The translations under genes and the position numbers were made by a program. This document shows positions 1 to 64,000 of a DNA stretch of 64,000 bases, piece after piece. Within the stretch, counting starts at the first letter, position 1, and each line of letters begins with the position of its first letter. This stretch comes from Eledone cirrhosa. Its lineage: Eukaryota. The stretch is from contig OZ024743.1 in the NCBI GenBank assembly GCA_964016885.1, positions 102,052,001 to 102,116,000 of the forward strand, read 5' to 3'. The notes under the pieces were generated by a model that made no database searches, was not told the DNA's origin, and saw only the letters and a program-made list of their open reading frames with translations.

Positions 1-282
1 TACGAACATACAAACACACACACACCCCCACTCACATATATATATGTGGATATAAAATCCTAAGCACATGGATATTAATTCACTCACATAAACACTGGCA
101 CACACATTTAGATCAAGATACAGAAATTAGGTGGGAGGGGGGGGGGAGAGGTCAGTATTCAACGGTTTGGGCAGACTGCTTATTATAGATGTATCTATAA
201 ACTAAGAAAATAAAAAATAATAAATAATAAATAAACATTAAAAAGGAAAGAAAAGAAAAAGAAAAAAGAAAAAAGAAATATA

Positions 283-287
283 TCAAG

Positions 288-333
<46 letters not shown>

Positions 334-475
334 CATATATATACATATATATATACATATATATACAAACACATACATACATATACACACATCCACACTT
401 AGAACATACATACACACACATATATAAACATATACATATACACACATACATACATATACACACATACATATAAAT

Positions 476-544
<69 letters not shown>

Positions 545-821
545 TACACATATAATCACACATACTATATAGACACACATATATATACACACATACACGC
601 ACATATACATACACTTACATACTTATATACATACAGATATACACATACATACCTATATATACACACAAATACATACAGACATACATACATACATACAGAC
701 AAATACTTACGCATCCATATATCGGTATATACATACAAACACCACTACACTCTCACACAACTCAGACATACAAAGAAAAAGGTATATACCTATACACATA
801 TACATATACAAATAGAGAAAC

Positions 822-884
<63 letters not shown>

Positions 885-1078
885 CACATACATACACATT
901 CACATACATACACATACATACATGTACACACACATAGATATATATACATACACACATACACACATACATATATAGTCATACACACACATACACCTACACG
1001 AACATACACATACACATATATAAAGATATATATACACACACATACACACATACACACACACACATATATATAAAATAA

Positions 1079-1129
<51 letters not shown>

Positions 1130-1458
1130 CATATACATACACACATACATAGACATATATGTACATACATACACATACATACATACATACACACACATAC
1201 AAACATATATATATACACACATAGACATATACATACATACACACACAACATACATACACACACATATATACTCATACATAGAATTAGATATATATTCATA
1301 CATACATACGCACTTACATATACTCATATATACAAATACATACGCATCCATATATGCGTATATACATAGAAACACCACTACACCCTCACACAACTCAGAC
1401 ATACAAAGAAAAAGGCATATACATATACATATATACACGCATTAATAGAGATATATAT

Positions 1459-1497
<39 letters not shown>

Positions 1498-1706
1498 CAC
1501 TTATATATATAGACCCACACACACATACAACCATAAATACACATACAAACACCCACATATACATATATATACACATATATATATATACACACACATAAAA
1601 AACAGACATGCACATATATATTTTTTTACACATATATATACACATATATATACATATACACACCCTCACATATACACACATACACATAAGTTATATTATA
1701 ATAATA

Positions 1707-1749
<43 letters not shown>

Positions 1750-1996
1750 CGAATATAGACATATATACACACATAGATATATATATATATATACACATAC
1801 ATATACACACACACATACACACACTCACATATATATGTGTGTGCACACACACATATATACACATACACACATATACACGTAAACACATATATGTGTATAC
1901 ATGCACATACACACATATATCCACATAGATACGAAGATAGACATATAAATAGAGAGACATACATATATATACACACACATATATACATACATACAT

Positions 1997-2048
<52 letters not shown>

Positions 2049-2120
2049 ACATACACATATATATACACATGCACATATACACATATATATATACATACAC
2101 ACATATATATACACACACAA
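283..2120. repeat. Compound (TA)n/(CA)n/(TACA)n microsatellite field with a ~100-bp internal duplication (709-810 / 1342-1440)
   Basis: Directly visible dinucleotide runs; ACGCATCCATAT...CAACTCAGACATACAAAGAAAAAGG recurs 633 bp apart. Confidence 0.9.
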
Positions 2121-3243
2121 TCTTACATTCTTATTTGCATGCGCATATATGTATTTTTATATTCAGATATAAATACCCAAACATATATACACCTACCTAC
2201 ATATATATTCATACATACACGCTTACAAACACAGATGATAATAGTATGGGGGAAAGGGGGGGTGGAGAAGGGGATTATAGTAAATATATGTTTCAAGAAA
2301 CATAGAATATTATCCGTATCTGGATCCAATGTATGTTTTTACATAGTTTCAGTGTTAGGAAATACAATAAATAAGAAATAAGGCAAAATTTATGCATTTC
2401 AAAATAAATAAGTATACCATTAATTATATGTTAACTAAACTAAAGATAGTTAACATATTGATTTCTAAGGTGTAAATTAGTTAGGTTTATAATATTTGAA
2501 GCAGAATTTTGAAGTTAAATAGTAGTAGAGTATTAATTATAGTATAATTAAATTAAAGTTAATAACGTTATGGTATCAATATTAGGAAATGAATTTAGTA
2601 ATAGGGAAAAAACAAATAAAGTATTACATCGGTAGTAGAATATAAATTATAGGTTAACTAAATTAAAAATTATATATTTATTTCTATAGTATATGTTAAT
2701 TAGGTATATAATAAATAAAACAGATATTGTATTTTATCAATAGCAGAATATAATTATATGCAAATAGAAATCAAAATTAATACATATACATATACATATA
2801 CATACACATATATATATACATATATATACATATATATATATATATACACACATACACACACATACACATACACATACATATATACATATACATATTTTTT
2901 CAAAAATTGCAAAGAATATATTATGTGTTGGTATGTATATTTAATCTTGATAGTTTGTATAATTTTGTATAATTTTGTACATAGATCTGTTGAATATGCA
3001 TGCCAATTCTAACACATATATATCCTAGAAACGATCGTTAAATAATGAACTTTTTTTGTTTAATATAAGGAACTGTTTCATTGTTTTATTCATTATTTGT
3101 TTAATATTTTATCTTGACTCTGTATACCGTTTATCTTTCACCGAAAGTGATTTTTCATTACATCTCTTCTTTCCATGATATCCGGAATACATTGAGTTCT
3201 TCATACGGATTGGACACTACCGTAAACTCTTGGTAGATTTATC

Positions 3244-3367
<124 letters not shown>

Positions 3368-3386
3368 CATATATATATATTATATC

Positions 3387-3417
<31 letters not shown>

Positions 3418-3449
3418 CATATATATATATATATATATATTTATATTAT

Positions 3450-3751
<302 letters not shown>

Positions 3752-3764
3752 ATATATTATATCT

Positions 3765-3807
<43 letters not shown>

Positions 3808-4035
3808 CATATCTATACTTAGTACATTAAGAGAGAAAGCTATTAGCGATACTCCGACCAACTTCCATCTCATTCAACAAACATTAGGAAATACCTCAGT
3901 ATATTCCCATTTATACGTTTGGGGTGCTAACCATATTGTATTGTGTGGATAGTCGGCTGTAATACAGGGTGTCCCAAGAATGCAGGTTATATTTATTAGA
4001 AAGCTGTTGAAGCGTGTATATATTTTTGGGACACC

Positions 4036-4125
<90 letters not shown>

Positions 4126-4193
4126 AGTTAAGAACTCAGGGTCGTCTTTTAAAATTAAATAGCTCTAAGAAAAAAGCTTTTCCGAGCCTTACA

Positions 4194-4463
4194 ATATAAT
4201 TGAATAAACAAGAGAGATGAACACTAATATAAACATACATGTGTTCGAATCGTAGGGACCAAATTTGCTAGGGTAAAAAAATACCAACTACAGCAATATA
4301 GTTTGTTATCCTTAACTTTAAATATTAAATTATTAAAGAAAAATTAAGAAAATAATATTAATGAAAAATCAAGAAAAGTTTCACCCTAGCAAATTTGGTC
4401 CTTACGATTCGAACACATATATGGTTATATTAGTGTTCATCTCTCTTGTTTATTCAATTATAT
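4194..4463. repeat. Inverted repeat, ~85-bp arms (4194-4278 / 4379-4463)
   Basis: GTGTTCGAATCGTAGGGACCAAATTTGCTAGGGT mirrored by ACCCTAGCAAATTTGGTCCTTACGATTCGAACAC. Confidence 0.9.
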
Positions 4464-4477
4464 ATATATATATATAT

Positions 4478-4630
4478 AGTAATAATAATAAATTTGAAGA
4501 CTAAAATCAAAAGAGGGCTCGATAAGATTTAATGTGTTATTTTAATATATATATATATATATATATATAAATAACAGATTAAATCCTTATCGAGCCCTCT
4601 TTGGATTTTAGTCTTCAAATTTATTATTAT

Positions 4631-4634
<4 letters not shown>
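4478..4634. repeat. Inverted repeat, ~65-bp arms around a (TA)n spacer; related copy at 26220-26280
   Basis: TTTGAAGACTAAAATC..AAGAGGGCTCGATAAG mirrored at 4569-4634. Confidence 0.85.
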
Positions 4635-4688
<54 letters not shown>

Positions 4689-4984
4689 GTCTTTTCACAA
4701 GTAACATAGACACATTTGTGTATTCAAGAAAAAATACTCGTTTCTCTTCACCTCTTCTGTTTATTTTCTGTCTGGTTATTCTCTTATGGTGTTGTTTAAT
4801 CCATCTCTCCGACATCTAAACGTATATGGCAGTGTACAATCTGGTTATAATAATACCCTCCCAACCAAACGTACGAATCTGTATTTCTAGAAGGTTCTTG
4901 AAAAGCAGAATAGATGCTTGTATTGTCGATTCGATTATGTCCCTTTTTCCATGTGCACGTTAGCCTTCACATATCATTATCTTT

Positions 4985-5084
4985 AAGGTTAACTTTGCCT
5001 TTCATCCTTACGGGGTCGATAAAATAAAGTACCAATAATGCACTGGATAATTGTTGGCCTTGTGCCTAACGTAGAAAACATTAT
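4985..5084 (+). mobile_element. tRNA-derived SINE (Octopus-type), 3' part
   Basis: AACTTTGCCTTTCATCCTTACGGGGTCGATAAAATAAAGTACC core shared with all copies. Confidence 0.85.
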
Positions 5085-6135
5085 CTATAAAAGGCAGATT
5101 GTTGTTGTGTGTGTGTGTGTACATGCTGCATGTTTATACATTTGCACAATACCAAACCGATTCGACTCAACATCTGTATGAATGTTCTAAATGGTCAAAC
5201 GTAGGTCAAAGACTATTTATTTCATTCAAACTCACCCACAATTACGGAAATAATCGATAAAACTAAATATATGACGCTTTACCCTCTAATACAATCTGAT
5301 TACCTCTCTCTACTCCCCTTAAAATTCGATAAAACTACATAGATGCTGCAACTTTCTCTTATATACGCTTAAACTTACAAACTTCCTTTAGGAACGCCGA
5401 AGAAAGAAGAGAGAGAAGAGAGTGAGAGGGAGGGAGAGAGAGAACGTTTGTTTTTGAGTGTGGAACGGTGAAACATTTATTTACTTCAATGACAAAGAGA
5501 ACTTATTACATTTCATACGAAACAACAATAATTCAACAGCAACAGATAAATTTATTCAACAACAAAAAAAAAAAAAGCGATAAATCCTTTTAAAAACATC
5601 TCTCAACGAACGTGGAAGAAAGAAGTATCAGTTCATTTACTATACACAATAATATCCACTATGAGGTCACTAAAACTGCTTGAGACAGCATCTAACTCTC
5701 CCCCATATCACACCCCTCAGTACTGTCTTAAATTTAGAAAACATATATCCTCAATGAGGTCACTAAACCTGCTAGAAACAGCAGATAACTCTCCCTCATA
5801 TCACACCACTCCCTACTGTCTTAAATTTAGAAAACACACATTAGACAACCATGCAGAACAACTCCATCGCAGCTCTATTGTTCGACGGGCATCATCTACG
5901 CGCGTGTTGCGCAAGTACTGTGAAACAATAAATTTCAACACTTCTTTGCACAGAGATAATATCCATAGGCGAAACTACAATTGTCACTGCTGGCGCAGCT
6001 CCTGCTTCGGAAGTTCAGGTCTGCAACTCATTCACACAGTGCCTGGCAGACACAAAAGTGCTGCCATAAAATTGGTGGTGCAACCTAACTTTGGTAACTT
6101 ACTGACCCCGAGCAACGCCGGGCTTTAATGCTAGT
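5083..6135 (-). mobile_element. Helentron/HINE-like non-autonomous element containing a 93-bp tandem duplication (5661-5840)
   Basis: Minus-strand start ACTAGCATTAAAGCCCGGCGTTGCTCGGGG matches 13523 and 59873; ends ...TTTTATAGAT next to a (CA)n tract. Confidence 0.6.
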
Positions 6136-6694
6136 ATATATAAATAAATATAAATATAAATAAATAAATATATATATATATACATATTAGAAATTAGTAT
6201 AGAAATACTAATTTCTAATTTAGTCACAAGGTCAGAAAACCCGGTGTGCAATGCAAATTAGATTGCATCAGCTCCTACAATTGCCTGGTTCCTTACTTTT
6301 AAATGCGACGTAAATATTGAAACGAAACCTCGAGAGATAAAACTTATAAATTAATCCCCGTGTGAGTGAGTTCAAATAAATAACGTGTGATGTCTACGTC
6401 AGATTGTTTGTATATAAGTCAATATTTAGAATAGTGTATCTCGTAGTTTGAAACTAGTATAGTTAATTTTCCTCAAAAATGAATTACTAAATCTCTCAGA
6501 TAATTATACTAACAGTAGGAGGGGATCTTTCGTGATTAAAGATAATAACCACCTGGTCGATGTTTTGTGTACGTGATCAGTCGAACTTCGGATATAAAAA
6601 ACAAAAATACACACATACCACAAACAAATTGTATTGCTGAGGCGTAGAACAGGAAATGCGATAACATTGAGGTAATAGCGAATGTGCGCGCGCG

Positions 6695-6729
<35 letters not shown>

Positions 6730-7099
6730 CACACATACACACACCAGACATCAGATGCAAACTGTGCTCAAATCCAACCGTGTTGCGAATAAAAAGTGAA
6801 TAAGAGGAATTCTGACCTCATGGCAATTACAAGCTGAAACGACTTTTTGAAAGCCATACTATATTTGCGGACGCAACATGGACGAACTTTTCAGTGAGAG
6901 GTCCCGCCTCCCACTTATTAGGTCTCGTGTTCGATTTCACTGCGTGGCATCTTGAGCTAGTGTTATTTATCATAGTCTCGGGTGACCCCATACTTTCAGC
7001 GTAAACTTCAATAAACGGAAACTGTTTAGAATGGATTTTACTTGTATTTCAAAGTACCAGGTGTCTGGTTGGATTTGCCTGAAGAGTGCGATATGGGTC

Positions 7100-7190
7100 T
7101 ATGTGTCTGTGGAATGCTCAGCCACTTGTTCGTTAATTTTACGGACAAGCCGTTCCGTTGATCGAATAATTGGAACACTCATCATTGAAG
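7100..7190 (+). mobile_element. Dispersed repeat fragment (SINE 3' region); other copies 13090-13185, 39370-39490, 44290-44385
   Basis: Shared motif TGGAAT.CTCAG...CCGTTGATCGA..AA.TGGAACACTC.TC. Confidence 0.65.
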
Positions 7191-7221
7191 CATACGTAGG
7201 TCTATTCCTGGGGTATTTTGA

Positions 7222-7392
7222 ATATAATTGTTTCTACCTTTTGGCACAAGTCCAGCAATTATCTCATTGCATTACTGGTACTTTATTTTAGCGACCCCGT
7301 AAGGATGAAAAGCAAAGTTAACCTCGGCGGGATTTGAACCGTAACTCTAAGCTGCAATGCATGGCGTCCGACCCTCTCCCGATACTGCCAAT
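7222..7392 (-). mobile_element. tRNA-derived SINE
   Basis: Reverse complement of SINE consensus with A box (TGGCAGTATCGG) and B box (GTTCAAATCC). Confidence 0.9.
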
Positions 7393-8125
7393 ATAATATT
7401 ACAAGCTAAGGAAACCTGTAGCAATTTATCAGGTAAATTGTTTTTAATACATCCGTCAGCATGACGGGTGCAACAGTATCAACTCTATTGCAACTCTATC
7501 AGAAATTACGGGTCCACACATACATACAAATGATAAAAGATATTACAGACAGGATCACTACATTTTAAATAGGACATGTATGACTACATAGTCTACTTTA
7601 TCCTTTTCCATTTTTAAGTCGGTAGTGTGCAGATTTGATGAGACATATTTGCTACATTTAGCAGATCGAACGAACGTGTAGAAGCGCTATCATTGATTGA
7701 TTAACTAGCATGCTATCTATACGGTCGCTTACACTAATCCAATAATAACTATACAATTATAAATATCCGTTGATTTTTCAATGGGACTTTGGATCGATAT
7801 GAGAATACAAGTGGTGAACAAATATACATTTTGGACGGACATAATATTGGAAACAAATGTTCATGTCCCAATATAACCATTGATATCAGAAATATTATGT
7901 ATTGAAATATTGCGTTTATTTAATCTCTTTTCTAAATTACCAAACCATACACCAAACACTAAAAATGTTAACCATTAGTTTATATAATAATTACCAAATT
8001 TGAATTGTTCGAAAAAATAAAATAGTGATGTTATATACACGTAGATTTTAACAAGTTCAACTTATTCCATACTGGCATAAATACACACTTTTGTTTTTAT
8101 ACATATTTCTATACACAAGGGCCTT

Positions 8126-8310
8126 GGATTCGCTGTATCGGTAGAGGGTCGGGCCAAATGCTTTGCAGCATAGAATTACGGCCCTTTACGGTCTGAGTTC
8201 AAATATCGCCGAGGTTAAATTTGCCTTTCATCCTTACGGGGTCGATAAAATAAAACACCATTAATGCACTCGGATAATTGCTGGCCTTGTGCCTAAAGTA
8301 GTAAACAATT
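8126..8310 (+). mobile_element. tRNA-derived SINE
   Basis: GTATCGGTAGAGGGTCGG...GAGTTCAAAT...GGGGTCGATAAAATAAA. Confidence 0.9.
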
Positions 8311-8341
8311 CTTTTTATACACATTTTATATCCCCAAACAC

Positions 8342-8450
<109 letters not shown>

Positions 8451-8651
8451 GGAGGTGAGTTTTATTATTTTTGAAAGGCGCATAATAAAATACTTGGAAC
8501 TCTTTTAACCATCTTTTGTGACGTCATACACGCCGAAAGCTAAGTCACCATCGACGACGCTTGAAAACGACTTAGGAAAAATTTAAATAAAAATAAAAAT
8601 GTTATCCCAAAGAGAGGAAATTGGAACTTTATCCACTGAAGGTTCCTTAAA

Positions 8652-8687
8652 CCCTGGTGAAGGGACTTTTAGGTCCCGAAATATTGG
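8652..8687 (+). ncRNA. Minimal hammerhead-like motif with variant core (duplicate at 10310-10345)
   Basis: cc-CTGGTGA-A-GGGAC-ttttag-GTCCC-GAAA-TATT-gg; A6 replaced by G. Confidence 0.45.
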
Positions 8688-8939
8688 ACAGATAAAAGAA
8701 GAAGAAGAACAACAACAAAACTAAGATTTCCAGGTAACCTTTACTTTTCGTCACCTCGTCTTACATTCCCTTTCGCCTTTTTTAGCCTACTATCTCTTTC
8801 AATGTTATATATATATACTGATGATTTCCTTCGAATGAAACAATTCTAGTCCCGTAGAAGCCATTTTTATATTAAACATTATATACTCTGCTATGTATTG
8901 GGTACCTTACTTATGTGGTTACCCCAGATTGAACCCGGG

Positions 8940-9073
<134 letters not shown>

Positions 9074-9866
9074 TTATATATATACCCATAATACCCGTCT
9101 ATATTAACTCCATAATTAAGGAGTAGTAAGCTTTAAACAGAAAGTTGTCACTATTATACCAGGACATGCCAATGAAAAGATAAACATCAACTCAGAGAAG
9201 CATTTTTTATGTTCTATTACAAGGGAAAATTGCTGGATTTGTGCCTAAAGTAGAAACAATTATTATAACAGGGAGAAATTATCAAGTTTGGGGAAAATAT
9301 TAGTCATGAAAATTGTTCTGCCACAGACCATAGAATCGTAAATTTTAGGCCACATGTGGTATGCGTGCCGCGTGTTTCAAATCAAGAACAAATTACTAAC
9401 ATCATTTTCAAAATTAGATATACTTTAATGTATTCGTATTCTGGCAAATGTAAAGAATCGATATTTATATGAAAATATAAGCTAAATATGATTTCTCGTA
9501 TTGCCCTAAGCCCCCCCCCCCCCCCAACAAAAATGAATAGTAACGATTTGTCTTTATCTGAATCAATTTCATTAGTTACATGGTACGTATTTTGTTGACC
9601 TACAAGAGCCAGGTTGAACTTCCGAAGAGCGATAGAGTTAAATAAGACATCATTTAGTTAGGAACTCCACTGATCTTATAAACTAAAAACTGAAATTCAG
9701 AGGTGCGAGTGAGAAGATACTATTCTTCAATAGACTTGATAACTTTCGAAAAATATTTGCATATACCTGTCTTCAGATTTCATATCGAGCCTATATATCC
9801 AAGGATCGACAAAATAAACACTAGTCATATGCTATGTTTCTTATATTTTTCTTTCAGTAATTTTGT

Positions 9867-10050
9867 TGGTGAATTGGCAGTATCGGTAGAGGGTCGGACA
9901 TGCTTTCCAGCATAGTTAAGTCCCTTTACGATCTGAGTTCAAATTCCGCCGAGGTTAACTTTGCCTTTCATCCTTACGGGGTCGATAAAATAAAGTACCA
10001 TTAATGTACTGGGATAATTGCTGGCCTTGTGCCTAAAGTAGTAAACAATT
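9867..10050 (+). mobile_element. tRNA-derived SINE (recombinant copy at the duplication junction)
   Basis: Body like the 11500 copy; 3' end and flank like the 8126 copy. Confidence 0.9.
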
Positions 10051-10615
10051 CTTTTTATACACATTTTATATCCCCAAACACGTATATATATATATATATA
10101 TGTATGTAGGAGGTGAGTTTTATTGTTTTTGAAAGGCGCATAATAAAATACTTGGAACTCTTTTAACCATCTTTTGTGACGTCATACACGCCGAAAGCTA
10201 AGTCACCATCGACGACGCTTGAAAACGACTTAGGAAAAATTTAAATAAAAATAAAAATGTTATCCCAAAGAGAGGAAATTGGAACTTTATCCACTGAAGG
10301 TTCCTTAAACCCTGGTGAAGGGACTTTTAGGTCCCGAAATATTGGACAGATAAAAGAAGAAGAAGAACAACAACAAAACTAAGATTTCCAGGTAACCTTT
10401 ACTTTTCGTCACCTCGTCTTACATTCCCTTTCGCCTTTTTTAGCCTACTATCTCTTTCAATGTTATATATATATACTGATGATTTCCTTCGAATGAAACA
10501 ATTCTAGTCCCGTAGAAGCCATTTTTATATTAAACATTATATACTCTGCTATGTATTGGGTACCTTACTTATGTGGTTACCCCAGATTGAACCCGGGATA
10601 CACACACACACACAG

Positions 10616-10703
<88 letters not shown>

Positions 10704-11499
10704 TTATATATATACCCATAATACCCGTCTATATTAACTCCATAATTAAGGAGTAGTAAGCTTTAAACAGAAAGTTGTCACTATTATACCAGGACATGCC
10801 AATGAAAAGATAAACATCAACTCAGAGAAGCATTTTTTATGTTCTATTACAAGGGAAAATTGCTGGATTTGTGCCTAAAGTAGAAACAATTATTATAACA
10901 GGGAGAAATTATCAAGTTTGGGGAAAATATTAGTCATGAAAATTGTTCTGCCACAGACCATAGAATCGTAAATTTTAGGCCACATGTGGTATGCGTGCCG
11001 CGTGTTTCAAATCGAGAACAAATTACTAACATCATTTTCAAAATTAGATATACTTTAATGTATTCGTATTCTGGCAAATGTAAAGAATCGATATTTATAT
11101 GAAAATATAAGCTAAATATGATTTCTCGTATTGCCCGAAGCCCCCCCCCCCCCCCCAAAAAAAAAATGAATAGTAACGATTTGTCTTTATCTGAATCAAT
11201 TTCATTAGTTACATGGTACGTATTTTGTTGACCTACAAGAGCCAGGTTGAACTTCCGAAGAGCGATAGAGTTAAATAAGACATCATTTAGTTAGGAACTC
11301 CACTGATCTTATAAACTAAAAACTGAAATTCAGAGGTGCGAGTGAGAAGATACCATTCTTCAATAGACTTGATAACTTTCGAAAAATATTTGCATATACC
11401 TGTCTTCAGATTTCATATCGAGCCTATATATCCAAGGATCGACAAAATAAACACTAGTCATATGCTATGTTTCTTATATTTTTCTTTCAGTAATTTTGT

Positions 11500-11885
11500 T
11501 GGTTAATTGGCAGTATCGGTAGAGGGTCGGACATGCTTTCCAGCATAGTTAAGTCCCTTTACGATCTGAGTTCAAATTCCGCCGAGGTTAACTTTGCCTT
11601 TCATCCTTACGGGGTCGATAAAATAAAGTACCATTAATGTACTGGGATAATTGCTGGCCTTGTGCCAAAAGCACAAACCATTATTACACGCATTTCCAAG
11701 CTGGTGGATTGACAGTATCACTAGAGCTTCGTACAGCATGCTTTGCAGCATAGAGCTACGGACATTTTATCTTTCACCTTACGGGGGCGATAATCTAAAG
11801 TATCAGTAAAGCACTGGGGTCGATTTAATCGACATCCTCTCCCCCGAAATTGTTGGCCTTGTGCCTAAATCAGATGCCATTATTA
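11500..11885 (+). mobile_element. Two adjacent tRNA-derived SINE copies
   Basis: SINE consensus 11500-11685; older variant with longer tail 11700-11885. Confidence 0.85.
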
Positions 11886-12059
11886 CACGCGTCTCCGAGT
11901 AGGGTGATATGAAGTACCCGAATAAGGGAAGTTTAGATAACGAATAATTTACGAGGTAATTGAAGGGCGTGTTCTTTCAAAACACCAAAAATCACATGAA
12001 CAAATTTCTTCTTCCAAATTCCAGCGAAATTAATCAACTACACTCAATATTTTTCTCAT

Positions 12060-12265
12060 TTAGATTTCAAAGTCAGCAAATTTTGGCTAAGGGCAAAGTT
12101 GATTAAATCAACCCTAGTACTTGACTGGTACTTTAGGTTATCAACCCAAAAGTTTGAAAGCCAAAGTCGTGCGCGGTAGGATTTGAACTCAGAATGTAAA
12201 ATACCAAAACAAATACCGCAATGGCATTGTATCCAACGCTCTACCAATTCTGCAAATTCTCCACT
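12060..12265 (-). mobile_element. Diverged tRNA-derived SINE
   Basis: GGATTTGAACTCAGA (B box, reverse complement) and CTCTACCAATTCTGC (A-box region, reverse complement). Confidence 0.7.
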
Positions 12266-13522
12266 TTATATCAATATAAAAAAAAAATGCTTACTGCTAC
12301 ACTAGTTTTTTACTGCTTAATCAAGGAATGAAGGGCGGTGCGCGTGACCTTCTATGGTGCCACCAAGAATGATGGAAGTAGGGTGGAAGGTATATTCAAA
12401 CTGGAAATTTAGTCTTAATACTTGCAACAGAAAGAACAACATTAATGACCCTGAAGTGTAAGCTAGTGGTGTTAAATCGGATAACAGATTAAGTCTACCC
12501 TACCTCACCATTATTAACTCTACCTTCCAGGTCTTTATTGAGCCTGAATTTGATGAAAATAATTCTAGTGGTGACATTGATTTTGTCAGATATTTTCTAC
12601 CTGACTACATTAATCAATATTACATTCTATATATTGGCTCCTATAAAATGCTGGATGGGATCTGAGAGTGATTTAGGTGGCTGTCATATCTGATAGTTCC
12701 AGTAGCAGGCAACGTTTCCGTCAGCAGCTGATACTATTTTGTAGTTTTAATTGTAAGGAAGGGTAAAGATCCTCTTCCGTCACGAGTGGACCATCGGATT
12801 TGCACCTAGAAAGTTGCTCTCCAATTATATAATATATACTCTATAAGCAAGCATGTGGACGAAGCATGGAAGAATAGTTAAGAGGTTCTCTGAATCCTTA
12901 TTTTCACGTAATCTTTATATTCATTGTTCGATCCTACATAACCCCGAGGTGACCCGTGCCATGTGAATGAAATTTTATAGACTTAAATTGACTAGAAGCT
13001 CTTCGGACGGATTGTACATGTTATTCAAAGGACCACCCATTTCACACCCCGTCACAGTAAATCTCAATAACAATTACGTTGTGTACACGTGTCTATGGAA
13101 TACTCAGCTATTTCCGCATAAATTTCACGAGCCAGCTGGTCCGTTGATCGAGCAACTGGAACACTCATCGTCAAAACCAACGCAGGATACATTATGACTA
13201 AACACTGATCAACGTAGAGAAAACTGAATAGAAAGAAAATATAACAAAACCAACAAAACCCCACAGGAAATAAAATTGAAAATATAAAGTTTGAATGAAA
13301 CCATTTCCGTTTCTCCCATCGAATATAGTAAGTGATTTGAATGTTTATTACGTTTTTGATCTATGATTCTATTTTTTATTTGGAGCGTATAAAATGTGTG
13401 CATTATTTAAATTTTTTTTTGTATTTTATCTACACTGTTTAGTTTGTTACTCACGGCATGATATAGTTTTTCTTATATAGATATGACATTGTTTTGGTTA
13501 GTATAAGTATGATATAATGATT

Positions 13523-13775
13523 ACTAGCAGAATGGCCCGGCTTTGCTCGGGATTCTAAACATAGATTGGCATGTTTATCCCTCCTTTCTAATACCGTACA
13601 GAGAAGTACGGAATACCTCGGCCTCGAGATGGTATCTACATTTTGTGCTTATAAAAAAAATTTCGTCGTAGATTACCAGGGTTTTTTTCCGTGCGAAGAA
13701 AATCCATAGTTTATCGCGAAATAAATACTTTTGATTTTATTTTGTTATTGTGTATGCAAAAATATCTGTACACGA

Positions 13776-13870
<95 letters not shown>

Positions 13871-14352
13871 TAACAGATTAAACTTTAAGCAAAGAATCGC
13901 TGCTTTCACCCTTAACGGGATCTTCTGAAACTAAAATAATCAATATGTGAACGCAGAAGTAAATATTTCGAAAAACGTTACACACTATATATATATACGC
14001 ACACTATATTTACATACACTCACACACACACACACACACAAACACCCCCCCCCCCCCCACACACACATAGTATCATAATGTCGTAATGCAGACAGCTAGG
14101 CATACAGACAGATATTATAAGGGCGCAATGTATCTCTCTAAAAAGAAAAACTAAGAATTAAAGAGAGAGATCGCTAAATCGCCTAATGCGGTCCCTAGGG
14201 CATTGAAAATTTGAAATGTATTTTGCTCAAAACACTCACAGGACCATAAATATTACATGTGTAAAGTTTGAAAACAATCGGTTGGGTGGTTATCAAGTTT
14301 TAGTGAGTCAGACATACATACAGACAGACATTCTCTGTTTTAGATATATAGA
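13523..14352 (+). mobile_element. Helentron/HINE-like non-autonomous element with nested microsatellites
   Basis: Starts ACTAGCAGAATGGCCCGGCTTTGCTCGGG; ends CAGACAGACATTCTCTGTTTTAGATATATAGA. Confidence 0.65.
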
Positions 14353-14489
14353 TTAGTATAGGCATGACATAATATTTATTAATATAGGTAAAAGAGAGGG
14401 AATATTAATTTTTGATATTAATTTTGAGTTCAGAGCAGTGGGTTGTCAGTATTTGAAGAGCGTCGAACAAATGATTTGTGGTATATAGT

Positions 14490-14650
14490 TACACCCCTTT
14501 ATGATCTGAGTTCAAATCCTGCCGAAGTTGGCTTTACATTTCATCCTTACGGGGTCGATAAAATAAAGTACCAGTAATGTACTGGGGTAGATTTAATCGA
14601 CATTCCTCTCCTTCAATTTGTTGGCCTTGTGCCTAAATTAGAAACAAATA
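14490..14650 (+). mobile_element. tRNA-derived SINE
   Basis: GATCTGAGTTCAAATCC...GGGGTCGATAAAATAAAGTACCAG. Confidence 0.85.
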
Positions 14651-14832
14651 TTAATATTGAGTTCTATTTTTATACAATTTAGCTTTCAATTTCAATAACA
14701 TTATGTTTAAATTTTAACGTTTATTGAGCAGAGTTTTATTCATTCTAGAGATGCATAGGGTCTATGAGCGCGAATTACCTCGCGTTATGGTTTAATTTAA
14801 TGTCAAATTAATCTATCTTCCTCTCCCTCTCC

Positions 14833-14936
<104 letters not shown>

Positions 14937-14940
14937 TGTA

Positions 14941-14999
<59 letters not shown>

Positions 15000-15524
15000 A
15001 GAAAAAATAAATTAAATTTGTGCAGATCAGATGCGCAAACAAAATAAATATAGAAGATTGCTTACCAAATATTATTTTCCCAGCGTGTTCCTTGCAAGGC
15101 GTACGATAATAATCCAGTTAAAGAGGTTATGGTACAATTTACAAGGAGGAGATGAAGGAGTATTTATAATAATAAGTATGGTACCAGGAATAACAGGAAT
15201 AACCAGTCAGGAAGAATTGTTCAGAATGTGAAATTATTGAAAGTTCGTTCCTTAACCGTCTTCCTGCGCTGACCGCACACCCCATGCTCAATTGCATGCA
15301 TTACGTAATAAATTATTGCACTTCATCAGAAAGAGAGTCAGTGTTGTAGTCTAAGGCGAGGTCGTTGCATTTTGCAATACGTACTACTTTCTGCTAACTG
15401 CTTCGAGGTACAAACCACTGGTACGTAGAGAAAGTTAGAATCAAAATGTAACAGAAGTGGTAGGCGGAAATAATAAGCTAAAAATAAGAAGCGCAGATAA
15501 GTAAAAATAAGCAAAAATAAATAA

Positions 15525-16137
15525 TAATAATTGTTTCTACTTTTGGCACAAGGCCAGCAATTACCCAGTACATTACTTTATTTTATCGACCCCGTAAGGA
15601 TGAAAGGCAAAGTTAACCTCGACGAGATTTGAACTCAAACTGTAAAGGGACGTAACTATGCTTATTATTATTATTATTATAGGGCGGTGAATTGGCAGTA
15701 TCGGTGGAGGGTCGGACGCCATGCTTTCCAGCATAGTTACGTCCCTTTACGATCTGAGTTCAAATCCTGCCGAGGTTGACTTTGCCTTTCATTCTTACGG
15801 GGTCGATAAAATAAAGTACCAGTAATGCACTGGGTAATTGCTGGCCTTGTGCCTAAAGTAGAAACAATTATTATTATTATTATTATTATTTAGTTTCATA
15901 ATCGCTAAAATTAGTGGTGTACACGAAACTATTCTACTACGGTGTACTCAATAATAATAATTGTTTCTACTTTTGGCACAAGGCCAGCAATTATCCAGTA
16001 CATTACTGGTTCTTTATTTTATCGACCTCGTAAGGATGAAAGGCAAAGTTAACCTTGGCGGGATTTGAACTCAGATCGCAAAGGGACGTAACTATGATGG
16101 AAAGCATGTCCAACCCTCTACCAATTCTGCCAATCCA
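15525..16137. mobile_element. Cluster of three SINEs: 15525-15662 (-), 15682-15870 (+, full length), 15955-16137 (-)
   Basis: SINE consensus in alternating orientation with (ATT)n tails. Confidence 0.9.
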
Positions 16138-16287
16138 CTAATGTATACATATATACGTGAATGTATTACTTAAAATGACAAGACAATTAAGCTAATGTTT
16201 CCGTGGTTACACAGTTTCCTCACTGTATCCGATTGACCGTAGTAGATTAGTTTCGTGTACACCACTAATTTTAGCGATCATGAAACT
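15892..16287. repeat. Inverted repeat, ~50-bp arms (15892-15943 / 16236-16287) enclosing a SINE
   Basis: ATCGCTAAAATTAGTGGTGTACACGAAACTA mirrored exactly. Confidence 0.85.
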
Positions 16288-16385
16288 TACCTCCGAAAAG
16301 ATGTTCAGTTGACATGTATTTTATGTAGTATAAAGTACTTCTATGTTTACATTTCGAGGGCTCATTCTTTCTTAATTATAATTCA

Positions 16386-16481
<96 letters not shown>

Positions 16482-17134
16482 TACCGATTGCCATTGTTTA
16501 GAGGAAAAAAATAAATTTCCTCATTATTTTATCGATTTCGGAAGTTTGAAGCAAAGTCAATCTTGATAAGATCGGAACCTAGAACGCAGACAGTCGTACT
16601 TATATAGCGGAAAGCATTCTGTTCGACACTCTACTGATTATCCCACTACACGCTTTGGGTTTAACTAGAAAAATAAAATATATATGATAATTAACACCAC
16701 AACCCGCCACCCGTTTCTCCTACCAAAAGGGAGACAATTTGCACGAATTTGTAATTCTTCCAATTTACGCCAAGTAAGATGTGAAATAATGAAATAATTA
16801 AGATATAGTTTCCTAATAAAAGAAAGGAAAAGCATAACTAGAACATATTACAAAGACAGCTTTCGATTTTCTAATCTCATGGCGATGCTAAAATTTCATA
16901 TTTATTAAACTGTATACCTTACATCACTTTCTAGCTGCACAGAGTAATGACGGCCATTATCTCAGTACTCTGTAAAGTCCCACCAGAAAGGACTAATATA
17001 ATTGCATACATTTCTTACTAGAGCTGAAAGCATAAAACTACTACTTCAAGAAATAGGTTATGTAGAAAATCGCTTCAAGTAAAACAATTTAAATAATGCA
17101 TTCAATTCTCTGTTATATAGCAAGCTGTCCGCTA

Positions 17135-17258
<124 letters not shown>

Positions 17259-17386
17259 GCATGTGAGCGTATACAGTCTGCGTGTGAATGCATGTATATT
17301 TGCGCTCATGAGTATGTCGTCTATTATATATCCTTATTTGTGGGTGCGTAAACATATGTATATTACTGTATATGTGTACATATATC

Positions 17387-17432
<46 letters not shown>

Positions 17433-18040
17433 CTACTACATATAACTGCGTATAATTCAGTTATATGCAATAGTATAGATATGTATGTATATATGAAGTG
17501 TAAACACACAAACACACATACATACATACATATATATATATATGTGTGTGTGTGTGAGTGTGTGTGTGTGTGTCTGTCTGTCTGTCTGTATGTATGATAT
17601 ATGGGTGTGAATTATTGTATTTATCTTTGTGTATGTGAGTGAACTCTAAATGGTAGACGAGTGTCTGACCGACACCACCACGGGCCTCTTTACCTGTTTT
17701 ATGGCCTAAATGTATAAATGAGTTCTGTATATATATATGTAAAAAGTGTTATTCATTTATATGTTTTCTGTTTGTTTGTTTATCTGTTATTACATTTTTC
17801 ATTGGATCTTATTATTTCTCTCAGGCTGTTTGTGTTTTGTTAATAAATACTCCAAAGCCATTTATTTTGAGGACAGACAACAGAATGGATGTATTTTGTC
17901 GAGGCTAATACTACAGAGTTGCAAAACTGCTGCCGATTAATCAGTATGTCGATAGCATATTTCTATATTTTGCCGTTTGAAACGACCGTAAATCAATGGA
18001 ATAATTAACCGCTACAAATTGTTATGTTTGTTTCATCGTT

Positions 18041-18079
<39 letters not shown>

Positions 18080-18187
18080 TATATATTAGGTAATTTCCAT
18101 GGAAAAGCAAAGGAAAAAATAGCTATTTATTTAATTAGAAAATGAAGAACACAATATATAACTACTTAGTGTTGTTCACTTTCTAAT

Positions 18188-18234
<47 letters not shown>

Positions 18235-18238
<4 letters not shown>

Positions 18239-18396
18239 ATGTTTAACCCCGACGGCAAAGCTCAAGCCATTTCGACGGCTATTTCTGAGCTCTGCCGGTC
18301 GGGTTTAGATATTTTCCTATTACCCACTCTACTGCCCTAAGTATTGAGTACTCTGGTGCGTTATGGTCCATCTGGTTCCTTACCACACCTCCTTCG

Positions 18397-18398
<2 letters not shown>
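18235..18398 (-). mobile_element. Second copy of the 3499 tail/hammerhead-half element, flanked by (TA)n
   Basis: Reverse-complement similarity to 3499-3647. Confidence 0.7.
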
Positions 18399-18466
<68 letters not shown>

Positions 18467-19188
18467 TATATATAATATATATATAATATATATATATAAT
18501 ATATATAATATATATATATATATATATACACACAAGATGGCAGATTAACAGCAACACTGGTTTCTTTTTCTCTCCTCTTTTCCCTTTTAATCTCGCTTGA
18601 CTTCCTTTATCCTCTCTACCTATGAAGAACTGATGTACAAAACGCTACGAATCAGTGCTGACTGTATTAAAATTTAAACTAATATACCATTATTCTTTTG
18701 TATTTTTCCTTGTTCATATTTCTTATATATATATTTATATATATATTTATACACACACACACACACACATACACATATATATATGTATATATGCGTACTT
18801 TTCTGAGTGTTTATGAGTCAGCATGTACATTTGTGAGTGCTTGTGTCTATTGATATATTTTTCTAAAATATCTTTTATGTTTGTCTAATATGTGTCCTAT
18901 TTCGGAACCAGACACGGCAACATATAGTCTCAAAAAGATTTCAATCAATTCCAGTCTTCCATATCCTACGAGCCTCTTACAATCATGTCACGACAATATA
19001 ATTAATAACCATACTTAAACATACGTATTTTATTCACAGTGGATTATGTATCTTTCTAGAAACCTAGTGGTGGGCTTTATATATATGTTTATATCTTGTT
19101 GTTTTCCTCTGTTGTATCGTCTGTGTATGATGAAATTTATAGTTAAGAAGAATTCTAAAGATGCGCATTGCCACAACAGTACAAAAGC

Positions 19189-19220
<32 letters not shown>

Positions 19221-19674
19221 TGTATTTATTTATGTTTGAATGGAAAAGTATCGTCGCCTATGTGGTTGTGAATAAATAATATATTCTAAGTATATTTCAG
19301 TGTGAGTGTGTCTGTATTTCAGTTGCTTTACAAAGTAATATTAGTGCCAGTCTATATAAGGAAACAATTACAATCGGTATTTCATGCGAACACACGCATT
19401 CATATACAGATACACACATACACAAATACACACATACGCACACTCATGCACAAACACGCTCTCACATACACGCTCGTACTCGCAATCTCCGCCTGCTCTT
19501 AGACAAACACGTTCACGCTCTAACACACTCACGCTCATACACACATACACATTTTCATATACAAGCTCAGACACACAAAAGCACACATTCATACACTCTC
19601 TCACACAGAGAAACACCCCGACATGAACACAGACAATTATTTATATATGTATAAATGTTTTTATACAACTACCA

Positions 19675-20350
<676 letters not shown>

Positions 20351-20371
20351 CTTTTTTTAAACAAGCATTTG

Positions 20372-20450
<79 letters not shown>

Positions 20451-21187
20451 TTAAACGATATACGAAAAAGTCTCTTTCAAATATCTATTTGAGAAACAAC
20501 TAGTATCATGTATATATAATGATAAATAAAAAAATATACTCGCTCATAGAAATAATCAAGGCAAGACTGTCTAAAGTTCACTTATACGGCCATTTCATAA
20601 TAAAGTCAAGAATAAGATGCCTATAATCGATCTAAAACCCATTTAATTAAATAGGTAGAAAGGCTGATAAAATGTTTCGTATATTCTAGTTCCTCTTTCA
20701 ACTCTTCTATTTCAGGAGATAACACTATAAATGGTCAACCATTATCTCTGTATAATAAAGGATATATATATATATATATAAATGAAAGGTATAGAAAACA
20801 CTGCAGCGAAAAGCGAACAGCATTCCATAGTATATAAGTGACTATAGCGTCAAAATCGGAAAAATAGTTAACGTAAGATGTGGGAAAAATAATTTAAACT
20901 CATCTCAAAGAGAATCAGGATATAAATTCATCCACAGAATTTAGTGAAATCCAGGGAAAAATCAATAGAGCCTTAACTCATGATAAAATAAAATATATTA
21001 TCATATATTATATATATTATCATATATTATATATATATATATAAAATAATAATATAGGTAGTAATAAACACAGTAAATCGTGTTAATATTACGAGGGTTG
21101 AAAGCCACATTTGTCTGAAATATTTAACCATGAAACAGACAGAAAATATATAAGATAAATATACAGACCGACTCAATAACTATTATA

Positions 21188-21268
21188 TCTCCCCAACAGA
21201 TTAGGGATTAATCTGTTTCGCTTGAGTGTGTTTGTAACAGATAATCTTTGGGCATCATCAGCGAGAGA
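21188..21268 (-). ncRNA. Hammerhead ribozyme-like motif
   Basis: CTGATGA...GC-GAAA; 8-bp stem III ACAGATTA/TAATCTGT; GUU site; stem I TCTCTC/GGGAGA. Confidence 0.65.
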
Positions 21269-21432
21269 ATCAGATTAAATTCGACGAACACCTAATTCTA
21301 ACATTCATACGAATGAATAAATATTTCACCTCGTGAGCCGTAAGTCAAAAGTGGCGTGAGTGGGTTTGGCTAGAAATTATAGCCTAATACACACAACTTA
21401 TAAGCTCACCTAGAAAGGGAGCCGAAATATAC

Positions 21433-21905
21433 ATAAAAGGTACAGTTAATAACTCATACTGTAATTAGCAAGCTCAAAGTATAAATACTGAGCATTATAA
21501 TAATAATAAGGGCGGTGAATTGGCAGTATCGGTAGAGGGTCGGACGCCATGCTTTCCAGCATAGTTACGTCCCTTTATGGTCTGAGTTCAAATCCCGTCG
21601 AGGTCAACTTTTCCTTTCATCCTTACGGGGTCGATAAAATAAAGTACCAGTAATGCACTGGAATAATTGCTGGCCTTGTGCCAAAAGTAGAAACAATTAT
21701 AATAATAATATATGTAGTAATAAATATATTATTATTATAATTCTTTCTACTTTTGGCACAAGGCCAGCAATTATTCCATTGCATTACTGGTACTTTATTT
21801 TATCGACCCCGTAAGGATGAAAGGTAAAGTTAACCTCGGCATGCTCAGTATTTATACTTTGAGCTTGTTAATTGCAGGGGTTTCAGTATGAGTTATTAAT
21901 TCTAC

Positions 21906-21912
<7 letters not shown>
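21433..21912. repeat. Fold-back duplication containing SINEs 21510-21700 (+) and 21738-21840 (-)
   Basis: GCAAGCTCAAAGTATAAATACTGAGCAT mirrored at 21841-21870, outside the SINEs. Confidence 0.85.
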
Positions 21913-21965
<53 letters not shown>

Positions 21966-22980
21966 AAACGAAAAATCAGTGATGCATTGGAACACAAGTT
22001 ATTACTTATTACAAATGTTTCTCCGGCGAACAGCTCAAGGTGCGATCTGTTTGTGGATCAAACCAGACTCTGGATTCGCAAGTTCCTCAGATAAGTCTAG
22101 TGATTTCGAAGCAAATTCTCTCTCTGGTGGACTCCGACCCTTAGAGTTTCTAACATCTGCCATCAACCTGTTTGCGCGGCCCACCGACTGGTCAAGAGTA
22201 TAATGATATGGGAAACGAAGAATCAGTGATGCATCGGAACACAATTTATTACGTATTACAATCGTTTCTCGCGTGAACTGTCACTCACCTTAATTCTGTC
22301 GCCAGAATTACTGCTAGGTGGGCAAGGGGTTATGAACTGCATAGCCAGTCCCTAGCTTGCTCGTCGCCGGACACATATACACCCACACATACGTGTGCTC
22401 ACACATAGATAGACATTCCGAGGTCCTGATCGCACACTTATCTGTGCGGACACACACACACACACACACACACATAGAACTCGCGCGTTTGCGTACACAC
22501 TTACACATGCATATATTCACCCCTCATATATAGGTACATGCATACACAGATATAGGCACACACGTACACATACATGGACCCACAGATATACATATATCTA
22601 TCCATACATACAACGGGCAAGCTAGGGACTGGCAAGGTAATTCATACATCTTGCCCATCTAGCAGTAATTCTGGCGAAAAATTAAGGTGAGTGACAGTTC
22701 ACCCCTGAATGGAAATGGTCAGTGGGCAGATTTGAATGGTCAAACATACAGATGACGTCTCGAACTCTTCACCAATTGACGGGCCGCGCAAACAGGATGA
22801 TGGCAGATGATAGAAATTCTAAGGGTCGGAATTCAACTAAAAGAGAATTTGCTTCGAAGTTAGGTTCGATCCACAAGTAGATCGCACCTCGAGCTGTTCG
22901 CCGGAGAAACGATTGTAATACGTAATAAATTGTGTTCCGATGCATCACATATTCTTCGTTTTCCATATCATTATACTCTG
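21966..22980 (-). mobile_element. ORF-less retrozyme/pLTR-like element: 247-bp unit with terminal direct repeat plus an inverted copy (22770-22980)
   Basis: TCAGTGATGCAT.GGAACACAA at 21976 and 22223; inverted homology at 22615-22702 and 22770-22980. Confidence 0.7.
22004..22096 (-). ncRNA. Hammerhead ribozyme with long, branched stem II
   Basis: ACTTAT-CTGAGGA...GCGAA/TTCGC...GAAA-CATTTG-TA-ATAAGT; perfect 6-bp stem I. Confidence 0.65.
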
Positions 22981-23044
22981 CTCCGAAGGAACATAGAGTG
23001 CTCAACTGGCATAGCGCCTATGGACGCATCGAAGCAAACTTACT

Positions 23045-23080
<36 letters not shown>

Positions 23081-23111
23081 AGTGTAAGTTTCTACACAAA
23101 ACGAAGGTTAT

Positions 23112-24650
<1,539 letters not shown>

Positions 24651-25919
24651 GTAGAAAAATGAATGGCAAGCTCAATCAGAGAGGTATTGGCTCCTAACAT
24701 AATCCTCAGGAAGGATGAGTGTGTCAATTTGTGATAAAGCTCGCAATCTTTCCACCAAGCCTTCACATAGTTTCTATGTACCCTGATGTTGCCTACAAGC
24801 CTTCGTTTTACATTAGGCCACGGCATATTATAATTAGTGGGATCGAACTATGGATTTCATGGCAGCAAATCGAATTTGTTAATTACTTGGTCGTGATAAT
24901 AAAAACAACAGCAACACACAAGAACAACAAAGAACGTAAAACAAAGAACGCACAGCATTAAGCAAATATAGAGAAATTTAAATTAACAAAAGACAAATCA
25001 GACAAAATGAATAAACGTGCTGAAAATAAAGAGAATGCACAATGAACATAACAAGATATAGCGCCAAATGAGAATGAGAAAAGACAATGATAAAAAAGAA
25101 ATCCGACAACTTGTTATCAGTTTGAAAACAATAGCGATTTTTTTCTCCGTGTTGGATGGAAATTTGAGTCTGAAATAAATTGGATTCATAGAATTCGGGA
25201 TGTCCATATTTGTCGACTATATTTGTTGCAGTATTAGCTAAAGGTATTGGAGATTTAGGAAAGATATACCACGATTAGTGAACCTGATAGTTTTACGTCA
25301 GTTTACATTCTTTGTCCACAAAAGAAGGAGATAAAATTTGTTATACACTGCTACTACTGGGACTAAATATTGCCTGCTTGCAAGTTTGCTAAACAAAAGA
25401 AAGCAAAAAGAGAAAACCAAATCGATTTGCTACATATTTTGACGAACGTTGACCTCAATGCGAATCCAAGTTGTTATTCCATTCTTACCACTCGATCTCC
25501 GTAATCTCTGAGAGGAATATGTTATATTTGTTGAACAGAGTCTACATATTAACTACTAAATATGCACACGCGAATAGAGAATCAAAGAGAAAGACGCGTA
25601 GAAACATAAAAACGCGTATATACACAAATATATACACACGTACGCTAGCATTTACCCGCAGATATACACACGTACGATCAATCTACAGTATGCCAGAAGG
25701 GTCTGATGACGCTATTATCCCTTACATATTTGAACAGATGTGTCTACATTTGTGAATTCTACAGTCTCGCCAAGTCTTATACGGAATTAATGCTTGAAGC
25801 GTTTACATCACGTATATTTATCTACCGGCAAAATAGGATTCAAGCATCCATTAAGTCCGTCACAGATAACATCTTCAGGAATTCCACATCAATATTGCAT
25901 ATATATATATTTGTGTATT

Positions 25920-26010
25920 GGATTCGGGATCGTGGGATTGGAAGTTCTATTACCGTAACCGGCGGTGCGTTATGTCCTTGAATAAGGCAATTTATTTCAC
26001 GTTGCTATTT
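25920..26010 (+). mobile_element. Second tRNA-derived SINE family, fragment
   Basis: TGCGTTATGTCCTTGAATAAGGCAATTTATTTCACGTTGCT matches 34740-34875 (reverse complement) and 39250-39310. Confidence 0.6.
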
Positions 26011-26128
26011 CTGCCAGGAGTTACGACGGATAGATAGTATCAGGAATGGAAAGACCAATGGACACATTGTTTTCTTGGTCCAATCGAACGAGTTCCTCCC
26101 CTTTTCGATCGTATTAAACACATACACG

Positions 26129-26161
<33 letters not shown>

Positions 26162-26280
26162 GTATATATATATATTTTAATAAATATTTGCTCTAGGATT
26201 CTTATATATTTGATATATACAGATTTATCGTTATCTAGCCCTCTTTGGATTTTAGTCTTCACACTTATAATTATTACTAT

Positions 26281-26344
<64 letters not shown>

Positions 26345-27018
26345 TTGTTTCTAAATTTGGCACAAGGCCAGCAATTATCCCAGTGTATTACTGGTGCTTT
26401 ATTTTATCGACCCCGTATGGATGAAAGGCAAAATTAACCTCGGTGGAATTTGAACTCACACCATAATGGGCGGTAACTCTTTGCTGCAAAGCATGGCTTC
26501 AGACCCTCTACCGATACTGCCAATCCAAACATTAAGAATGATGCTGATGTTACATAAATCGTGTATTCATTATAATTATTTCAACGGTTCTTTGATGCAA
26601 TCAAGATGTAATTCATGCATTTGTTGTTGTTATGAGAATGGTATCCCGGGCGCACGAACAGAAGGACGTGTTTTTCCTGCCAGCGACAAAACACAAAGTC
26701 GAATTTCATCTGATAATACCGTTCTCATCACAAAAACAAATGCATGAATTACATCTTGATTGCATCGAAGAACCGTTGAAATAATTATAATGAATACACG
26801 ATTTATGTAACATCAGCATCATTCTTAATGTTTGGATTGGCAGTATCGGTAGAGGGTCTGAAGCCATGCTTTGCAGTAAAGAGTTACCGCCCATTATGGT
26901 GTGAGTTCAAATCCCGCCGAAGTTAACTTTGCCTTTCATCCACACGGGGTCGATAAAATAAAGCACCAGTAATACACTGGGATAATTGCTGGCCTTGTGC
27001 TAAATTTAGAAACAATTA
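26345..27018. repeat. Fold-back duplication, ~300-bp arms, each a SINE plus ~115 bp of unique flank; ~70-bp spacer
   Basis: ORFs 26466 (+) and 26894 (-) have near-identical translations; arms nearly identical. Confidence 0.95.
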
Positions 27019-27119
27019 TTATATTTATAGATATATATGTTCATAAATTAAGAGAGAGATCAAAGGTACCATCCTCGCAAATAAGGAGGCCTACAAAGTT
27101 TGGCTTGGAAATAAGTCCC

Positions 27120-27660
27120 CCTTATTGTACTTGCTGTAGAAACAGGCACGAAGAATCGCAGCAGAAACAGTAAAGGCGTCCAAGGTTAAGGCTTGGGAGG
27201 ACTTTGTGGTTAAGCTGGAATCCGACTTCAGATCAGCAAATGAATTTTTCTGGTAGACTATACACCGACATCGTAATAAGTAGCCCTCCTCCACACTTTA
27301 TATCAGGAATGCGTCTGAAGTAATCCTCTCTTCTGAGAAATGCGTCCTCGTGAGGTGGAGAGAACAGTTTGCTCATCTAAACCCAATCACAACAGCACCA
27401 TCTGATGTACACAAGCTGCATCTGGGAGCGATGACTAATCTCTCGGGGGCGGAGGTAAAGAGCAATTAAAGAGATCAAATGTGTCAAGGAGTGGGTGGAT
27501 GTTGGCTTGAGATGTTAAAAATCTTAAATAGAGAAGGTATTCTCTGGCTAACTCGTGTGAGCCGGGCGGCCTGAATCTCTGGAAAGGCACCTAAACTATA
27601 GCATTCGGGAGTGATAATCCCAATTTTCCAAAAGGCAAACGAGAGATTGCTCTAATTTTC
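27120..27660 (+). pseudogene. Degenerate RTE-clade LINE ORF fragment (linker and start of RT)
   Basis: Translates KAWEDFVVKLESDFRSANEFFW*TI, VLVRWRE, EMLKILNREGILWLTRV, GVIIPIF; stops and frameshifts. Confidence 0.85.
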
Positions 27661-28586
27661 AACATACTCTGTGAAAATAAACAAAAAGTATTTAGACCAT
27701 GAAACATGGCCCAGCCACGTTAGTTACTGTATGGCCAGGCTGTAAATTAATGAACCTGGGATGGTGATGGAAGATAAGGAGCTATACATCCCAATATACA
27801 ATAAAGATAACTTCAAATCCCATCATAAATAATTCTTGATAGTAAAATTCTTAATATATGTAAAACAAAACTATGTTGAATCATTCTGAAAGGCATACTA
27901 CTGTCTAAGACAACATGAACGTTTTGAAATCACTGCCTTAAATCAATTGAAATTTTGAAGTCAAATGAGTTAGTTGATTAATCGGGTTAATATAACCAGA
28001 ACTATACATAGAATATTAATAAGCGGATATAGCAATATCGATTGATTACTAAATCAATTTCAACGTTATCAACGGCAAGCAATATATTCTTATGCAAATA
28101 TGAAATTCAAAAGAAAATCTCATAAGCAGAGAAACAAAGCTGCTTTATTGTTCCTCGATTTAAATTTAATTAAAACAAGTATTCTAGAATCTGAAGTTAC
28201 TTCAGTTAACTCTTCGTTGAAAGTAACTATTGCTAAACTGTATTAAGATGTAGTCGTTACTATTTTCATAAATCTGTCTTTAAGTCTGAGGAACAAACTA
28301 GTATACACACACACGCGCACGCGCGCACGCACACACACACACACACGTATATATGATTGATCAGCTAAAGGTTCTATCTCTATCGATCGACCCCAACTCT
28401 GGAATCAAAAGAATGCGAAAGGATATATTTTTAAAAGTTATACGCGCGAAACATTCCGTCATTAAACAAACAGAAGTCTGATGAGCTTTTGCTTCCTGAT
28501 TGGGCCCGATCGAAAGATCGAACATTGAGCTGGCCAATCGAGAAACGCGCGTTACACCTGCATAAACTTAATGAAAATTTGAAACC

Positions 28587-28737
28587 ACGTCAATACTCGT
28601 CTTTTTCTTAGAGGGTTCTTAACCCTACTATTAGGCTAACATTTCTTTAGTTAAAAAATACCGCGAAAGCTTCTATTTCGATTTTCAAACTCGCTCGCTC
28701 GCTGTTTCAAAACAAACTTTCTTTCACCCCCCCCCCC

Positions 28738-28803
<66 letters not shown>

Positions 28804-28943
28804 AGTAAGTATGTTTTGAAACAGTGAGCAGGTTTGAAATTAGAAAATAGAATAGCTTTCACCGTATTTTTGACTAAAGGAATTTTAGCCTGATAATGGG
28901 GTTTAAAACCCTCAGATAAATGGAAAAAGATGAGTATTGACGT
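28587..28943. repeat. Inverted pair of a ~130-bp dispersed repeat around (TA)n; further copies 31545-31640 and 45525-45590
   Basis: GTCAATACT..TCTTTTT...AGAGGGTT...AAAAAATAC..GAAAGCT shared. Confidence 0.8.
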
Positions 28944-29089
28944 ACATATATATATATATATACATATATAAAGTATTCGGGAAATACTTCAGATATTTCT
29001 TCAACCCATCTGCATATATTATTCATTATATAGGTCATAAATATTAATTTTATCCTAATTAATCCTGGAATAAATAATTCAGTATAGAA

Positions 29090-29267
29090 TAATTGTTTCT
29101 ACTTTTGGCACAAGGCCAGCAATTACCCAGTGCATTACTGGTACTTTATTCTATCGACCCCGTAAGGATGAAAGGCAAAGTCAACCTCGGCGGGATTTGA
29201 ACTCAGATCGTAAAGGGACGTAACTATGCTGGAAAGCATGGCGTCCGACTCTCTACCGATACTGCCA
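29090..29267 (-). mobile_element. tRNA-derived SINE, near consensus
   Basis: Reverse complement of consensus. Confidence 0.9.
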
Positions 29268-30214
29268 GAATAATGTTGCTTAACGTAGAATTTAAATTGA
29301 ATTACATGAAGAATTACTACACATGTCGATGTATATTCCGTAATGTAAAATACAATTTATTTCTTCATTTTTAAACTGTATTATACATATTGAACTGAAG
29401 GCGACATTGGATAGATTGCTTTGTTGTATTCGTTGGGGCACTTTGCGATCCGTGTCCACCATAACCTGTCAAAACTAAGTAGTTTTTCATCCTTTTGAAG
29501 TCGATGCAAAGAATACCAGTATCGTACTGTGTCGATTCTTCTTCTGTTACCTCATTCTCACACACACGCACGCACACACACACACACACACATACACACA
29601 CACACACATACACACACGCACACACACATACACACACAGAGACACACACACAGACACACACTCTCTCTCATTCTCTCTCTATAGAAGAAAAAAAAGAAAT
29701 TGGCTGTGTTCAAACATAGTGAGGGGGTTGGCTTCGCCAGGTATAATATCTACTCATGACTCATTGTGTATCACTACAGTGCTCCTACGACTCCACCAGG
29801 AGTTACAGGTCCATACATATGGAACTGGAATGGCTTATTTATATCCTATAGAATAAGAAAAAGGAATGATAAGATTTTATTCTGAAGATGGTTCAAGAAT
29901 TATTCATGAAAGAGAATGTTTGTCAATTAGTAAATGGAATATTATCAGCTCACAGATATAAATAAACATCACTAGACGATTGTTAGTTCCAGAAGTCAGA
30001 AATTTTCTAATGTTCATTTATTTAATCAATGGAATGAATGATGCTGTGGGCATCATTTCTATTTGATAGAAAAACTAAAAATGATTATTCCTGTGAGATT
30101 ATTGGGAAGACGTGACTGCTAGGCATAAACGGCAGCTTGAATAACAATAAGATATGCTTTTCATGATATGCATTAGAAAAGAAAATGTTTTGAATCTATG
30201 TTTGAAATCGGAAA

Positions 30215-30360
<146 letters not shown>

Positions 30361-30717
30361 GCATACACATTTATATTCCAAGAAAAAAAGTAGCAGTGAC
30401 TTCGAAGTTTAAGCTTAGTCTCTTCATCTTGATGCGTACTGTTGAGGCGGTGATTCTTTTATACAGCTTTTATATGTTAGTCAGGCTGGTATTGAGGGGT
30501 CATTCGGTTAATCTTTCAATGTTTTAGAATATATTGCTATTTTAAACACATACTCTAAAATATATATACACATACAAATACATGCATACACACATATACA
30601 TACACACGCACACATATACACACACATACACACACACATATATATATATTGGGTGTCAAGTATGAAATTTGTAGAATTTTTTTTCTACTAATTTCTACAA
30701 ATTTCATACTCGACGAA

Positions 30718-30757
<40 letters not shown>

Positions 30758-31055
30758 TATGTATACAAACGAGTAAAGCATAATCGTTTTCTGCGGAGGC
30801 GGTCAACTCAATGTACTAACAACAGGCTGGTGACAAGTATAACATAACCACAGGATCTTAAGAAGTTATTACTAAAATATATTCCCTGATATCGAAACTA
30901 ATGGTATGGTCATGGCTAGTATACTCATTATCATAGCTTTATTCGACCAGGGTTGACCTGTGGCTAAACGTAAGCAAACAGAAAATTATATAGTATTCAA
31001 GTCTAAAAGGGATTCCTTTACATTTTCAGGAGACGGTTGTAATAATTGTTTTGAC

Positions 31056-31222
31056 TTTAGGCACAACGCCAGCAATCTGAAGGGTACTTTATTTTTATCG
31101 AACCCGTAAGGATGAAAAGGAAAGCTAACGCCGGCGGGATTTGAAATGAGAACGTAAAGGGACGTAACTCTATGCCGCGAACCTTGGTGTCTGACGCTCT
31201 ACCGATACTGCTAATCCACCAC
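31056..31222 (-). mobile_element. tRNA-derived SINE
   Basis: Reverse complement of consensus, diverged. Confidence 0.8.
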
Positions 31223-32169
31223 CCTATTTGTGATAATAAAAAAATTAGTGGCAACGGTAGTTACTTTATAGATTTCGTTAGAATTTTGAAGGTGGAATTT
31301 GATTTACCTCTGATTTGTGATGTGTTTTTAAATATGTCTTACAAAAACCGTCGTAAATTGCTCATGTTCTGTGATTCCTCCGACGAAATATACCATAGTA
31401 CTTGTCTCAGAGACGGGTATAATAATACATTATAAAATTTTCTCTTTAGATTTCTGTAAATACATCTCTTGCATATTTGAAGGTCGACTCACAATCCTAC
31501 ACATCTGCTTTATTCAACTACCCTTCAGCATAGAACGTTTAAGTCAATACTAATCTTTTTCCATTTCTTAGAGGGTTCTAAACCTCAATATAAGGTTAAA
31601 ATGTCTCTAGTAAAAAATACAACGAAAACTTCTATTTCTAATTAATGATAAAACTGTTGACAGAGTCGTCTACATGAGATGTTTTCTTTTTCAAACAATT
31701 ACAGGTATAAAAACATGACTCTCTAAAAACATGTGACACCCACAAGTCGATTAACACCGTTTACTGTATTGTTTCTTTAAGAGATGTTTTTCCATTAAAT
31801 TTCTGGTCGCATATCAATGAAAAAGACATCGTCTTAAATTAATAATATTTGATTGACATAATTGAAAATAAACGTGACTAACTATGAAAAAAATGAAGAG
31901 AATTTGATGAAATGGTCGTGAAATGGATTAGCCTAAGGTTAACTATAGGAAACAATTCAAGATTCTCATCAGGAAAACTATCTTATAGTACATAGTTGTT
32001 TGTATTTGATGGAATTCTATGGGAATAAGGTAAAGAAATGCTTTTGTATAAGTTCTGTGTAGTCATAGGGTGGCAGTTTATATTTGCAACAAAGTAACAT
32101 TTCGTCAGAATCGAAGGAAATATATACTGAGAGAGAGATAGAGAGAGAGAGAGAGGGGGGAGACGAGAT

Positions 32170-32276
<107 letters not shown>

Positions 32277-33899
32277 GGACAGGGATAACGAAACAGTGAT
32301 AATGAGTCAGACTAGACAGACAGTGGTAGACTAGTGAATTAATCGGTGGTGCTGCAAGAAATAGTTGAGAGAAAGAGAGAGGGAAAGAAAGAGAGGGAGA
32401 GGGGGCGAGTTAGGGACGGAGAGAATGAAAAGTGAGATAGAAGTTGTGGGTGAGTCATGAGATATAAATCTAGATAATAAACGTAAGATATAGTCAGAAA
32501 TATCGACGCAAAAACTAATACTAAGCTGTCACAAAGAAACACTCTACATCAACAACAACAACAGCAACAACAACAACAACAACAATAATAATAATAATAA
32601 TAATAATATTAATAATGGTAATAGTAAAATATGTGAAAAAAAAAAGAAGAAAAAATTCCAGATTAATCTGATTGCTAGGAATGTTTTGTCGTATTGGCTA
32701 TATCAATCGTATTACATGCAGTTTGCTTGCAGTGACATTTCAAGTCAGTCACTAGGAAATAATCTGATGCTATTTCTGTATACAGTAACTGTTGATATAC
32801 AAGTTGGAAATATCTGCATTGTGATATGTGATCGTTATATTCCAATATTAACACACATCTTTACATTAACGCAAAGTCGTGCTAGAAGTTCGACTCCATG
32901 TTTTTTTTCTTTCACAATGTTTTACAATTCTACTAATTATTGACAAATATTATTGTCTTTTTCTATATTTACTCGATAATGTAATCCAGCTGTATCCCTG
33001 TGAGGTATTTAAGTGAAAGTATGTTTATTATATTAGTATTCATCGTTCCGACGTTTTGAGCTGAGTTCAAATCCCGACGAGGTCAACTTTGCGTTTCATC
33101 GTTTCGAGGTCGATAAAAGAGTACCAGTTTAGTACTGGAAGGATTCTCTCTCTCTCTATCACCCGTCTCTTCTTCCCAGGAAGAAATCGGCTGTGTTCAG
33201 ACCTGGAGCCAGGATGGATGTAGCAAGGTTTAAAATGCCTAAGACATGCCATATGTCACTACACCGACCACATAACTTCTACAGGAGATGTTTACATACA
33301 TACATATAAAAAAAAAAAAAATTCTCTGATATACGGTGAATTGTTGCAATTGAAGTTATATAATTGTGATAACCAAACGTTTCTTTCTTAGGGGTCCTGA
33401 TTCTAAATTCTATGTATATTTTAGGCATGGAGTAAATATGTCAGGATAAACGTTTTGGTTTTATACCGGATTCCTAATATATGAATTTGCGTGCATATAC
33501 TGGATGTTTACTTAACTGCTAATCTTAACCTAACCATGTCCTTAGATTTTATTTGTGAAAATGCTCGTAAGATAAGAACAAATTGTTTCAAATTCCGCCT
33601 CAATTGTCGGATTTATTATTTATTTTTCGTGTCTTTCCATTCATTCAATATGCTGTATCAATTTACCCAATGTATTATATCTTGGGTTAATTGGTTTGTT
33701 CTATGTGTAGTGTTTAGAAACACATCTTACTTAAAATGTTCTTTAGAAATTTTGATTTTGTTTATATATCTATTATATGTACATAATAAAGTTTAAGCTA
33801 AGAATCACTGCTTTCACCCTTTTACGGGTTTTCCCTCCTCCTCCTCCTCCTCCTCCTCCTCCTCCTCCTCATCATCATCATCATCATCATCTCCCCCTC

Positions 33900-33952
<53 letters not shown>

Positions 33953-34343
33953 ATATGTACATGTATATATGTATACTATGTATACTGTGTATATATATAC
34001 ATGTGCTTGTGTGCGAGTTTCGTCCATATGTATATATATATATACACACTGTATATATATGTACGCGTATATGCATGCCTATGTATATATATAATTGTTT
34101 GTGTTCTCATGTGCTATAAATTACATGCAGGTGAAATAAGATGTAAATGAAATAGATTTTATAAAACCCTGAGAAAATATATGCAAATATTTCAAATGCA
34201 GAAGTATAAAATATTTCAAATGCAGAAGTATAAAATATATATTAAAAAATTTAAGCTTGTAAAAAATTTAAGCTTAGTAAAAGTATATTTTCTGTTTTAT
34301 TTATTTATTATCTACTTATCGCTTGGCGACGAGTTTATTCTGA

Positions 34344-34380
34344 TGACGTCACGCTGACGACATTTGATTTCTCTATATAA
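34344..34380 (+). promoter_or_regulatory. Possible core promoter: CRE palindrome, half CRE and TATA box
   Basis: TGACGTCA 34344-34351, TGACG 34355-34359, TATATAA 34374-34380. Confidence 0.3.
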
Positions 34381-34739
34381 CAGTTAACGACACCAGTTTC
34401 CTTTATTTTATTTTCATTAGTGTTTCACACATACACACATTAATAAATATTATAAAAAGGGGTATCAACAAATACAAGCGTTTATTTGTGTTTGTTTTTC
34501 GTTTACTAATACTATCTTTAATTATTTAAAAAGAAGCATAAATTCTTCTTTAGCCACCATTCGAAATACAATTTCGTACGTTAATATATATATATATTTG
34601 TGTAACTGCACTCTAATAACTGAAACCAACAAAAGAATATACATAAATGCATAATATATATAGTCGATCGATTTTCGTCAAATCGGACCGAGGAAACAAG
34701 GTTTCCGTTGGTCTTTACAGTTACTAATACTTTCTATCT

Positions 34740-34875
34740 GTCGCAACTCTAGGTAGAAGGAGCAACGTGAAATATAGTGTCTTGCTTAAGGACATAACGC
34801 ATCACTCAGTCCAGGAATCGAACCTACAACCTCACAATTGTGAATCCAATTCTCTTACCACTCAGCCACACGCCT
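34740..34875 (-). mobile_element. Second tRNA-derived SINE family (head with A/B boxes)
   Basis: Minus strand GTGGCTGAGTGG (A box) ... GGTTCGATTCC (B box) ... TGTCCTTAAGCAAGACACT. Confidence 0.8.
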
Positions 34876-35321
34876 AAATCTGTAAATTGAGTTTATATTC
34901 TACGCAATAAACCACTAACAATAAGGGAACTCAATACTGCGTGTAAAATAGAATATAGTTAAGTTATTAAATAACCGTCTTTAACAGGTGGATGCTAGTT
35001 TCCTCTAGCGATGATGATGTACGGGTATCTTTTGTTAGATCTTTTACAGAGGTAGTTTCTGTGTGGCAGTATATATAGTTGTGTGCAAGATTATATAAGA
35101 TGACATGCAAATGGTTAGTGGTTTATTTCTTTGGTGTTTATGCAATACCTGAAATTTGGAAACCACAACTAATCTCCTTAGAAAATATATTTTACTCTCT
35201 GCTCAGACTTACTTAACGCATATTCAGTTAATACTTGGATGATTTAACACAGATTTTTGTACGCACACATACACACACACACACACACGCACATACACAC
35301 ACGTGTATCTCTCTCTCTCTC

Positions 35322-35384
<63 letters not shown>

Positions 35385-35394
35385 ATATATATAT

Positions 35395-36350
35395 ATAGTG
35401 CAAATTTAGACGGGAACAAAACAGAGAGGCAGACAAATAAAGGTTTATTAGGTTCACGCTCTTGAGAGTGAGGGGGGGGGGGGGGCGACGTTTCGGGCAT
35501 AAGCCCTCCTTCAGGATAAATAGGTTAGGAAGAGAGTTCCGAGCGTGTGTGGAAATACATTTAGAAAAAGGGGGAAGGAGAACAAATAAAAATAAAAATA
35601 AAAATAAACGTAAAAACAAAACGTAAGAATTAACAATAAGATGAGCAAGTAGTGGAAGGGTGTGAGGCGTGTAAGGGTGGTGGCGGGTGGAGTTGGGTTG
35701 AGGGAGGTGGGGGTCGAAGCAAGGAACGCTGAAGGTGGTGTTTGTGTATGTGTGTAGGTGTACGTGAGTGTGTGTGTGTATGTGAGAAGAAGGACGAGGT
35801 TCCATGTTCTCGATTCCGGAGGTTGAGAGTGTATATAAGTGGGGGTACGCATGTGTGTGTTTGTGTTTATATGTGGTGTGGATGTGGGTGGCATGGTGCG
35901 AAAAAAATGTGACTGTATGTTCGTGGGTAAGTTCTTGAGGTAGTTCCATCGAGTGTGAGAAGAGATGCTGGATATTTTCCATTGTATGGAGTGAATGGCT
36001 GGAGAAGTGTCCGGTTGTGTGGAATCCAATGTTGGTGGTGGTCGGAAGTGGAGGGAAGTAGGGTGCGCGCGCAACAGGAAGTGGTCAGAGGGTCAAGGCA
36101 AGGTGAAGAGATAGAAGTAGAGGAGAAGAAGGAGGAGGAGATAGCAGCAGAGCTGGGTGACAGGTGGAGTAAGGTCAGTGTGGTGGGAACTGTATGTGTG
36201 TAGTGTACTGGTGTGGTGTTTGTGCGTGTTTGGATGAGTGTGTGTGTTAAAGGGGGTGTTAGTGGGTGTTAGTATTCCGTGTTGTGGGGAAAGGGTGGAA
36301 AGCGGGTGTATAAGTGGGGGTTAGTGGTGGTAGGGTGTATGGAGTGGGTG
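35395..36350 (-). mobile_element. Probable Penelope-like 3' remnant with hammerhead motif and poly(A) signal, flanked by (TA)n
   Basis: C/A-rich minus strand; CTGAAGG-A-GGGC-TTAT-GCCC-GAAA-CGTC at 35487-35514; AATAAA at 35444-35449 (minus). Confidence 0.6.
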
Positions 36351-36836
36351 ATATATATATATATATATAAATTTATCCCAGGTTCAATAAATATAGACAC
36401 ATATATGATTAAGTTATAATATCTGTATAAATACAGAATGTGTAACTGAAACTGCGCCAACGTGTATAAGCATGTAAATATGCTAGAAAATTGGAATCTC
36501 CCTGTAAATCAAGAACATGATAAACACCTTTAATCGATTTTCGTATCTATATGGACCCTCATTAGAAGGCGTGTATACCACCAAATAACCACACGGGAAC
36601 ATGGATTTAATGGGTGTGTATATATACGTATATATATCGTCATTCGCTCTTAGTATTAGTCGGTGATGCCGTACTAATTCACATGTAATTGGTGCTCATG
36701 TTGGTAATATTTAAGATATATATTAGAAAGTGAGCTAACAGCTGAAGTTTATGATGATGTTATATCTGTATAAATATAGTGTGTAAGCGAGGCTGCACCA
36801 ACGTGTATAAATATATATGTATACATATATGTATAC

Positions 36837-36882
<46 letters not shown>

Positions 36883-36894
36883 TGCATGTATGTC

Positions 36895-37350
36895 GGGTCA
36901 CTCTTGAGTGCGACTGGTAACATATAACCCAGTACAACCTGTCGCATGGTCGGGTTGTCAGCGACTAAACCGGCAACCCCACCAAGTTTACTTGGTGAGA
37001 AGGGTGATTTTGGGCACCCTGCAGGACAAAAAGCAAAACCTGACAAAGGGGGCAAGAACTCATAAGAGTCAACGCCATCCGAAATTGTGTAAATATGTAT
37101 ATAGACATGTACAGCGCGGTTAAACCACTGGGAGCGAAGGACCCATAGCCTTTGTCAGGGCATTCTTCTAGGAAGAGGCAACTCAGGAAACTGGGATAAC
37201 TCCGATATAAAATCTGCGTCTCAGTAGTTACCGATGATGTTGATCTTTTCTTCTTTTCGGGTTATAGCTACTATCGCTCAGAGAGTGGTATTGGCTCAGT
37301 ACACATTCTTTCCTCACTTTAAAAAATATCTTCACGCACATCCATTGCTC
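36895..37350 (+). mobile_element. RTE-type 5'UTR-like dispersed repeat
   Basis: Homologous to 23329-23760. Confidence 0.65.
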
Positions 37351-38157
37351 GATAGAATTAATTAATCTATGTATTAATTTCAACAATGTCAGTATTCCGT
37401 GTGACATAATTCTCGATTATTATTGCTTCATAGGTTTCAAACGACTCCGCCCACCTCAACGACGCCAAACTTAAATTAATATGCATAATGCCAATCAGAG
37501 AGTGAGAGGGGAGAGTAAGAAACAGAGAATCAAAGTGAACGCTGTGTTGGATACACCATGTATGTGTGTCAGTGTAGAGACAGGTGTGTGTGTGATGTGT
37601 GTGGAAATAAGAGAGGAAGGAAAGCAATAACTATTAACATGTATGCGTGTGTATGTACGTGCGCGTATGTTTATTTGTGTGTGCGTGCGTGCAGCGTTCC
37701 ACAAAAAGTAAAAACCATCAACATGCGTGAGTGTGTGCGTGTGTGTAAGTGCACGGGTGCGTGTGTAAGTTTGCATGCATCGCTTCTGATTGCGGTGGTA
37801 ATAAAACCTCCTCATATGCTGAGTCTGGCAAAAAGGTTGGATCCTACGGCCAGCCAGGGCCAGAGTAATATTGAAAAACGATTCTATTTTCGAAGTAGAA
37901 GGATCCGCCATTTGGAGTTCAAACCAGGCCACATCCCCGAGTTGAACTCTGGGAAACATTGACTGTCTATTACTCAGTGGCTAAGAGCCTGGAAATGACT
38001 GAATACATTTTAGTGTCATATAATTTGTTGTTTTAGTATTATAGCTGACCACTTATAGATAAGCATGTTATACATATCCATATTAATTTGGCATTTGTAT
38101 AAACCATTGCAAGTAAATAGGGACATTTTTTACATTGACGGACATCTTTTATTTTAA

Positions 38158-38514
38158 TTATCTATATCTATATCTACATATATAAAAGATTGCAACTTCC
38201 ATCATCCTTTTGAGAAACGTGGAACAACCACGTCTATGCAATGATACACGATTTACAGTCAGGCAGAAGATGAACCATCTCCTAGAGGTCACTATTCTAG
38301 GTAGGAGCACCTAGAATTGTTCATAAACTATGCACAAATAGTACAACGAAGAATCTGGTATATCTGGAAGATTTGTTTTACTGTTTTTTGTATCACACAG
38401 ACACCACAGACTCGCCTCATATTGTAACCAGAGAAACATCCAATACAGTCATTTTCTCTTTTACCTGTCTTCTCTTATCTGTTTACCCGGGCGAAGCTGG
38501 GTACGTCAGCTAGT
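38158..38514 (-). mobile_element. Helentron/HINE-like element; 5' end repeated at 48186-48270 (+)
   Basis: Minus start ACTAGCTGACGTACCCAGCTTCGCCCGGG; ends TTTTATATATGTAGATATAGAT. Confidence 0.6.
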
Positions 38515-39004
38515 AATTATTAATAATAGTATATCGTGCAATGGCCATACTCGATAACGAGGGGGCAGCCACCATGTATGTATGTATGTATGTATGTATG
38601 TATGTATGTATGTATGTATGTATGTATGTATGTATGTATGCATGTATGTATGTATCTATGTATGTATGTATCGACGTATGTATGTATGTACTCATGCATA
38701 TATGAATATATATGATTGTTTGAGGGTATAAAATGCATGTCTTTGTACACATGTTCATTCAGATTATATCCCTAAAACTGTATACAATTTAACTATAGTA
38801 CTATGATAGGCTTGGATTTAATTAAGTGAACATCGATTTTGCAGTTTCTATGATTAGTTTATTCATAGCAAAAGAACCCCTACTAGAATCGATCTATTTT
38901 ACATCCCATCCACCCTACAAAAGTCAACGAAATAGTATTTCAAAATAAATCATTCGCATGTCTCAAATATTTGCTGGTTTCTTCCCTGTTAAACTAACCT
39001 CATT

Positions 39005-39096
<92 letters not shown>

Positions 39097-40646
39097 GTGT
39101 GTGCACGTGTGTGTGAGAGAGGGAGAGAGAAAGAGTGTGAGAGAGAGAGTGAGAGATAGAGAGAGAAACAGTGAATGGTAGAGAGAGAACCAGAGAGAGG
39201 GAGTGTGTGTGTGTGTGTGAGAGAGAGAGAGATTAAGCATACGATTCCTCACGATGCATTGTGTCCTTGAGCTAGAAACTTTATTTTACATTGTTCCAGT
39301 CCACTCAAATGCCAGAAATGAGCTGCACCTGTCATTCAAAGAAGCCAGCCTTGGTAAAAAGTGGGTCAGACTGAATCTTCCTGAGAAATACGTTAATGAT
39401 TCACATGCCTGGGAAATGATTAGTCATTTGCATGTTAATATCATGAGCAGCCTGTCGCAACTGGAACACTCGTCGTCGGAACCGACGGTGGTCCGACAAC
39501 AGTAGTAACTCGAGCAACAGTTAAGTATGTGGAAAATTTGAAGGAAGACAGGTGAGAGAGGGTTTCGGAAGAAAGCCTCTCTCTACCTGTCTCTGGGATG
39601 TAGAAAGAGAAATCGGTGAAGTGGAGGAACATTTTGTAAACAGAATTAAAAATCATTACAAAGTCGTGTCATATGTCAGGTAAGTGACACTACAAAACAG
39701 TTGGAAGTTTTCGTTTTGAACTTAAGAACACTATTATTGACATAAAAATCTGTTAAAAATCAAGCTGAGGATTACACAAGTAAAAACGTAATATGTAGTT
39801 ACGTTCTTGTAATGTAACATGTCTTGATGTAGTCACCCATTTGAGAGGTTAAGGTATTTAGTTAAGTTCACGCGATTTATTGATAAAGAATATATATTGA
39901 TTTAACGTATTAGTATGTTCTTGAGCATAATCTCCTTTAACATTCGTATGTCGAAATTTAGCTGACTATATGATCCTAGTAATTTGTAAACTCGGTAAGA
40001 CAAGTGGTCGTACAACACACAACTTCCAGTTTCTTCTTCGTATAACCGGCTCAGCTCTTACTATGCGGTATCCATTTCCGGTCGACTTTCTCTGTCGTGT
40101 GTATTGTCCTTAACAAAGGTATGGACTCTGCAACTTCTCAGTCCCATTTATCCTGATACTTAGAATATTGTGTATTCCGGTAAATCCACTGAAGTTTATG
40201 TGAGCAGATCAGCGTTTTACACAAGACTATTACACAAACTATTGCAATATGAGAAATCAACAGGGTGACACTACCACGCTGGAGGTAATTCGCTAGCCTT
40301 TTAGCGCTAACAACCTGAACGCGACATATTCCCTCTCCTTTCGTTTAAAATATAATCTTTGTATAGTTGATATGAAGCCAATAGTATAGTTTGTGAATAC
40401 TTGCTAAATAAATATTACTCGCACTTAGCTCTGTATAAAAATGCATTGGAGTCGATATTTCCTCTGTACCTGTCTGTCATGTCTTTTCTCTTCAATGAGC
40501 TCTCGCTTCCATGTCATCTCTTTCTCATGTCCCCTCTCTCCCCATCGCTCCCCTTCTCTGGAAGAAATTGCTTGAGGTCAGATTTGGAAGGGGATGAGCT
40601 CTGACAGGTTTGAAATATCCAAGACACGTCGATTGTCATGACGTTG

Positions 40647-40860
40647 GGCAGTGAATTGGTAGTACCAGTAGAGCGTCAACAACATGCTTTTGTGATGTAT
40701 AGTTGCGGCCTTTTACGTCTGATTTCAAATCCCGCTGAGATTTGCTTTGCTTTTCATGGGGTCGATAGAATAAAGTAGCAGCAATTAACTGGGGTAAATT
40801 TTATCGACCTTTCCCTTCTCTTCAAAATTGCTGACATTGTTATAAAAGTGGAAACACTTA
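40647..40860 (+). mobile_element. Diverged tRNA-derived SINE
   Basis: GGGCAGTGAATTGG...TTCAAATCCCGC...GGGGTCGATAGAATAAAGTA. Confidence 0.8.
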
Positions 40861-41359
40861 TTTAACCTGAACTCATCTGCTATTGATGAAAAGGATCCCA
40901 TGACAATCAGTTGTTGAGGGAAACTATGACTACATTAACTAATGCGCCATTTTCTTTTTAGAACTACTATATAGCAGTATGTGATATCAGGACGATTAAA
41001 CTGCTGCTTCTCGCAGACTGAACTATTCTGCCAGGCTCCCTTACTAACTCATATTGTTGATATAAAGCAGCATCAATAGCAGAAAACAGCAACAACAATA
41101 GGCAACAACTGTTTGTGATTTGCTTCTTTACTGCACCCATTTCCATAACTGTAGTTAATGTTCTTTCACGCCACATTTCTATATTTTATCATTAATGTTT
41201 GCACTTTTAGCACGGTAACTATTTGTCGTGTTTACAAATAATGTATAAATCAATAATGTTGATGGTTATATTCCTATTAAATATTTCCATGCAAAAAGTA
41301 TTTAAAAAAAAAAATTGATGGCGCTGTTGTATCAGTGGAACGACAGACAGAATAACTTA

Positions 41360-41545
41360 TGGATTGGCAGTATCGGTAGAGGGTCGGACGCCATGCTTTG
41401 ACGCATAGAGTTACGGCCCTTGCCATTCTGAGTTCAAATCCCGCCGAGGTTAACTTTGCCTTTCATCCTTATGGGGTCGATAAAATAAAGTACCAGTAAT
41501 ACACTGGGTAATTGCTGGCCTTGTGCCAAAAGTAGAAACAATTAT
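41360..41545 (+). mobile_element. tRNA-derived SINE
   Basis: Near-consensus A box, B box and tail. Confidence 0.9.
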
Positions 41546-42331
41546 TTATGTCCTTCCTGTCATTATAAGGTCTTGTGTTCCAATCTCGCCAAGCTTATCT
41601 TAGCCTTTCTTTTATCTAGGTCGATAAAATATGCCCAGTCAAGTGGGCATATTGTTGTAGTTATTTAATCGCACGTCAACTCATAATTGACCAGACATAT
41701 GAACAAAGAAGTTAAATACGTGATAATACCACCTTCTTGTATATCAAGAGTTATACTGCGCAATGTATTGTATATCAGGGGTTATACTGTGCAATTCTTT
41801 TGGAATGCTGGGATTTGAACAAAATCTGGCTGCTGTTTCTAGCAGATGTCTCTTGAGATTCTAACCGTATCATTTTGCCAAATTTGTGGCGATCGCTATT
41901 TCCAAGTAAGGGGAAAGATGGTGGAAGGTAGATTCATTATTTAGATATGAATATTAAAATTATATTAAAATTACTCCACATCGAATTTGAGATGGTATCC
42001 CTCCACAGACAATTAAGATATCAAAGATAATTCTATATTATCAATGTGTGGCATTGAGACAATGTAAAAAGAAAAGAAAAAAAAAAGAAGGAAAACATAA
42101 GGGCTTGTGGCTGAAATAAAGAAAAAAAATGTTCGCTCTATATTTACGCCATTTTAATCCTTTTGTCTTTATTGTTGTTTTTTTTTCAGTTTTTTCTTTA
42201 CATTTTGATTTCGATCCCTGCCTGAAGAAAAAAAACACTGTCTTCCGTTTCTCCTTCTGCTATAATATTCTTTAAAGCTGGTGGAGTGCATCTCTTCTTC
42301 AAATTTGAACATAACCGATTTCTTATAGAAA

Positions 42332-42400
<69 letters not shown>

Positions 42401-43459
42401 GAAGTAGGAGATATAGAGGTAGAATGGACGCCGGTTTTGAATTGGAACTTTATCGACCTCGAAAGATGAAAGGCAAAGTTGTCCTCGGCATAATTTAAAC
42501 GCAAAGAGCGCAGGGAGTGGAAAGGAATACAGCAAAGCATTCTAACCGACGTTCTAACGACTATCAACTCGGCAGCTTGGGATATACTATTAAAGCCGGG
42601 AAGAGACAAAGCTGCATCTACTGTTTTTATGTAATAGGGATACATATTCGAGAGTCGGGACGTAAAAGGATTTAAGTAAATACTGCAAAACATTTTGACC
42701 TCTGTACTACTGATTGCTTAGTAAAAATTGTAAAGAAACTTCCGGATATCAAATATCTATTTTGATAATTTAGAAAACTAAGCCCGTTCCCTGTCAAAAT
42801 ATTTTGGTTAAAAACTGCCTTAATCGATAACATTAATTTCAATCTTTATTTTTATCAGATATGATTAGAGACGTTTGAAAGTAATTTTATGAATATTCAA
42901 TAACTTAGGAAATTACATAAAAAAAAGAAAACAAAAACGAATTTCATTATCGGGAAAACATTCCAAAGATTTTGTTAAAATAACAAAAATACAAGTACTC
43001 ATACAAGAAATGTCTAGTATTATGGACGTCATACTTGGAAATGGATGCTTTTGACGATCTTAGTTTGAATTGAGTGGACAAATCATGGAATTGACATTAT
43101 TATTGGCAATGATAACATTATTTTCAGATTATAGATTTAGTAATTTATGCTGTAGATTCGATTTATAGATCCAATATCACTCTGCATATATTTCATTCCC
43201 TGTTATTGCAGTAATAACAATAGATCTGTGTCCTAAAGCAATTTATATTTCATGCCACATAGGCTGGCACGTTTGTATATATAGGTTGTAAAATAATTAT
43301 AGCTTGTTGCTTCGCAAAATTTCCTCACTGTAAAATCTAATTAATTCGTAAGTTGTGACCTACTTTCAATAGATAATTTTCAATTTCTTTTGAGGAAAAA
43401 ATACTGGTTGCCACAAATGAATGTTTCCTAGGACCAATACATTCTGAAAATTAATAATA

Positions 43460-43562
43460 ATTTCTACTTTAGGCACAAGGCCAGCAATTACCCAGTGCAT
43501 TACTGGTACTTTATTTTATCGACCCCGTAAGGATGAAAGGCAAAGTCAACCTCGGCGGGATT
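43460..43562 (-). mobile_element. 5'-truncated SINE with apparent target duplication (AAATAATAATGGACTGAA repeated nearby)
   Basis: Reverse complement of SINE 3' half. Confidence 0.85.
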
Positions 43563-44439
43563 AAATAATAATGGACTGAAAATTTAAATAATAATGGACT
43601 GAAGCTAGCTGCCAAAACTATAGGAATTAAGATCATGTTGCACTGAATGGCAAAATGAAAAATGACAGAATGAGGTTTCCAGGTTTGAATCCGCCTGTAC
43701 CACTAATATGTTTGCATCGTCTGTGTTATCTGCAATATTATATGTATATATCATAGACAGTAAGTAATGCTTGTGGGTTTTAACTAGAGTTGAAAATATA
43801 TAATTGGCGTTTCATTATACGTACGACACTGTCAGAATCACTAAAAAAAAGAAATGCGAACATATAAAGGAGGATCTGTGATTGCATATTCTTTTAACTA
43901 GGTCCATTCAGTGCAGACCTAATGCAGCAGAGGAATTTCCATAATGCATTGTAATATAACCATCACCACGAAGATAGTTTTTCTGACGTTTCACAATGTA
44001 TATCCTTCATTAAAGAACAATCTATATTGTATATCCTTCATTAAAGAACAATCTAACAAATCACTTGTTATCAGCCTTATTAGTTATGTAGCTTGACTAA
44101 GGCTATAGCCGAATGATTATTAAGTTCGACCCACAGTCATTATGTCACTGCTTCATGCCAACCGCATGGCAACATGACCAAGTGTCATTTAACATAACCT
44201 GGTGCCTTGAATTATATTGAGTAAACTGGAAGTCGACAGGATAACAGTACGTATAATCAAAGGACCAGCTTTGTCACACACGGTGTCACACTGACTCTTC
44301 CTGATAATTAGGTTAAGGGTATATGTGGAATACACAATCTCTTATATGAGCTACTGGAACACTCATTGACTAAACCGACGGAGGTCTGTTTCGACATTGC
44401 GATTTATATGTAAATATATATATATAAATATTGGAAGCT

Positions 44440-45304
<865 letters not shown>

Positions 45305-46284
45305 TTGAATTACTAGCGTTTGACGTATTTTTGACAACAAAAAATATCTAATAATAGGGCATATGATCCGGTAGAACGGAAAAAATGGGCATCTGCACTC
45401 ATGTGGATGGTACTCTCACGTCCTATTTTCTGGATAATTATGCTAGTGCCTAATAAGAGGTTTGGATTCGATTTCCACGCGTGCTAATGCCCATTGTTGT
45501 GCGTCCATAGGCTTATATGCTCTATTATTAGCCTAAATTCTACAGGAAAAAAATACCGCGAAAGCTTATAATCCAATCTTCAAATTTCAATCGCCTTCGG
45601 CCTTTAAACATAGCCGCTTCATTTATTATACATATATATATATATAACATTAGATCGTATACTGATTTTAAAGTGAACATGAAGAATCTATATTTCTAAT
45701 AGAATTTTAATCTAGTGAAATATATTTTGCAGTCTTCCGTTTGAAAACTATACTAAAGATTAGGTTTTGAAACATTTCTTTGTTTTATCAGGTGCACGTC
45801 AATAAAAATTCAAATGTCTCTCCCACAAACATTAATAATACAGCACAAGGCAGATAACCAGTACAACGCTGAGTTGTATGAACTCTTCTCTTTCTTCACT
45901 ATCTTGCCCAGGCATTTCCATCTCTCTGAGGCAATATTCAGTTATTTTAATATATCCCCCCCCCCCCTTTCTCCCTTGTATTCTCCTCATCTCTAACCTC
46001 TTATGCTTGATGTCAATTTCCCCGCCTTTCATTCTCACACAGTTATATTTCTTTGTGAATTGTTTCTTTTCTATGAATGGCTGAAATCAACTTTGCGTCA
46101 TTGAATTGATAAAAGTAAGGAAACAAATCTTACTTTGGTTTTCAGGTTTAAATTTTGTTTGAACAGTGACCGAAGTACTTTTATCTTTCAAGTTTGTTAC
46201 TTACTTTATCAATCTCTTTTAGACGACGTGCTAAGATACAGGACATAAAGAAATAGCGAGCGTAAACCTGCACATTCACACAAG

Positions 46285-46355
<71 letters not shown>

Positions 46356-46369
46356 CCTCTCTCTCTCTG

Positions 46370-46482
<113 letters not shown>

Positions 46483-46730
46483 ATACATTAACGGTGCCAT
46501 AGACTCACGCCATTCCCTGTAAATAATGTGCTCAAAGGAGAGGGAATCCTGAGCTCTTTAAAATACAATATGTTGAAAAGGTAACACTCTAGAGAGAGAT
46601 ACAGTGCACTATCAATCAGACAGGGAAAAACCACCAGTGTATGGAATATATAACCTATGACAGACAGAGTAGACACACGATAATTAAAAATATAAATTAA
46701 AGCGTAAATAAATACCACTATAACTATATA

Positions 46731-46812
46731 ACACACGTACAAATCCAGAGAGATCTATTTCGCCAATAAGTTGTTGACAGAAATGAAATAACCCCGGTTC
46801 GTCAGCGTGTGT
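46731..46812 (-). ncRNA. Hammerhead ribozyme (type I), intact core
   Basis: Mirror of 47268-47349. Confidence 0.75.
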
Positions 46813-47267
46813 AAGGCTATATATTTCAGACAACACTAAGAGAATTTTAAAGTGACTGTCCAGCTACACTTGGGAGAGAGAAGTCACAGCGTATTTAAGG
46901 GCAGTGAACCAGTGACCTCTGAGGGACGAGCTGCTAGAAAGGGCAGCCCAAATCCACTCAGAGAAGTGTGCTCAACCAAACAGAGAGAGAGGAAAGACTG
47001 TTATAAGGAGCGAAATATCACGATAAATTAACGGAGCCATAGACTCACGCCATTCCCTGTAAATAATGTGCTCAAAGGAGTGGAAATCCTGAGCTCTTTA
47101 AAATACAATATGTTGAACAGGTAACACACTAGAAAGAAATACAGTGCTCTATGCCTGTATTATTGATAGCGCACTGTATCTCTTTCTAGTGTGTGACGTC
47201 TCCCTCCCACGTGTAGCTGGACAGTCACTTTAACATTTTCTTAGTGTTGTCTGAAATGTATAGCCTT

Positions 47268-47349
47268 ACACACGCTGACGAACCGGGGTTATTTCATTTC
47301 TGTCAACAACTTACTGGCGAAACAGATCTCTTTGGATTTGTACGTGTGT
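47268..47349 (+). ncRNA. Hammerhead ribozyme (type I), intact core
   Basis: ACACACG-CTGACGA-[stem II]-GAAA-CAGATC..GATTTG-TA-CGTGTGT; 7-bp stem I, 7-bp stem III, GUA site. Confidence 0.8.
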
Positions 47350-47613
47350 TATATAGTTATAGAGGTATTTATTTACGCTTTAATTTATATTTTTAATTAT
47401 CGTGTGTCTACTCTGCCTTTCATAGGTTATAGATTCCATACACTGGTGGTTTTTCCCTGTTTGATTGATAGCGCACTGTATCTCTCTCTAGTGTGTTACC
47501 TTTTCAACATATATATATGCAGAGGTTATATTTAATTTGTTGGGATTCAACAAGCTTAAACATGTTTATAACTGATATAAAGCACTCAACAGTTTAGTGG
47601 AGTAAATATACAA

Positions 47614-47970
47614 TATATTAATAAATGGAAACTATATTTATAAAACCATAATTATTTTATTATATATATTTCAAGGCCAACCAAGGTAAATTATGATGCG
47701 CTTTCATCAGATAAAATACAGATTTGTTTTACAAATAAATATTGACATACCCGGAAAAAAGACAACCTCAACGGTTGAAATTCGCTGGATACTCACTATC
47801 CAGCGAATTTCAACCGTTGAGATTGTCTTTTTTCCGGGTATGACTATTTATTTATGAAAAATCTGTATTTTACTTGATGAAAGTGCATCATAATTTACCT
47901 TGGTTGGCCTTGAAATATATATAATAAAATAATTATGGTTTTATAAATATAGTTTCTATTTATTAATATA
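47614..47970. repeat. Long palindrome (~178-bp arms, 5-nt loop 47792-47796) carrying mirrored hammerheads
   Basis: CTCAACGGTTGAAATTCGCTGGATA-ctcac-TATCCAGCGAATTTCAACCGTTGAG. Confidence 0.95.
47654..47717 (-). ncRNA. Hammerhead ribozyme motif, intact core
   Basis: ATTTTAT-CTGATGA-AAG...CTT-GAAA-TATATA-TA-ATAAAAT. Confidence 0.65.
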
Positions 47971-47972
47971 TA

Positions 47973-48017
<45 letters not shown>

Positions 48018-48157
48018 ATACTCAGATATAGACGCAAAATCACAGTAAGGTATATAAGTGCTCTAAACAAGAAACTCGAAGCTTCCGGGTGATTGATATA
48101 GCACTATAACAAATTATATATCACTGATTATGTATTCACTTCTGTGCAACACCCGGT

Positions 48158-48189
<32 letters not shown>

Positions 48190-50209
48190 CTGAGGTACCC
48201 AGCTTCGCCTAGGTTAACAAATGATAAGAGAAGACCGGCAGAAGAGAAAACGTCTGTATTGAATGCATTGTCTTGTTTACAGTGTGTGTGTATTGTGTGT
48301 GTGTATGTGTGAGTGTTCGTGTGCGTGTGTGTGTGTGCGTATATATATGTGTGCGTGTGTGTGCCTGTGTGATTGTTCGTGTGTGTGTGCGTGTGCGTGT
48401 GCGCGTGTGTGTGTGTGTAAACCACCGTTGGAATCGGAGACATAGGCCGCGAAACACGATCATCACTGACAACGAACTCGCAGAGAGAATCCCTTATGCT
48501 TGATTCCCAACCGGACTAGAAATAGCAGTCAGGTTGGTTAGCATACGTGGTATGTCTTTCTTCTTCTTTGGTTTTATAAATTTAGTATCAATAAACTTTC
48601 TTGGATATACTCTTATCCCAATCCTGTACATACTTTCTGATTGTCACTATTCGTTTTTTTTCGTGTGATACGCGAAGGAACCAACCAACAAACATCTCTC
48701 TTTTATATCTCTTTTATTTGTTCATTCAAAATATTTTTCAGCTAATTCTGTCGGACAATATATATCAGCAATCGCTATCTAATGTTTAAAACATATGCAT
48801 AGCTGCGATACATGCACCATATCAATCAAAAACGATATGAGAATTGAATACCATACTAAAGCGACAGTAAACTTGCCAAGAACCTGCAGATAGAATTGTT
48901 AATAAATACATTTGGCTTTGGTAAACTTTAAGATGTTCTTTCATTGTAGGTTTCTTTTCTCAGCCAGAACGTAAAAGAAAATTAATAGTTACAACAATAA
49001 AGGTTGAACAGAGAACACATTTTTTAACAAACTTTACAATAATTTGTACAACCATAATCGAAATTCCAAATAACAGAAAATACATAAATTACATTGTGTA
49101 GAGCCTAAGAGTATTCAATATTTTTTGTTCGGCCCTCGGGAGGCAAGATGAAGAGAATGTTTGGCGAGCTCACTCTAGAGCAAAGGTTCTCAACCCATTT
49201 CGGCCAAACGAAAGCACGAAACACCCCACCCCCCAACGCTATTTTTCCATTTTTCAATATACTACTGATTTTGATATCAGTAGATTACTGGGCCAAATCA
49301 AGTTATGTTAGAATCTTTAAAAAATACTCGCACGAATTAAATACAAAAAAGTTTCAGTCCAAAACAAAAGCAAGCTATTTCAAATTATATATATTTGAAA
49401 AAAAAAAAAAAGATTTAATCTCAGTCGAAAAAGCTTTTTTTTTTAAATTCTATATTTCACTGTTAGCTGTTGTAATATTTTGAGTGGATAGACAATTTTA
49501 CAATTCAAACTGTAAAGTCAAAATATAAAAGATGCAAAATATGAAGAATTTCTTACCTTCCTCTGAAATCACAAACTCAGGGGAAAAATAGTACCTTGCA
49601 AAATAAAATACTTAGTAGCAACGAATGAATTGAGAAGCTTGGTGACAGCGAGAAAGCCATATCTGTATCCCTTATATATATATATATAGATAGATACACA
49701 CACACACATAAAGGTGCACGCGCACACACACACACACACACATACACACACACACAGACACACATTGTGTGTGTGTGCCTTGATTTTGGTACAGAAGAAT
49801 TTGTCTCCAGTTTTTATTGCCAGGTCAAAGGCCACTGCTCATTTCAACAACGCCAATAACAGAGCCATATATATATATATATATATATATAAATGAAGAG
49901 AGAAAGAGGGAACGACAGAAAGAGTAATAAATCTGTGCGTGTGTGTGTTTGGTACTGGTCTATCTCTCTTTCCACGGGGTGTAAAACAACACTGCAGTAA
50001 CGTTCCCCCTATTAGGGATTTCAATTGTTATTTTATTATATATAGTTTATTGTTATTTATTAATGTTAAAGTTATTTTTGTGTAAAACCCCCGCAGTCAC
50101 GTCTTGTAATGTCCGATTTTTGTACGCTCCTGTGACAAATAAAGAAAGATATCTATCTATCTATCTCCAACAGGGGCTCAAACATGGTTGAGCAGACTGA
50201 AAAAAGGAA

Positions 50210-50241
<32 letters not shown>

Positions 50242-50253
50242 ATTATATATATA

Positions 50254-51780
<1,527 letters not shown>

Positions 51781-51810
51781 ATATATATATATATATATAC
51801 ATATATATCA

Positions 51811-52378
51811 GTATGTATACGTACATACATATATGTATACAGACGTACAGTAGTATGTATATACATACATACATGCACACACATATATATATATATATAT
51901 GTACGTATGGGTTTACCGAACATTTAATATAATGCTCGGCTTGTTTGTAAACAAAAAGCCCGAATTATTAGCCGTACAGTGTTCGGCAACTATCGTTGTC
52001 ATTTTCTTCAACACTGACAAAGGAACGATGAACTAATTTCTAGCTTATTAGCTGTCATCAGTACCGTATACCTTCCTGTCAGTTGATTGAACGTTTGAAA
52101 GTATATACTTTCCTTATGCATATTAACGGTTGAGGAGCCTAATTTGCATATCGAGTGAGTTAGTCGGCCGGGCGTACCGAAAACGATAAATGAAAAAAAT
52201 GAAATTTCATTTCACACTCTTAATACGGGTGAAACTTAAATATAAGTATGTATACGTACATACATATATATATACAGACGTACAGTAGTATGCATATACA
52301 TACATACATGCACATATATATATATATGTACGTATGGGTTTACCGAACATTTATTATAATGCTCAGTTTGTTTGTAAA
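51811..52378 (-). mobile_element. ORF-less 435-bp hammerhead unit with terminal direct repeat (same family as 55997-57150)
   Basis: GTATGTATACGTACATAC...CAGACGTACAGTAG at 51811 and 52246; CTGATGA motif at 52024-52067 (minus). Confidence 0.75.
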
Positions 52379-52457
52379 TATATATATATATATACATATA
52401 TATGGTGACGAGTTGGCAGCCACCATATATGCATATATATATATATCTATATATATA

Positions 52458-53342
52458 TGTGGGAAAGTAAAAAATCGGAGAATAGACCGTTAAAACATGT
52501 TTATTTAAAACAGCACCTACGTACGTTTCGCCCAGTTGGGCATCTCAAGGGCATAAATAATCAAAAGTGTTCCTTATATTGCTCGGAATAATCCACATCA
52601 AGGTTCATTGCTCGCAAAAATATGTTGTTTATATTTTGCAGCAGGTCAAGGGAGGTAACTCTGGCCGGTGTTAGGGCAGTCTTTCCCGGACAAATTCTTT
52701 TTTTTTGTTTTTTTTTTGCCGCATCTGTTTGTCTGAGGCTGGGTCTGGTATGCAATGATTGTTTCCTGGGTGTTATTTTGCAGCGCCTGCCCGCCGGGGT
52801 GTTAAGACAGTTGCAGGGAGATCCGTTGTACGGTTTCACTCCTCATCCTTAACCCATCTGAAGAAGGATATTTTTAAGCGATGTGTACAACTTATCGCTG
52901 TTTCAGCTCTGCTGTTGATGAGCTCGTGGGGTGCAGTTATGATGTGGTAGAGCTCCACGAGGCAAAGATCGCAATTCCTTTTGAGGTTGTACGTTGCAGC
53001 ACTACCGACAATCTCCCAGTGCGTGGAGAAGCTGATGTTTAAGTCCTTTAGTGATGTGATGTATTCCGCGAGCGAAGTGGAGTGCCTTAGTTTTCTATTT
53101 GTGAAAGAGTGGAGATGTGTTCGAAACCTAATTTTGAACGGGCCGGAGGTAGCCCCTATATAATGTTTAACGCTATTGTGGCTAGTTATAGTGCATCTAT
53201 ATATAACCTTATCAGTCAAGCAGTATCCTCTAAGGGGGCAGCGTCCTCTGTCGCGGCAGTTGCAATTTGTGTCGCGGTTCAGTCTATTTCCCACGGTAAG
53301 GCTATAATTGTTGCTGCCTACGTTGTTACCTACGCTACCGAG
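52458..53342 (-). mobile_element. 5'-truncated Naiad-type Penelope-like element with 3' hammerhead-like motif (52515-52552) and AATAAA (52500-52505)
   Basis: GIY-YIG ORF, then gcc-CTTGAGA-T-GCCC-AACT-GGGC-GAAA-CGTACG-TA-ggt; flanked by (TA)n. Confidence 0.85.
52836..53294 (-). CDS. Penelope-like (Naiad-type) GIY-YIG endonuclease, C-terminal fragment
   Basis: CNCR..CPL..C, VIY...YIG, FKIRF..H..SF, TSLAEY, CDLC..E, C.H motifs. Confidence 0.9.
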   Translation of the reverse strand: MGNRLNRDTNCNCRDRGRCPLRGYCLTDKVIYRCTITSHNSVKHYIGATSGPFKIRFRTHLHSFTNRKLRHSTSLAEYITSLKDLNISFSTHWEIVGSAATYNLKRNCDLCLVELYHIITAPHELINSRAETAISCTHRLKISFFRWVKDEE

Positions 53343-53384
<42 letters not shown>

Positions 53385-53518
53385 TAAACGGAATAGAAAA
53401 TGGTGACAAATTGTTCACAGTGAAAAATAGTTTAATTAGGAATAAGTGATAATTAGTAATAGTATTGGTTAGTATTAATTTTTGCTTTTAAGTTTTACCG
53501 GTTGCGCATGTCTCTCTC

Positions 53519-53672
<154 letters not shown>

Positions 53673-53681
53673 TACATATAC

Positions 53682-53712
<31 letters not shown>

Positions 53713-53761
53713 ATGTAGGAGGTGAGTTTTATTGTAGTACAATAAAGCATTAAAGCATTAC

Positions 53762-54912
53762 CATAAAAACAATGAGAACCTAAATTATGTTAATTTTAAA
53801 TCTAACCATCCTACCAATATCAATAATGCTATAGTTAGTAATATTGGAAAAAGAATATCTAACATATCTTCTAATAAAACATCTTTGATGCTAACGCCAA
53901 TTACTATAATAACGCACTTTCTAAAGCCGGCTATCCAGATAAAATCAAATATAGTAATGAAACAAATTCTAGAAAAACTTACAGTAGAATAATTAATCAT
54001 GATCATTCCAATAATTTTAATAAAAGACCTAGATACAAAAACATAATCTGTTATAATGCTCCTTTCTCCATCTCTATTAATAACAATATTCCTAAATTAT
54101 TTTTTAGTGCCTTAAATAAATGCTTCCCTCCCTCACATATCTATAGTAAAATATTTAACAAACACACCATCAAATTTTCTTATTCTACATCCTCCAATAT
54201 TTCCAACATCATCTCTAAACACAACAATAAAATACTAAATACTAAATCTCTTCCTTCCAACATTGAATTTCATAATAACAGTAATAGTACTCCCGACGTC
54301 ATTGTAAACCCTAGGCTAACTTCTGCAAATCCAAATACAACGTCAAACACAACTTCGCTAAATGTTCATAATCCAACTCTAAATCAAGAAACTATTATTC
54401 CTATTATTCCTATCGCAAACAACTTCTCCAATCCAATTCCTTCTATAGATAACACTAGGTCACTCATTAATAATCTCTCTAATTGCAACTGCCGCATTAA
54501 AAATAAATGTCCTCTCAACAACCATTGTCTTGATAAAAACTTAATTCATGAATGTAAAGTTATAACTAGCACCAATTCCTTCACCTATTTTGGCTCCACT
54601 TCCACCTCTTTTAAAGCTCGTCTCTATAATCACCATTCATCTTTTAAATACAAACTTAAAAGAACCAACACGGCTCTCTCAGAACTCATATGGTCCTTGA
54701 AAGACAAAAACATTAAATATACCATCTTTTGGAAGAAGATTTCTTCTGCATCCTCATACTTGAACAGCTCTCTATCGAAAATCTGTAATCTCTGCCTAAA
54801 TGAAAAATTTACCATTATCTCTAATCTAGATTCTATAATAAATAGACGTACAGATTTGTTTTCTATCTGCCTGCATAAATTCCATAGGACTTTTCACAAA
54901 GTATACAGCTAA
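53762..54912 (+). pseudogene. Penelope-like RT thumb, linker and GIY-YIG; one frameshift near 53880, then open 53881-54912
   Basis: [17 protein letters not shown] / ALSKAGY / NIICYNAPFS / CNCRIKNKCPL..C / YFGST..FKARLYNH / CNLCLNEK / CLH. Confidence 0.9.
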
Positions 54913-55856
54913 TATTCAATTCTTTATCAATTTAGAATCTTTTCTCAAAGGCACATATACATACACCTCTTTAAAATATACCCATCTTCCTACCTTACTT
55001 CAAAGGGCATTATACACTCTATAATACTTGTTTACTCATTACCCTCATTCTATCTTCACCTTGTAAAATCCTTCATAACATATACATTTGTTTTTTGACG
55101 TTAGAATATTCATCCGCAATTATTATTATTTTTTCTCTCTATCATAAAACTTTTTAATCTCAATTTCATCCGTAACTTATTATTTTTTTCTCCCCATCAA
55201 CGAACTCATTCTTAATACATATTAACTCTTTCTTCGCACATATTATCAACTCCTTCACTATACAAACCTTAACTTCACATTATTTTTCTCAAATCATCTA
55301 ATACACAAACCTTAATAATTTTTTAATACATATTAACTCTTTCTTCGCACATATTATCAATTCCTTCAATATACAAACTTTAACTTCACATTATTTTTCT
55401 CAAATCCTTCTACACACAAACCTTAATAATTTTTTCTCTTCGTTAATTTTGAAATTGCCACAATACTTATCAACATACACCTTTTTGACGTTAGAATATT
55501 CATCCGCAATTATTATTTTTTCTCTCTATCTTCATACATAAACTGCCTCTCTTTCCTCGTGCATATTTTTCCCTTCGTTAATTTTCAAATTCTTTTAATT
55601 TATACATTATCTTCCAACGGTTCTCAACCTCTCTATGTAAAACAATATATCTTTTCTCAGTTATAAAAACTATCTCTTTCTCTCTATCACCCATCTCTCC
55701 CACTCTACCTTCACTCTCATCTCCTCCCCTTTTTCACCCCCCCTCTCTAAATAAAATATTTTTCCCAATATCACACATCAATCTAAAACCACTTTTCATA
55801 TGTTGATTTAAAACTGCACTATCCACAAGTGTTTTTTAGCCTTCATATCATGTTCT

Positions 55857-55925
55857 GTTTTATCTGATGAAAACACAAATATTATTGCATGATGATGTTT
55901 GTTTTTGAAATGCGCATAATAAAAT
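55857..55925 (+). ncRNA. Hammerhead ribozyme, intact core
   Basis: GTTTTAT-CTGATGA-[AT-rich stem II]-GAAA-TGCGCA-TA-ATAAAAT; predicted cut after 55918. Confidence 0.75.
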
Positions 55926-55956
55926 ACATGGAACTCCTTTAACCATCTTTTGATCT

Positions 55957-57193
<1,237 letters not shown>

Positions 57194-57194
57194 C

Positions 57195-57336
<142 letters not shown>

Positions 57337-57821
57337 AAACAAAAAAGAGGGTGTCGTAGGATACCAGGTGGACCATAACGTACCAGAGTACTCAATATTT
57401 AGGGTAGTACACTGCGTAGTATGAAAAGAGTCGTATCAGCATGTTGCAACCGCAAACTGTAAACAGTTTTTTTCTAAGGTTATGGAAGGTTAGAATAGTC
57501 AGAATTATTTAACGGTGCTTTTCATAATAGTTGTGCTATTCTAATGTTAATATAATCTATGTCTGTCATTAGTGCAACTATATTAGTTTTACTGAAGTTA
57601 TAATCTAATTTATTCCCAGTTCATAGTTTTTTCAGCGTTAATGTTATGAAATCTATGGAACCAAGTAAGGGCTAAAATTATTTAGGGTGTATCAGCGTTT
57701 ATTTTATTAGGTTACTTATATGTACCAGTTTGCTTTACAAGATATATGCAGAAAGAAACTAATCCTGTTCGTACATGAGGTCAAATCATATACGTACAGA
57801 TACCTATGTATGCATACGCTT

Positions 57822-57937
<116 letters not shown>

Positions 57938-58468
57938 ACACACAGACACACACACACATATATATATATATATATGTGTGTGTGTCTATGTGTTAGATTT
58001 TGTATGCTTTCACCCTAATTTAAGATGTTGCCAAACATATCATATTGAACAAAGGGTATATCTGACAAGAATATTATTAAATATAAATGATTCTATATTA
58101 AGCTTATTTATATTATATTGCTAGAGGGAAAAACCTTTATCCATTGATATTTAAATTTTCCGAATAATGAAATACTTATAACACATGTGTAATATTTATA
58201 GAAATTTTTAATGAAATTCGAATTATAATTTCGTAGCGACCTAAAAGCATCGGTTTCATCCATCCCCCTCTCGTTTCTCCATTCATTTCTGAGTTATATT
58301 CGTGATATTGTTTTCGTTTTTCTCAATTCGACTATTTATGGACATCTAAAAATGAAATTCCTCTGGGGCGTCTTGGTCTATTAGAATATGGAGACGGATC
58401 ACAATAACTGATTTAGAAATGGAATATGTAAAAAAGTATTTCTTACCTATTATATATATATATATATA

Positions 58469-59150
58469 CATTTTGAAGACCATACGCTATTGTTTTAAAG
58501 TAGCGACATTGTCGCTTACTTAAATTTTCGGCAGACAGGGGGAGATAAGTTGACAGCGCTGTTTCGTACTAATTGGTATTTGTCAAAACTCAGTACTCTC
58601 CCCGTCTGCCGAAAATTATGTGTGTTGGATTCTTATAGAATTCCTGTAACAATAAGGAACCGATTTTACAAAGCGGTCGCCGGCCCATCAAAAATTGAAA
58701 ATTAGAATGTCGCTACTTTAAAACGATAGCGTATGGTCTTCAAAATGCTTTTAATTAAGCATACAGTGTATTGCAAAATACACTATATATACATTCATAT
58801 ATATATATCGCTATTTCAGAGCACCAATTCTAATTTTCAATTTCTGCTGGGCCGGCGACCGCTCTGTAAAATCAGTTCCTCATTGTTACTGGAATTCTAT
58901 AAGAATCTGACACACATAATTTTCGGCAGACGGGGAGAGTACTGAGTTTTGACAAGTACCAATTAGTATGAAACGGCGGTGTCAACGTACCTCCCCCTGT
59001 CTGCCGAAAATTTAAGTAAGCGACAATGTCGCTACTTTAAAACAGTAGCGTATGGTCTTCAAAATGCTTTTAATTAAGGATAAAGTGTATTGCAAAATAC
59101 ACTATATATACATTCATATATATATCGCTATTTCAGAGCACCAATTCTAA
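58469..59150. mobile_element. Retrozyme-like element: 319-bp unit in ~1.4 tandem copies (58709-59150) plus inverted copy (58469-58708), within (TA)n
   Basis: GTCGCTACTTTAAAAC at 58709 and 59028; mirrored homology upstream. Confidence 0.85.
58920..59010 (+). ncRNA. Hammerhead ribozyme, U3-A8 variant with extended bulged stem I (mirror 58525-58615, minus)
   Basis: gtt-TTGACAA-GTAC-CAATTA-GTAY-GAAA-[CAGCGCTG in the mirror copy]-TC-aac inside TTTTCGGCAGAC/GTCTGCCGAAAA. Confidence 0.75.
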
Positions 59151-59154
59151 TATA

Positions 59155-59236
<82 letters not shown>

Positions 59237-59572
59237 TATGTAAAAGGTAAACAGAAATAACAACACAATCGGTACAGTATATGGAAGGTATATATTAGGT
59301 TAACGTTTGATATAGCAGGAAGAAGGTCTTAACGTTTCGGACGCTAGTTTCTTCATCAGAAGAAAGAATGAGAAATAAAATAGATTGATGGGACGGGCGG
59401 GATGAAATTGAAAAAAGTGTCTTTTCATAAAAATAACAGGTCTATTCATCTTGACGAAGGACTAGCGTCCGAAACATTAAGACCCTCTTCCTGCTATATC
59501 AAGCGCTAACCTAATATATACCTTCCATATACTGTACGGATTGTATTGTTATTCCTGTTTACCTTTTACATA
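59237..59572. repeat. Inverted repeat (~125-bp arms) with mirrored minimal hammerhead motifs, flanked by (TA)n
   Basis: Consensus tctt-CTGATGA-A-GGAC-TAGC-GTCC-GAAA-CG-TT-aaga. Confidence 0.85.
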
Positions 59573-59872
59573 CATATATATATATATATCAACGCTTACG
59601 CGGACCTCTCAAAATTTCGTTGGATTTTATGATTGGACTCTCACCTCGAAACTGGATTACAACCCGGAGTACACCTGAACTTCCTCCAGGAAATCTTTCG
59701 TATCTTTGAAATTTTCTTTGCTTCTTATATATATATGTATATATATGATGCGAGACAAAGCACAACATACACACAAACCCTCTATCTCATAAGAACTGTG
59801 AAACCGGTAAAGTAAATAAATATTCTTAAAAGCCTCCAGTTGCATTTTCAATTTCTTTTCCTCATATATATA

Positions 59873-60819
59873 ACTAGCAGTAAAGCCCGGCGTTGCTCGG
59901 GGTCGCTCAGTAGCTGTGTTAAAGTTACAATGTTAAGTTTCTTTCTTGGCTTAAAAACTGTAGTGTCTACTGTGCAGACTTGCATGTGGTGTTTTTGATT
60001 AATATTCCCTCAACCAACAATATGCCTTATGAAGTTAAGAAAACATAACGATAACCCGAATGTTATAACAAAAGAGGATGCTGGGGATAGAAACTGCACT
60101 GGTTATTTATTAACAAAGATCGAAAATGTAAACACTGCAACGCAGAGAAAAACATTAGCTTAACCAAATTATCAGTTATGTCTGTCTGCACGCCTATATC
60201 ACCTCTCTGCACGACTGTCTGTCTGCACGCCTATATCACCTCTCTGCACGACTGTCTGTCTGCACGCCTATATCACCTCGCTGCACGACTGTCTGTCTGC
60301 ACGCCTATATCACCTCTCTGCACGACTGTCTGTCTGCACGCGTATATCACCTCTCTGCACGACTGTCTGTCTGCACGACTGTCTGTCTGCACGCCTAACG
60401 ACGAAATATTTGCTTGTTTTACGTAGTCTTTAAATAGACTTGTTTTCAAGTAAAAATATTGTTTTAAAATGCTTTTAAATGGAAATGAAGCAAAACGGAA
60501 GCTTAGTGTTCGAACTGTTCGTGTATTGTGTTAATGTCATTTTAAACGCTGAGAAAGCCAGCGTAATTTTTTACGTAAGACGCTCAATGTAAACAGAACA
60601 AAGGGAAATAACTGATAACTTACGCTCAAAAATCGATACATTATATTCGATTTCGTCACATAGGGTGGGTCAATTTGAAATTTCTTTTTTCCGATGTCTT
60701 CGCTAGGGCTCAATGTACAAGTATAGCAATTTCGGTGCAATTCCGTGAGAGATTCTAAGAGGAGATGTGTGCCAAAAATCGATAGACAGACAGACAACCA
60801 CAGTTTTATATATATAGAT
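59873..60819 (+). mobile_element. Helentron/HINE-like non-autonomous element
   Basis: Starts ACTAGCAGTAAAGCCCGGCGTTGCTCGGGG; ends AGACAGACAGAC...TTTTATATATATAGAT. Confidence 0.65.
60181..60396. repeat. 37-bp minisatellite, 5 full copies plus partial
   Basis: TCTGTCTGCACGCCTATATCACCTCTCTGCACGACTG. Confidence 0.95.
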
Positions 60820-61214
60820 TGACAGTAGTATAATCGAGATATTTATATACAATGAACGTATGGGTAGCCTCACTAACAAAGAAGAATATGTTTCGCTCCG
60901 AAATGACAGTGCTTTTTGATAATATCTGAGAGCACTATTTCAAGATTTCATATACACATCTATTATGCTTAAGTGAGTATCTCCATATTTCATACGCACA
61001 AACCATATAGGCTTTACACTATTCTCGTCTCAGTTTCGATTAATTAAATATTATCTCCGACAGATACAATTCCAGAAACAGCTCTCTGCCATTCTAATCG
61101 GCTACTAAGATAGATATCCGATGCTTTAGTTTTGCAAAACATAATCCACTTTCTGCGGTTCATATGAATATTACTAGCATCAATGACCGTTTCTCATTTG
61201 AAATAATACTTTCA

Positions 61215-61420
61215 AGCATTGGCACGAGGTCGGCAATTTGGAGAGAGGGTAAAATCGATTATCTCAACACTATTACTTCACTGGTATTTTATGTTATCAT
61301 TCCCGGAAAAATGAAAGGCTAAGTGCACTTAGACAGTATTATAACCCAGAACGTAGAAACCATAACTAAACATCGAGAAGCATTTCGTCCAATGCTCTAC
61401 CGGCACTACCAACTCACTGT
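61215..61420 (-). mobile_element. Old, diverged tRNA-derived SINE
   Basis: GGCACGAGG...CTGGTA.TTTAT.TTATC...ATGAAAGG. Confidence 0.6.
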
Positions 61421-61971
61421 CCTTTTCTAATTTAAAATAATCATTTTTAATTCTCGGCCGCATTAATAATGCGAAACAAATACATTACCTTCGTAACATT
61501 TTACTAATATTTAAAATCCTTTTCGTGTTTGTTATTTGCCCGGACATAAGAGAGACACGTTTTCAATAGATGCATATATGATTAGAAATTTAAATAAAAA
61601 AATAACAATAAATATAACACAATAATAATGAATGAAGTCAAAATAATGTCTGCATCTGACACAAAACGATTATTTTATTCACTAAATGTATGAACAAATA
61701 CTTTTAAATATAATTGTCTCATTTTTATATTATTTTCATCTGACACATGTTTCGTCAGCATCTTAAGATATTGATGTTAGATTGTGCATTTAACACTATA
61801 TAAATGGCAACAAAGATTTACTAATGAATTGGCGCCATACTTGTGTTCGAGCTATGTATCATATATTTCAGCTGATTGATATTTGAGGTTTGCAGATGGG
61901 CAATCACATTTAACGAGACACGAGTACAAGTTGTCCGAGATATATGATAAATACTGCACCAATATATATAT

Positions 61972-62230
61972 ATGTGTAAACGTAAGGGCGACAGAAGGGA
62001 ATATAGGCAATTTAAGGGTTAAAGAGGCCATTATTACCAGCCGAATAAAACCAAGGATAAATATTTGATCTTAAATGCACGAAGCAGAATGGTTACTGTA
62101 ACGACCACGCGCATGCGTTCCATAGACATATAGGTCAGGAAGGGAAGAACACTTCGACCGTTCGTTTTTTTTTTTTGAGCTGTTTCAGCTTCGAATCTGA
62201 AAAGAGGTTATAGTCCTGAAATATCATGCT
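61972..62230 (+). pseudogene. GIY-YIG C-terminal remnant related to the 50618 ORF, followed by a degenerate hammerhead-like motif (62195-62227)
   Basis: VNVRATEGNIGNLRVKEAIITSRIKPRIN aligns with VTVLATERSIGSLRIKEALVIKNLRPPLN. Confidence 0.7.
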
Positions 62231-62422
62231 AAATTACATTGGGTAACACATTACTTGTCTTTTGTTATATTTGTCATCATTTGCCCTTCGTATTTTCCTA
62301 CTGCAGACCCATGTCGTCAACGAATTCAGCATCTTAGCCTTAACTTTCCTGCTTTGAGTCTGGTATTCTCTAGTGCAAGGCGCATACAATAATCCACTGC
62401 AATGATCAAAAGGAATATAACC

Positions 62423-63049
62423 AATTATCAAGGATGTGTATATAAGCATAGATATACATATAAAGGTATCCATCAGCTACAATTTTAGCTGAATGAGTTA
62501 TAAATTCAAAGTAGGAAAAGCAAGTGAGATACAAATATTAACTTTCTTATTATAAAAATCCAGATGACGGTTTCGCCTCGTAAGATCAATTTAGGATAAT
62601 CTAATAAGTTAAGACATAGAAAAGTGACAGAATATCGATTCATCATGAGATCTAGTTGGATCGAGAGATATCTTCAAGTAACAATTACGTATGAAGTTAA
62701 TTGAAACGAAAAAAAAGTGTCACGTGTTCGGCACTCAGTTTAAAGGGGAGTAATAGATAGATAGTCGACGCATACGAAAGATTGTTAGAAATAGTTCACC
62801 TTCAAGCCTAGTTTTACTCGACCACAGGGGAGTATAAAGTGTTCTCTCAATTTTCAATATCCTTAAATTAGATTATCTTAAATTGATCTCACAAGGCGAA
62901 ACCGTAGTTGGGAATTTTGTAATAAGAAAGTAAATATTTTTATCTCACTTGCTTTTCCCACTTCAAATTATAACTCCTTGAGCTAAAATCGTAACTAATG
63001 GATACCTTTTATATATATATCTATGCTTATATATATTTCTTCGATAATT
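62423..63049. repeat. Diverged inverted repeat, ~180-bp arms (62423-62605 / 62867-63049)
   Basis: GGAAAAGCAAGTGAGATA mirrored by TATCTCACTTGCTTTTCC; both arms contain AGGC-GAAA-CCGT. Confidence 0.85.
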
Positions 63050-63239
63050 TGTTCTATACACCCATGTAAAGATTTGGCTGCTATTTCTAGCAGATAGAAG
63101 ATTCCTCATTGACTCTATGTGACCTAATATCAAATCCTTTCACTTTCTTATTAATCATGCTTATGTCAGTAAATCTAATCCGCGTGTCACCAATAAGAAA
63201 CTAAAGAGTCAGTCCACTTCGAGGTCCGATAGGATGAAA

Positions 63240-63610
63240 CAATATTGCACTGGAGGATGGCGTGCGACACGCACTAGAACAGCCACTCCCTCTTCCGGGG
63301 ATCGCAACTGCTGATAGCCGACTCTGGTCCGATAGCAGTGAGTAGGGATGTGGTCCGTAGGCCAATAACGTGGCAGGCTCCATTGCTATATTCTCTATGA
63401 AAAATCTATCGGAGAGCGACCAATACTTTGACAGATTACCCGCTTTGGCTTGACGGACAGGAAGACTGGGCTGGCAGCCGACCGCACCAGGTTACCACTA
63501 CAGAAGATGTCACACCATGCAGCATCAAAGATGAGAGGCCTACCCCCACGGATCTCAAGGCCAAGCGTCAAGGAAACACCGATACGCTAGAAGACGCTGT
63601 CCTGCTGAGA
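63240..63610 (+). pseudogene. Possible degenerate 3' end of an RNase H-bearing LINE
   Basis: GC-richer island; PTPTDLKAKRQGNTDTLE resembles C-termini of I-group LINE ORF2; heavily decayed. Confidence 0.35.
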
Positions 63611-63746
63611 ATATGTCGAAAGTGATGGTACTGCGTTGGACCAGGTACCACTGTGAGGCTGGGAGACAGTGAGAGAGAACATACCAGATGGTGCTGGTCG
63701 AGCCAGCGCACCATTCTGTCTGAGGACATGTTGAAAGTCACATATG

Positions 63747-63860
<114 letters not shown>

Positions 63861-64000
63861 CTCTGCGTGTGTGTATGTGTCCGTTGAACGGGAGCTAGGT
63901 TACTGCGACTACAGTACAAGGATTTAGTTTCATTTTCTAACTGAAGAAGCTACTTATTTCCAATTCAGGAAACAAGTACTAACCTAACACTTTGAGCTTA

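Follow-up and report, generated by a model that had tools for sequence, protein, structure and literature searches.

The window, a 64,000-nt stretch of the Eledone cirrhosa genome (contig OZ024743.1), contains an insertion of ~680 bp at 58469-59151, with (TA)n runs on both sides. It has inverted arms of 240 nt (58469-58708 and 58827-59066) that are 94% complementary and differ at 15/240 positions, as well as a direct repeat with a spacing of 319 (58706-58806 versus 59025-59125). The first-pass annotation had described 1.4 tandem units plus an inverted copy in (TA)n; the repeat, the inverted arm and the (TA)n setting all hold, but the tandem part contains only one ribozyme. Because copies of the family have their 3’ ends either at the TA run or 26-31 nt further on, we reset the start of the unit to 58809, rather than 58706, and read 59126-59151 as a tail (Table 1). 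The repeat period (319) exceeds the length of the unit (317 nt) owing to 2 extra nt in the upstream TA run. The outer end of the inverted arm is short of the usual flush 3’ end by about 60 nt, probably lost after insertion. No ORF of at least 140 aa lies within or adjoins the element, and the combination that marks an autonomous Penelope-like element (PLE), a reverse transcriptase plus GIY-YIG between repeats, was not found there.

Table 1 Parts of the insertion and of its two predicted hammerhead ribozymes (window positions).
Feature	Positions	Strand	Remarks
Inverted 5’-truncated arm	58469-58708	-	Unit positions about 19-258
5’-truncated partial unit (pseudo-LTR-like partial tandem)	58706-58808	+	3-nt overlap, head-to-head with the inverted arm
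Full unit, 317 nt here	58809-59125	+	Ends in a short internal TA run, the flush 3’ end of the family
26-nt tail	59126-59151	+	Repeats the first bases of the unit, then (TA)n
Predicted hammerhead of the inverted arm	58523-58617	-	Core UUGACAA from 58586; stem III palindrome perfect; predicted cut after C17 at 58552
Predicted type I hammerhead and distal stem I helix	58918-59012	+	Five private substitutions
GUAC strand of the stem I internal loop	58939-58942	+	Letters equal G5U6A7C8, S. mansoni internal loop 1
Proximal stem I, 5’ strand	58943-58948	+	Partner 58984-58989
Core positions 3-9, U3-A8 variant	58949-58955	+	
Stem II, 4 bp	58956-58969	+	Hexaloop CAAUUA 58960-58965; pair 10.1-11.1 is G-U here, G-C in the family
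G12-A13-A14, stem III, C17	58970-58983	+	Stem III broken here, palindromic in the family; predicted cut after 58983

Each strand of the insertion carries one predicted hammerhead, and two ribozymes on the same strand are absent. Both copies keep all the core letters (positions 3-9, G12-A13-A14, A15.1-U16.1 and H17) in the U3-A8 form. The core TTGACAA, the 4-bp stem II with its CAATTA loop, the GTC site and the palindromic stem III, perfect in the inverted copy, are all present as first annotated. The two copies also carry different lesions, as proposed. Compared with 33 relatives, the + strand copy has private substitutions at 58969, 58975, 58979, 58987 and 58990, and the inverted copy has a single private lesion, G10.1 to A, which creates an A-C mismatch at 10.1-11.1. 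The stem I drawn in the same annotation (gtt/aac, a TGA bulge and GTAC/GTAC) did not survive this comparison. It depends on two substitutions private to the + copy: position 58987 is G here versus T in 32/33 relatives, and 58990 is C versus T in 33/33. We therefore rejected the GTAC/GTAC helix. The stem I of the family consists of UGAGUU/AACUUA and then a GUA(C/G) internal loop (GUAC/GUAG) that faces U1.7, a nucleotide present in 33/33 relatives and lost in the + copy of the window.

The corrected parse is closer to the S. mansoni hammerhead than the GTAC/GTAC parse. Thus, of the Schistosoma-like architecture initially proposed, the loop letters stand and the detail of stem I does not. Likewise, the proposed 319-bp retrozyme candidate is borne out, by the covariation within the family and the tandem arrays of a sister family, as a predicted type I hammerhead in a non-coding unit of retrozyme size, but not as a source of monomers: with a single, damaged ribozyme on each strand, the locus should be unable to release a 319-nt monomer. 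It is an aged and probably inactive member of its family.

Folding predictions gave z-scores of -5.8 and -7.2 for the two ribozyme regions, with 0/200 shuffles as good, although most of this comes from the long distal helix. In all eight sequences tested, the hammerhead fold was predicted to be 0.7-6.7 kcal/mol less stable than an alternative rod, so that cleavage may rely on folding during transcription or as a dimer. The commonest U3-A8 variants have a self-complementary stem III, with a predicted self-duplex of -17 to -20 kcal/mol. An Rfam search of the whole window at the gathering score returned no hammerhead match, and a search of 58400-59700 with E values up to 10 returned no hammerhead and only hairpin-type models, mostly of miRNAs, far below their cut-offs; these searches test against a model library, not the fold.

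Several other features of the window are ribozyme-like or repetitive. Directly after the (TA)n lies a second head-to-head element (59220-59589; arms 59220-59348 and 59461-59589, 93%). Its - strand has a minimal hammerhead-like motif from ~59359, and a damaged version lies near 59450 on the + strand. Homologues of this element adjoin family copies at three other loci (L014, L015 and L026), and the motif in L026 looks intact. Five further minimal PLE-type hammerhead-like motifs lie at 46805(-), 47275(+), 47710(-), 55864(+) and 56368(-), those at 46805 and 47275 forming an inverted pair. Similar minimal motifs recur in many loci, which suggests that the genome is rich in ribozyme-bearing PLE ends. 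The window also has two open frames, 50537-50984(+) and 53414-52838(-), which we take to be C-terminal GIY-YIG regions of different PLE families; both resemble a locus (L088) that matches Pfam GIY-YIG weakly. A local direct duplication of ~580-590 bp (55949-57071) includes the ribozyme-like region at 56368, and a 37-bp minisatellite with 5.4 copies and 98% matches occupies 60179-60377.

A DNA search of the 3.0-Gb genome gave 1,931 first-look candidates for the window unit, of which 40 were scored to yield 81 matches. The U3-A8 core joined to the stem II of the window had 73 exact genome matches (control 0), and the C3-G8 core in the identical stem II scaffold had none. U3-A8 is the state of the family, being present in 33/33 copies that were not chosen on the core. 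We rejected the idea that it arose by decay, given 0 C3-G8 against 73 U3-A8 exact matches and half-changed cores in only 2/132 copies. Core and stem II are intact in only 16/33 copies of the subfamily of the window, and an exact tandem pair of this subfamily occurs once in the genome, that is, it is not arrayed. Dimers do exist in the U3-A8 branch (L025, L118, L131, L140 and L163). Across the superfamily the unit is about 310-324 bp, non-coding and dispersed in many thousands of copies. At one locus (L158 876-1483; G000 C1 about 56,078,400-56,079,000) we observed tandem 163-bp units that lack the whole ribozyme region and keep both unit ends; if this array was inserted in the ribozyme-less form, the ribozyme would not be needed in cis for mobilisation.

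We also reached a sister family with the canonical C3-G8 core, via a neighbour in locus L020. A 24-nt tail motif had 4,418 exact genome matches (control 0), which we sampled as 30 returned loci plus 40 further stretches at listed places on C1. Our collection comprised 197 distinct ribozyme-spanning segments, 135 of them parsed and 132 unique. Pair 3/8 was U-A in 82, C-G in 48 and another combination in 2 of these 132; in the 52 copies chosen on the tail motif the numbers were 27, 24 and 1. For covariation we aligned the window copy with 46 of the 52 tail-motif copies, omitting six with indels or high divergence. In this 47-sequence alignment 90.0% of cells pair, against 82.1 for shuffles, a test that is inflated by the kinship of the sequences, and 33-46% for slid partners. 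Two-sided changes occur in 16/28 pairs, among them the four pairs of stem II as well as pair 3-8 (U-A 27, C-G 19, other 1), the covariation of the last being a single event. Pairing amounts to 97% in stem III and to 74% in proximal stem I, whose two outermost pairs are open in 27/47 and 35/47 sequences. The first C and the last A of loop II and the U of the internal loop are each kept in at least 90% of the 47 sequences, and the S. mansoni form of loop II, CAAAUA, occurs in 11/132 copies. These patterns support the prediction of a type I hammerhead with a U3-A8 core, and the conserved letters suggest that an S. mansoni-like loop-loop contact could form in the family.

A tree of 100 units with the ribozyme removed grouped the 58 U3-A8 units as a single clade (99/86) among those with C3-G8, with a midpoint root and bootstrap values that had not fully settled. 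Read from this tree, U3-A8 arose once from C3-G8 sisters, along with a change from A-U to G-C at the base of stem II. Within the clade there are further variants of stems II and III that are still paired. A single switch followed by paired variants is the pattern that would be expected from selection for a working ribozyme.

The insertions themselves share a characteristic anatomy. Across 30 loci, 3’ ends fall at the internal TA run of the unit or 26-31 nt past this run, 5’ ends are variable, and an inverted partner is frequent. The larger set of 124 distinct insertions (loci up to L169) comprises 68 with a head-to-head arrangement and 56 with a single orientation at both ends; tail-to-tail insertions are absent. 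Where both ends of a head-to-head insertion are intact, 45/49 have one flush and one tailed end, as do 27/31 from loci not chosen on the tail motif. PLEs of the EN+ type are described as having partial tandems, an inverted 5’-truncated copy, a ~30-bp tail on one end and microsatellite targets (PMC8557442, PMC3846280). All these PLE hallmarks, namely the (TA)n target, 5’ truncation, partial tandem, inverted partner and one-sided tail, are present here; the first-pass annotation had not recognised the inverted arm, the tail and the target as such.

A young sister family, also absent from the first-pass annotation, is the more informative part and gives the clearest view of this anatomy. Its tail motif had 16,913 exact genome matches (control 0), and its unit is identical to the window unit at 207/321 aligned columns. 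One array (L170) contains 5.8 units of 310 bp with the canonical core, and the four whole tail-to-tail units compared there are identical. The 100 matches listed of the 16,913 correspond to 16 loci, all of which we examined: 13 are head-to-head, 2 single-armed and 1 meets a gap. In each of the 13 head-to-head loci one end is flush and the other carries a 23-26-nt tail. Units inside an arm are identical or have at most 3 differences, and both arms share the same unit in 8/8 loci with whole units in both arms. Between loci, only 4/78 pairs have identical units and 74/78 differ. The longer arm is tailed in 8/13 loci and flush in 5/13, with lengths that were read by hand and that may shift after insertion or in assembly; in L247, for instance, the arms are 2,370 and 464 nt. 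Junction overlaps are mostly 0-5 nt, three junctions have short inserts, and two loci, L238 and L247, have the same 16-nt overlap within the distal hairpin of the ribozyme. A target duplication of 15 nt is also clear in L247; most of the remaining flanks consist wholly or almost wholly of TA and are uninformative in this respect. In a further young array (L235 1772-2127) the junction is doubled, with an inversion, a short duplicated piece of tail and a second inversion, which suggests template jumps during joining. The sequencing contigs of one sample (three runs) contain both families and the young head-to-tail junction; they may come from the assembled sample and are uninformative on RNA, ends or circles, and contig matches to the window unit served only as a lead to more subfamilies.

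We found no report of head-to-head retrozyme multimers in the literature covered, which took in subscription journals only slightly. Nor did this literature contain a description of the family, which could already have an entry as a satellite, SINE or PLE in repeat databases.

A search for an autonomous partner showed that GIY-YIG coding sequences are abundant, with 10,596 candidates in the genome, 150 of them scored and all 150 above the cut-off. No 3’-end homology with the unit was found in 30 GIY-YIG loci out of these candidates, nor in 9 loci at or adjoining PLE-type ORFs. Several copies have ORFs beside them that are presumably PLE-type, judged by motif, and Pfam detected GIY-YIG in 1/8 pieces of such neighbouring ORFs. 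Each of these has a distinct 3’ end, in some cases with a minimal ribozyme of its own, and lacks homology to the unit. We rejected them as partners and read them as neighbours that share the (TA)n target. On the 5’ side of the unit, no PLE ORF in sense was found in L001-L091 (the ORF in L086 abuts an inverted piece), and what follows the tail in 87 tail matches is unit sequence, TA repeat or a few unrelated flanks. In 13/30 GIY-YIG loci (within L175-L202) a minimal hammerhead lies ~400-670 nt past the match; its core is U3-A8 and its stem II is of the GCAU/AUGC type. These minimal PLE ribozymes resemble those of a U3-A8 retrozyme subfamily (L118, L146), whereas their flanks are without homology; the likeness could reflect convergence or template switching between PLE and retrozyme.

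Previous work described non-LTR retrozymes as non-coding, AT-rich units of 150-450 bp with a type I hammerhead, occurring as dimers to multimers and lacking LTR, PBS and PPT; PLEs co-occur with them and were named a strong candidate mobiliser (Cervera and de la Pena 2020, PMC7229834). The superfamily described here is similar in its non-coding unit within 150-450 bp and its canonical type I hammerhead. It differs from metazoan non-LTR retrozymes as described in the U3-A8 core of one branch, the 3-4-bp palindromic stem III, the (TA)n target, the one-sided tail and the head-to-head arms. The word "inverted" is absent from the main text of PMC7229834, and the accessible part of PMC13282606 does not mention ribozymes. 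A recent preprint concluded that animal retrozymes are non-autonomous PLE sequences, from co-occurrence and pLTR homology and mostly in vertebrates (Li, Clavereau and Pollet, bioRxiv 10.64898/2026.07.22.740005), and reported there that only 1/9 predicted Xenopus retrozyme dimers cleaved. Our conclusion on the mobiliser is the same, but our evidence is insertion anatomy, with no pLTR homologue found in the loci compared. The preprint also uses a rule of two consecutive complete ribozymes; the window locus lacks such a pair, in contrast to the young arrays, which reach up to 10 whole units among the matches listed.

Compared with EN+ PLEs (Craig et al. 2021, PMC8557442; Arkhipova et al. 2013, PMC3846280), the elements agree in 5’ truncation, partial tandems, an inverted truncated partner, a ~30-bp tail on one end, a microsatellite target and a hammerhead near the 3’ end. 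Unlike EN+ PLEs as described there, they have no ORF, the whole element is one ~310-320-bp unit with an extended ribozyme, and both arms can be multimers. With the S. mansoni Sm-alpha hammerhead (PMC2632901) the ribozyme shares a stem I internal loop in which one strand reads GUAC and the other begins with U, and a hexaloop II that begins with C and ends with A. It departs from the published Sm-alpha in loop II (CAAUUA in the window, CAAAAA commonest in the family), in the U3-A8 core and in the 3’ loop strand (UCUC versus UCCA), and many relatives have GUAG. The U3-A8 core itself is already known, as is the link between retrozymes and PLEs. U3-A8 hammerheads were reported to be natural and active in vitro (Perreault et al. 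2011, PMC3088659) and to occur in S. mansoni PLE ribozymes (Cervera and de la Pena 2014, PMC4209133), with about 1,300 S. mansoni PLE-type hits (PMC3088659 / PMC4209133). Relative to these published examples, the core here lies in an extended ribozyme and its single C3-G8 origin can be placed on a tree.

Taken together, the element is predicted to work like a non-LTR retrozyme and appears to insert like a non-autonomous PLE, and we consider this double class assignment very likely on the sequence evidence. The window insertion is an aged member of a non-coding, 315-320-bp repeat family with a predicted type I hammerhead of the U3-A8 branch, and was likely inserted by enzymes from an autonomous PLE that copied a small and probably circular RNA. 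We infer that the mobiliser would be the enzymes of PLEs. A scheme that could produce the observed arrays begins with transcription of a tandem array. The hammerheads would cut the transcript to unit length, probably aided by two palindromic stems III that pair with each other, and the monomer would be circularised. The GIY-YIG nuclease of a PLE would then make a staggered cut of both strands in (TA)n, and both target ends would prime reverse transcription on one RNA variant, one at the internal AU run (the flush end) and the other 25-31 nt further (the tailed end). Each cDNA would run for a variable number of rounds, and the two would be joined by short homology to give a head-to-head array. 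Such arrays would decay, or would begin short, leaving one or two units per arm as in the window. Two target-primed reverse transcriptions on one circle would be the simplest explanation for one variant per locus, unlimited arm length and two fixed priming points. The two-primer scheme resembles the twin priming of L1. We judge the chances of this circle-plus-two-primer mechanism to be about even, and those that the whole superfamily is a genome-wide record of PLE integration on a ribozyme-made circle, with both (TA)n cut ends priming ~25-31 nt apart over multiple rounds, to be a little short of that.

The same class of element could instead be copied from a long linear multimer of a master array, with no circle, the hammerhead trimming precursors and the arrays perhaps growing after insertion by unequal exchange. 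One homogeneous array would also predict identical arms, and local amplification after insertion has been proposed (bioRxiv 10.64898/2026.07.22.740005). However, units differ in 74 of the 78 pairs of loci and yet are uniform in both arms of each locus, so that many uniform masters would be needed. Furthermore, expansion alone leaves the fixed flush and tail ends unexplained, and circles are known for the retrozymes of coral, mussel and axolotl (PMC7229834). We thus regard a linear master as somewhat unlikely. The inverted arm might also come from fold-back self-priming of the first cDNA, or from an antisense template, rather than from a second target-primed event. This would account for the identical arms, and self-priming from palindromes at inverted junctions was argued, as a hypothesis, for Penelope in Adineta (PMC3846280). 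The common 16-nt overlap of L238 and L247 in the distal hairpin, and the overlaps of 0-5 nt at most other junctions, fit it. A fold-back copy cannot exceed its template, whereas either the tailed or the flush arm may be the longer one in the young loci, an argument that later collapse of arms could blur; we consider this origin of the arm unlikely.

A different reading is that the units are solo or truncated pLTRs of an unfound autonomous PLE and do not form a self-contained non-autonomous element. All the structural hallmarks are indeed those of PLE ends, Xenopus retrozymes are related to pLTRs (bioRxiv 10.64898/2026.07.22.740005), and the PLE loci that we compared are a small fraction of the total in the genome. 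Against this, no sense PLE ORF lies 5’ of the unit in L001-L091, the tail is followed in the 87 matches by unit sequence, by TA repeat or, in a few cases, by unrelated flanks, some arrays comprise as many as 10 whole units, and the ribozyme of the unit is extended and canonical where the PLE loci examined carry minimal ones. We find this reading improbable. Finally, the absence of an Rfam match and the rod as the lowest-energy predicted fold could point to a chance hammerhead-like motif in a hairpin repeat, or the arms to a fold-back artefact of assembly. But the core letters are near-invariant and the stems covary across subfamilies; the arms in the window differ from each other at 15 positions, and the ends of young arrays differ in a fixed way, with flanks that differ too. 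Chance or artefact is therefore scarcely credible.

Which enzymes move animal retrozymes is stated to be an open question, PLEs being candidates through co-occurrence and homology (PMC7229834; bioRxiv 10.64898/2026.07.22.740005), and for the origin of PLE tails and inverted partners an in vitro system was named as the next task (PMC8557442). Taken by itself, the window copy is a decayed representative of a known class; the interest is carried by the young head-to-head arrays and not by U3-A8. A retrozyme superfamily with every insertion hallmark of PLEs, and with a young branch in which the arms are multimers of one variant, narrows the mechanism, and the young family offers a short and abundant substrate. 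In addition, the superfamily provides a natural series of hammerhead variants in which the switch from C3-G8 to U3-A8 can be placed on a tree. If the circle model is true, it would account together for the PLE tail and inverted partner and for the tandem arrays seen in animal retrozymes, and the young family of ~17,000 units would provide an active and minimal substrate, 310 nt long, with which to reconstitute PLE retrotransposition.
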